DNA of 60,000 nt from Amphiscolops sp. MND2022 (Eukaryota). Numbering within the stretch: position 1 is the stretch's first letter; every line of letters starts with the position of its first letter. Shown here in pieces: positions 1-60,000 of the stretch. The notes beneath the pieces were generated by a model, which made no database searches, was not told the DNA's origin, and worked only from the letters and a program-made list of their open reading frames with translations. The stretch covers positions 26,104,001 through 26,164,000 of the forward strand of contig OZ076409.1 of the NCBI GenBank assembly GCA_964187785.1, in the 5' to 3' direction. The position numbers and the translations under genes were made by a program.

Positions 1-218
1 TCTTTTTTGTTGGTTCACATCAAAAATTGAGGTTTCTTCGGGCTTATTTCAGTATTCAGAACACTTTCGACTTTTGAGCGTCTTACAAAAGACGAAGAAA
101 TTCCAACATTAGTTTTGTTTTCTTTCTGTAGATTTAAGCAATTGATCTTTTTTGCTGTTTTGGCAGCTTATTCGAGGCAACTTCTTCATTCTCGTTTGTA
201 AAGTTTGTCCACATTTTT

Positions 219-889
219 TTAGCAAAACGGTTTTCTCATCCCTGTGCCGACAATGCACCATCCTGTCGAGTACTCATTCAACATTGATCGTAGGAAGATA
301 ATAATACACCCCGAGTATGAGTTTTCAGAACCATGCATAGATCTCTCAAACACATTTTCGGAGGATTTAAGCAAAAATATCAAAGAAAACTTGAATGTCT
401 TCTTCACTTCTCTCACCATATTGTAGCCTCGAACTTCAGCCATGAAATTGGCAACTCCAGGGCCAATTAGATCTGTTGCAGCTTGGATGCACAGAGGCAA
501 AAACTTTAGATCCCGAAGTTCCTTCTCGGTCAAGCAGAACACAATCAATGATAAGTTCAAGAAAATGCAGGAAACACTCAGCATGCAGCTTCCAACTGCT
601 TTCCACAGAAACGAAGGGTACACAATTTCCCACGAGTCGAAATCATAGTAAGAGTCTTCGAATCGGTCCGGGGGAATCCCCTCTGTTCCCTGGGGTGATG
701 TAGTTATACTTTCTGGAGTCGATGACCATCCAGAATGCCAATGTCCAGGAGGATACCACCATGTGGAAAAATGAGGCAGGGTGGGGAAGTGTGATCCAGA
801 TTGTTCGTAGCTCCTTGGATATGCGCTCCCAAATTGCGGCATTGAGCTATGTATTGAGCCCATTGTATGCGTTTGAATTTCTGTAGACG
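219..889 (-). CDS. Class A (rhodopsin-like) GPCR-like gene, exon encoding extracellular N-terminus and TM1-TM3 (partial; possibly pseudogene)
   Basis: ORF 219-863 has an S/T/P-rich N-terminus, then TM1 (CIFLNLSLIV, GN-like Asn), TM2 (LCIQAATDLIG, LAxxD-like) and Cys-TM3 (GCIIIFLRSMLNEYSTGWCIVGT). There is an AG acceptor at 891-890. Similarity ends just before the expected DRY-like motif. Confidence 0.6.
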
Positions 890-988
890 CTGTGTTAAAA
901 ACAGATAGTTTTCAGCTCATTAATTATTTGACAATACAACAGAAATCGAAAAACTGGCAATTCTCTGCAAATATTTTTTCTTGTTTAC

Positions 989-1100
989 CTTGAATTAGAG
1001 CAGACTGCAATATTCGTTCTAGTAGAGCATAAAACGGAATATCGATTGGGTGATGCAACGTATAATGTGGTCTTGGGACGGTAAGAAACTTGTGCGTCAT
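989..1100 (-). CDS. Putative first coding exon of the GPCR-like gene
   Basis: ATG at 1100, open to an AG|GTAAAC donor at 988. A 99-bp GT-AG intron (988-890) joins in frame to the 219-863 ORF. Confidence 0.4.
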
Positions 1101-1223
1101 ATAAGTGAGTTATTTGGGCAATATCAATTGAACTGACTCGAAAACAATAAACCGAACCCACACTTTTATTTTCAGGTCCGAAAAAAGTTGGAAGCTTTCA
1201 AACATCACTTGTTCGAAACAATC

Positions 1224-1418
1224 TGTGACAGAGTACTAAAAAGAGCAGTAAAGCTAAAAGTGAATTAAAGATAGTATTTACCAACACCTGTCAAAATGCT
1301 AGAATGAGTTACATGCCATAACATTTAGTTGCTGATGTCTTCGAATCGAGATACAGTTCGTAATACATTATTATCTCCCTTCTTTCTTTCTTTACTTGCC
1401 TCTCAGTAGTCTGTAACA
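1224..1418 (+). repeat. Gypsy 5' LTR
   Basis: TGTGACA...TGTAACA; direct repeat of 6165-6360 with about ten differences. Confidence 0.95.
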
Positions 1419-4400
1419 TGGCGCTGCGAGTAACTTCTACTGCGTCAATACAAAAAGAGAACCCTTCATTGCTACCCGGCCTGCCGCTGTTCTAGTCAAA
1501 TAGCACAAGATCCCCGTTAATGGAATGGGAACGATGGTTTGACTTGTTTGCCGAAGCAGTCGTAGCAAAACATTCAATCTCCACAAAGGAGTTGACAAGA
1601 ACCACGGATGCGAACAGTCCCATGATAAAGGCACTTATCGGGGATATGGCAGAAGAAGCGTAACTTGGCTATTCCTTTCGGTGGGAGAAACCGCTAGGAA
1701 GATGTTTAAAGATAAACACCCGGATCTGTCAGTCTGGACATTGGGAGTTCGGGAAATGATGTTTCTGTACAAAAAAAAAACAACAAAGTAACGAGTCACT
1801 AAAACAATTCTGGCACGCACTCAATGGACTGGCGTCGAGATGTGAGTTGGGCGAAATTACCCAAACGTTGGTGCATGATGTGTTCATTCTAAAAATGAAT
1901 AACAACAAAGTTCACGAAAAGTTATGCGTAGAGCCCTTCGATGACCCGCAAGATGCCCTGCAATATGCCATTTCCTATGAAGAAGGCGTCAAGAGACGAA
2001 AGACAATGGGGATAGGAGTGGCAGAAAGGTAAAAAGTGGCAATCAAGAGCGAACCAGTATGTGCGGTGGAAAGGGTCAACAAGAGAGAATGCTTTCGTTC
2101 GGCGTAGGAAACTTCACGACAGACCAAATAAAGAAATGCCCGGCCACCAACCATAAATGCGAACTTTGTGATATCATTGGCCACCTTGAAAAATGCTGTA
2201 ATCAAAAATATCATGAAAGAAGAAAGCAGATGAAACAGAGACTGCAGAACAGACAGAGAGGAATGTCAAAGTTGAACTACATATTGGAAGAATCAGACGA
2301 ATGGGATGACGACTCACTAGTTTTGCAGGTGAATGGTGCAGGAGTAAAACCGTTCATGATAGAATGCCTGATGTGTGGAAAGAAATTCCAGGCTATCATT
2401 GATACTGGCCCGCCCGTGTCTATCTCCGCAGTGGACGAGCTGGAGGGCATCATTGGAAAATACTGGGTAGTCGTCAGATAGATGATCGATTACGAAAGAT
2501 ATGTAGATTTCAAGAGACGTCCTCTGCCGCTGTTGGGATTTATGTTCGTTAGTGTCCAATTGAGGAAAATGAAAATGTCGAAGACAAGAGTGCTTGTCGC
2601 GAAGAAAGGAGCGAAATCAATTGTTGGTCATGATTGGCTCACAGCACTCAAATACAAAATCGAACAGCCAATGACAAAAGGTGAGAATGCTGTCAATAGC
2701 ATTTCCTGCGAAAGTGTAGATTCTGAGATTATGCTTAAGTCCAGACGCGGAGCAATTAGTTGAAGAGTTTCCAAGTTTGTTTAAAAGACTCGATAGAGTA
2801 ATCAGAATTACAAATTTAAAATTGACATGAAAGATGGTACTCGCGCCACACAGCAGAAAGGACGTAGAATACCACTACAATTGCAAGACCAAGTAGATAA
2901 AAAAATTAAAAATCTGCTAGAGCAAGGACATATTGAAAAAGTGGATACGATAAAAGACGACGTTTTTATAGAACCGGTAGTGATAACTGTAAAGAAAGAT
3001 CGTTCTGTAAAAATAGCACTAGACGCAAGAGCGTTAAATAACTCAATTACAAAAAACAAGTTTCAATTGCCAAATTCAGAAAATTTGATGGACATGATCG
3101 CAGAAAAATTGACGGAAAAAAAGGAAAAGTATGGTACAGTCGATATAAAATGTGCGTTGGACAGGTACCATTAGATGAAAGTACTGCTAAACACTGTAAT
3201 TTCCAACTTATCGGCGGAAAATCAACTGGCACATACCGATTCATAACCGGACACTACGGACTATCAATTTTGCCGACCGAATTTCGAAAACTAATGGACA
3301 TAACCCTCGTAAATATGGACTGTACATTTGTGTACATAGACCATACCTTAATAGTTACAAAAGGTGAAAAAAGTGTACATATGCAAAAAATCCAAAAAGT
3401 GTTAGATAGTGCGAATTTTCAATTGAGAGCACACAAATGTAAAATTGCTTGTACAAAAATAGAATAATTGGGATACGAGCTGTCAGGGGAAGGCATCGGC
3501 CCAATAAATGGCAAAGTGCAAGGAATCACTGAAAGACTACGACCGGGTAATTTGAGAGAATTGAGGTCATTTCTGGGAGCAGTTAACCAACTAAATAGGT
3601 TTGTACCGTACCTAGCTAACATTTATGCACTATTTAGTACAATACTGAAGAAAGAAGCTGAGTTGGAATGGACGCGAGAACATGAGAAGGCATTTTTGAA
3701 AATTAACCGAGAAGCTAAAAGAATAACGGAATTGACACATTTAAAAGAAATAAGAAATTGCGAATTATCTGCGATGCGAACAAACAAGGATTAGGGGCTG
3801 TACTCCAGCAACAGCAAAGTAACCAAGAATGGAAACCAGTGTCATTGGCGTCTAGATTTTTAACAAATTTTGAATCCAAATACTCGATTAACGAATTGGA
3901 ACTATAAACTGTAGTTTAAGCGATCGAACAGTTTAAAAGTTACGTGTACGGCGTGCAATTTCAAGTAATTCCGGAACACAAAGCGTTGGCATCAGTGCTA
4001 AAACCAAATAGAATTAATAAAACATTCTCTAGCCGCTTAACAAGATGCGTGGATAGGGGACTGCCATTCGAATTCGAAGTTATTCATGCACCAGGTAGGG
4101 TACTAGGGTTTTGCAGATTACTAATCAAGACACCCGAGCGAAATAAAAGGGAACGCGGTAAATTCTGAAAAACTATGGAACGACTGGTTCACCGTAAATA
4201 CAATTTCAAAAATTGATGCTTTTTCAGAGAATGAGACAACTCCAGAGGAGACTCCAAAATTGATGAAACTGCCGTACGCGCCTGATTCGGTATTGAGCGT
4301 GGAAAGCGAGCAAGACGCACAGCACCCTGAGAAAGCTAATGAACGAAAAGTTAATCAGTCAATCAGATCGCAGGAAAATTATGTGCGGCGGAACGAGCGG

Positions 4401-5872
4401 AAACTCAGTGCGGTGCAAAATTTAAGTGAAAAAAGTGAGCGAGAAAATCGTAAAAACATGCTGAATAACACGTCAGAAGTTATTGACAAAATCAACGATT
4501 CATTTCTACCTGCAAATTATGAAGCTGAAAAAATGCTTCAATTAGTAAAAATGAAAGAAGGAACGAAAATCTCTTTGTGGCCTGCGCCCTGGCGCAAAAA
4601 ATTCAACACCTTTAGTGTCGATAGCTGAATAAACCTGTGTATCGATGAGCGATTAGCGATTCCGACCAATTTACGCGCTTCTATTATGAGTTCGATTCAT
4701 TATGGACATCCTGGCAGAGATACCATGCTCCGGTATATCTGTGACTTCTGGTGGCCCAAAATACACCGCGAAGTGGTTACCACGGCAAAATGTGGCGATC
4801 AGTGCAACACAGCAGGTAAAAATATTAAACCTTTACTAAAGCAGAAACAATTCGGGAAAATTCCAAAACCTAAAAAACAGAACAATGAAATAGCACTAGA
4901 TTTTGCGGGTCCTTTCCAAAACGCAAAACGCGGAAAAAAATATTTGTTAGTAGCAATAGACAATTTTTCCGCATGGCCCGACGCCCTTTTTTATATAAAC
5001 CAACAAGCAAGAAAGTAATTGAAGTTTTAAAAATTACATACCACAGTACGGTATACCAAAACAAATTATATCGGATCCGGGCACAATTTACTAGTGAAGA
5101 GTTCAAAACATTTCGCAGCCATTTCCAAAAATATCACATAGCCTGCCCAGTGCGCGATCACCGGGGAAATGGCAAAATCGAGCGACTGATCTGATCCATA
5201 AACGAACGTCTAAGGACGAATAAAAACGTTGTCTTGAAAAGAGACAAAGCGGGTTTGTCGGAAATATTATACGCGTTAGGAATGGGAGAAAAAGCGGACA
5301 GAAAATCGCCAATTGAAAACGTGTACGAACGAAAACCGAAAACGGTAAAACGTAATATTGTAGACAAAATTGAGGGTGTTTCAGAAGTAGACCCAGGCCT
5401 AAAGTTCACTACGTCAGATTTTGAGGAGGAAACTGACTCAGCAATAATGGTGAGAGAGAGGACTAGAGCGTCCAAATTGAAAGTTCAGTTTAGGAAGAAA
5501 TCAGGAAAAACATTCGAGGAGACCGCCCAAGACATTACATTCCTCTCTAAGGGTGGAAAAAAGGAGGTAGTCTACTCCAAACGGGTTGTGGCGAAGACAA
5601 AACCGCAGAAGAAAAGCGTGAAACCCCGAAGAGAAGACCAAGCTGGGCCGTCCACAAGATGGGAGGAAATGGAGGAGTCATCGGAAGATGAAACATACAT
5701 CGTATCCGAGGAAACAAAGGACGATGAATCAACGCCAACAGACACCACAATCACAGCGAATGTGGAGAAAAAGGATGGGACGGACAATGAAGAGGGGTCG
5801 AGGCCTGATGCAGTCGAGACCGAAAGTAAAGAAAAGACAATTCCAACCGAAGAGAATATTCCTGGAAAATAA
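1418..5872 (+). pseudogene. Gypsy gag-pol, broken by many stops and frameshifts
   Basis: Gag (EWERWFDLF; decayed CCHC CELCDIIGHLEKCC), protease (AIIDTGPPVS), RT (VKIALDARALN, FVYIDH), RNase H, integrase (HYGHPG..C..C; IALDFAGPF). Confidence 0.92.
1419..1430 (+). promoter_or_regulatory. Gypsy primer-binding site TGGCGCTGCGAG
   Basis: TGG-initial sequence directly after the LTR; overlaps the apparent gag ATG at 1418. Confidence 0.8.
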
Positions 5873-6164
5873 AAGAAGAAAGCCGTGAAGGCATCAGTGA
5901 CGTGGAGCCCGCGCAAAGAGAAACGCGTCGAAGACGGCCAACGGAGCGCTACGGGATTGACGTAGTTATGCAGATAGAAGACGAAGAGAAGTAAAGGAAG
6001 CAAAGACCATAAACATCTGAAACAGAAGAAACATTAAAACGCCTTTGTGATTACTTTATTACACTATTATTACAGTCATGTAATCCGAAATAAACAACAT
6101 TAAAATTCTGGCTTTGTTTATTATGATGTATTGATTACCCCATGTGTTGTATTGAAACGGGGAG

Positions 6165-6360
6165 TGTGACAGAGTATTAAAAAGAGCAGTAAAGCTAAAA
6201 GTGAATTAAAGATAGTATTTACCAACACCTGGCAAAAATGTTGGAATGAGTTACATGACATAACATTTAATTGCTGTTGCCTTCGAATCGAGATACAGTT
6301 CGTAATACATTATTATCTCCCTTCTTTCTTTCTTTACTTGCCTCTCAGTAGTCTGTAAAA
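6165..6360 (+). repeat. Gypsy 3' LTR, preceded by PPT GAAACGGGGAG (6154-6164)
   Basis: Direct repeat of 1224-1418; terminal CA mutated to AA. Confidence 0.95.
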
Positions 6361-9300
6361 CAGTCTCAACTAAAATGGGCTCGAAAAAAACTTTTGCATG
6401 AAGGGTTCTAAAATTGCAATTTCATAAAGCTTTTTTCTGTGGCCTTCTCCATGGTTACCCTAATAAAAAAACGCCATTAGTCAAAAATTCAGTATTTTAA
6501 TGATTATTTTGACTTAATTACTTTTATTGTTGTTTCTGTTGGAAACAACGAGAAATACAATGAAGTTGTTTTGAGCTAATGTTTAATTGCTTTTTGGAAA
6601 TTGTAAAAATTAAATTACCTGACATTCTCGTCACTAACTCTTGGTTCGAAAAATGAATCAATTTCCAATCCGCTCTCCTCAAGCTTTAGCGCTAGTTTTG
6701 AAAAAGTGATCAAAGTGCCGATATGATCTTTTCCCTTGGGCTCCGATGCGATAAAAATTTCTTGATGGTTTTTTACTGTTTGATGATATCAACAGTATGG
6801 TTTCTTGTTAAAATGAACCAATTAGATGAAACGGCGGGTTTGAAAGTTATTGCTGAATTTCTCTTACATCCAAATTTGATATCCCAAAATTGCTATCTCT
6901 GCAAAACATTTTCCTATGACGTGTTTTGAAAAGTGAGCGTATGATGAAAATATGCAGCTCGCCGAATTGAACGCACGCGGTTCCTTCAGAGCTTCTACCA
7001 CGCGTCTTCGTTTTCGTTCGGATATTTTCCGCAATTTATTTTTTCAACAGTTGCCGAAGTTATTTTAGCGTTTCAAAAAAGCATTCTTCAAACAGAAAAT
7101 ACCGATACCGATTGTCATGTAGAGAAACTGAGTGTTCATGAGTATGGTTGAAAACGCACAAATTTCAAAGCAATTCAACAATGAGAGTTCTAATTTTATA
7201 CAAATAGATTTCTTTCTATTGAAAACTGAGATCCAGAGGAAAAATTTAACGTAATTCATTCAATCGACATTCAAATTTCAGAGTTCACTTTCAGAATTAG
7301 TGTTAATGTCGGATGCTACTGTATCAAAGAATGAGATAGCTTTTTGCGGTTCGACGGGCAAATTTTTATTAATCCTACTTGTATACCGTGATCTATTCGT
7401 GAAAGAGTATGAAACGTTTGTTTCATTTTTATCCACATTTTGTAGTTAGCCAAAATGGAAAAGGACAGCAAAATAATTTCATTTATCGATTGACGATGAA
7501 TGGGATACACGATAAAAAACGCTGAATACTTGTTGTCATATTCTTGCTTTGAAGTGGCTTGAATTAGTGAATTTTTAGCTGGAATTTGCAAATCTTACAC
7601 GAATTCTGTTAGAGTGTCGAATAAAGAGTTGGCGCCAGCGATTGAAAAACTAACTTTTACTTAGTTGAAATCTTGAGTTCCAAAACTTTCCAAATCACTC
7701 GAAACCCAACAGCGTGATTCACTTACCTCGCTGTTGTGAATATTTGAACTCAAATGATCAATTTGGTAATGGCGCTTAATGTTTGTTTCGAAGTTCATTG
7801 TACTGTGATTCCATTCGAACGGTGGCGTGATTTGAGTCAATTGTTATTTATTCAACCTATCGGTCGAATTGCAGTTCATTTTGCAGTTTCATTAATTGAT
7901 TTACTTCACTATGGAAAAATTGGAAGGAAATGCCAAAGTGGAGGTGTGATAAGTCCCAAAACGTGATGAAAAACTCATCTTATTTAAGTTTGGTGTTTGA
8001 ATTTCCTGTGATTTTAAAGCTTTTCCATTACACATCCGCTGAATAGAGTTTGAAGTTGACCAATTTAAATATCAAATTCAGAACACTAATAAAAAAAATT
8101 CAGGAAACTTAAATGTCTTGGACAACTGTTGAGTAGCTACCCCAGTTCCGATTTAGACAGGTGATTGCGGCTGGGAAGGTAGCATTGCACTGCTCAAAGA
8201 TCGAAAAAAAAATCGATCAACTGTTTCGGAGTTCAAACAATGAGAAATATTCTCTTGAAATAGCATTATTAGGCTTAGCAGGTCTAAGAACTAGGAATGC
8301 GTTTTATAACTGCTCATCGTAGTAGCGAGATTGAAAGCTCATCGTAAGAGCTGTAAATGTGAAACGAACGACCTTTTTGATGAAAACAATTCGTTGAGGT
8401 CGTTCAAACGCTGTGGTTGAGCGTACAACTTTTGGACCGGACAACAAGAGGAGAAGAAGATTTCCAGTCAAAAGAGAAATTGGGATCGAAGTATTACTCA
8501 GCCCAAGGAGTCTGGAGTTGAGGAACACAAAGCCGCGTCCAGCTGAGAAATCAGATACAGTCCTATTAAACGTTGGTTCCTGCTTTTCACCGAAGAAGCC
8601 GAACGAACAGGGGCCGGCAGTAAACTCAATTCCGCTGTAAGATTTGAGCGGCCGTTACATAGAAGATTCAAAAAAATCTCATCGACATGATCATCTTGCA
8701 TTCAGATATTGACTTCTGAATCACTTCTTTCGCGTAATCGCTTCCCAGATAAAATGCAGCAATTGACACTGAATTCATATTTATAACGAGACTGAAATTA
8801 CCCCGTTAGAACAGCTATGACTTTGTTGATTGTGTTCCTATTAAATACTAAATATGATGTTCAGCACCATTTGAAAAACAGCACTAAGGCAGTCTAGATG
8901 CAAGATTTTACGTTTGAAAAATCTCCTGTGCAGCTTGACCTTGTGCGTCTAATTTAATAGTTTTTCGCATGAAAAAAATCAAAAATCATGAATAAAATTA
9001 TTGGAAGACTTGAGAAGCTTCTAAATGGATTTTGTTCAAGTATTCCAACATCCGTTTTGTCTGTAACGAATCTCCATTATTGCATATCTAAGACAGGGTG
9101 ATTACGAAGTACACATTGACTATGTCACAATTTCGGTCAGGCCGGATTGGGATTCCCACTGAACGTAATATCCAAATACCTGCCACAGCAGAAATGAGTA
9201 AAGCAAAAAGCCGCCGCGTTAGCGATAACAACCAAAAAGAAGAAAAAATGACTCGTTGACAAAAAGGCTTGTAAATGCGCGTTTTGCCATAGTTAGTGCT

Positions 9301-9675
9301 GCATTTACTGTTTGGTGGCCCTACACCCAGTTTCAGAGGCTTTTTAAGTGCTGGTCTCGAGATGAAGCGTGATTCCCATTCTCGGGAGTTGTAAAAGACC
9401 ATACTACGGTTGGAGTGAATCTTGATAAGAAGGTACCCTCTCTTCGGGACTGGCATCTTTCTGAAGAAAAAGGTGCTGCTATGCCAAGGCCATCAGTCTT
9501 GGACCCCCCAAGCCATCGAATCAGTCCCTCCTCCTCGATAGCGTTGCTAGCGTCCACCACTCGTCGGTACAGGTTTTCTTGGTAAAAAATGATTTTCAAG
9601 TTTTCCTTATCTTTCTGCTTCGTTTTTTTTTTATTTTACAACTATCAAATAGGATGGATCTTTGTCATCAATCAA

Positions 9676-9973
9676 GTGCCATGTGTGTCATTACGTTCGT
9701 GTGGAGGGATAGGAAAGTAAAATATTTTAAAGTAAAATTCTTTTGCCTAAACACCTTACAGTTAACTTTTCTTCTTTTTTGCTCTCATACGTTTTTTCCG
9801 AATGAGACGATCTTCGTGAAACCATCGAAGCGACGTTTCCAAGAAGATATCTCGGGAAACATCGTTTTAGTTCCATAGAAACGATTGCTCTTGATTCGTA
9901 TCTCGAAATTCTAAAATTTGCTAACTTCGTACCTGTTGTGCCATGTGTGTCATTACTTTCGTGTGGAGGGATA
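9676..9973. repeat. 36-bp direct repeats (9676-9711, 9938-9973) flanking a ~217-bp copy of 12547-12763
   Basis: GTGCCATGTGTGTCATTACnTTCGTGTGGAGGGATA occurs twice; the intervening sequence aligns with 12547-12763. Confidence 0.85.
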
Positions 9974-11605
9974 AGACACACACCCATGGTCTGCGACGAA
10001 ATTAGCAAACCCAAAAGGAGAAAACCAACCACTATCCCAGAAGACTCGTACCAACAAAAAACGGCCAACAATCTTCACATACAAGCCACTCTCCCAGTAA
10101 GCTGGGAGATCAAAGGTAAAAAAAGCTTCGATGATATACGGGTTTGAAACATAATAACTCTTTGTAACATATTTCTTCAAACGCATCTCTGTCGCTCACA
10201 GTTCCTAGAAGGCAGGCCTCATTGTATAGCTGAAGAGCTATTTGGACCCGTTGCTCCAAAAAGCTGCCAGGTCGTCGAACGTCGTGCGAACGACAGAGCT
10301 TTTAACAAAGAGACGTAGTGAATTTTACACTGCTCTCTCCCAAAGAAGCCTGTACATCCATAACGACCGGTTGAAAAACGTCCCCTTTGACTATCAATTC
10401 GCGATTCGTCGCATTATTATGTGCTTCAGCCTCGGTGGCGAATGCTTCTAGGGTTGCATAAGGAGCCTTGGCTTAGACGACTGGGTGCAAGAGCGTCCAC
10501 ATCCGTGACACCCACCATCTGTATACTCATTTCCCAAGGAATCATCATAACACCGTCAAAGCGTTTGTCATCAATTCGGAACAGTCCACGCGGATCGAGT
10601 ATTGAAGGCAAGTTGAGGGATCCCAACGTCTGCTTTATGGGAATATTGAGAGTAGTTTGACGTGAGAAAAGACCAGCATTCTTAGTGCAAGTAAGACCGT
10701 GTAAACGGTCCCGTTCATCTTTTTTATCACAGTGGCACGCAAGCCTAATTCGGATGTTGGCTCCAAGACCAAACCAATAGAATTTTGTAGCTGCTGATTT
10801 TAAAATTTCAGGCCTAGTTTCTTGCAAGGAAAATCATTCAACCACTGAGATCCCAATTTTCATTGTCGAGCGTTCAAAATTTTCAAACATTTGTCATCTA
10901 TTCTAGAAAAAACTTCCAGGCGGTTTCAACGTTGTTTTTGACGCGGTTTCACGGGCGGTTGAACGACAAGTTGGGTGCAGAATTTCTGGGTTCGGTGGAA
11001 AGGTTTTTTCTGTTCATTTGTCGAACTCTGTCTTTTCTCAAGTGCTTTTGAGAACGAAACATCTTCGAAGGTTCCCAGGAAAATCATCGTAAGAAAGTCG
11101 CTCGCACCAAAAACTGGGTCGAGGAACTGCTAAAACTGCGGAAAATGCTAATATTGATGCGCATGAAACCCCAAGACCACCCTTTTTCTCTGGGTTTGGG
11201 CTTTCTATGAGAGAACGCGAAAGATGTGAGGCCATTTCAGCGCCCTTTTTGGTCCCTTCACCTATTTCTTTTTTAGCAACTTCCAAGTCTTGCTCACCGT
11301 GATTCGAAGACACGATACTCGGCACATTTCGCGGACGGACAACCTGCGGCACGTATTGCGTACAGCGAATAGAAATCCTCCTTGGGGCTTATTAGCGCAA
11401 TTAATTTTGCACCAAAGAAGTACGGTAGAAGTTCGTAAGGTATTTTTTACCTCGAGAGTCACGTTCACAATTCTTGCCTAGTGGTTGCGAAAACTCAATT
11501 AAAATTTTTCCGTTCAACTTGACAGTCAAATGTTTCAAAAATTGGAATTAAATGTCACCCAAACAAGCACTATAGCCATTGGTGAAGGACATGAGAGCCT
11601 TGTGC

Positions 11606-11643
11606 AAGAAGAAGAAGAAGAAGAAGAAGAAGAAGAAGAAGAA
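11606..11643. repeat. (AAG)n microsatellite inside CRE copy 1
   Basis: About 12 perfect units. Confidence 0.95.
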
Positions 11644-12760
11644 TGCAGTCGTCGATCTAACCCGCTTTTCTAATGCGGTTTTCTTTTGCATTTCGGTTTC
11701 TTCCTAAATACACTATCCCGAGTACGCTAGTTGATCATTGCTCTGAGTGATGAGTTCTGAAGTTTATCTCTTTGAGGTGGTTTTTCCAAAAAAAATAAGA
11801 GAGAAGAACAATCAGCATCACATTGCAAAACTCGAGAAGATTCACAAAATCAAAATTTTTGGGTATCAGAATGTCGGCCAAGGGGTTCCGTGAATTCTTT
11901 TCAGGTGAACAACGGCTGAATTGAAAAGAGTGTGTGATGTATAATTGTCATCATGACTCCGACCGATAGAGGTCCCTGAAGAGCTCCTACAACATTTAAC
12001 TTCGGCAATGCTCCAAGCATCCATTCTTGATAAAATGGCGCAATGTATATGCACTCATGCGTTGCAAAGCCTACAATTTACCTTGACAATTGATAGTCTA
12101 TCAACCCTGAGGACTTCAGCTTTAGACATTCGGGAGCGTTGCAGGTTTCGTTGTTTTTCATCGGAACTCAACGTCAAAACCTAACCATTTGCAGGAATAC
12201 CACTTTCGGGTTTGTGCCAATCTCCTCAAAAGAACACAACCACAGTGAAACAATTAGTGTGTGAAAAAAACGTACAATGATTGAATGAAATAAAAAACCT
12301 AAAATCATAGGATCGTTCGTTCAGCCCAAGTGCAGCGACAATAAAAAAAAACAGCGTCAGAGGGAAACAACAACAATTGGGTTTCCTTCAAATAAACAAA
12401 AGATAGTTTCTGACGCGAGAATGAGACGTTTTTAACCTACTGATCAGTGGATAAGTGATGGTGTTGGTTCTTGTTTGCCAAAGGATTCAAACAAATTCCG
12501 TGATACTGCGAAAAGTTTGTCAATTGACAAAAGAAGACAGTGAACTTATTTTAAAGTAAAATCCTTTTGCCTAAACACCTTACAGTTAGTTTTTCTTCTT
12601 TTTTGCTCTCATACGTTTTTTCCGAATTAGACAATCTTCGTGAAACCCTAGAAGCGATGTTTCCAAGAAGATATCTCGGGAAACATCGTTTTGGTTCCAT
12701 AGAAACGATAGCTCTTGATTCGTTTCTCGAAATTCTAAAATTAGCCAACTTCGTACCTGT

Positions 12761-13659
12761 TGTAACTGTTTTTTTTCTAGATGGGCCAACATTTTCAACG
12801 TCTTCCACTACTACTCCACTGGGTTCTGGTCCAACACCCAAGCATCTTGTTCAGAGGAAACAGTAGAGAGACTGTCTTTTTTAGAAGAGAGATTCTCTTT
12901 CAGCATTAAAACTTCTCTATCTCCAAATTTGGTATCCCGTAGTCTTCTAGAAAGTCGGTTTTCGATTTTACTAGAGATGTCTTCAAAGTCCTGTTCTGAG
13001 AGACATGTGTTTCCGTCTACAGATTAGCTAAGAACTTCGTTGTTTTCTTGGCTGCTGGAAAGATAACTTCTCAGCTTTCTTTTCTGTGACTTCTCCAGCA
13101 TCATAATGGGAAAAAGTTACTAGTGGCAACAATTTAAATAGGAAAATACGATATCTCATAGTTGTACCATGATGAAGCAAAATTTTTAGCCCAGAAGGGG
13201 ACAATGGTAGGAAAGTATTAGACAAATTAAAAAATTTTTCTAATAGAAAGTTCAAAACTAGAACGAATACTTCGCGAAGTTGAGTGTTGTTCGAAACGAA
13301 GTCCAAAATTGTTGCCTCCCTAATGACGCCTAAGGTATATATACTTTACGCTAGAGGCGCGCGATAAATTCCGAGCGTAAATTCACAACTCGTCAGTTCG
13401 GCGTCCTGCCAAGGCTTGGGAATTCCAAATTAAGAAGGCTTCCTGAGGACTTGACGTTCAACGTCATCTCACTTACAAGGAAGAAGGGGAATCAGCTTCT
13501 TATCGAAGTCCCATTTCGGCGTCCCATTCTTCTTCATTCCCCGCCAATTCAAGTCGCCGAACCAAAGTTGGCACTGAATTTCATCAACCCAGCTAGTAAA
13601 GCGGAAAGGAAACTGAAATTTACATCGAAGAATTTACGAATATTACTGACTAAATAACA
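12761..13659 (-). mobile_element. Possible LTR or 5' relic of a retroelement with a decayed charged ORF
   Basis: Ends TGTTA...TTACA on the minus strand. Contains a broken ORF (MMLEKSQKRKL...EQDFEDISSKIENRLSRRLRD). No TSD found. Confidence 0.3.
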
Positions 13660-14399
13660 AAATGTACTAAGTATTAAATTAACAGCTCTGACACTTTCTG
13701 ATTCAGATATTTAATACCGCTAAATAATAACTTGATAGCAACGAACATTTAAACTCCGGGTCACACTCCAGGCGAATATTGTCGAGTTAAGTTACCTGGC
13801 TGTTGACTCAGATAAAAAGCTCGGTTCTTTGCATGGGAGGTAGACTCAGATATAAAATTGGCAGACCCATAATAACTGCGTCCAATCATCATAGAAATCA
13901 TTCCTTCCATTCCCTTTTTACTATTTCTTTTCATGTTAGTCTTCTTTTAAATTATGGTTTGATATTTACACTTCATCAAGCACCTGCTGAATGTATTGCA
14001 CATTGAACTTTCTGGTCGAGCGACTGAGCGTACGTTCCAGCTTCGGTTGACTTGTAAGCAGCCTGGGAAGTTGACTCAGATTAAATAGCATATTTACGCT
14101 CGACGCTGATTGGTTGATTGATGGAAACAAGTAAAATTAGTTACTGCCGCTGAAGCAACTGTCCAGTCGAAGCGCTGATTGAATTAATTTCAGTCAACGC
14201 GCTGGCTGTTTGTCTACTAAAATTAACTGCTATTAAAGTACTATTTGAGTATTCTCATGTGTATGTATTTCAGGTACTAAGCTGCATTATTGCTATTATT
14301 TAAACATTTACATGGTTTTTAAGTATGATGTTTGTTGTTTGTCAGGGTTTAATTTTGTTCTGTTTATGACCTCGCGGCGTTGCGAGGGCTGAGACAGTA

Positions 14400-16050
14400 C
14401 CTTTTCCACCTCATCAACATCAACTGCACTGCATAGTGTTCACTCAACAACTACTTTTCTAAACCCCGATGTCCTGTTAGCTGATAGAAAAGACTCGTCT
14501 GATTGCCTTTTGGCCCCTACAACACTACCCAAAAACAAAAAAAAACCAGGTTGCGATATACTGACATAACCTTCTCCACAAGTTGCATTGAAAGAGCAAA
14601 CAACCAAAGTTCAGTTTATGTTTTAACTTCATTTTGGACGAAGATGAATTCAAAAGAAAGTTCAAGATTGTTTCGTCACTTGTTTCTTTAATTGTTATGA
14701 TCAAGACACCTCGGCGTCAACAATCATCTTATAACAGTGATCAAACTCAGCAAGATACCCTCTAGACCATACGTTAATTTTGTAGGATATATCAGGACTA
14801 AGACTTGCTTCGTACTGCTGATGAGTTTGATTCTGTGTATCTCAGGAATGCCACGCCACTCAAACCAAGTCGCTCATCAGCACAATTGTCGAAAAGCTCT
14901 TATGCTTTCGTTCAATCGACTACAAGCAAAATAGTGGCGACATCATACTTATAGGAAAGTGTTCACTTTGCGATTCATTGTTTTGCTTAAATAACTAGTC
15001 CTCCACTAGCCCATAGTTCCAGACTTCTCTGTACTAGACCGTCACTGACACTGCAAGAACCATATCTGTTTGCAAACAAGCTCCTTTGTAACACCCTACA
15101 TAATGATATTGTCCGCTTTTTGGATTCCATGCACCCAGTTCATGCAATTCAAGTTTTCGTTCTCGCGAAGTGAACTAATTGATGACGAGAGTCCACAAAA
15201 AGTGATTTTAAAGTTTACGGTCCAAAAATCTTCAATTGTTTTGCGCCAAAGCACAAAGCACAAGAGAGATATTTCACGAATAGTTCAAATTTTTAACGAA
15301 CGCAGAAATCCGGTTTTTTTAAAAAAAAAGAGATGCTTGATACGACTTCTATCTTTCTCATAGAAAACTTGGTCCTCTTTCTTCATGATTTCTAGAAAAG
15401 AATTCATGTTTGATCTATATAAGATTGCTTCCCTCTAGGTTGCTATAGTGTCTGTTACGTCCTTGATCAACCTTTGAAAGCTGACCTTCCCTAATGTTTG
15501 TGTCAGAACGTCTCTACGCATGTCTTCATTTGGACAGAACCTAACTTCTAAGGCTTTCTGGTCTTTCTTCCTTGCAAGAAACGACGCTTAATAGCAGATT
15601 ATGCGAGCTTTTGGGAATTGGTTTTTGTAGTCATTGCTTTAACACCCTGATTGTCGACGAAAACAGTACTCGGGAATGTTTTGGCCTTACTAAGCTCAGC
15701 TCCCGACTCTCAGGAATTTTAGGTCTTGTATTGTCGCAAAAAAGAAGCTTCAGTTTCAGCAGTAAAAGTTGCTCCTGCTGATTGTAGCTTTTAAATCCAT
15801 TTTTTAAGCTTGCGATATCTCAATGAAGACGAATCAGTAGTCACGAGTTGATTTGCTTGAAACCATTTTATCCGTCGAAACAGCATTGCTGTAGCCTACA
15901 TTTTCCAACTTTCTTGTTTTCTTGTAAGTAAACATTCTACTCTCTGTAGCCTTTAGGTGTCTCAACACGTGGCTAGGTTAATTCCTTTGCTGCCTTCGTT
16001 GGTTTTCGACAAACCTATTTTCATGTTTTACGACAAAAAAAACAAGTCAC
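14400..16050 (-). mobile_element. Highly decayed LINE-like relic
   Basis: Scattered minus-strand motifs resembling RT (GFRK, GSVVG) and an APE N-terminus. Boundaries approximate. Confidence 0.3.
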
Positions 16051-16099
16051 GTCTGAGTGATCGCTGAGTAATGCAGACTACCATTTAGACCCCTACGGC

Positions 16100-18100
16100 G
16101 TTTTGGAAGGCAGGCGCCACTGCTGAAGGGGATTTGAAGCTGGCGAAAAAACGGTTTTAGCTGCACCCACGACAAAATTTTCCAAACTGTTTTCTAGTTG
16201 ATTGTCTTGTGAAATATCATTTTTGTCTCGATTCAATCTCTTGCAGTTTGTTCTCCTAGAAACTGACTTCGCTCACCAAAAATTTCACTGAGCAGAAGAA
16301 AGATATTACCTCTAAAATTCCAACATCCGTTGCAGTGTGCCAAGTCATCAAACCAGCATGCACCGTAATCAGTCACCCCTTGTGAAGTTCCAAAAGCAGG
16401 TTTAGAACACCTCTGCTGTCCTTAATCTCCATGCTCATCAAAAATTCTCTTGGTGTGAAGTAGTTTTCCCGATTTTTTTCGGCCGTATAAAGAGTTTCGA
16501 ATTTGTAAATTAAAGCTTTTGGAAACTTTTTGGACCCTTAGATTTGAATCTTTGAAAACTTTGCGGTAATTGACTGGAGATTTCTTTATTTACCTGTGGT
16601 TGAAATTGATCTGTTCATTCAACATATTTTTCAATATCGCCGCCAGGATGCTCCACGTCATTTACACATTCTAATTTTCCTCCAGAGTGTACGTAGCGGT
16701 AAACTCGTGACGAATACATTTCCTCAAACAAACTTCCACAGTTTTAACAAACGTTAATTCTTTTAGTTTTAGTAACCTTGTTGCTGGTGTTCTTGCAGTG
16801 ATTTGTTTTCTAGAATATTTTCAAGTGTTATGGCCAACACGTTTACTCCTCAACTCCTATGATCATCATTAGCGTTGCTTACTTCAGGCGAAGTAGCACG
16901 CAAAAAGAACAGTTTGTTCCGACTTTCTGGAAAAAAAACAATTGTATTGAGTCTCAACACTCGGTTGCCAAAGAAATATAACTTTTCCTTTCGAGAATTT
17001 TTTTCTGAAATGTTTTGGGTCATTGAATAATTCTACATCTTTTGTGATGTCACTCATGTAGCCACACCTAGGTAACAATTCGAAAAGAAGCGTGTTTACT
17101 TTCTTCAGACGCGTAGAACGAAAACCTGTTTTTCAGTGCGGACGTCAAGATGCCTTCGTGGAACCCCTTTTGTGAGTTTCATTAGCTATCAAACAGTTTT
17201 TGTTGAGTTTTTGGACATGTGCTTTTTTTCTGGCATTTCTTTCTTCAGTCAGTTCAAATGATCATGACAGTTTTCAACCTAGATTCCGCTTTCTTACGAT
17301 CGAACTTACCGCACCTAAAACACTTCACATCTTTATGAGTGCTATCAGTGTCTCCTTTTCAAAGCGTTTTTTTTACCTAACTCCTTTTCATCTAAATATT
17401 AAACCAATTCGCATCACGTTTCGTTCGCTCCGTTGTTTCTCTTTCAAAATGCACGTTCAGCTGCAAAATTTTCGGATTCTGTTGCCAGCAATATTCCGAT
17501 GTTAGATGTGCAACAGAAAATTGTTTGCCTTTGGCAAGGTAAAGATGAGCTTCTCTCGAAAAAAAATTTTCTCATCCTTACATGAGTGCATCAGATTTTC
17601 GTTTTTAGAAAGTCCGTGTCAACCTTGCCATCTTAGTTTGTTTTCTAGCCCTAACGAAAGACCTTTCCAAATGTTTTCTAGATACTCGTTTTGTCAAATG
17701 ATAACCAATCAGTCCTTCTCGCTAAACCTTGTGAAAACTTTTCTCGGTGGATTGTGTACCAGAGGAAATGCCTCTCAGAGCACGCCTCAACTTCGCAGAA
17801 AATACATTATCAAAGTAGTCACGTTGAACTCTCACTGCCACTCACCTGTCGGTCCACTCCTAGTGTTTTACAAAGCCACTCAACGTCTGGTAATTTTCGT
17901 TGTTTGTCAAAAGTGTCAAATCGGCTAAGCTGTTTGTCTCAGAAAGATTGACGCATCGTCCAAGTCCTTTGGCCCAGAAGTCTTGGATATTTTTGTTTCC
18001 AGAAACGTGACAATTTCCAGTTCGGGTAACCTCGTGCGACCGTTTTGTTCTAGAGAAGTTATCGGACTATGGCCGAGGGTCAGATGGAGATCAAACTACT
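16100..18100 (-). mobile_element. Decayed LINE ORF1/endonuclease relic (its right part lies within the triplicated unit)
   Basis: Degenerate APE-like motifs (VYR, PATR) and an ORF1-like segment. Boundaries approximate. Confidence 0.35.
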
Positions 18101-18179
18101 CAGTAGTGATTACCTTGGTAGTTGTGGCGAAGAGGTTCAGTTTGTAATTACCGTCTTAGCTGTATCATTTTTGGTTCAG

Positions 18180-19915
18180 AGATGAATGTTCTTCTACTCC
18201 GGTCTGAAAACCACGCCGAGCAAACACAGTTGCCTTTCATGTTCAGTATACTCCCTCTTACGCGCTCTGGGAGAAGTTTCCGGACGACCTGCGGCCTTCC
18301 AATATTCTTCACTGCCGACTGGTGTTGAGAAAGGAAGTACAAGAAACATCAGAGAGGCACGAAAAGAAGCTGCAATCATCAAGTACATTTATTCCACAAT
18401 GACTACCAAAGACCTCTGGAATTTGTAGTTATCAAGACGTATATTACAGACTGATTTGCAACTTACGTTGAAATGGATGTAATCCCGAACCATTCTTTCT
18501 CTACATTTTTTAAAGGATAGCCTGTTTCTCCAAGATGGAAAAGCCAAAAAACTCTATCTAATATTTTTGACCGATTGTCTGGATTTTGTAGTCTTAGGAG
18601 AGGACATCAACACATCTATTGAACCTTGACCATGCAAACTGTAGAAAAACTATCGAAACCCTTAGATGCCGTGACACCTTTGTTCACAGAGGAAATTTAA
18701 GAAGCCCTAATTCGCTTGAATTGTACGTTCCACAGATACGAGCGTAGAAAAACCCATCAGAACAAACAACTCTACACAAGAGCCACTAATGATGTGAAAC
18801 AACGGCGTCGAAATTGCAAACGCAAGTACTATGATTCACGTCTGAGTAAACTTGTCAATATTTCTAAACGTTTCATCAAAGAACTTAACAAAGTCACTGG
18901 TAAAGCAAAAAATTAGTCCAACTTTGTTATCAAGAACAACAAAATGATTTTAGTACGGTTGACATTGATGTTACTGAATCGTGCATTGCAAAGTTTGTTT
19001 CCATCAGTAAGACATTAGCTGCTTCAATTGAAAATGTTCCATTCATGACTGGGAGAAAAAAGTTGAAGATAAATCACTTTTTTATCCAGCTGGTTGCACA
19101 GAAGCTTCGAGGATTAATAACATCTGAAGAACCATGCACCACATGGCCTTCACGAGTTTATTGCAGAAATACAGAAAGTGAGTCTCATTGTAATAGTTCA
19201 AAAGATAAATTATCTTGTGAATGAATAGCTAAAAGTGGAACACTTCCTCAGATATGAAAGCTGCAAGAGTGGTACCCATATACAATTACCCCAAGAAATA
19301 TTTACGTGAAAAAAACAGACCCATATCTGTTTTGTCAGTATTAAGCAAAATTTTGAACGTGTTGTACATGAGCGATACCATCATTCTGTGGAAAAAAAAA
19401 GAAACTATTCCACTCCAGACAATTTAGATTTAGAACAAAACTCTGCCCCGTCCACGCTCTCTTCGATATTACAGAAATAATCCGGTAAATTTCTAACCTC
19501 AAAAACTCTCGTGCTTGCTTCACTTAAAAAACCATTTAAAACAATCAACCACGAGTAAATTCTGTACAAACTTGAAGCATATGGTGTCAGATATCTCTTC
19601 TTGCATTGTTTCACATCAAATAAAACTGAACGGGGTCATTGTGTTTCAAATATTGGTGAAGTCTCATAGCCATTTCTTATTGACTATTGTTTTCCTCAAG
19701 GATCTATGCTGGGACCACTGATTTTAATTATTCATGTTAACGATTTCTCAAATCCATGTAAATATTTTATCCCTATCTCTTCGCTGATGACGCTAATAGT
19801 ATTGACGTGGGAAATAAAAATAAGACATCTTCACAGCAAGATGACGTCGAACACAATCCTGAATGGATGGCCATGAAAAAAACAATCCTACCACTGAATT
19901 GGTCCGTTTTTTAAA
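18180..19915 (+). mobile_element. Decayed CR1/L2-like LINE ORF2 (EN-RT), unit 1
   Basis: VVLGEDIN, ARVVPIY, NRPISVLSVLSKI, PQGSMLGPL, FADDA motifs with frameshifts. Confidence 0.8.
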
Positions 19916-21061
19916 GAAAAAAACAATCCTACCACTGAATTGGTCCGTGTTTTAAAGAAATTCGAAAAGAAGCGTGTTTACTTTCTTCAGACGCGTAGAA
20001 CGAAAACCTGTTTTTCAGTGCGGACGTCAAGATGCCTTCCTGGAACCCCTTTTGTGAGTTTCATTAGCTATCAAACAGTTTTTGTTGAGTTTTTGGACAT
20101 GTGCTTTTTTTCTGGCATTTCTTTCTTCAGTCAGTTCAAATGATCATGACAGTTTTCAACCTAGATTCCGCTTTCTTACGATCGAACTTACCGCACCTAA
20201 AACACTTCACATCTTTATGAGTGCTATCAGTGTCTCCTTTTCAAAGCGTTTTTTTACCTAACTCCTTTTCATCTAAATATTAAACCAATTCGCATCACGT
20301 TTCGTTCGCTCCGTTGTTTCTCTTTCAAAATGCACGTTCAGCTGCAAAATTTTCGGATTCTGTTGCCAGCAATATTCCGATGTTAGATGTGCAACAGAAA
20401 ATTGTTTGCCTTTGGCAAGGTAAAGATGAGCTTCTCTCGAAAAAAAATTTTCTCATCCTTACATGAGTGCATCAGATTTTCGTTTTTAGAAAGTCCGTGT
20501 CAACCTTGCCATCTTAGTTTGTTTTCTAGACTTAACGAAAGACCTTTCCAAATGTTTTCTAGATACTCTTTTTGTCAAATGATAACCAATCAGTCCTTCT
20601 CGCTAAACCTTGTGAAAACTTTTCTCGGTGGATTGTGTACCAGAGGAAATGCCTCTCAGAGCACGCCTCAACTTCGCAGAAAATACATTATCAAAGTAGT
20701 CACGTTGAACTCTCACTGCCACTCACCTGTCGGTCCACTCCTAGTGTTTTACAAAGCCACTCAACGTCTGGTAATTTTCGTTGTTTGTCAAAAGTGTCAA
20801 ATCGGCTAAGCTGTTTGTCTCAGAAAGATTGACGCATCGTCCAAGTCCTTTGGCCCAGAAGTCTTGGATATTTTTGTTTCCAGAAACGTGACAATTTCCA
20901 GTTCGGGTAACCTCGTGCGACCGTTTTGTTCTAGAGAAGTTATCGGACTATGGCCGAGGGTCAGATGGAGATCAAAACTACTCAGTAGTGATTACCTTGG
21001 TAGTTGTGGCGAAGAGGTTCAGTTTGTAATTACCGTCTTAGTTGTATCATTTTTGGTTCAG

Positions 21062-22797
21062 AGATGAATGCTCTTCTACTCCGGTCTGAAAACCACGCCG
21101 AGCAAACACAGTTGCCTTTCATGTTCAGTGTACTCCCTCTTACGCATTCTGGGAGAAGCTTCCGGACGACCTGCGGCCTTCCAATTTTCTTCACTGCCGA
21201 CTGGTGTTGAGAAAGGAAGTAAAAGAAACATCAGAGAGGCACGAAAAGAAGCTGCAATCATCAAGTACATTTATTCCACAATGACTACCGAAGACCTCTG
21301 GAATTTGTAGTTATCAAGACGTATATTACAGACTGATTTGCAACTTACGTTGAAATGGATGTAATCCCGAACCATTCTTTCTCTACATTTTTTAAAGGAT
21401 AGCCTGTTTCTCCAAGATGGAAAAGCCAAAAAATTCTATCTAATATATTTGACCTATTGTCTGGATTTTGTAGTCTTAGGAGAGGACATCAACACATCTA
21501 TTGAACCTTGACCATGCAAACTGTAGAAAAACTATCGAAACCCTTAGATGCCGTGACACCTTTGTTCACAGAGGAAACTTAAGAAGCCCTAATTCGCTTG
21601 AATTGTACGTTCCACAGATACGAGCGTAGAAAAACCCATCAGAAGAAACAACTCTACACAAGAGCCACTAATGATGTGAAACAACGGCGTCGAAATTGCA
21701 AACGCAAGTACTATGATTCACGTCTGAGTAAACTTGTCAATATTTCTAAACGTTTCATCAAAGAACTTAACAAAGTCACTGGTAAAGCAAAAAATTAGTC
21801 CAACTTTGTTATCAAGAACAACAAAATGATTTTAGTACGGTTGACATTGATGTTACTGAATCGTGCATTGCAAAGTTTGTTTCCATCAGTAAGACCTTAG
21901 CTGCTTCAATTGAAAATGTTCCATTCATGACTGGGAGAAAAAAGTTGAAGATAAATCACTTTTTTATCCAGCTGGTTGCACAGAAGCTTCGAGGATTAAT
22001 AACATCTGAAGAACCATGCACCACATGGCCTTCACGAGTTTATTGCAGAAATACAGAAAGTGAGTCTCATTGTAATAGTTCAAAAGATAAATTATCTTGT
22101 GAATGAATAGCTAAAAGTGGAACACTTCCTCAGATATGAAAGCTGCAAGAGTGGTACCCATATACAATTACCCCAAGAAATATTTACGTGAAAAAAACAG
22201 ACCCATATCTGTTTTGTCAGTATTAAGCAAAAATTTGAACGTGTTGTACATGAGCGATACCATCATTCCGTGGGAAAAAAAAGAAACTATTCCACTCCAG
22301 ACAATTTAGATTTAGAACGAAACTCTGCCCCGTCCACGCTCTCTTCGATATTACAGAAATATTCCGGTAAATTTCTAACCTCAAAACTTCTCGTGCTTGC
22401 TTCACTGAAAAAACCATTCAAAACAATCAACCACGAGTAAATTCTGTACAAACTTGAAGCATATGGTGTCAGATATCTCTTCTTGCATTGTTTCACATCA
22501 AATAAAACTGAACGGAGTCATTGTGTTTCAAATATTGGTGAAGTCTCATAGCCATTTCTTATTGACTATTGTTTTCCTCAAGGATCTATGCTGGGACCAC
22601 TGATTTTAATTATTCATGTTAACGATTTCTCAAATCCATGTAAATATTTTATCCCTATCTCTTCGCTGATGACGCTAATAGTATTGACGTGGGAAATAAA
22701 AATAAGACATCTTCACAGCAAGATGACGTCGAACACAATCCTGAATGGATGGCCATAAAAAAAACAATCCTACCACTGAATTGGTCCGTTTTTTTAA
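21062..22797 (+). mobile_element. Decayed CR1/L2-like LINE ORF2, unit 2
   Basis: Copy of 18180-19915. Confidence 0.8.
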
Positions 22798-23943
22798 AAA
22801 AAAAACAATCCTACCACTGAATTGGTCCGTTTTTTAAAGAAATTCGAAAAGAAGCGTGTTTACTTTCTTCAGACGCGTAGAACGAAAACCTGTTTTTCAG
22901 TGCGGACGTCAAGATGCCTTCGTGGAACCCCTTTTGTGAGTTTCATTAGCTATCAAACAGTTTTTGTTGAGTTTTTGGACATGTGTTTTTTTTCTGGCAT
23001 TTTTTTCTTCAGTCAGTTCAAATGATCATGACAGTTTTCAACCTAGATTCCGCTTTCTTACGATCGAACTTACCGCACCTAAAACACTTCACATCTTTAT
23101 GAGTGCTATCAGTGTCCGCTTTTCAAAGCGTTTTTTTACCTAACTCCTTTTCATCTAAATATTAAACCAATTCGCATCACGTTTCGTTCGCTCCGTTGTT
23201 TCTCTTTCAAAATGCACGTTCAACTGCAAAATTTTCGGATTCTGTTGCCAGCAATATTCCGATGTTAGATATGCAACAGAAAATTGTTTGCCTTTGGCAA
23301 GGTAAAGATGAGCTTTTCTCGAAAAAAAATTTTCTCATCCTTACATGAGTGCATCAGATTTTCGTTTTTAGAAAGTCCGTGTCAACCTTGCCATCTTAGT
23401 TTGTTTTCTAGACTTAACGAAAGACCTTTCCAAATGTTTTCTAGATACTCTTTTTGTCAAATGATAACCAATCAGTCCTTCTCGCTAAACCTTGTGAAAA
23501 CTTTTCTCGGTGGATTGTGTACCAGAGGAAATGCCTCTCAGAGCACGCCTCAACTTCGCAGAAAATACATTATCAAAGTAGTCACGTTGAACTCTCACTG
23601 CCACTCACCTGTCGGTCCACTCCTAGTGTTTTACAAAGCCACTCAACGTCTGGTAATTTTCGTTGTTTGTCAAAAGTGTCAAATCGGCTAAGCTGTTTGT
23701 CTCAGAAAGATTGACGCATCGTCCAAGTCCTTTGGCCCAGAAGTCTTGGATATTTTTGTTTCCAGAAACGTGACAATTTCCAGTTCGGGTAACCTCGTGC
23801 GACCGTTTAGTTCTAGAGAAGTTATCGGACTATGGCCGAGGGTCAGATGGAGATCAAAACTACTCAGTAGTGATTACCTTGGTAGTTGTGGCGAAGAGGT
23901 TCAGTTTGTAATTACCGTCTTAGCTGTATCATTTTTGGTTCAG

Positions 23944-26230
23944 AGATGAATGCTCTTCTACTCCGGTCTGAAAACCACGCCGAGCAAACACAGTTGCCTT
24001 TCATGTTCAGTGTACTCCCTCTTACGCATTCTGGGAGAAGCTTCCGGACGACCTGCGGCCTTCCAATATTCTTCACTGCCGACTGGTGTTGAGAAAGGAA
24101 GTACAAGAAAAATCAGAGAGGCACGAAAAGAAGCTGCAATCATCAAGTACATTTATTCCACAATGACTACCAAAGACCTCTGGAATTTGTAGTTATCAAG
24201 ACGTATATTACAGACTGATTTGCAACTTACGTTGAAATGGATGTAATCCCGAACCATTCTTTCTCTACATTTTTTAAAGGATAGCCTGTTTCTCCAAGAT
24301 GGAAAAGCCAAAAAACTCTATCTAATATATTTGACCTATTGTCTGGATTTTGTAGTCTTAGGAGAGGACATCAACACATCTATTGAACCTTGACCATGCA
24401 AACTGTAGAAAAACTATCGAAACCCTTAGATGCCGTGACACCTTTGTTCACAGAGGAAATTTAAGAAGCCCTAATTCGCTTGAATTGTACGTTCCACAGA
24501 TACGAGCGTAGAAAAACCCATCAGAACAAACAACTCTACACAAAAGCCACTAATGATGTGAAACAACGGCGTCGAAATTGCAAACGCAAGTACTATGATT
24601 CACGTCTGAGTAAACTTGTCAATATTTCTAAACGTTTCATCAAAGAACTTAACAAAGTCACTGGTAAAGCAAAAAATTAGTCCAACTTTGTTATCAAGAA
24701 CAACAAAATGATTTTAGTACGGTTGACATTGATGTTACTGAATCGTGCATTGCAAAGTTTGTTTCCATCAGTAAGACCTTAGCTGCTTCAATTGAAAATG
24801 TTCCATTCATGACTGGGAGAAAAAAGTTGAAGATAAATCACTTTTTTATCCAGCTGGTTGCACAGAAGCTTCGAGGATTAATAACATCTGAAGAACCATG
24901 CACCACATGGCCTTCACGAGTTTATTGCAGAAATACAGAAAGTGAGTCTCATTGTAATAGTTCAAAAGATAAATTATCTTGTGAATGAATAGCTAAAAGT
25001 GGAACACTTCCTCAGATATGAAAGCTGCAAGAGTGGTACCCATATACAATTACCCCAAGAAATATTTACGTGAAAAAAACAGACCCATATCTGTTTTGTC
25101 GGTATAAGGCAAAATTTTGAACGTGTTGTACATGAGCGATACCATCATTCCGTGGAAAAAAAAAGAAACTATTCCACTCCAGACAATTTAGATTTAGAAC
25201 AAAACTCTGCCCCGTCCACGCTCTCTTCGATATTACAGAAATATTCCGGTAAATTTCTAACCTCAAAAATTCTCGTGCTTGCTTCACTTAAAAAACCATT
25301 TAAAACAATCAACCACGAGTAAATTCTGTACAAACTTGAAGCATATGGTGTCAGATATCTCTTCTTGCATTGTTTCACATCAAATAAAACTGAACGGAGT
25401 CATTGTGTTTCAAATATTGGTGAAGTCTCATAGCCATTTCTTATTGACTATTGTTTTCCTCAAGGATCTATGCTGGGACCACTGATTTTAATTCTTTATG
25501 TTAACGATTTCTCAAATCCATGTAAATATTTTATCCCTATCTCTTCGCTGATGACGCTAATAGTATTGACGTGGGAAATAAAAATAAGACATCTTCACAG
25601 CAAGATGACGTCGAACACAATCCTGAATGGATGGCCATGAAAAAAACAATCCTACCACTGAATTGGTCCGTTTTTTAAACTGGAAAGGTGAAAACTAAGT
25701 TTTTGAAAAGACTGGAGTATTTTGTACTGATTATGTCGAACATCTGTGTATCTTACTTGATAAAAACTTGACTTAAGTGTTCCATGCCTTCAAGTATTAA
25801 GTATATTAGCCAAACATATCCGTTATTAACAGCCTGGTGCACTTCACCAGCAGTTCGGTAACTATAAGATTTTACAACTCATACACAAAACGTATTATAT
25901 CCAATGCGGACACTGAATGATATAGTTCTTGTTCAGAAAAAAATACTCTGATTCTGTTTTTTGAAAATCGAAGAACTAATACATATGAATTGTTCGAAAG
26001 AAACCAAAACATGAATGGTTTCGACATTTACGTATTTGAACTTTTCAAGTTCGTTGTGCAAACATGTAGAGGAAGTCAACTGCTCCAAATCAAGACCCTG
26101 TATATCTTTCCAAATCAAGATCACCCGTTTTTGCTCGAGGTGTTTGCTCTAATATGCTCCGTGTACCTGAAGTACAATAGAAAGAAAGAGAAGCCTAATT
26201 CCATCACCATTGGATTAAAGTGAACGCATG
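23944..26230 (+). mobile_element. Decayed CR1/L2-like LINE ORF2, unit 3, continuing into the RT C-terminus
   Basis: Copy of 18180-19915 that continues past 25679 with thumb/C-terminal remnants (LLDKNLT, DIYVFELFKF). Confidence 0.78.
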
Positions 26231-26279
26231 TGTTTGACATTTGCACGAAGAAAAACGAAGAAAACTTTTGAGAAAAGTG

Positions 26280-28135
26280 TGAGCACGAGTTGTTCAAATT
26301 GTAAAATTTATATGTACTGGCTGTGACGTATTTGGAGAGAGAATGCTTCAACGTTAACAAGGACATCTCAAACGAAATGAGTTTCAGCTGTATGAGCTCG
26401 TTAGCAGCACGTGTGGCTCGGATCGTGGGGCAATGAAAAAGAAGCGAGAACACAATGCGCAACAATAGCTCCATCTCAGAGCTTCCATAGAAGACGATGT
26501 CATCTCTGATCAGGCAGTAACACATTTCGGAGGAAGTGTGATCTCTGATCAGGCAGGAAGCATCTTGGGAGATTGGAGGACTGAAACTTTTGAAGAGCAT
26601 TTAGTTATCCAGCGGAGAATTTTATGCCGGAGCAGTTCGAATTAGTGTAACATAGTTACCGTAGGAGAACAGGCATGGGCACCGTAAAGCAAAAATTGCG
26701 GTATTAGGGAATTGTAAAGTGAGATTTTTTACAACTATTCTCAGAGAAAGGAATATTTCTTTCGAGGAAGTTGAAAATTATGCTGCGTTTAAAAATTTCG
26801 ATTCAAGATTAGGTTTCCGTGATTAAGAATTAGATACAAAAAATCAGAAATCTTAAAGCTGATTGACAAACGCCAAGTATTCCGCCCCAAGCAAAAAATG
26901 TGCATACTGATCGTTGCATCCAAGATTGATACTTTCCATTTTGTTGCATATAATCGGAGACCGTTAAGGTTGCCCCAGTCAAGCAGTGAGTAAATTTCAT
27001 CTTGTACAGGGGAATCAGGGAAGTGTTGAAACTTTTGAGATCTTCAGCAAAAAAAAAGTGAAAACAACTGTTTCACCGCGTTTTCGACAATATAGTTAAC
27101 AATCAGTAGAAGAAGCAAAGGGCCAAGTGCGCTGCCCTAAGGCACTCCTGGAGTAACTGATAAGAGAGAAGATGTAGATTGATTTATTTTCACACATTGA
27201 AAACGGATCGTTAGATAAGAATGAAATAGATGAATAAATGAAGGAAACCATAGTTAAACTCAAAGGTAACCAACTTAGACAAATGTTTGTGGTGAGGCAC
27301 AGAATCGAATGCTTTTCTTATGTCGAAATGAGCAGATACAGCCAAAGAGTTGGCGCAGAAGAATAAACCGTATCCAAATACATAATCAACTTGCTACTGT
27401 GCGATTTCATTAATCCATGTTGCTCAAGCTCTATTTGATACCTTAATTTGGCGTAAATGTTGTTGAACAATATTCTCTCTAGTATTTTTGAAGAAACTTT
27501 AGGCAAGTTGCTGATGTTGGTTAGCACTATCATTATGTGCACCATAATTGTGTAAAGGAGTAACATAAGCTAGTTTCCAGATATCTGGCCAAATATTGGT
27601 TTTTTAAAATCCAATTACAGAGCTCAATTACTGGTGTGCACAATGTGTTCGAGCACTGGAAATCAGGATTGAGGTTATCCCGCCAGCACCCACAGCAGTG
27701 GAATCATCACATCACTCCAATAGAAATCGAACATCAGAGAAAGATAAAGAGAGGTCACTTTGGTTGATGGTAAGCATTTCATATTGTAGAGGATCCGAAA
27801 GGGCAATATTTTCGTTGAAGACAGAAGCAAAAAACTTGTCGAATCCCAAGGCCTCATCAGAGTCGGTGAGGAAGGCTTCACTACCGAGAATTGAAGAGCT
27901 GGAACGAAAACATCTCAGCAGCTTGAATCAGTGTCTGAATGAAAAGAGATCAAACTGAAAAATGAATTTTTTTCATACATCTCTGGAGAAATGGAGAGAG
28001 ATATGTTGAGATTTTTAGTTTTGATAGCAAGAAGAAATGAAGCAACGTTCTCAGATTTCCTCAGGAGACTTTCTTTTTGAATAACAAGATGAATAGTTTG
28101 TGATGATTAGAATGGGGCCAGGTCATTTTGAATAG
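26280..28135 (-). mobile_element. Decayed CR1-like LINE RT relic, copy A
   Basis: ISNLPKVSSKILERILFN, QHGLMK, GVP*GSALGPLL and DIRKAFDSVPH on the minus strand. Confidence 0.85.
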
Positions 28136-28185
28136 GGTCAGAAAATGAAAAGGGTAATCTTCAATTTAAAAACAACAATTGCGAA

Positions 28186-28408
28186 TAATTGTTGTTATGG
28201 ACTTGTTGAGTAACTTCAGAGATAGCAATGATTTGAAATCGAGACACCTGGACAACATCTCTGACGCTGTTTTGTTGGTTTGTTGCTGCACTTGGGCTGA
28301 AAGAACTATCACAACACGGTGAGATAATTCCATTAATATTTCATTTCATCAATTCAAGGTCACTGTTGTGATTTTTTCCGAGGAGATAGGCACACACCCA
28401 CATGTGGT
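28186..28408 (+). mobile_element. 5' end fragment of CRE element
   Basis: Matches the reverse complement of 12200-12362 (CTGACGCTG...GCTGCACTTGGGCTGAA) and 30468-30515. Confidence 0.7.
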
Positions 28409-28409
28409 T

Positions 28410-30450
28410 TTGCACAAGTTGTTCAAATTGCAAAGTTTTAATGTACTGGCTATGAGGTATTTAGAGAGAAAACACGGTAACAAGGACATGTCAAACGAAA
28501 TGAGTTTCAGCCGTATGAGCTCGTTAGCAGCACGTGTGGCGCGGATCGTGGGGCTATGAGAAAGAAGGGAGAATACAATGCACAACAATAGCTCCATCAC
28601 AGAGCTTCCATAGAAGACGATGTCATCTCTGATCAGGCTGTAACACACTTGGGACGAGGTGTGATCTATGATCAGGCAGGAAGCATCTTGGGAGATTGGA
28701 GGCCTGAAACTTTTGAAGAGCATTCAGTTATCCAGCGGAAACTTTATACCGGAACAGTTCGAATTGATGTAACATAGTTACCGTAGGAGACCAGGCATGG
28801 GCACCGTAAAGCAAAAATGGCGGTATTAGGGATTTGTAAAGTGAGATTTTTACAATTAGTCTCAGAGAAGAGAATACTTCGTTTGAGGAAGTTGAAAATT
28901 ATGCCGCGTTTGAAAATTTCGATTCAAGATGAAGTTTCCGTGATAGAGAATTATATACAATAAAACCCAAATCTTCAATCTGATTGACAAACGGCAAGTA
29001 TTACGTCCCAAGCAAAAATTGCGCATACTCATCGTTGTCTCCAAGATTGATACTTTCCATTTTGTTGCGTATAATCGGAGACCGTTAAAGTTACCCCAGT
29101 CAAGCAGTGAGTAAATTTCATCTTGTACAGGGGAATCAGGTAAGTGCTGAAAATTTTGAGATTTTCAGCAAAAAAAGTGAAAAGAACTGTTTCACCGGGT
29201 TTTCGACAATATCCTTAACAATCAGTACAAGAAGCAAAGGGCCAAGTGCGTTGCCCTAAGGCACTCCTGGAGTAACTGATAAGAGAGAAGATGGAGATTG
29301 ATTTATTTTCACACCTTGAAAACGGATCGTTAGATAAGAATGAAATAAATGAAGGAAACCAGAGTCAAACTCAAAATTAACCAGCTAAGACAAATGTTTG
29401 TGGTGAGGCACAGAATTGAATGCTTTTCTTATGTCGAAATTAGCAGATACAGCAGAAGAGTTGGTGCAGAAGAATAAACCGTATCCAAATACATATTCAA
29501 CCTGCTACTGTGCGATTTCATTATTCCATGTTGCTCAAGCTCTATTTGATACCTTAATTTGGCGTAAATTTTGTTGAACAATATTCTCTCTAGTACCCTG
29601 AAGAAAATTTAGGCAAGATGCTGTTGTTGGTTAGCAATATCATTATGTGCACCATATTTGTGTAAAGGAGTAACATAAGCTAGTTTCCAGATATCTGGCC
29701 AAGTGTTGGTTTTTTAAAATCCAATTACAGAGCTCAATTACTGGTGTGCATAATGTGTTCGAGCACTGGAAAACAGGATTGAGGTTATCCCACAAGCACC
29801 CACAGCAGTGGAATCGTCACATCACTCCAATAGAAATCGAACATCAGAGAAAGATAAAGAGAGGTCACTTTGGTTGATGGTAAGCATTTCATATTGCAGA
29901 GGATCGGAGTGGGCAACATTTTCGTTGAAGACAGAAGCAAAAAACTTGTCGAATCCCAAGGCCTTATCAGAGTCTGTAAGGAAGAATTCACTACCGGGAA
30001 TTGAAGAGCTGGAACAAAAACGTCTCAGCAGCTTGAATCAGTGTCTAAATGAAAAGATATCAAACTGAAAAATGAAACTTTTTTCGTCCGTCTCTAGAGA
30101 ATTGGAGAGAGATATGTTGAGATCTTTAGTTTTGATAGCAAATAGAAATAAAGCAACGTTCTCGGATTTCCTCAGGAGACTTTCTTTTTGAATAAGAAAA
30201 TGAATAGTTTGTGATGAATAGAACGGGGCCAGGTCATTTTGAATAGCACGTTTAAGTTTAATTGTTTTCACGAAAGAATCAACTAAAAGACTGTACCAAT
30301 CGTCAGGATCGGTAAAAGTAAAAGAACTGTCTCGTGAAAAAAGACTGAAGGGCAACTGAAATTTTCTATTGAACAGAATGGCGTTGAATGGAGACTTTGA
30401 GTAGAATTTTCCAGTAAATTTTGGGACTGAAAAGGAGTGGAAGGTTTTGT
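28410..30450 (-). mobile_element. Decayed CR1-like LINE RT relic, copy B (diverged tandem duplicate of copy A)
   Basis: Colinear with 26280-28135 at an offset of ~2.1 kb; paralogous ORFs 27698/29808 and 26121/28349. Confidence 0.85.
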
Positions 30451-32458
30451 TCCTTAAACAGATTGCTTCACTGTTGTGATTTGTTTCGGGAGATAGGCAC
30501 ACACCCAAATGTGGTATTCCTGCAATTGGTTAGTTTTCAAGTTGTGATGAAAAGCAACGAAACCTGCAATGCTCTGAAGTGTTTGAAGCCCTCAGGGTTG
30601 ACAGACTGGATAAATTGTAGGTTTTGCAACAGATGGGATCAATTAAAATGCGCCAAATAATCAAGAACGGAAGCTTGGAGCCTTGCCAAATTTAAGTGTA
30701 GTAGGTGCTCTTTAGTGAACACAATCCCTCAGTGTCAGGATGATAACTTTAGACCAGACACCTTTTTTAATTCAGGCGTTGTTCACTTGAAAAGAGTTCC
30801 GAAAAACTCACGGATCCCCTTAGCTGAAAACTTGATACCCAAAATTAAGGATATTTGTGAAACCCCGTCAATTATTGCCTTGTGGTGCTTACTGCTGTCC
30901 TCTCTAAGCTGTTTTTTGGAAAAACCACCTCGAGGAGGTAAACGTTAGAAGTCATCCTTCAGTGCAATTATCAACAAGCGTATTCGGGATGGTGTCATTG
31001 AGAGAAAACCGAAACGCGACAGAAAACCGCAGCAAAAAAGCGAGTTAGATCGACGACTGCGTTCCATTTGCACTTGACGAAGGTAATGTTAAGGCCGGAA
31101 TCAGAATGGCAGTAGGCGACGACAAGATTGCAGATTTTCACTGTCGACAACTACGCTGCCCTCAAGCTGAAACATCCGCAGAGGAAAACTTGTTCTGTTC
31201 CGGACCCCGCTGATATCGATTGTTTCTCAACCTCGTAATTTTTTTTCACAAGGCTCTCATGTCCTTCCCCAACAGCTCTAGTGCCGGTTTAGATGGCATT
31301 TTGCCTCAAATTTTGAAAAAAAAATGACTGCCAAGTCAAACGGGCAAACTGAGCTGAAATTTCTCAGAGCTTTAACAAATCTTGTGAATGTGATTCCCGA
31401 AGGAAAAGTACCTTTCGCACTTCGTCCGTACTTTTTTGGTGCGAAACTAATTGCGCTAAAAAAGCCCGCTGGAGGACTTCGTCCTATCGCTGTAGGCAAT
31501 ACTTTGCGCCAGTTGTCAGCAAAATGTGCCGGATACCATGTTTTTGAATCACGTCAAGCAAGATATGGAGCAAGGAGATCCTGAGTCTCCAGTTTTGTTT
31601 TCGGATTTCATTCAGGATCTGATTGACAGTTTGGAGTCGAAAATAAACTTATGGTACCTTGACGATGGAAATTTAAGTGATGCATACAGAACCGTTTTAG
31701 AAGATCTCAAAAACATTGTTGAAGCGGAAAAAACGCCGGGACTCAAAATTAGACCCACAAAATGCGAAATTTTTTTCTTGACATCACTGAAAAACGACGA
31801 TCTTTCTTTCCAAAAACTTGCCCCGCGATCAAAACACCAAAAAAAGATGAAATTATCATTCTTGGTTCACCGCTCGGCCCGAATTCACAAGCAGACTTAT
31901 TGGAAAAGAAAAATACTGAACTGGAAAAAGTTAGTGGAATTGTTGAAAAACTATATGCGCACTATGGTTTTTTTTCATGTTGAAAAATTGCTTCAGTCTG
32001 CCAAAGTTGTTGTACCTCCTGAGAACCAGTACATGATATAATCATTCAGTTCTCTTGGAAAAATATGACAAAACCGTACAAGACGGGCTTTCCAAAGTGT
32101 GTAACGTGAACTTCGACGATATTTCGAAGACTCAGCTGGCTCTGCCCGCTGAGATGAGTGGTCTTGGGGTTTCATCCGCATCATTATTAGCACTTCCCGC
32201 CTTTTTGGCCTCAGCTTTTGGTGCGAGTGGTTTTCTCACGACGATTTTCTCGGAAACATTAAGAGATGTTCCGATTACAAAAGCACTTGAGAAATGGTTG
32301 AGTTTGACGAATGAACAGGAAAGTACTCTCGATGGAACTCAGAAAAATTGAATACAAAATGTCTACGTCAAAACCGCCACAGATTTGATTTCTTGAATGG
32401 ATGACAAACGTTCGAAAGTTTTTAACGCTCATAAAGGCAAGTTCGGGTCTCAATGGCT

Positions 32459-32951
32459 GGCTTGCGGTAATAAAATCGAATTTTGACTCGTCGAATGAAT
32501 AATGTAGATGAATAACGTCGATAGAATAGCGTAGAATTTAGTCGAACAGATTTGAGTCGAATTCTTGTCGAATTTCGTCGTGTCAAAGTTTTAGCTTCAA
32601 AAAATATTTTGGGTACTCTTCCCCATCTAATATGGGGTCAAATACTGTGTATGCACGCTCACCCTCACCGTTGCAAAGAGCAGCTCCCACTACGATCACT
32701 CCGCGATCTCCGTTCCCGCTTTGCTCCTGTTCGACCTCGCTTAGCAAGATGGGAACACGAGCGGCCCCAAGGGGCCGCAGGCCGCCAGAGGGAAGTGGGG
32801 CATATCCGACGGCCAAAACATTGTTTGACCATTTTACATTTGTAATGACATCGACGCAATTACTTCGACATAAGTTTGTCAACGATGGTACTTGGACGCT
32901 GGTTTTACGGTTCAAAAACGACTTTAGTCGTTCGACTTTATTGCTGGACAC
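32459..32951. mobile_element. Non-autonomous DNA transposon (Mutator-like MITE)
   Basis: 9-bp TSD TCAATGGCT (32450-32458, 32952-32960); imperfect TIRs GTAATAAAATCGAA / TTCGACTTTATTGC. Removing it restores the CRE QWLNVVP frame. Confidence 0.85.
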
Positions 32952-33845
32952 TCAATGGCTCAACGTCGTTCCTTGCAAGAACCTAGGCCTGAAACTTGAT
33001 GATCAGCAGCTTCGGATTTCAATTGGTTTGTGTCTCGGGGCCAACATCTGTGTTGCGGACATGTTCACTGTGGTAAAAGAGTTGAACGGCACGGTTTACA
33101 CGGTCTTTCTTGCACCAAGAGTAGTGGTCGCTTCTCAGGTCATGCTACAATCAATTCTCTCATAAAGCAGACGTTGGGATCTCTCGACTTGCCTTCAGTG
33201 CTCGAATCGCGTGGACTGTACTGAACTGATGGCAAACGCCCAGACGGAGTTACCATGATACCTTGGGAAATGGGTAAACAGCTGGTGTGGGATGTCGTGA
33301 TTGTGGATGCTCTTGCACCCTGCCGACTGAATCAAGGCTCTTTATGCAACTCGGGAACCACCGCCACTGAGGCTGAAGCGCGTAAAACTAAGAAGTTTTG
33401 CGAATCAATAGACAGTGGATACATTTTTCAACCGGTGGCCTTGGAAGTACAGGGTTCTTTAGGCGAGAGCAGTGAAATTTTCATCACGCGTCATCTGGCA
33501 GCTTTTTGAAGCAACGGATTTCAATGGCTCTTCAGATCGGCAATGCGGCCTGTGTTCTAGGAACTGTGAGCAACAGGGATGCGTTCGAAGAAATTTATTA
33601 CATATAGCTTAATTTTTTTTCACCTTTATATCATAGCAGGTTTTAAAAAATTTCTATCGGTCGACTGCAAAGTGGCTGGTTTGAGTAGTCTGTTGGTTGT
33701 TTTTTTTTGTTACTGGTCTACTGGTATAGTGGCTGGTATGGGGTCCCCTACTTTCGTTGCAGACCACGGGTGTGTGTCTTCTCCCCCAACATGATGATAC
33801 ACATGGCACTTGATTGATGACGAAGATCCATGATATCTGATAGAG

Positions 33846-34194
33846 AGGTGGCTGTAAAAAGGTCGAATTTTTCTGGTCAAAAAGAAAGAGGTCCAACCTT
33901 TTTATCGCATTGCAGGGATCGAATGGAATGCGGTCGAATTTTATCGTACTTGTTGTATGGCTCGGTCGCTTCGCTTCCTTCGCCAAGTAGCAACATTGAG
34001 GCATGGCCATATGGCACGTCGCTTCGCTTCGCTTCGCTCCTGCATTCAAGGCACTAGGGGTATGTGAACATATCTGACTACGTTATAAAAATTTCGATCC
34101 GAGTTGTTTCGATCCCATTCAAAAATTTGGTATGTCGACCTGAGGGCTAACTCTGATTTTCGATCCCGTTCCTTCCACCTATTTCCGCCCACCC
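33846..34194. mobile_element. ~350-bp MITE (9-bp TSD, Mutator-like), copy 1
   Basis: TIR (G)GGTGGCTGTAAA...ATTTCCGCCCACCC; TSD CTGATAGAG/CTGATGGAG; homologous to 50341 and 51168. Confidence 0.9.
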
Positions 34195-34239
34195 CTGATG
34201 GAGAGAAAGAAAAATTAACTTTTATTTGAAGAGGTTAGC

Positions 34240-34362
34240 ATATTTGTTGTATGGCTCGGTCGCTTCGCTCCCTTCGCCAAGTAGCAACATCGAGGCATGG
34301 CCATATGGCACGTCGTTCCGCTTCGCTCCTGTGTTTAGGGCACTAGGGGTATGTGAACATAT
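34240..34362. repeat. Internal fragment of the same MITE family
   Basis: Duplicates ~33950-34073. Confidence 0.8.
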
Positions 34363-34469
34363 TTGGCCATTTAGTCTACGGGACATTTGGGCGACATTAT
34401 TGTCGCCGAAATGGGCTGAAATTTTTGTCGCCCAAATAGCTGGTGACGAAACGTCCCTGCCCCCAATAT

Positions 34470-34603
34470 AGAGATGAGGGTGAAGTGCTAGACACTCTGC
34501 AAAACGAATACAATGAAATCCTACATGATGAAATTAATGAAATTATAACACTCGAAGGAGAAAATCTCATGTACATTCCTCTCAAATTTGAAAATGTGCG
34601 TAG
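34470..34603 (+). pseudogene. Gypsy-type aspartic protease relic, left part (target of the BEL insertion)
   Basis: LMYIPLKFENVR joins across the CGTAG TSD to RKALVDTGACANAM at 51962. Confidence 0.75.
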
Positions 34604-35381
34604 TGTTGCGAACATATTTCTTGGAAACTAAATTTTTGAAATTCAGATTATATTCGAATTTTTGGAAATGATGTTCAAATGTTACAAACTAGATAATATT
34701 TCGTCAAAAATGTCCTAATATTCAGGTTTTTGCTGTTTTCTGATACATTATCGCTATTCCTTGTATTTTATGGGTTGTTTGCTATCTGATATGTTATTGA
34801 TGATTGCATTTATTGCAAATTTAAGGGAAACTCTTTACGATTAGCCAATAAAATTGCAGTACGTCACTGACATGCCCAAATTTGCCACGTCAACAGTATC
34901 TTGTTTTGTTGAAAAAGTAACCTTACCACGAATGATAACCCTATTTCTTCCCTTTCGGCAATTCTTGAGAAATTTATTCTTTCTTTTATAAAATCTTCCC
35001 TTAGTTTCTGGAGGGGAAATTCTGCAGACACAACTGAAACGTACGAACAACCAAATGAAGAGAAACTACACGACCAGCATTGAGAATCTGGCAAAACCCA
35101 AACCCATGCCAGAAGGAGACAGAGAAGAATATAACGTGAATCAGTAAAAGCGTTCACAAATCTTTCATCTCAGTAAAACTTCTTCATAGTCAACTCATTG
35201 AGGATCTACAACTCAACGTGGACCCAATCATCATTTGGACTGCGTTCACTTTCTAGCATACTAAGACTGTTCAACAGCGCTTGCTAAAGAATATTCCTTT
35301 GTTCTCTGGAATGCCAGAGTGGTCCGCCGATTTCTTTCATTGAATTGTTGACCAAAGGGTCAAAGAGCTTCGGCGAGAACA
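34604..35381 (+). repeat. BEL 5' LTR (778 bp)
   Basis: TGTTGCGAAC...GAGAACA; matches 42985-43384 plus 51579-51956. Confidence 0.96.
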
Positions 35382-35386
35382 TTTTT

Positions 35387-35405
35387 TGGTCCGCGCCGAC
35401 CCGGA
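35387..35405 (+). promoter_or_regulatory. BEL primer-binding site TGGTCCGCGCCGACCCGGA
   Basis: TGG-initial sequence 5 nt after the LTR end. Confidence 0.75.
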
Positions 35406-35420
35406 CATTCTGTCAAACGT

Positions 35421-35562
35421 TGTGGTAGTTTGGACGTTTGCGTCTGCCACACTTCACAATTACAAAAGCTTGGTTCTGTGGTAGTTTGGACGTTTGCGTC
35501 TGCCACAATTTGTTGTCAAGGGACCTACAGTTGGGGTAGTTTGGACGTTTGCGTCTGCCACA
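35421..35562 (+). repeat. Three 31-bp hairpin repeats with unique 24-25-bp spacers
   Basis: TGTGGTAGTTTGGACGTTTGCGTCTGCCACA at 35421, 35477 and 35532 (one mismatch in the third copy). Confidence 0.92.
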
Positions 35563-35576
35563 TATTTCATTTTCGG

Positions 35577-36173
35577 ATGGTTTATGTCATTGGAGCAATC
35601 TCCTTGAGAAGAGCCATCGACAAAGCCCCAACTTCAATCCGCAAAAGCATTCAAGGTAAAGTCTTTGCAGTGCCCGGATTGAGTTTTCACCCTACAGCCA
35701 AAAACCCAAAGAAGCAACTTCAAAATTTACTCAAAAAAGCGCTGAAAAGTTGTAATAAAATCGTTATTTGGCACGACCTTGTGAACAATTCCCTATCCTC
35801 GCATAAGAGTAACGGCAATCGGAACTGCTCACCCGACGTCTTCATCAAAATTTTGGAGCCTTTTCGAGAACAAATCACTGCTATTATTTACAATCAAAGA
35901 ATTGGAACCCCGAACATCCACAAAAAGCTAGTTGAAGCCTCGTACATCACAATCAGTCCAAAACAATATTTGCTATCCAATCGAAAAAGGAGATCAGCTG
36001 AATTCAGTCAAGAATTGTGGAAAATGCATCCATTGGAACGCATTGAACTCCATATCCTGCAAATCATTCTGCATCACCAAAACAATCTCCATAGGCTTCT
36101 GAGGAGAAATCGATCAAAATACAAGAAGAATCTGTCACAAAAGCGACGGAAACGGCTCGCAAAGAAAAAATAG
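35577..36173 (+). CDS. Extra ORF of the BEL element, SGNH/GDSL-hydrolase-like fold with basic C-terminal tail
   Basis: 198 aa from ATG 35577; motifs VYVIGAIS (block I-like), PGLS (II), IVIWHDLVNN (III), KMHP (V); KRRKRLAKKK tail. Fold assignment is by eye only. Confidence 0.55.
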   Translation: MVYVIGAISLRRAIDKAPTSIRKSIQGKVFAVPGLSFHPTAKNPKKQLQNLLKKALKSCNKIVIWHDLVNNSLSSHKSNGNRNCSPDVFIKILEPFREQITAIIYNQRIGTPNIHKKLVEASYITISPKQYLLSNRKRRSAEFSQELWKMHPLERIELHILQIILHHQNNLHRLLRRNRSKYKKNLSQKRRKRLAKKK

Positions 36174-37945
36174 CGTTAGTTTTTGTCGTTCAGCCACTAA
36201 AGGCTTGTAAGATTGCACTTGGTGACTTCTTGGGTGTTTTCTCGCCCGATTGTTGTCGAGTGCAATCTCAATTTGTTCTATAAGGCTAACGTTGCGTCCT
36301 TTAGCGTGCGCTTCGATTTCTTCTTCTTCTTGGTGACTTCTTGAGTGTTTATTCACTCAATTGTCGTCAAGTTAGAATTGAAAGAAAGTGTCTTTCTCTC
36401 ACCTACGCATCGGTACTTTTTCTTACGGAAAACCAAGATTTCGTAATGTCATAATTTGTTTTTGAAAAAAAGGTTGAATAACACTTGATAACAATGGCAG
36501 AAAATGAAACAGTAGTTCTAACATTGAACCCAAAGGTGAGGGTAAGAAACTAATTCGCATTCGTGGCCGGCATAAAGGTGCCTTCACTAAATCGGAGTCC
36601 AAAATTGATCTTATGTTGTCGCAATCGATAGTAAATGAGGAACAACTTTGTGAAGCAGAAGCTCTTTTAGCAAATTTAAAAAATCGATGGAACTTAGTAC
36701 ATCGTTATGATGCCGAGATTGAACTTTTGTTAGACGATGAGGACGAGTTGAGTTCTGAAATTGATTCAAGTGCTCTTTTCGACGAAAAAGCCAGTATTGC
36801 AATTGCTCGTTTAGAGTCTACAGCCAAAAACCCAAACAAGCAACTTCAAAATTTACTCAAAAAAGCGCTGAAAAGTTGTAATAAAATCGTTATTTGGCAC
36901 GACCTTGTGAACAATTCGCTATCCTCGCATAAGAGTAACGGCAATCGGAACTGCTCACCCGACGTCTTCATCAAAATTTTGGAGCCTTTTGGAGAACAAA
37001 TCACTGCTATTATTTACAATCAAAGAATTGGAACCCCGAACATCCACAAAAAGCTGGTTGAAGCCTCGTACATCACAATCAGTCCAAAACAACATTTGCT
37101 ATCCAATCGAAAAAGGAGATCAGCTGAATTCAGTCAAGAACTGTGGAAAATGCATCCATTGGAACGCATTGAACTCCATATCCTGCAAATCATTCTGCAT
37201 CACCAAAACAATCTCCATAGGCTTCTGAAGAGAAATCGATCAAAATCCAAGAAGAATCTGTCACAAAAGCGACGGAAACGGCTCGCAAAGAAAAAATAGC
37301 GTTAGTTTTTGTCGTTCAGCCACTAAAGGCTTGTAAGATTGCACTTGGTGACTTCTTGGGTGTTTTCTCGCCCGATTGTTGTCGAGTGCAATCTCAATTT
37401 GTTCTATAAGGCTAACGTTGCGTCCTTTAGCGTGCGCTTCGATTTCTTCTTCTTCTTGGTGACTTCTTGAGTGTTTATTCACTCAATTGTCGTCAAATTA
37501 GAATTGAAAGAAAGTGTCTTTCTCTCACCTACGCATCGGTACTTTTTCTTACGGAAAACCAAGATTTCCTAATGTCATAATTTGTTTTTGAAAAAAAAGG
37601 TTGAATAACACTTGATAACAATGGCAGAAAATGAAACAGTAGTTCTAACATTGAACCCAAAGGTGAGGGTAAGAAACTAATTCGCATTCGTGGCGGGCAT
37701 AAAGGTGCCTTCACTAAATCGGAGTCCAAAATTGATCTTATGTTGTCGCAATCGATAGTAAATGAGGAACAACTTTGTGAAGCAGAAGCTCTTTTAGCAA
37801 ATTTAAAAAATCGATGGAATTTAGTACATCGTTATGATGCCGAGATTGAACTTTTGTTAGACGATGAGGACGAGTTGAGTTCTGAAATTGATTCAAGTGC
37901 TCTTTTCGACGAAAAAGCCAGTATTGCAATTGCTCGTTTAGAGTC
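35693..37945 (+). repeat. Near-identical 1.13-kb tandem duplication inside the BEL element (35693-36818 / 36819-37945)
   Basis: Junction TTAGAGTC|TACAGCC at 36818/36819. Confidence 0.95.
36613..37299 (+). CDS. Chimeric ORF (Gag N-terminus fused to SGNH-like C-terminus) created by the duplication
   Basis: The first ~68 aa are identical to ORF 37740; the remainder matches ORF 35430. Confidence 0.6.
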   Translation: MLSQSIVNEEQLCEAEALLANLKNRWNLVHRYDAEIELLLDDEDELSSEIDSSALFDEKASIAIARLESTAKNPNKQLQNLLKKALKSCNKIVIWHDLVNNSLSSHKSNGNRNCSPDVFIKILEPFGEQITAIIYNQRIGTPNIHKKLVEASYITISPKQHLLSNRKRRSAEFSQELWKMHPLERIELHILQIILHHQNNLHRLLKRNRSKSKKNLSQKRRKRLAKKK

Positions 37946-40900
37946 ACTCATTAATACATACAAACAAAAAGCATTGTTACATAGAACTTCGACTTCTGAA
38001 GTCACTTCAGGAACCACCACCAGTAAAATGAAACTGCCAAAACAACAATTGCCAAGTTTTACAGGCTCTTACACTGAATGGATTTCATTCATAGATCTTT
38101 TTAGAGCATCCGTAGATTCAAATATGCAATTAACCAAGTCAGAAAAGTTGAACTATCTTCGAGCATGTATCAAGGGAGACGCTGCAAAACTTATAAGCTC
38201 GCTTATGATTACAGATGCCAATTATGAACACGCCTTGACTCTCCTGCGAGATAGGTACGAAAACAAGCGTTGCATTGTGCAAGCGCATTTGAAAGTGATA
38301 TGGTCTCAACCTAGCATGAAGTGTGAATCTGGTCTAGGGTTGCGCAAAATTCTAGAGACAACAAACGAACACTTGAGATCTCTAGAAGAACTAGGAGAAC
38401 CAACACATGCGTGGAACTCATTGTTGATTTTTTGGATTACGGAAAAATTAGATAATGAATCGAAAAAACAATGGCAATTGGCCCATCCAGGCACGGATCT
38501 TCTACAGTGGCAAGACCTCGTGAAGTTTTTAGATTCCCGAAGTCGAGCTCTCGAACTTGGTAATGTTAAGGAATGTTCCCAAGCCCAAACGAGCAACACT
38601 AACAATTCAAAGCAAGACCGTAGAATCCAATCTTACTCAACAGTAAGTGTCTGTAACGAATCGTGTTCTGAGCCTCATAAAATTCATGCGTGTCCGAATT
38701 TTGAAAGCCTGTCAGTTTCTGATAGAACAAAACTCGTAAGATCAAAACAGTTATGTTTCAATTGTTTGCAATCTGGTCATGGAGTGGGTGCATGTACCTC
38801 TAAGTATACTTGCAGAGAGTGCAAAATGAAGCACAACACTCTCTTGCATCGCGACAAGAGTTTGCAAGCAAACTCATCGTTTAAAAGAACGATCCAATCA
38901 AATGTTGCTAGCACTGAAACAATAAAGAAAAACCACGAAACCGTTGTAAATAGTCACTGCAACGCAACAACAGAATGCCGACTGCATTCTTCTCCTTCCC
39001 ATTCTTCGCCGTTTAACAATGTTTTGTTGTCAACAGCCTACGTTTCGCTTCGTGGTAAGGCCGGCAAAAAAATCTCGATGCGTGCACTTCTAGATTCTGG
39101 CTCGCAAGCTAGTTTTATAACCGAGGCTAAGGCGAGGGCCCTCATGCTTCTAATTGAAAAAACACAAATACCAATCGCTGCTCTCGGAGCTGCAAAAACG
39201 CAGAAAACTCTGGGCTTGATTGCAATGAAACTCAACGATGTTGTTCAGACCAATCTCCATGTAATTCCAAAAATTACGAACGACATACCTACAAAACCAA
39301 TTGATGTTTCACAATTGCGTCATGTCAACCATCTGCAGTTAGCAGACCCCACGTTCAATGTGCCAGGTAAAACAGACATTCTTCTAGGCGCTGATGTGCT
39401 TGAAGAAGTGATGTTAGATAATCGAATTAAAGACAATGGTGTCGTCATACCTGAATCTGTCTTTGGATGGATTGTTTCTGGACCTGTCCAAAAATCAGAA
39501 TCGGAAAACAGTTTTCCAATTTTATCCAATACGTCACTGATTGCATCTTCAAGCTGCATTGAAGACCTAATTTCAAAATTTTGGGAATTAGAAAGCGTTC
39601 CCGACAAAAAACATCTCTCAAACGAAGAGAAGGAATGTGAAATTCAATTCGATCAAACCACAAAGCGCAGAGATGATGGCCGATTCGTTGTTTAATTGCC
39701 ATTCAACGAGAAAATTGAAAAATTAGGCCTTAGTAAAGCAGCTGCGATGAAACGTTTCCTAAACTTAGAGAAAAAGCTCCTGAGCAACAAAAAATTACAC
39801 GAAGAGTACAGTAATTTCGTGAGAGAATTCATTGACTTAGGTCATTTAGAAAAAGTGCCTGAAAAAGAGTTAGAGACAAAAAGTTGCTATTACTTACCAC
39901 ATCACTGTGTTCTGAAATCGGACAGCACCACCACGAAGTTGAGGGTAGTTTTTGACGCGAGTGCGAAGACCACTTCAGGAATATCGTTGAATGAGTGTCT
40001 CATGGTAGGTCCTAAACTCCAGGATGACATTTTTGACATTTTGATTCGATTTCGCTTCTTCAAAATCGGGATGAGTGCAGATGTAGCTAAAATGTATCGA
40101 CAAGTCGAGCTCAATGAAAAACCTCGCGATTACCATAGACTGCTATGGCGGTTTGGTCCAAATGAAGACGTTCAAACGTACCGCATGACAAGAGTAACGT
40201 ATGGCGTAGCAAGCTCTTCCTACCATTCAATCCGTTAACTATCAGAATGTGCAAAGGCTGATGACACTCCAAGCGAAACGTCTAAGGCAATCCTAAGGGG
40301 TTTTTATGTCGATGACATTCTAACAGGAGCACCTAGTGAAGAGGAAGCTAAACAACTCCAGACAAGCCTGATCAACACTTTGAAAAAGGGACAATTCGAT
40401 TTGAGGAAGTGGACGTGTAGCGAACCGCAAGTCACGTTGTCTTTACCTCCAGAATATCGAGAGGGGAACGAAGACCTCAAATTCCTCCAAGACACACACC
40501 ATCAAAACATTGGGGATCGTGTGGAATCCGAAATTTGACGTATTTCATTTCAAAGTAAAACAAATTAACGAAGCAATTCCAGCAAAGGCACTTACAAAAC
40601 GGCAGGTCTTGAGTGACATAGCGAAAATTTTTGACCCACTGGGCTGGCTGTCGCCAATAAGCATCAAGTTGAAAAGCTTGATGCAAGAAATTTGGGTTGC
40701 CAAGTTGGATTGGGATGACAATCTTCCCGACAACTTAGCAGAAAACTACTTGGAATGGAGATCAAAACTGATAGATCTGAGAGAAATAAAACTTAACAGG
40801 TTCGTTCTCAAGGAGAAGCAAACAGATTTGGTTGCAATGCATGTCTTCTGTGACGCGTCAGAGACTGGTTATGGCGCTTGCATTTATGTAGTAGCCGCAG

Positions 40901-42906
40901 ATGAAAAGGGCGGGCGGAGAGCAACTCTGTTATCTGCCAAAGCAAAAGTTGCCCCTTTAAAAGCACAGTCAATTCCTCGTTTAGAACTGTGTGCAGCACT
41001 GCTAGGTTGTAAGTTATTGAAAGCAGTCTCAGAAAGTCTGAGCAAACTGAGTTTACGCATTGAACGGTTTTACGCCTGGACGGACTCAACAATAGTGTTA
41101 AGCTGGCTGGCGGCTGAAGCCAACTGCTGGTCAACGTTTGTAGCCAACCGAGTTGCAAAAATTCAAGAAATTGACTTCCTGGAATGGAATCACGTAGGTA
41201 CGCATGACAACCCAGCTGACATTGCGTCAAGAGGTATTGATCCATCGAAGTTGAAAAACTGTTCCTTGTGGTGATCAGGCCCTCAGTGGCTGACTACAGA
41301 AAACTTTCCCGAACCGTTTTCGCCGCAAGGCACAAGTGAAGAAAAGAAACACTGCGCTAGGACAATTCGAACCCTTGCAACGCAATTTCAAGAACCAAAA
41401 GATCACAGCGGTGATGTAATCAACTTAAGTGAGCAAAATTCTTTCCGAAAAACGCTTCGGATAGTAGTCCAAATTAGGCGATTCATTGATAAGTGTAAAC
41501 GCAAGAAAACAAATTGTAGTAATTTTCCAACGCCAATCGAGATGCAAGAAGCTTTAGAAACCTTACTACGCCAGGAGGAGTACAAGTTTTTCTCTACTGA
41601 AATTAAAACACTTGAGACAGAGAGACAAGTAAAGCCGCAGAGCAAACTGAGTAAACTTTATCCGTTCCTGCATGAAGGTATTCTGTGTGTGGGTGGCCGG
41701 TTAGCTCAAGCTGACCTTCCAGGCGAAACTAAGTATCCAAGACTGATTCCTGAGAAGAGCGAGTTAGCCAGACTGGTCATCTTAGACGCTCATCACTCCA
41801 CTTTACACGGAGGAGCCACACAAACTATTGCGCAAATAAGAACTCGTTTCTGGATACCAGGTTGCAAAAATCAAGTGCGAAAATTGATTCTGAATTGCGT
41901 GACATGTTCGCGTTTTTTTGGTAACAAGGAGGAACAGCTAATGGGTGACTTACCAAAAGAACGAATAAGTATACCGACTAGAGCTTTTGAGGACGTAGGA
42001 TTAGATTTCGGTGGTCCTTTTTACTTAAAAGTGTCCGGATCGGAAAACAACAAGGCCTATCTAGTGTTATTTGTCTGCTTTGCAAGTAAGGCTATACATT
42101 TGGAGCTGGTGTCAGACCTAACAACAAATGCTTGTATTGCGGCACTACGACGTTTCACGTCACGAAGGGGTTGTGCTCGGAAAATGTACTCAGATAATGC
42201 CACAAACTTTACTGGTTCACAATCTGAACTTGGAAAGTTGTAGAAAATCTTAAACGCAAAATACCAAGATTCTCTGCAGGCAGCAGCGGCTGGCCTTTTA
42301 ATTGAATGGAATTTAATACCTCCTAATGCCCCTCATTTTGGAGGCTTTTGGGAGGCTGGTATAAAAAGCGCGAAACATCATTTAGGGCGCACAGTGGGAA
42401 ATCACGTCCTAACTTTTGAAGAACTGAAAACTTTATTTTGTCAGGTTGAGAGTATTTTAAATTCGTGTCCGATTGGTGTTCTTTCCGAAGATCCAAAAGA
42501 CGGTGAAATTTTAACACCTGCGCACTTAATATGCGGAACGAAACTCGAAACTTTCCCGACAATAGAAACTCCAAGGAAAAACGATCTTGCCAATTGTACG
42601 TCAACAGCTAGATGGGCGCATATTCAAAACGTGCTCTTACATTTCTGGAAGCGTTGGCACAAAGAATACGTGACATCATTACAGGAAAGGAAAAAGTGGG
42701 GAAAGGAAGTTACCAATTTGAAAGTTGGTGATGTTGTCTTCATCACAGACGACAATGTGGCGCCTCTACAGTGGCCGTTGGGACGCATCTCATATGTATA
42801 TAGTGGTCCTGACAATTTTGTGCGAGTTGTCAAAGTTCGAACGCAATCTGGCATCTACAACAGAGCTGTACACAAACTCAAAAAACTGCCTCTACCTTCT
42901 GACTAA
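37621..42906 (+). pseudogene. BEL/Pao gag-pol with a few stops and frameshifts
   Basis: Gag (LPSFTGSYTEW, three Cys/His knuckles), PR (ALLDSGSQ), RT (YYLPHH, KLRVVFDAS, ADVAKMYRQ, YVDD), RH (FCDASE, IPRLEL, WTDS), IN (LDFGGP, SDNATNF, GPDNFVRV). Confidence 0.95.
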
Positions 42907-42984
42907 AAAACTTCTTACATATCTTGATCTGCTCTGATCTTCACAATCTCATTTTGATTCGAATGAATCAAGGCGGGCGGTGTA

Positions 42985-43503
<519 letters not shown>

Positions 43504-43567
43504 GAAAGACTTAATTCCCTTTGTATTAAAAGGCATGTTCTAAAAGGCGGTATAAGTGAAAAAAATT

Positions 43568-45907
43568 TCAAGCACGACAGATGCTACAAGAGCACTTAAT
43601 AAACCAAGTGCAAGAACGATTTATATCAAAGGAAGACACTCGATTATGAAGGTAAACAGAAAGGTCCCTTCTGAAGCTGTTGAAGTTATCCAAGACAGAA
43701 ATATTGATTGCTGATAGGTAGTTAGAGTAGCAGCAGATTCTCTGGAAGTAAGATTCCTGGGTTTTGAATTTGTGACAGGGGTTTACTGGGGAAAGATGGA
43801 TGAATTTGGAGCTTCTGAGATCTTTAGCAGGATGGCTAAAAACATATAAAGTCTTTAATATTTAGGTCATATTTGCCATGGATGGTCTTATTAAGGAAAA
43901 GCATGTCTTGGAAAACAAGATAGAAAGAAATTGGAAGTGTGTATGTTGCAGCAAGTTGTTCAAGATAGTTTGATAAACCAGTAACCCATTTCAGGCACTT
44001 CATGTTGAATAATTCCAATTTACGTCTGTAAATCAATGAAGGGTACCATATTTGGGAACCATATAGCAAGACACTCAGTACACAAAGACGATAGTAAAGT
44101 AGCTTTGTACGGGTACAAACAATTCGAGGCAGGTTTCGTTTCAAAAACTGGAAAGACTTCCTAGCTGCAATTAATTTAGATTGAATGTGCTTGTCCCAGG
44201 ATAAGTTGTCAGAAACCATGATACCCAAGTCTTTGATAGTATTTACAACTGGTAGTTCGTTGCCATCCAGGAAGAACGGGCCCATTAATTCTCTATTTTT
44301 GAAGGAGATAACGTTGCATTTGTCAATATTGAATCTCATTAGGTTTTCGCCCGACCAGTAAAGAAAACCGTTTATATCGTGCTGCATATCAGAAGTTGTC
44401 AAGACTGAGTGAAGTTTACTGTCATCGGCAAACAAGTAACTCGAGGATGTTTGTACTGTTTTGGGTAGATCGGTAATAAAGATAAGAAATAGAAGGGGGC
44501 CGAGCACGCTCCCCTGAGGAACACCACTTGTAAATTTTGCAGAATCAGAAAGACACCCATTTATGTATACCTTTTGAGATCTTTGATTTAGATAGGATTT
44601 GAAAAGCACCAAGAAATCGGAGTCAAAATTGAAAGAAGCCAATTTCTGTAGGAGTTTGTGATGACAGACCAGGTCAAATGCTTTGGAAAAGTCAAAATAG
44701 ACTGAGAAGCTGGGTCCATTCACATCAAGTTGATGATACAATTGGTCAAGATAAGGGAGTAATTGCGTAACTGTTGAACGATTTTTTAAAAAACCATGTT
44801 GTTGATCACAAATCAATGGTCGTATTTGGGGATAAATGAAACGAAATATAATTTTTTCAAGAATTAAGGATAGTTGAGGCAAATTGCTAATTGGACGATA
44901 ATTTTCCACATTTTCGGGGTTACCAGATTTGAGAATTGGCTTTATGGTAGAACATTTCCAGAAATCAGGCCACTGTTTTGATTTGATAATGGTATTAAAA
45001 AGCTGGGTGACAAGAGGTGCTAGTAGCCCAGGACAGGAGTTGAAAACGAACGTGGGAATGGGATCAGAGCTCGAACAATTAGAGGATGCACTGGAAAGTA
45101 ATGTTTCAACCATCGAAATTTCGACTGTCATATCCTGCAGAAACACCAGTGGATTATCAGCTATTGGTAAGAATGTTGAGTTGCTTGTTTGGTATACAGA
45201 GCTGAAGTAGGAATTGAAGAGGTTAGCGATATGAATATTGGTGCTAGCTTTGATATGTTTCCAATGCATCTGGTTAGGTAAATGATTAAGAGAGAAAGAG
45301 CGCAGGTACTTGAAGCAAGAGCGAGTCGAATTGGGTGATAGAGAAGGAAGAAGCTGAATACTTTGATGTTGTTTGAGAACTTTGGTTGGACAAGGGCTTA
45401 GACTTTCATCCACACAAACCGTAAAAAGTTCTGGAGTTGAAGTCAATATGATATCGAGTATGCTTCCGGACTTGTAAGTTGGTTCGAAAACAAGTGGCAG
45501 GAGATTTAAACTTTCGACTTTTTCCAATATTGCTTTAGAGTAATCAGAGTGTGCAGTGATTGTTGCCCAACAGACGTCCACCAAGTTAATGTCACCAAGG
45601 ATTGTGAAAGAATTCGAAGATACAAGATCGTCGTTGAAGTATGAGGAAATGCAGTCTATTAGTGAATCTGCTTGAATACGGTATGGAGAATTTGTGGGCG
45701 GGTTATAAATCAGTAGAAACATGTGAGAGCTGTATTCGTCAAATAAGTAGATGGCAGTTGAGTAGTCGTTTAGCTTTGAAACTTCTGAATGATTGAATTG
45801 AAATCCTTTTTTGGTAGCTATCAAAACCCCACCATGTTCCCAAGTTAATCGATCTTTTCTGGAGATTGTTGTATAATTGCTTTTTAGTGGAAAAATTTCA
45901 GAATCGT
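43568..45907 (-). pseudogene. LINE A ORF2 (APE + RT), main part; N-terminus at 49901-50036
   Basis: GDIN, YRPISNL, FDFSKAFD, GVPQGSVLGP, LFADD. Internal deletions and a frameshift at ~43836; Cys-rich end CTWFIKCSCSICRA*. Confidence 0.92.
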
Positions 45908-45910
45908 TGA

Positions 45911-46060
<150 letters not shown>

Positions 46061-46130
46061 AAGACTTAATTCCAAGATTATGGAGTTATAAAATACGTAC
46101 ATGTTCTGAATAAAACGAAAAACCGAAAGA

Positions 46131-48974
46131 CTATGAGCGACAAAACGAACAGTAGCATTTTATAAACAGTGAACAGGAGTTCGAGATATCAAAGTTTGAG
46201 ATCTTTGATAGAAGAAAGTTACGTAGCACCAGTTTGAAATGTTGCAGCGACATACTGAAATCAAGCACTTTTAGACTAATGAGAGCATTTGCTGCTCTAG
46301 TGGATCTGACAAAGAAGTTGCTTTCAGAGCCAACTTTTTTGGTTTTTGGAACATCAAAAAGCCCCAGAGTGGATGATCTTGTGTTCAGGGTACTCGTGCC
46401 AAGATTGTGATCGACATCAAGACAGCGATTTTGCAGTTTCCATAGCAGTATGAGGTCGTTTTCCGCAAGCTGAAAACACAAGGGTAGATAGGAATGACTC
46501 AAAAGGGCTGACTTATAACTTTTATCAGAACAAATCCATTTAAAAGCCCGCATTTGAAACTTTTCTAATTTTTTGAGGTAAGTAACTGAAGGCGACCATA
46601 CAGGAGATCCATATAGAAGAACAGATACTACCAAAGAATGGTAAAGTAATTTCTTTCTGGGACTAGCGGTAGAAAAAGGGATATTTCGACGCATAAAGTT
46701 AAAAACTCTGGTGCATTTGGCGAGTTTCGTTTCAATATGGTTCGTCCAGTCGAGGTTGGATGTGACAGTAAACCCAAGGTCTTCAATGCTCTTTTCAAAT
46801 GGCAATTCATTTGGACGAAGATTCAGCATTAAATCAGGCATTACATCCGAGAATGGAATACATTTACATTTCGAGGGATGAAAACTCAGACCATTTAAAA
46901 CAGACCAATGTAGAAGAGCATCAAGATCGCTTTGCATGAGTTGGAGGATACAGTCAAAATGTACTTTTAAATCATCAGCAAAAGCAAATGGGCATCCTTG
47001 TTCAATAGATTCCATCATGTCGTTGATAAACAGAATGAATAACAATGGTCCCAAAACACTTCCCTGAGGAACACCTGAAGGTACAGCAACTGGAGACGAG
47101 AGACTTTCTCTTACTTTGACAATTTGAAACCTGTTCGAAAGATAAGATTCCATTAGTTTGATGAAACCAGGACATAAACCGAAAAGCTTGAGCTTGGATA
47201 ATAGCAAATGATGAGGGACTGAATCGAATGCCTTTTGCACATCAAAATAGATAGACAAAGTGGGAGTATTGGAGTCCATGGCACGATAGACAAGATCTAA
47301 ATATGATATCATTTGAGTTACAGTGCTCCGGGCTTTCATGAAACCGTGTTGTTTCCTGTGAATTAGCTTCAAAACTTTGGGGTACAAAAAGTTGAAAATA
47401 ATCCGCTCCAGAATGAGTGAGAGTTTGCAAAGAATACTGATTGGGCGATAATTATCAATGGAAGATTTCGGGCCTTTTTTATGTAGTGGTGTTATGTGCG
47501 ATACTTTCCAAACATCAGGCCAAGTTCGATTTTTAAGTATATGTGTGAATAGTTCCAAAACAAGTGGAGCCAGTATATTTGATGCCTTATGAAGAACAAA
47601 CGAAGGCACTTGATCAGGACCCATAGAATTTGAATCATCGCATTTCAGCAGAAGTGTTTCCACTTCAATAAGTGAGACTTGGAGATCATCAATAAAAATA
47701 GAGGGTACAGTTTCAGTTTCTGATGCTGCGACAAAGTCAACTTTTGAACTAAACACTGAACTAAGGTATTTGTTGAAGGCATTTGCAATATCAGTGTCAG
47801 TGCAGTATTTTTGGTCGTTGTAATACATAACAGAGGGAATATGATTGCAAAAACCCAATTTTCGGAGCATACGAAAGCACTCAGTTGAAGAAGATGAGTT
47901 GAAACTATCCAGAAAGACAAGTTTATCTAATTCGATCGATTGGGATAGTGATAGATCTATTTCACGTTGTTTGAGAGCTAATTGAAACGACCAGAATCTG
48001 GACATTTTGCGAATGTTTGTATCTTTTTGATTCAGAAGATGAATCGTATGGGAGGAGTAGTAGATGGGAAAATTCCGACGACGTTTTCTTTTTTGTCTAA
48101 TAGAAATGAATAAAGAAGAGGACAAACGTGAATACCATTCAGATACAAAGTCAAAGACAGTGGAGGGCTGCATGAAACAAATCAGATCAAATAGAGGAGA
48201 TAGAGATTGATTGAAAATTGACTTATCGAAAGACGACTGTGAGTAGGAAGGTACAATAGGTATTTCATTATTCGTGCACTCGAGTGAAAAATAAATAGGA
48301 TAATGATCGGAAAAAAGATTTAGGTCCACCCAACAGTCAAGGTTGCTAGAGTCAGTTAGAATAAGGTCGAGGATATTACCCGCTTTATGAGTAGGTGAAT
48401 CAATAAACTGCGACAGGCAGAGCTCATTTACAGCTTCGAGGAAGGATAGCTCTTTTTCATTACTACTTGTCATAGTGTCCCAGTCAATATCGGGGAAATT
48501 GAAGTCACCAAGAACAAACGTTGAAAAGTCCCATTTGGGGTTTCCAACTTTTTCCACAAGTGTTTTCTGATATGCATGTATACATTCAATAATTTGCGCA
48601 ACATCGACTTTGTAATCAGAGGTAGATGGAGGATTGTATATAAGGATGAAAAGTTTCAACTCAGTCTCCGAAAGACAACAGCCAACAGAAAAAGGATATT
48701 GTTTGAGTGAGATATCCACAAGGGTTGAGCCGCAATGGTTTGATACTGCTATTAATATGCCTCCGTGTTGACCCTGAGGCCTATCGGAACGTGAGATAAT
48801 GGTGTAAGAAGAACCAAGAAAAATTTCCGAGTCAGAAATATTCTCATCCAGCCATGTTTCAGTAAGAAATACGAGAAAGAATGAATTTAAAGATAAGAGT
48901 TTTGCAAGTTTATGACGTTTGGATAGACTAAGAGTTGATCTGCAGTTCAGCAAGAGGCATGTTTTTTTTGCCAG
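46131..48974 (-). CDS. LINE B ORF2: APE endonuclease + reverse transcriptase (no ATG start; in frame with ORF1)
   Basis: LNCRS, LTETWL, GDFN, SDH; YRPISIL, QHGF, FDVQKAFD, GVPQGSVLGP, FADD. Uninterrupted for more than 940 codons. Confidence 0.96.
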   Translation of the reverse strand: MAKKTCLLLNCRSTLSLSKRHKLAKLLSLNSFFLVFLTETWLDENISDSEIFLGSSYTIISRSDRPQGQHGGILIAVSNHCGSTLVDISLKQYPFSVGCCLSETELKLFILIYNPPSTSDYKVDVAQIIECIHAYQKTLVEKVGNPKWDFSTFVLGDFNFPDIDWDTMTSSNEKELSFLEAVNELCLSQFIDSPTHKAGNILDLILTDSSNLDCWVDLNLFSDHYPIYFSLECTNNEIPIVPSYSQSSFDKSIFNQSLSPLFDLICFMQPSTVFDFVSEWYSRLSSSLFISIRQKRKRRRNFPIYYSSHTIHLLNQKDTNIRKMSRFWSFQLALKQREIDLSLSQSIELDKLVFLDSFNSSSSTECFRMLRKLGFCNHIPSVMYYNDQKYCTDTDIANAFNKYLSSVFSSKVDFVAASETETVPSIFIDDLQVSLIEVETLLLKCDDSNSMGPDQVPSFVLHKASNILAPLVLELFTHILKNRTWPDVWKVSHITPLHKKGPKSSIDNYRPISILCKLSLILERIIFNFLYPKVLKLIHRKQHGFMKARSTVTQMISYLDLVYRAMDSNTPTLSIYFDVQKAFDSVPHHLLLSKLKLFGLCPGFIKLMESYLSNRFQIVKVRESLSSPVAVPSGVPQGSVLGPLLFILFINDMMESIEQGCPFAFADDLKVHFDCILQLMQSDLDALLHWSVLNGLSFHPSKCKCIPFSDVMPDLMLNLRPNELPFEKSIEDLGFTVTSNLDWTNHIETKLAKCTRVFNFMRRNIPFSTASPRKKLLYHSLVVSVLLYGSPVWSPSVTYLKKLEKFQMRAFKWICSDKSYKSALLSHSYLPLCFQLAENDLILLWKLQNRCLDVDHNLGTSTLNTRSSTLGLFDVPKTKKVGSESNFFVRSTRAANALISLKVLDFSMSLQHFKLVLRNFLLSKISNFDISNSCSLFIKCYCSFCRS

Positions 48975-49847
48975 TCATTTTGTATCCACGGTAACAGGAG
49001 CTCCCTTGTAGTAGAGCTTCAAGTTTTTAATCTTGAAGTCTTCCCTGGACTTCCCTTCCTTTATCATTGAATAACGTTTGGACAAAACCTCTTTCTCTAT
49101 TGCACGTTTTTGAGACGACAAAAACTTTTTGATGTAAACAGCATTTTGGTAACTCTGTAGATGATAACTACGGGCGAAGCATTGTTTTAGGAACAGTGGG
49201 TTTGAGGTTGTTATGAGTAAAGGACGACATGCTCGTTTCTCTTTATTTGCTGGGTCATGACTTCTGCCTAACCTACGAATTTCGGATACGTTGCCATCAC
49301 TAGAGAGTCCCATATGTTTAAGAATTTTGTTCACTTCATCCACATCTTTTTCAATTTGTTTCAAGTAACTATCTTCGGTTTCAGTAGAGCCTGTGATAAC
49401 AAATTGCATTTCCTTTTTTTCTTTAACAAAATTGCCACCAACAACATCACTATACGAAGGAATGGAATCAGCGACAGCTTTTGAAACATTTTCTTTGAGA
49501 AGTAGAGGAACGGTGTCTTTTATGGCTTTTGGAATAAGCTCAGATATTGACGTGTTTACTTTTGTGCTAAAAGAATTAAAAAGTGAATTCAACTTAGCTT
49601 CGGTTTTTGCTGATGCTCCAATTAAGCAATCTCCCTTGTCCAGGCAGGCGTCGCAGCACCACAAGCAGTTTCGCTGAGTCCCCAGCCACTTCACACTGTC
49701 GATTGAGAGCCCTACACAATCACCGTGGAACCAGGAATTGCAATACTCGCATCCGATGCCCGATGAGTCGTCGTCTTCAACTGTTTTTTTACAGGTCACA
49801 CATTTGGTTGATGATTTGGAGCACAATCTCGGTCTTCGATTTGCCAT
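48975..49847 (-). CDS. LINE B ORF1 with N-terminal PHD finger
   Basis: CVTC..CEYCNSWFHGDC..WCCDAC; RRLG..RPLLI motif typical of CR1/L2 ORF1. Confidence 0.93.
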   Translation of the reverse strand: MANRRPRLCSKSSTKCVTCKKTVEDDDSSGIGCEYCNSWFHGDCVGLSIDSVKWLGTQRNCLWCCDACLDKGDCLIGASAKTEAKLNSLFNSFSTKVNTSISELIPKAIKDTVPLLLKENVSKAVADSIPSYSDVVGGNFVKEKKEMQFVITGSTETEDSYLKQIEKDVDEVNKILKHMGLSSDGNVSEIRRLGRSHDPANKEKRACRPLLITTSNPLFLKQCFARSYHLQSYQNAVYIKKFLSSQKRAIEKEVLSKRYSMIKEGKSREDFKIKNLKLYYKGAPVTVDTK

Positions 49848-49861
49848 AACGATATATGAAA

Positions 49862-49900
49862 CTATTTAATTATTTAATAAGGTTATCACAACAATTAGGC
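49862..49900 (-). other. Spliced-leader-like 5' terminus of LINE B
   Basis: GCCTAATTGTTGTGATAACCTTATTAAATA(ATTAAATA)G begins at the first base after the TSD and is shared with LINE A. Confidence 0.6.
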
Positions 49901-50340
49901 TGATAGATGGATAGAGCCAAGTTTCAGTTAGAAAGATGATATCTGGGGAATGAAGACTGAGATAATTCAGAAGTTTGAGGCGTTGCGAAACATCGATAAG
50001 GCTTTGGACATTGATAAGGCAAGATTTGATTTGCAGTCAATTTTGCAAGTTGACCTCAACACCATTTCTCATAAGTTTTAGACCTTTGATTCGCAATTCT
50101 TCTTTGGGGACGTTTTCATTGTTAATCATTTGATATCTTTTTTCTAACAGTTTACGTCTCGTTGCTTGGTCTTCCTTATTTAGCGATTTAGAAAAGTAGA
50201 GTTGCACAGGGTATGATTTCAGTTTGTAAGCTTTCGATAAACTTTTGCGAGCATCCCGTTCAGAGGTAAAACGTACAAGCAGGGGCCTGGGTCTTTTTGA
50301 ATCACGCTGAGGACGTCCAAGCCGACGGGTTGTTTCAATG

Positions 50341-50690
50341 GGGTGGCTGTAAATAGGTCGAATTTTTCTGGTCGAAAAGACTGAGGTCGAACCTTTTGAT
50401 CGAATTACAGGGATCGAATGGAATGCGGTCGAATTTTATCGTATTTGTTGTATGGCTCGGTCGCTTTGCTCCCTTCGCCAAGTAGCAACATTGAGGCATG
50501 GCCATATGGCACGTCGCTCCGCTTCGCTTCGCTCCTGCATTCAGGGCACTAGGGGTATCTGAACATATCTGACTACGTTATAAAAATTTCGATCCGAGTT
50601 GTTTCGATCCCATTCAAAAATTTGGTATTGTCGACCTGAGGACTAACTCTGATTTTCGATCCCGTTCCTTCGGCCTATTTCCGCCCACCC
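50341..50690. mobile_element. ~350-bp MITE, copy 2
   Basis: TIRs GGGTGGCTGTAAATAGG / CCTATTTCCGCCCACCC; perfect TSD GTTTCAATG. Confidence 0.95.
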
Positions 50691-51167
50691 GTTTCAATGG
50701 ATAACATGGGTTCACCAATATGTTGGAAGACCTCCTTCAACTTAAAGTCATCGGCTTCAAAAGAGGAATGAAAGTCACCCTTATCCTCAACAAGTCCACT
50801 TATTAGAATCTCACGACAAGTGGTTTCTCCACTAGGGGGAGCTTTTGGCACTTTATGGGTAGGTTCAAGTTTTGTTTTAATTTCATCAAGAGAATTTTGA
50901 ATTGATTTAACCGAGATTTTAAATTCTTTCTCAGCAATCAAAGAATTCAACTTAGCTTCGGATGTGAAAACATCATCGTTGTGGCAAACACTACAGATCC
51001 AGAGACACCCTCTGATTCTGCCCATCACAGTGACATCATCTTGAGAGAGACCAGCACATGAGCAGCCATGATACCAAACACCACAAGAGTCACAAGCAAT
51101 GCCAGACGGGTCCTCATCCTTCACCATTTTCTTGCAGGATCCACACTTGGATGCCGACGTAGATGTT

Positions 51168-51518
51168 GGGTGGCTGTAAATAGGTCGAATTTTTCTGGTC
51201 GAAAGGACAGAGGTCGAACCTTTTGATCGAATTGCAGAGATCGAATGGAATGCGGTCGAATTTTATCGTATTTGTTGTATGGCTCGGTCGCTTCGCTCCC
51301 TTCGCCAAGTAGCAACATTGAGGCATGGCCATAATGGCACGTCGCTCCGCTTCGCTTCGCTCCTGCATTTAGGGCACTAGGGGTATGTGAACATATCTGA
51401 CTACGTTATAAAAATTTCGATCCGAGTTGTTTCGATCCCATTCAAAAATCAGAGTATGTCGACCTGAGGACTAACTCTGATTTTCGATCCCGTTACTTCG
51501 ACCTATTTCCGCCCACCC
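51168..51518. mobile_element. ~350-bp MITE, copy 3
   Basis: Same TIRs; perfect TSD GTAGATGTT. Confidence 0.95.
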
Positions 51519-51549
51519 GTAGATGTTTTGTTTGTCATTTCACCGGAAA

Positions 51550-51576
51550 CTATTTAATAAGTTTATCACAACAATT
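51550..51576 (-). other. Spliced-leader-like 5' terminus of LINE A
   Basis: AATTGTTGTGATAAACTTATTAAATAG, 2 nt from the TSD and 11 nt before the ORF1 ATG. Confidence 0.6.
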
Positions 51577-51578
51577 TC

Positions 51579-51956
51579 CCCTTAGTTTCTGGAGGGGAAA
51601 TTCTGCAGACACAACTGAAACGTACGAACAACCAAATGAAGAGAAACTACACGACCAGCATTGAGAATCTGGCAAAACCCATGCCAGAAGGAGCCAGTGA
51701 AGAATATAACGTGAATCAGTAAAAGCGTTCACAAATCTTTCATCTCAGTAAAACTTCTTCATAGTCAACTCATTGAGGATCTACAACTCAACGTGGACCC
51801 AATCATCATTTGGACTGCGTTCACTTTCTAGCATACTAAGACTGTTCAACAGCGCTTGCTAAAGAATATTCCTTTGTTCTCTGGAATGCCAGAGTGGTCC
51901 GCCGATTTCTTTCATTGAATTGTTGACCAAAGGGTCAAAGAGCTTCGGCGAGAACA
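51579..51956 (+). repeat. BEL 3' LTR, right part
   Basis: Matches 34998-35381; ends GAGAACA followed by TSD CGTAG. Confidence 0.95.
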
Positions 51957-52080
51957 CGTAGAAAAGCTCTTGTTGACACAGGAGCCTGTGCAAACGCCAT
52001 GCCGGCAGACTTCTATGAAAAACTAAAAGATGAAAGTCCAAATTCAATTTCGGAACTACAACAAGCTCCTCTTTTAAATG
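51957..52080 (+). pseudogene. Gypsy-type aspartic protease relic, right part
   Basis: RRKALVDTGACANAMPADFYEKL. Confidence 0.75.
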
Positions 52081-53099
52081 TTTTAAATGTAATGAGTTTG
52101 AATTCTGAAAGTCATTAACGGCGCCAGGTATGTATCCCAAGCGGAGCGAGGGTCCTGTACCGCCCGCGTTTCATTACCGCACGCATTGAGAGATATTTTT
52201 CAATCGTTACTCTGTGTAATCGTGGTCTGCTCTACGACTGGTCTAATTTTTAGCTGATTGTGTTCATTGCACACTAAATAAAGTTTCTTTACCCGCGCAA
52301 TGTCTAATCAATCGGCTACTTGAAACTTGACTTTCGAAGATCGTGAAGAACGACAACTTCTTTTTCGAGATCAACTATAATGAACTTGTCAGTGACCTTC
52401 GGAAACTATAACAGTATCTACAGCATCTATTGACTAGAGATTTTCTTCCTGTTGCTGACGTCTCCCTTTATCGTTGCTGACGTTTTTTAAACTTTATTTT
52501 TTTGAAAATAGAAACCTAATAGTTTCCTCGTATGAACGTATCCCTTTGGCCATTCAAATTTGTAGATCCTATATATGCTCAATGCTTTTACTCCTTAATA
52601 AATATCTCAGATTTTTCTTACTTTGCTGCCATCCATATGCTGCGATTGTTTGTCATCACCATGCAATTTTAGTGGCTGATTGCATTCTTTTTAGATCTGA
52701 TTGTTTGACACGAGATGATCTAAATGACGAGGAATCAAATGAACAATTTTGGGAGTGGAAGTGGGTCCGTTTTCCACGAAAACACGGTTAGATTGTTCTT
52801 CAGTTTCTAAATTTTTTGATACTTCCAATTTGAAAATATTCGGATTTGTTTGAATTGAAACGCCCAACTTTTGATTTAAGGCCATTATTGAGTAATGAGG
52901 TCTTGTCTGTCATGACTCATTTGTTATATTGGATCATGCCAATAAATACACATATGTGATATATGATATAAGAACAGCTCACCAAAAATCAGGCAAGTAC
53001 TGAGTATTTGGAATCTCTGGACCGATTTTCGATGTTTATCCTAAATCAACTATTCAACGACATTATATATATTTACGCCAAGTGGCGAAGGGATTGCTC

Positions 53100-55640
53100 C
53101 CGGTAATACAATTAGAAGAAGAAATGAGAAGATACGTTTTTTGCGTTACCGCAGGTGTGTCCAATGGTATAGTTAATAATGTCTTGAACTTCGGCAAGAT
53201 AGGCAGATACAAATAAAACAATGCGAGCATAAATTCTGTTCATTGAAGGTGTTGATGAAGTTATTACACATAATTTGAAGAATTTGAGCTTCAATTGAAA
53301 TTTGTATATCTGGGTTTAGGAATTCCATGATTTGGTTGGCGCGGTAGCAAGCACGATACCAAAAATTCTCTGACGGCTTTGCAGCGCAAGCTTGGTAATT
53401 TGAAACGCGTGCCTCTTCTATTTGAGTATTCGATTTCATATTGGGAAAATCCACATTGTATTTATTGCTGATATTAAAAATAAAAAGTTCTTTCAATTCT
53501 TGGTAATATAGAATGGGCAGCAGTTCAAGTTGAAGTAAGCGCTCTTTGTAGTTTTCGACTGGCAAAGTCCAGTAAGTGACCCTTTTGTTCATGGCATTTA
53601 TTGCCTCATATCAGAGCGAGATGACCAATAACATTCGGATGTATATAGCAGGGTAGGAATCAGCAATGACTTGTCGATGTTAATTTTTGATTTAATAATC
53701 ACGCCGAGGGTGGTGTTTTGCCGAATCTTTTCGAAAACTTTTAATGTCTTCATAAACAAAAATTGTCTACATCTACAAGTCATTGCTGATTCGTACCCTG
53801 CTATATGCATCCGAATGTTACTGGCCATCTCGCTCTGATATGAGGCAATTTAATGCCATGAACAAAAAAGTCTTTTACTGGATTTTGCCATTCGATTTGC
53901 TTGCTCGATTTTCAATGTTTGTGCCCATTTCAGATTTTAGTCCGTGATTAGACCAAGATATGTGCTTGTTTCTTTAATTTTAAGCTTGAGATCCGATATT
54001 ATAAGCTGTGTATCTACAATGCCCCTAACAGGCATGATGCTGCACTTTTTGGCTTTGAGATAGAGGGGATTGACGCACCCTGGATATGTTTTGAATTCTG
54101 GATATGTCTTCCTGAAATTTGCAAAGATCGCCTTTCTTTCCGATGTTTAGAGCAGTGAGGTCATCTGCAAACATGTAGGCAGTGGCAATGAGAACCTTAG
54201 AGGGTAGATCATTGACAAATATCTAGAACAAAGGGGGCCTATGATTGACCCCAGAGGGACTCCAGATCGAACATAGACAGATTCAGATATAATGTCCGCT
54301 GAAGTTACGGATTGGCTTCCAGTAAAATAGCTTCGAAGAAGATCGAAGAAACTTTGGTGGAGTCCAATTTGAGCAATACTTCTTTGAAGGATTTGATGAT
54401 CTATACTATCGAACGCCTTTTGGAAGTCAAAAAGGACGAGGGATGTATTTTCTTGAGACCATGAATCATAAATTTTCCATAATGGGTTTGTCGCCTGACG
54501 TTCTTGCTTTCTTTGATTTCCAGTGTATTTCACTCGCGGTTACTTCTTTACCAAGTTTTCTCGAATATCCGAACAGTTCATTAGTATCTCAATTGAAAAA
54601 TATTCTATTCTCGTAGCAAGTTTTGTCTTCGGAGAGGTGCACGTTTAGTTTGGTCTTAGCCAGATCAAATTTCCGTTTCTCTGCTTCATTCATTTCTCCA
54701 GAAGCTTCCCTGCGGTGTTTAATTTCTTCATGATATTTGAAGATTCTTGACTAACCCAATGTGGGAGCGAATAACTATGTTGGGTGCGTTTTGGGCAATG
54801 TTTTTTTAACTTTGTTGACCCAGTCATACCATTGATCCAAAATTTTATCTATGTTCGAATAACATTTGGGTAACAAAGGATCGTTCGTGATGTCATATTT
54901 CAAGGAAAAGAAATTGCATCGACAAAAGCTGTGTTTTTGTGCTGTTACGCTTGGAAAGGTCCACGTCGAATGAAATTGTCATCGAAGTAGATCTGTGATT
55001 TGATTTAACTGTGGATGTCTTCGTCCATTTGGATATTTTCGATTAGGTCTGGAGCGGTGGTCAATACGATGTCTAGACTGTTTCGTCGTGTTGAAATGCA
55101 CCACTTGTGCGAGGTTATAGCTGTCAATTAGTTCCAAAATTGCGAACTCATAAGGGTCGTCGGAAGTTTGATTGTTCCAATTTGTTCCATTCATGTTCAG
55201 ATCACCCATAATTGTCCACCAATCACAAGGCTGTTCGCTTAAAAATTTCATGTCAGTTTTGAAGTCATTTATGGTCAGTCTATAGGGGCTGTTTTCTGGA
55301 GTATTGTAGAGGATACAATAGCAGAAAGATGATGAACCACGACTTCTTATTGCGGCTGTTTTCTGGAGTATTGTAGAGGATACAATAGCAGAAAGATTAT
55401 GAACCACGACTTATTATTGCAGCTGAGCTTGTTTGTTGTAAATTTGTAGTTGGCATGGAGAGATGCAAGTGTGAAATGTCGGTCTTGATTCCAAGCAAGG
55501 TTCCTCCATGCTTAGTTGCAGATTTTGTAGATTGCCGGTTGCCTCGGAATTTTGAATAGTTTTGAAATTTAATGAATATTCAGTTTTGATATATTGAATC
55601 TTGACTTCCGTCGATCATGTTGCTTCGGTCAACTTCATGG
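53100..55640 (-). mobile_element. Decayed CR1-like LINE ORF2 relic
   Basis: MGDLN, FDFQKAFDSIDH, SGVPLGSIIGP, FADD; Cys-rich C-terminus CSHCFICICLSC. Confidence 0.85.
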
Positions 55641-55648
55641 CTATTGAT

Positions 55649-56177
55649 TTTTAGTCGGCGCCTTTTCCCTTAAGGAAAAAAGCCCGACTCTTACAGTGAG
55701 TAGTTTTTTTTGTTTTTTTTCAGTTGACAATCTCACTCTGAGTGGTCCACTTTTCTTACAATTTTTGTTCATCTTTCATATTTGTTCATCTTCCATCTTC
55801 GACCCAGCCGGAGAGCGTGGGTTCAAATCCCGCACTAAACCAAAAATTTTTTAATGCTTCCAAAAGTACAGGTGAGACCAAAGGGTCCCCCCTTTGGGTT
55901 TTTTTCGGCACTATGCGACTTTTTTCGAAAACTTTCGAAATTTATCGAAGGGTACCCCCTTGAATTTTTTTGAAGTTTTCGGTTTGTAGAAAACGTTGAA
56001 TGAGCCTGAATGACCTCTTTTTGAGTTTTTCGGCATTGTGCGACTTAAAAATACTTTTTTTTCGAAAAAACAAAATTTTTTTTTGAAAAATTTTTTTTCC
56101 AAATTTTTCCAATAGTTGTTCCTTGAATATTTTTGAGCCTAAGATATGGCGCCGACTTGGGACGTTCCCGTCTTGTT
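55649..56177 (+). mobile_element. Non-autonomous Helentron/HINE (DINE-1-like) element, copy 1
   Basis: Subterminal IRs AGTCGGCGCC (55653) / GGCGCCGACT (56148), 3' hairpin GACG-TTCC-CGTC, T-run flanks, no TSD. Confidence 0.6.
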
Positions 56178-56457
56178 CTACTCAAAGGTAGATCGAAGTC
56201 TTTAAACTCCAGTGTTTGCGATCGCATTCTTAAAATAAAAATATTGTCATCATATTCCTCCAATTTTTACATCGGCAGTAGAAAGTTTTACTCCATTTTA
56301 TACACATTTTGCTATACTCAAGACATAGCGTTACATAGATTTCCACTCATTTCAGAGAGTACCTTGCATATGTATTCTAAAAGTGCCTATTTTGTAAAGA
56401 AAAGTCAAAAGTTTACAAATTTAAGTTTTTGAGCTTTTTGTGTCAGTTTTAAACGTT

Positions 56458-57861
56458 TATAGTCGGCGTTTTCAGAGAAAAGAACGACTCTTAGTGTTAC
56501 AGTGGCTATTTTTTTCTCCAGTTGCTCTGGTACGCCCACTTTCACGGAGAACAGATGGAGCAAATATTATTCATACGGTAAAGACCATTTGACCTAAGCC
56601 AGCACGCTATGTTCGAATTGTTGGTGTTATATCCGATGTAAATTGCGTTTTACTGAGGAGGCCGAGGTCCAGAATGCGCTCGCACGTGATCCAGCATGCT
56701 ATATTGCGTTTTGCGGAATTAGAGGGCCTCCTTTTGGGGGTTTTCGGTACAGATTTTTGGTGCTGTAAATTCGATTAAATTTTTCACAATGCTGTGCTTT
56801 CGCAAATCACTTCTCTTTTTTGAAACTGGAGCAGGGCGCCGACTTTGACCGTTCGCGGTTTGTTTTTCAGACGGTGCAAAAAGTCCCAGTTTTGCGGACG
56901 TTTTGTTATGTTCCATTCCTTTCTACCCCCATTTTCGATATGCGATAAGCAAGTGTTATGGGAAAGTGCGGGTGCTTTTTTTCCGCGCGACATTTCACGC
57001 GGCAAGTCGCACATTTCACGCGTTCGTGGTCTAGTGGTAAGTATTCCGAAGCAGAATGTTCTCACTTTTTTTGGCACTATGAGACTTTTCGGCTTTGTGA
57101 GACTTTTTTCGAATTTTTTCAAATGTCCCCAAAGAGTTCTCCTTTCAATTTTTTTAAATACTTTGCAACAGAACGAATGTTAAAAATCCTACAGGGTCCC
57201 TTTTTTCAGAATTTTCGGCACTATGAGACTTCAAAATTCTCATTTTTTGGTTTTTCGAAATTTTTATATTAAAGACTCCAAAGAATCCCCCTTCGATTTT
57301 TTGAAATTTTGCAACAGAAAGGATGTTGAAAAATCTCAAAGGGTCCCTTTCACAGTTTCCGGCATTGTGACATTTTTCAAAAGGAATAATTTTCGTGTTG
57401 AAATTAGGTTTTCTCAGGTCCGACACGCTATATCCGATTTTTGTTGTTTTAAAAGACCGGTGTTTTTTCTATGCGACTTTTTCAAAAATTTGTTTCACCG
57501 AAGCCCCTCCTCAATTTTTGCCAGAAACGAAACCTTTTGCGAGAGTTAAGGACTCCTCAAGGTTTTCGGTATTATGCGACTTACCGGAGACCATCAAAAA
57601 TATTTTCGAAAAATTTTTTCCTCAATTTTCTGTTTTTTAAAAGTTTTTCGTTGAGAAAGATGGGTTTTTTGCTGTTATCAGTTGGGGAAGAAAGGTTTTC
57701 GAGATTTACGTGTATCCTTTCGGGTATTTTTGGCGCTGTATTTTGTAAAATTGATGAAATTTTAATGTCCTTTTACCATAGGTTCTCCTGATGATATTGC
57801 GTATTTGGTTTTCTTCAAAAGTTCGCAAGTGTTTGCGAAACACGGCTTCGCCTCTGTGTAG
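56458..57861 (+). repeat. Related composite repeat (HINE-like 5' end, internal TTCGGCACTATGxGAC repeats)
   Basis: TAGTCGGCG...TTACAGTG start and internal motifs shared with the flanking copies; different 3' end. Confidence 0.45.
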
Positions 57862-58029
57862 AATAAAATATCAGAGTTTAAGTATATTCACTGAAAATTC
57901 AGTTATTGATAGACAAGACTCCCGTCCCGAATAATTTAAAGCAACGACATACTTTTAGAATTCGAGCGTAGACAATAAATACTAACTTTCACAGAAGTTC
58001 GAAAAAGTGAAATGTTTTGCTCTTTTCTG

Positions 58030-58632
58030 TTTTTAGTCGGCGCATTTTCCTTTAAGGAAAAAAGCCCGACTATTACAGTGGCTAGTTTTTTTTTCTTTTT
58101 TTATTCGTCAGACCACAGAGCTCATCGCGTATGTACCACTTTTTACAGAAACTGATAAGTTCACTCAGGCCAAGTTCCACCAATGCAAACTTACTGCAAA
58201 GGGTCCCCCTTTCGTTTTTTACCTTTTTTACGTAACCTACAAAACCGGAAGACTCCAAAGGGTCCCCCCTTTCAATTTTTTTTGCACTGTGCAAAGAGTC
58301 CCCCCTTCGGATTTTTTGATATTTTGCAACAGAAAGTATGTTAATGAATCCCAAAGGGTCCCCCCTTTTCATTTTTCGGCACTATGCGACGTTTTCAAAG
58401 TTTTTTTCAAAAAAAAATTTTTCAAAAAAAATTTTCGAAAAAATTTTCAAAATTTTTTTTGTTTCCAGTCGGGAAAAGTGATTTTCCAGTCATATCGAGC
58501 ATGAAAGGCACACTTTGGGTGTCTCGAAAGTGTTTTCAAAGCTTTTCATGAATACATCCTGGGCATATTTAGAAAACTCTGAGCTTTTTGAGCCTTAGAT
58601 ATAGCGCCGACTTTAGACGTTCCCGTCTTATT
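58030..58632 (+). mobile_element. Non-autonomous Helentron/HINE-like element, copy 2
   Basis: Same 5' ~60 bp and 3' ~45 bp as 55649-56177; subTIR AGTCGGCGC/GCGCCGACT plus hairpin. Confidence 0.6.
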
Positions 58633-58878
58633 TTCAAACATTCCATTGTACAAGAGAATGATAAAAAGCTATTTGTATTGTTGTTGAACACTATGGGGAC
58701 TCTGACCCACAAAACATCCAAAAACCACAATTTCCACAAAAACTCGAAAATTGAGGAATTTGATACTTGTGGTTCATGTTCATGGTTCATGGAAGTGATT
58801 TGTAGTGGACCTCTCCAAATACGCATCTCCTGGATACTCATGTCCAAAAATCAGCCAACAGTTCTAAATCATTTGCAC

Positions 58879-59519
58879 GATTACCAGAAATTTCGTCGTC
58901 GGAAATTTCGTCGTCGGAAATTTCGTCGCCTGAAATTTCGTTGTCGGTGGTTACGTTCTACAAACCGCCACATTTTCTCTAATCTATTAGAAATAGTTTT
59001 ATCATTGAGTCTTAATATTTATCGATAATTGTGCAATTATTGCTATCATTGACTACTTTTAGTTATGATTTTGAGAGAAAGGTTTAGGATCATGCTTAGG
59101 AACACCACCACTCCCCCTTCCCTAGATACACCTTGTTTCTTAGACCCCAACACGAAGTTGTTTCGACACTTAAAGCAAAAATAACCAGGACTTTTGATAA
59201 TTTTCTGACAAAAAAGCAAAAATTCACTTCTGGAACGAGCTCAAATTCTATTGTAAAGCCCCGGTAAGTAGTTCCACTGGTATGACTCAGAATATACCCT
59301 TGCTCAATAAGTGTCTTGAAGAATTGATTGAATGCAATTCTTTTTGACTCAATTTTGGTGTCAAAATGAAACTTGTTCTTAAGATCTCATTTTAATAATT
59401 AAATAATTGACTAGTTCAAATGATTTCTTTTCATGAAGGTAGTTAATTCTAATCAATATGACAAATATTCCGACGACGAAATTTCTGGATTTGCTAATAC
59501 AACGAAATTTCCGCCCCCC
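58879..59519. mobile_element. Non-autonomous DNA transposon with 15-bp subterminal tandem repeats
   Basis: TSD (C)ATTTGCAC (58871-58878, 59520-59527); (GAAATTTCGTCGTCG)x4 at left and inverted copies at right. Confidence 0.7.
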
Positions 59520-60000
59520 ATTTGCACAAAACAATCGATAGTGTACAGTGGTGTGAAGAAAGAATGCGACTTAGCTGCTCAAAAAGGCTAATTTTGCAGT
59601 CTCATATCTCCAAAACTATTCGAAATGGTTCAATTTTGTAAAAACAAAAGTTTCTTGAATTTTTGCTATGAATACAATGGTTTTTGTTTGAAATTTCAAC
59701 CATCATTGTTTCCGAAGTTAGAAACATGTGGTTTTGGGAGGAAAATAATTAAAATTGCTAATTTTTGAGAAAATATCAGTGATCCAATGAATATTTTTTG
59801 ATAAATTTTGCCTTGCAGATACACTCAAATCTCTCGAAAACGAAGATGAAATTTGATTTTGGATATATTTGAAAAGTGTATATTGGTGGGAGTTTTACCA
59901 AGTGTAAGTCTCAAATTCCTATCTTAATACATGTATTTCCAATTTTACTGAACGAAAAAGTGCTCCCATTTTCGTTTTCTTGGTGATTTCCACAAACAAA

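What the first reader, a model, noticed from the sequence alone, without database searches (positions are those of the whole stretch)
49862..51578. Two divergent LINEs start with the same spliced-leader-like sequence: candidate trans-splicing-dependent, promoterless retrotransposons
Seen: LINE B begins, at the first base inside its TSD, with GCCTAATTGTTGTGATAACCTTATTAAATA(ATTAAATA)G (49900-49862). LINE A begins with AATTGTTGTGATAAACTTATTAAATAG (51576-51550). The two ORF1/ORF2 sets are clearly different families, yet this block (plus TTTC) is nearly identical, ends in AG, and lies only 14 and 11 nt before the ORF1 ATG. The whole 5' UTR is ~40-53 nt. Known: SL trans-splicing adds a fixed capped leader to mRNAs, and SL relics mark retroposed mRNAs (e.g. 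in dinoflagellates). I recall a similar leader reported for an acoel, but I cannot verify this here. Inference: these LINEs mobilise through SL-trans-spliced RNA. The integrated leader ends in TAG, which could serve as the next trans-splice acceptor. That would regenerate a precise capped 5' end from any read-through transcript, so the element would not need its own promoter.
Basis: partly seen in the sequence, partly recalled or inferred. Interest (0 to 1): 0.92.

Follow-up and report, generated by a model that had tools for sequence, protein, structure and literature searches.

The report
LINE retrotransposons starting with host spliced leader
Two nested jumping genes in this acoel-worm genome, and many other LINE families there, begin with an exact DNA copy of the short leader that the animal splices onto its own messenger RNAs, so they copy themselves from leader-capped RNA and may depend on that splicing rather than on a promoter of their own.

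Summary
Observation confirmed. The block is the host's real spliced leader (SL).

- The genome holds at least 1206 SL RNA genes with a GTAAGT donor, a stem-loop and an Sm site, in 904-bp tandem units with 5S rRNA.
- The same leader is published for the acoel Symsagittifera roscoffensis, where 30.2% of genes are trans-spliced.
- 534 exact SL copies lie outside SL RNA genes. Of 30 sampled, 26 head LINEs (about 18 families, several deep groups), one heads an intronless eIF2A retrocopy, and 3 are unclassified.
- In one very young family, 30 of 30 copies that reach the 5' end start with the SL, each in a different flank.
- LINE A's family behaves the same way (26 SL-bearing copies, no other 5' form).

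So mobilisation through SL-trans-spliced RNA is well supported.

The second half of the reading is plausible but not shown: that the relic's final AG is re-used as an acceptor, so no promoter is needed. Indirect support comes from internal-acceptor variants and from rare SL variants shared with SL RNA genes.

LINE B argues against a pure version of that model. Only 15 of 42 family copies have a full SL. 27 start 5-11 nt before its end, mostly at ATTAAATAG.

No RNA data could be obtained. The scan has noted SL-headed LINEs before in dinoflagellate and euglenid DNA.

The parts
49862..49901 (-). LINE B 5' end: a DNA copy of the host spliced leader (A+GCCT...AAATAG) with a private A-to-C change and an 8-nt duplication (ATTAAATA)
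   Evidence: The canonical leader comes from the SL RNA gene. The C variant occurs at only 2 sites in the genome.
49848..49861 (-). LINE B residual 5' UTR, TTTCATATATCGTT (14 nt), between the leader and the ORF1 ATG
   Evidence: The same junction AAATAG|TTTCATAT is seen in 42 family copies.
48975..49847 (-). LINE B ORF1 (290 aa, PHD finger)
   Evidence: PHD, E 1.9e-05.
46131..48974 (-). LINE B ORF2 (947 codons, endonuclease plus reverse transcriptase), in the same frame as ORF1 directly behind its stop codon
   Evidence: RVT_1, E 1e-30; endonuclease part aligns to LINE A.
45911..46130 (-). LINE B 3' UTR ending ...GGAATTAAGTCTTC, followed by a (TAC)n tail (about 45911-46059)
51550..51576 (-). 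LINE A 5' end: the last 27 nt of the host spliced leader (first 5 nt missing)
   Evidence: In LINE A's family, 26 of 39 pattern hits carry the leader and the other 13 are background.
51539..51549 (-). LINE A residual 5' UTR, TTTCCGGTGAA (11 nt), before the ORF1 ATG at 51538
   Evidence: The TTTCCGGT motif is shared by 11 of 30 sampled SL-relic loci.
50037..51538 (-). LINE A ORF1 (PHD type), interrupted by two MITE insertions (51168-51520 and 50341-50692)
43384..50036 (-). LINE A ORF2 (endonuclease plus RT), split by the LINE B insertion at 45911-49900. It continues at 45910-43836, then a 3' UTR ending GGAATTAAGTCTTTC and an (AGT)n tail to about 43384

Best explanation
Both LINEs are non-LTR retrotransposons of the apurinic-endonuclease type. 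Their RNA carries the host's 32-nt spliced leader (AGCCUAAUUGUUGUGAUAAACUUAUUAAAUAG) at its 5' end. Full-length reverse transcription writes that leader into each new DNA copy, directly ahead of an 11-14 nt remnant UTR and ORF1.

Shown here:
- The leader is identical to the exon of the genome's SL RNA genes and to a published acoel SL.
- The junction always lies at the exon's last G.
- SL-headed copies are the normal full-length form of many LINE families.
- Host mRNA (eIF2A) is retro-copied with the same leader.

Inferred (about 0.55): integrated copies are transcribed as part of longer host or read-through transcripts. The SL relic with its terminal AG (UUAUUAAAUAG|UUUC) then acts as a trans-splice acceptor. 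A fresh leader replaces the old one, giving a precise, capped, short-UTR mRNA without an element-borne promoter, much as a downstream operon gene is processed.

LINE B is a partial exception. About two thirds of its copies start at -9 or nearby inside the relic. It therefore also makes, or its RT also leaves, a second 5' end that does not need a whole leader.
For: SL RNA genes:
- The 26-mer with up to 2 mismatches has 2622 genomic hits and 0 for the reversed control.
- 1206 hits are exact leader+GTAAGT sites, mostly at 904-bp spacing on C1 at 16.2-16.4 Mb.
- Each unit holds the leader, GTAAGT, a stem-loop, AATTTTTGA and a 5S rRNA gene (117.5 bits).
- The RNA folds into exon-intron stem I, stem II and a single-stranded Sm site (z = -3.2).

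Published use on host mRNAs: PMC9911081 (passages read).

Copies outside SL genes:
- 534 exact 27-mers are followed by a base other than G.
- In 30 sampled loci, 25 of the 27 that keep GCCT have A just before it. All flanks differ. There are about 18 sequence clusters.
- 26 of 30 are LINEs by Pfam or homology, 1 is an intronless eIF2A copy, and 3 are unclassified.

Family-level tests that did not select for the leader:
- In the L043 family, 30 of 30 copies (100% identical over 300 nt) carry at least the last 22 nt of the SL. 19 start AGCCTAATTG. All have unique flanks.
- In LINE A's family there are 26 SL-bearing copies and no alternative 5' extension.

Splicing of element RNA:
- One family exists as SL+27 nt...TCTTTTCAG|ATTAACTG (27 copies) and as SL|ATTAACTG (5 copies at 4 independent loci). 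In the second form the leader is joined at a canonical internal acceptor.

Renewal hints:
- Rare SL RNA gene variants are -8A (12 genes), -8C (1 gene) and -10A (1 gene).
- The same variants appear on single LINE copies inside otherwise canonical families: LINE A (-8A, -10A), LINE B (-8C, -10A) and the ATTAACTG family (-10A).
- Families with ORF2 only 43% identical keep the same SL|TTTC junction with a leader identical to today's SL gene.
Against: - No RNA evidence. No run was available, so no read-through precursor, no trans-spliced LINE transcript and no cap type has been seen.
- Perfect regeneration at the relic's AG leaves no DNA trace by design, so the key step is untested.
- The 8-12 nt after the leader (TTTCCGGT...) are also perfectly conserved between families with about 26-30% ORF1 identity. 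Selection alone can therefore hold short 5' sequence constant, and the leader's constancy does not prove renewal.
- Position -10 carries all three alternative bases in LINE relics (A 5, C 4, G 3), and a -8G relic has no matching SL gene. The shared variants may be recurrent mutation or RT error rather than donation by variant SL RNAs. They are also far commoner on LINEs than among SL genes.
- In LINE B's family only 15 of 42 copies have a full leader and 27 begin at -5 to -11 (18 at -9). These are mixed among copies identical over 300 nt. This suggests an element-directed start site, an RT stop or template switching.
- 4 of the 15 full leaders have defects exactly at -8 to -10.
Confidence: 0.8

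Rival explanations
1. The leader was captured once (or rarely) by trans-splicing and is now ordinary element sequence. An internal promoter downstream (for example the conserved TTTCCGGT, whose complement ACCGGAAA looks like an ETS-type site; this resemblance is recalled, not tested) starts transcription at the first base of the relic. The leader is then inherited through DNA, not renewed, and is kept by selection.
For: Every copy of the young families starts at or near leader base 1, whatever the flank, as expected for a start site fixed from inside. The UTR motif after the leader is as conserved as the leader itself across distant families. LINE B's discrete -9 ends look like an element-directed start site. 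Internal promoters that fix the first base are known for other LINEs (L1Tc Pr77: listing and abstract seen; human L1 and Drosophila jockey: recalled).
Against: All 32 nt stay identical to the current SL gene in families with 43% ORF2 identity. The SL|ATTAACTG form shows that element transcripts do get trans-spliced downstream of an existing relic. Single copies with -8A, -8C or -10A leaders sit inside canonical families. Only 11-14 nt of UTR are available, although a promoter could lie in ORF1.
Confidence: 0.25
2. The leader is added at the DNA-copying step. On reaching the 5' end of a LINE RNA, the reverse transcriptase switches template onto an SL-bearing RNA, as in U6-L1 chimeric retrocopies of mammals (recalled). 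In LINE B this would be helped by the 9-nt overlap ATTAAATAG.
For: LINE B's family has many copies starting at ATTAAATAG. Its full-leader copies show defects just at that point: -8G, -8C, -10A and the window copy's duplication. Other copies carry duplicated 5' ends, and one reads AGCCTAA-C-ATTAAATAG.
Against: 30 of 30 and 26 of 26 full leaders in two other families, with no -9 class, would need near-perfect switching. The junction never includes SL RNA intron sequence, and the leader never joins at varied element positions except at a canonical acceptor. The eIF2A retrocopy is explained by ordinary trans-splicing of a host mRNA.
Confidence: 0.1
3. The elements are site-specific retrotransposons that insert into SL RNA genes and borrow their promoter, like SLACS, CZAR and CRE of trypanosomatids or NeSL-1 of nematodes.
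For: Both involve LINEs physically joined to SL sequence. Part of the SL-5S array does hold 2-kb inserts with an unknown ORF.
Against: The window lies 10 Mb from the array. Upstream flanks of all sampled copies are unique and unrelated to the SL gene's upstream region. The leader is followed by LINE UTR, not by GTAAGT or the SL intron, and 5S is absent. LINE B sits inside LINE A's ORF2.
Confidence: 0.01

Closest known systems
Dinoflagellate 'recycled' retrogenes with DNA-encoded spliced-leader relics (Slamovits and Keeling 2008, recalled; PMC6050394, PMC5585692 and PMC12014239 seen as listings and abstracts)
   Same: Trans-spliced RNA is reverse-transcribed and integrated, so the host leader marks the 5' end of the DNA copy. 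The copy can be trans-spliced again.
   Different: Those are host genes, with relics truncated and stacked because the new acceptor lies inside the old leader. Here the carriers are autonomous LINE families of an animal, the junction is at the relic's own last AG, and a whole single leader is the rule. Stacked relics were not searched for.
SL-like loci associated with LTR and LINE elements in parasitic flatworms (PMC12582326, passage read)
   Same: The authors suggest that retrotransposon transcripts received the SL by trans-splicing and were then integrated. This is the only published statement of the idea that my searches found.
   Different: It is a passing remark about 597 discarded loci with partial leaders. 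It gives no family-level analysis, no conserved junction and no proposal that the relic regenerates the 5' end. The phylum is different.
SL-gene-specific retrotransposons SLACS, CZAR, CRE1/2 (trypanosomatids) and NeSL-1 (nematodes) (recalled)
   Same: These LINEs exploit the spliced-leader system for expression.
   Different: They insert into SL RNA genes with a restriction-like endonuclease and use the gene's promoter. The acoel elements are dispersed and of the apurinic-endonuclease type, and they carry only the SL exon fused to their UTR.
L1Tc/ingi Pr77 and other internal LINE promoters (PMC1874656 and PMC8190864, abstracts seen)
   Same: A short, shared 5'-terminal module found across different retroelement families that defines the RNA 5' end.
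   Different: Pr77 is a 77-nt promoter that gives unspliced transcripts. Here the shared module is the host leader itself plus 11-14 nt, and promoter activity is untested.
Downstream genes of SL-resolved operons (nematodes, tunicates, flatworms, chaetognaths; PMC12460157 passages read)
   Same: A coding unit without its own promoter is cut out of a longer transcript by SL trans-splicing at its 5' acceptor.
   Different: These are host genes in fixed positions. Here a mobile element would carry its own acceptor to any transcribed site. This is inference.

Membership tests
Spliced leader RNA gene (source of the block) | Leader exon directly followed by a GT splice donor | tested here: met
   ...AAATAG|GTAAGT in the 904-bp units; 1206 exact sites in the genome.
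Spliced leader RNA gene (source of the block) | Sm-binding site and stem-loops in the intron part | tested here: met
   AAUUUUUGA is single-stranded after the stem GCAGACUGCGAAAGUGGUCUGC. Stem I pairs the exon's 3' half with the intron. MFE -29 kcal/mol, z = -3.2. No Rfam family matched the SL RNA itself.
Spliced leader RNA gene (source of the block) | Leader found on the 5' ends of many unrelated host mRNAs | not testable with these tools
   No RNA run was listed. It is published for an identical leader in Symsagittifera roscoffensis, with 10,433 genes (PMC9911081). An intronless eIF2A retrocopy headed by the leader gives indirect support.
Non-LTR retrotransposon (LINE) with apurinic-type endonuclease | ORF2 with endonuclease and reverse transcriptase domains | tested here: met
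   RVT_1 at E 1e-30 (LINE B) and 1.8e-26 (LINE A); Exo_endo_phos_2 in LINE A; LINE B's N-terminus aligns to it.
Non-LTR retrotransposon (LINE) with apurinic-type endonuclease | Simple-repeat 3' tail, target-site duplication, dispersed copies with unique flanks | tested here: met
   (TAC)n and (AGT)n tails after a shared GGAATTAAGTCTT(T)C. Short, ambiguous duplications (CTATCA; AAGGG). At least 40 dispersed copies of LINE B's family. The clade within LINEs was not determined; a PHD-type ORF1 is recalled for the CR1/L2 group.
SL-tagged retrocopy (copy made from trans-spliced RNA) | Complete host leader at the element's first bases, junction exactly at the exon end, no SL intron sequence | tested here: met
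   19 of 30 L043-family copies start at AGCCTAATTG, and all junctions are AAATAG|UTR.
SL-tagged retrocopy (copy made from trans-spliced RNA) | Leader added at a canonical 3' splice acceptor of the precursor | tested here: inconclusive
   Met for the SL|ATTAACTG form, whose longer sister form has TCTTTTCAG at that point. For LINE A and LINE B no leaderless precursor form exists in the genome, so the acceptor would be the relic itself.
SL-gene-specific retrotransposons (SLACS/CZAR/CRE/NeSL-1) | Insertion at a fixed site inside SL RNA genes | tested here: not met
   Unique, unrelated flanks; no GTAAGT, intron or 5S next to the copies.
   No RNA data. Only indirect DNA hints, and a partly contrary pattern in LINE B.

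The most novel reading that the evidence does not exclude
The leader relic plus the conserved TTTC(C/A)G behind it is a portable trans-splice acceptor cassette. It lets promoterless LINEs of several clades be cut out of any host read-through transcript as precisely capped, short-UTR mRNAs, in effect mobile 'downstream operon genes'. The 5' end is rebuilt by the host at every cycle. Some families have added a 14-20 bp anti-leader segment in the UTR that pairs with the leader (or with incoming SL RNA) to steer this reaction.
Probability: 0.4. Interest if true: 0.9.

Novelty: new variant of a known kind. Interest (0 to 1): 0.75.

Why it matters
LINEs lose their 5' ends easily and must carry a promoter inside their own transcript. 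How different lineages solve this is a long-standing theme in transposon biology. Here many LINE families of a bilaterian animal, from several deep groups, have almost no 5' UTR of their own and instead begin with the host's spliced leader.

If the relic is re-spliced, this is a new strategy: the host's trans-splicing machinery defines, caps and repairs the element's 5' end, and any transcribed site becomes a launch pad. It would also give spliced-leader trans-splicing a cost (it feeds retrotransposons). It would explain how host mRNAs become retrocopies in such genomes. The insertion junctions also map the SL RNA's true first base (A, giving 32 nt). The case is directly testable with 5'-end RNA methods in a culturable animal.

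Tried and rejected
- **RNA evidence.** The look-up of sequencing runs listed no RNA holder for window:48900-50100. Read laying was therefore not used, and expression, 5' ends and precursors remain unseen.
- **Genome fetches.** As a result I could not compare -8A and -10A copies with canonical copies of the same family. That comparison would show whether variant leaders are inherited or newly acquired. I could not fetch 3' ends or TSDs of other copies either.
- **Pattern searches.** Not searched: stacked leaders (SL directly before CCTAATTG), an SL RNA gene with a longer exon ending TTTCAG, and use of the second AG in the TTTCAG families.
- **A leaderless, longer 5' form of LINE A.** The 13 hits without a leader match the background (reversed control 19). 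Two of them share CCAGAAAAAG|TTTCCGGTGAAATGG, but these belong to an unrelated repeat.
- **A C-variant SL RNA gene as source of LINE B's A-to-C.** None was found; there are only 2 C-variant sites, both outside SL genes.
- **Rfam.** It gave only 5S rRNA in the array unit and no SL family hit.
- **A branch-point reading of the -9 ends.** A(-9) lies in CUUAU, but I judged this unlikely: it is too close to the AG, and splicing intermediates are not expected to be retrotransposed.
- **An 'esterase-type' ORF1 for loci L038 and L058.** Pfam found nothing, so the label was dropped.
- **Literature.** Searches found no paper describing SL-headed LINE families in animals. One search (Tc3, SL2) found nothing, so my recollection that a nematode DNA transposon's mRNA is SL2-spliced stays unverified.
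- **Supplement of PMC9911081.** The text held is only 2,350 characters (figure legends and tables) and says nothing on LINEs. Its figures could not be seen.
- **Clade assignment of the LINEs.** Not attempted, because the large protein searches would not have changed the verdict.
Full report
**What is in the window**

On the minus strand, LINE A runs from 51576 to about 43384. It has:
- a PHD-type ORF1 broken by two MITE insertions;
- an endonuclease plus RT ORF2;
- a 3' end GGAATTAAGTCTTTC followed by an (AGT)n tail.

LINE B (49900/49901 to about 45911) is inserted in the same orientation into the first codons of LINE A's ORF2. It has:
- an open 290-aa PHD ORF1;
- a 947-codon ORF2 in the same frame directly behind the ORF1 stop;
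- a 3' end GGAATTAAGTCTTC followed by a (TAC)n tail.

The two are distinct families of one clade: 43% (ORF2) and 29% (ORF1) protein identity. The pattern occurs only at these two places in the window, and 0 of 100 shuffles gave any match.

**The block is the host's spliced leader**

- In the window's own 1.07-Gb assembly, the 26-mer with up to 2 mismatches occurs 2622 times. The reversed control gives 0.
- 1206 sites are exact leader+GTAAGT, mostly 904 bp apart on contig C1 at 16.2-16.4 Mb.
- One unit reads ...ttttaGCCTAATTGTTGTGATAAACTTATTAAATAG|GTAAGT..., then a GC-rich stem-loop, AATTTTTGA and a 5S rRNA gene (117.5 bits).
- The RNA folds as an SL RNA should. The exon's 3' half pairs with the intron, there is a second hairpin, and the Sm site is single-stranded (z = -3.2).
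- A full-text search for the 22-nt end of the block found two records of one work, the genome paper of the acoel Symsagittifera roscoffensis. That paper reconstructs GCCTAATTGTTGTGATAAACTTATTAAATAGA as the trans-spliced leader of 10,433 genes, 30.2% of the total (PMC9911081, passages read).

That paper says nothing about LINEs carrying the leader (the supplement text held is 2,350 characters).

**SL-headed LINEs are the rule in this genome**

- 534 exact 27-mers are followed by a base other than G, so they lie outside SL RNA genes. Among the first 100 listed, the next base is T in 70, C in 15 and A in 15.
- I examined the first 30 loci. Flanks are all different, and 25 of the 27 that keep GCCT have an A just before it, as in the SL gene. 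The leader is therefore probably 32 nt and starts with A.
- What follows the leader falls into about 18 clusters.
- 26 of 30 are LINEs by Pfam or by homology to such copies. One (L046) is an intronless, frameshifted eIF2A copy. Three are unclassified.
- All 19 loci with T after the leader continue TTTC: TTTCCGG in 11 and TTTCAGA in 8. The ATG follows after 8-15 nt in most. These belong to LINE groups with no detectable similarity to each other in the first 1.5 kb.

**Tests that did not select for the leader**

- The first 300 nt behind the leader of the L043 family have at least 40 copies at 100% identity. In all 30 fetched, the element starts with the leader. 19 start at AGCCTAATTG and the rest lack or vary a few 5' bases. 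None has fewer than 22 nt of it, and every flank differs.
- For LINE A's family, a pattern showing the 21 nt before TTTCCGGTGAAATG gave 39 hits. 26 carry the leader (19 canonical) and 13 do not. The 13 match the background (reversed control 19) and include an unrelated repeat.
- There is no leaderless, longer 5' version of these elements. The SL-headed form is the full-length form.

**Evidence that element RNA is really trans-spliced**

- The junction is always at the last G of the SL exon, and SL intron sequence never follows.
- One family exists in two forms. 27 copies read SL + CTGCGGCTGTTTAATAAGTCTTTTCAG + ATTAACTG... Five copies at four independent loci (plus one decayed) read SL + ATTAACTG.... 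In the second form the leader is joined at the canonical acceptor TCTTTTCAG| that lies inside the longer form. A transcript of an SL-headed copy was therefore trans-spliced again further downstream and retrotransposed.

**Is the relic's own AG re-used, so that no promoter is needed?**

In favour:
- The elements have only 11-14 nt of their own UTR.
- The leader is base-for-base that of today's SL genes in families that are 43% identical in ORF2.
- Rare SL RNA gene variants exist: -8A in 12 genes, -8C in 1 and -10A in 1. The same variants head single copies within otherwise canonical families: -8A and -10A in LINE A's family, -8C and -10A in LINE B's, and -10A in the ATTAACTG family. One variant in three unrelated families is most simply a leader donated afresh at the same junction.

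Against:
- Position -10 shows A (5), C (4) and G (3) among TTTC(C/A)G families.
- A -8G relic has no matching SL gene.
- The variants are far more frequent on LINEs than among SL genes, so a mutation or RT-error hot spot is a fair alternative.
- The TTTCCGGT(TGTG)ATG UTR is itself perfectly conserved between families with about 26-30% ORF1 identity, so selection can hold such short sequence constant.
- No RNA run was available to settle the point.

I put re-splicing at the relic at about 0.55.

**LINE B does not fit a pure version of the model**

A pattern showing the 21 nt before TTTCATATATCGTT gave 50 hits, of which 8 are unrelated or unclear. The other 42 split as follows:
- 15 have a full leader. 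11 are canonical, three have a change at -8 or -10, and one is the window copy with its duplication.
- 27 start inside the leader's last 11 nt: 18 at ATTAAATAG (-9), 5 at -8, 1 at -11, 1 at -5, and 2 with duplicated 5' ends.
- Six of the -9 copies have AC just before. One reads AGCCTAA-C-ATTAAATAG, a leader with its middle missing.

Both classes occur among copies that are identical over the next 300 nt, so they arise side by side. Such -9 ends are rare elsewhere: 12 hits across all TTTC(C/A)G families, none in 30 L043-family copies and none in LINE A's 26.

Possible causes are an element-directed start site at -9, a block to LINE B's reverse transcriptase in the leader, or template switching between a -9 RNA and SL-bearing RNA. 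The defects clustered at -8 to -10 and the window copy's duplication fit the last two. I cannot decide between them.

The window copy's A-to-C change is private. There are only 2 such sites in the genome and none in an SL gene.

**Comparison with what is known**

- SL relics in retro-copied host genes are well known in dinoflagellates (listings and abstracts).
- SL-gene-specific LINEs (SLACS, CZAR, CRE, NeSL-1; recalled) use a different route, which the unique flanks here exclude.
- Six literature searches found no description of animal LINE families whose full-length form begins with the leader, nor of a relic acting as its own acceptor.
- Earlier notes of this scan report SL-headed LINEs in dinoflagellate and euglenid DNA. 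These are unchecked AI notes, taken as leads only.

I class the finding as a new variant of a known kind.

**Verdict**

The first half of the interpretation, that the LINEs mobilise as SL-trans-spliced RNA, is well supported and turns out to be a genome-wide habit of many LINE families. The second half, self-regenerating and promoterless, is attractive and has indirect support but is unproven. LINE B's family shows that at least one family also uses, or leaves, a leader-independent 5' end.

Noticed in passing
L032:1457-1533 (-), L038:1496-1575 (+), L058:1496-1585 (+): In three other SL-headed LINE families, the UTR just behind the leader contains a segment complementary to the leader's 3' half. 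It forms a 14-20 bp hairpin that encloses the leader/UTR junction (z = -3.5, -6.8, -3.2). The families of the window's LINEs show no such fold (z about 0). It may mimic SL RNA stem I or tether incoming SL RNA near the acceptor.
   Followed up: partly
Own-genome loci L062-L091 and L032-L061: Insertion junctions show an A before GCCT in most copies (19 of 30 and 25 of 27), as in the SL RNA gene. The leader is therefore probably 32 nt starting with A, one base longer at the 5' end than the published sequence.
   Followed up: partly
L046 (own genome, C1:22.78 Mb): The leader, with a partly duplicated 5' end, is followed after 8 nt by an ATG and an intronless, frameshifted eIF2A reading frame (Pfam eIF2A, E 2.4e-51). 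This is a host mRNA retro-copied with its spliced leader.
   Followed up: partly
L012-L031 (own genome, C1:16.23-16.40 Mb): Part of the SL-5S array has 904-bp units alternating with about 2-kb spacers (spacing 2904 bp). The spacers carry an open frame of at least 369 aa with no Pfam match. Further SL arrays lie on C12 (56.1-56.7 Mb), C2 (4.99 Mb) and C1 (15.4 Mb).
   Followed up: partly
window 50341-50692 and 51168-51520: Two copies (95-97% alike) of a roughly 352-bp element with terminal inverted repeats GGGTGG(C/G)... are inserted in LINE A's ORF1. Each is flanked by a 9-bp duplication (CATTGAAAC; ACATCTACG). This looks like a MITE.
   Followed up: partly
window 48975-48977 and 50037-50039 (-): In both LINEs, ORF2 follows ORF1 in the same frame directly after a single stop codon and has no early ATG. 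This suggests stop read-through or re-initiation.
   Followed up: no
window 43504-43518 and 46060-46073 (-): Both LINEs end with nearly the same 3' motif, GGAATTAAGTCTT(T)C, before different triplet tails ((AGT)n and (TAC)n).
   Followed up: no
Own genome: L039/L040, L054/L055, L081/L082; C2:87.578/87.583 Mb; C6:20.461/20.472 Mb; C3:37.818/37.823 Mb: Several SL-headed LINE 5' ends recur 1.2-11 kb apart with the same upstream flank. These are local tandem duplications of flank plus element, or assembly duplicates.
   Followed up: no
L114, L115 (own genome, C2:56.10 Mb, C3:17.64 Mb): An unrelated repeat contains CCAGAAAAAG|TTTCCGGTGAAATGG. It shares 20 of 21 bases with the leader-end/UTR junction of LINE A but not the rest. 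Its meaning is unknown.
   Followed up: partly
window 41275-42906 (+): Open frames with an integrase zinc-binding domain, the integrase core and DUF5641: part of an LTR-type retroelement next to LINE A's 3' end.
   Followed up: no
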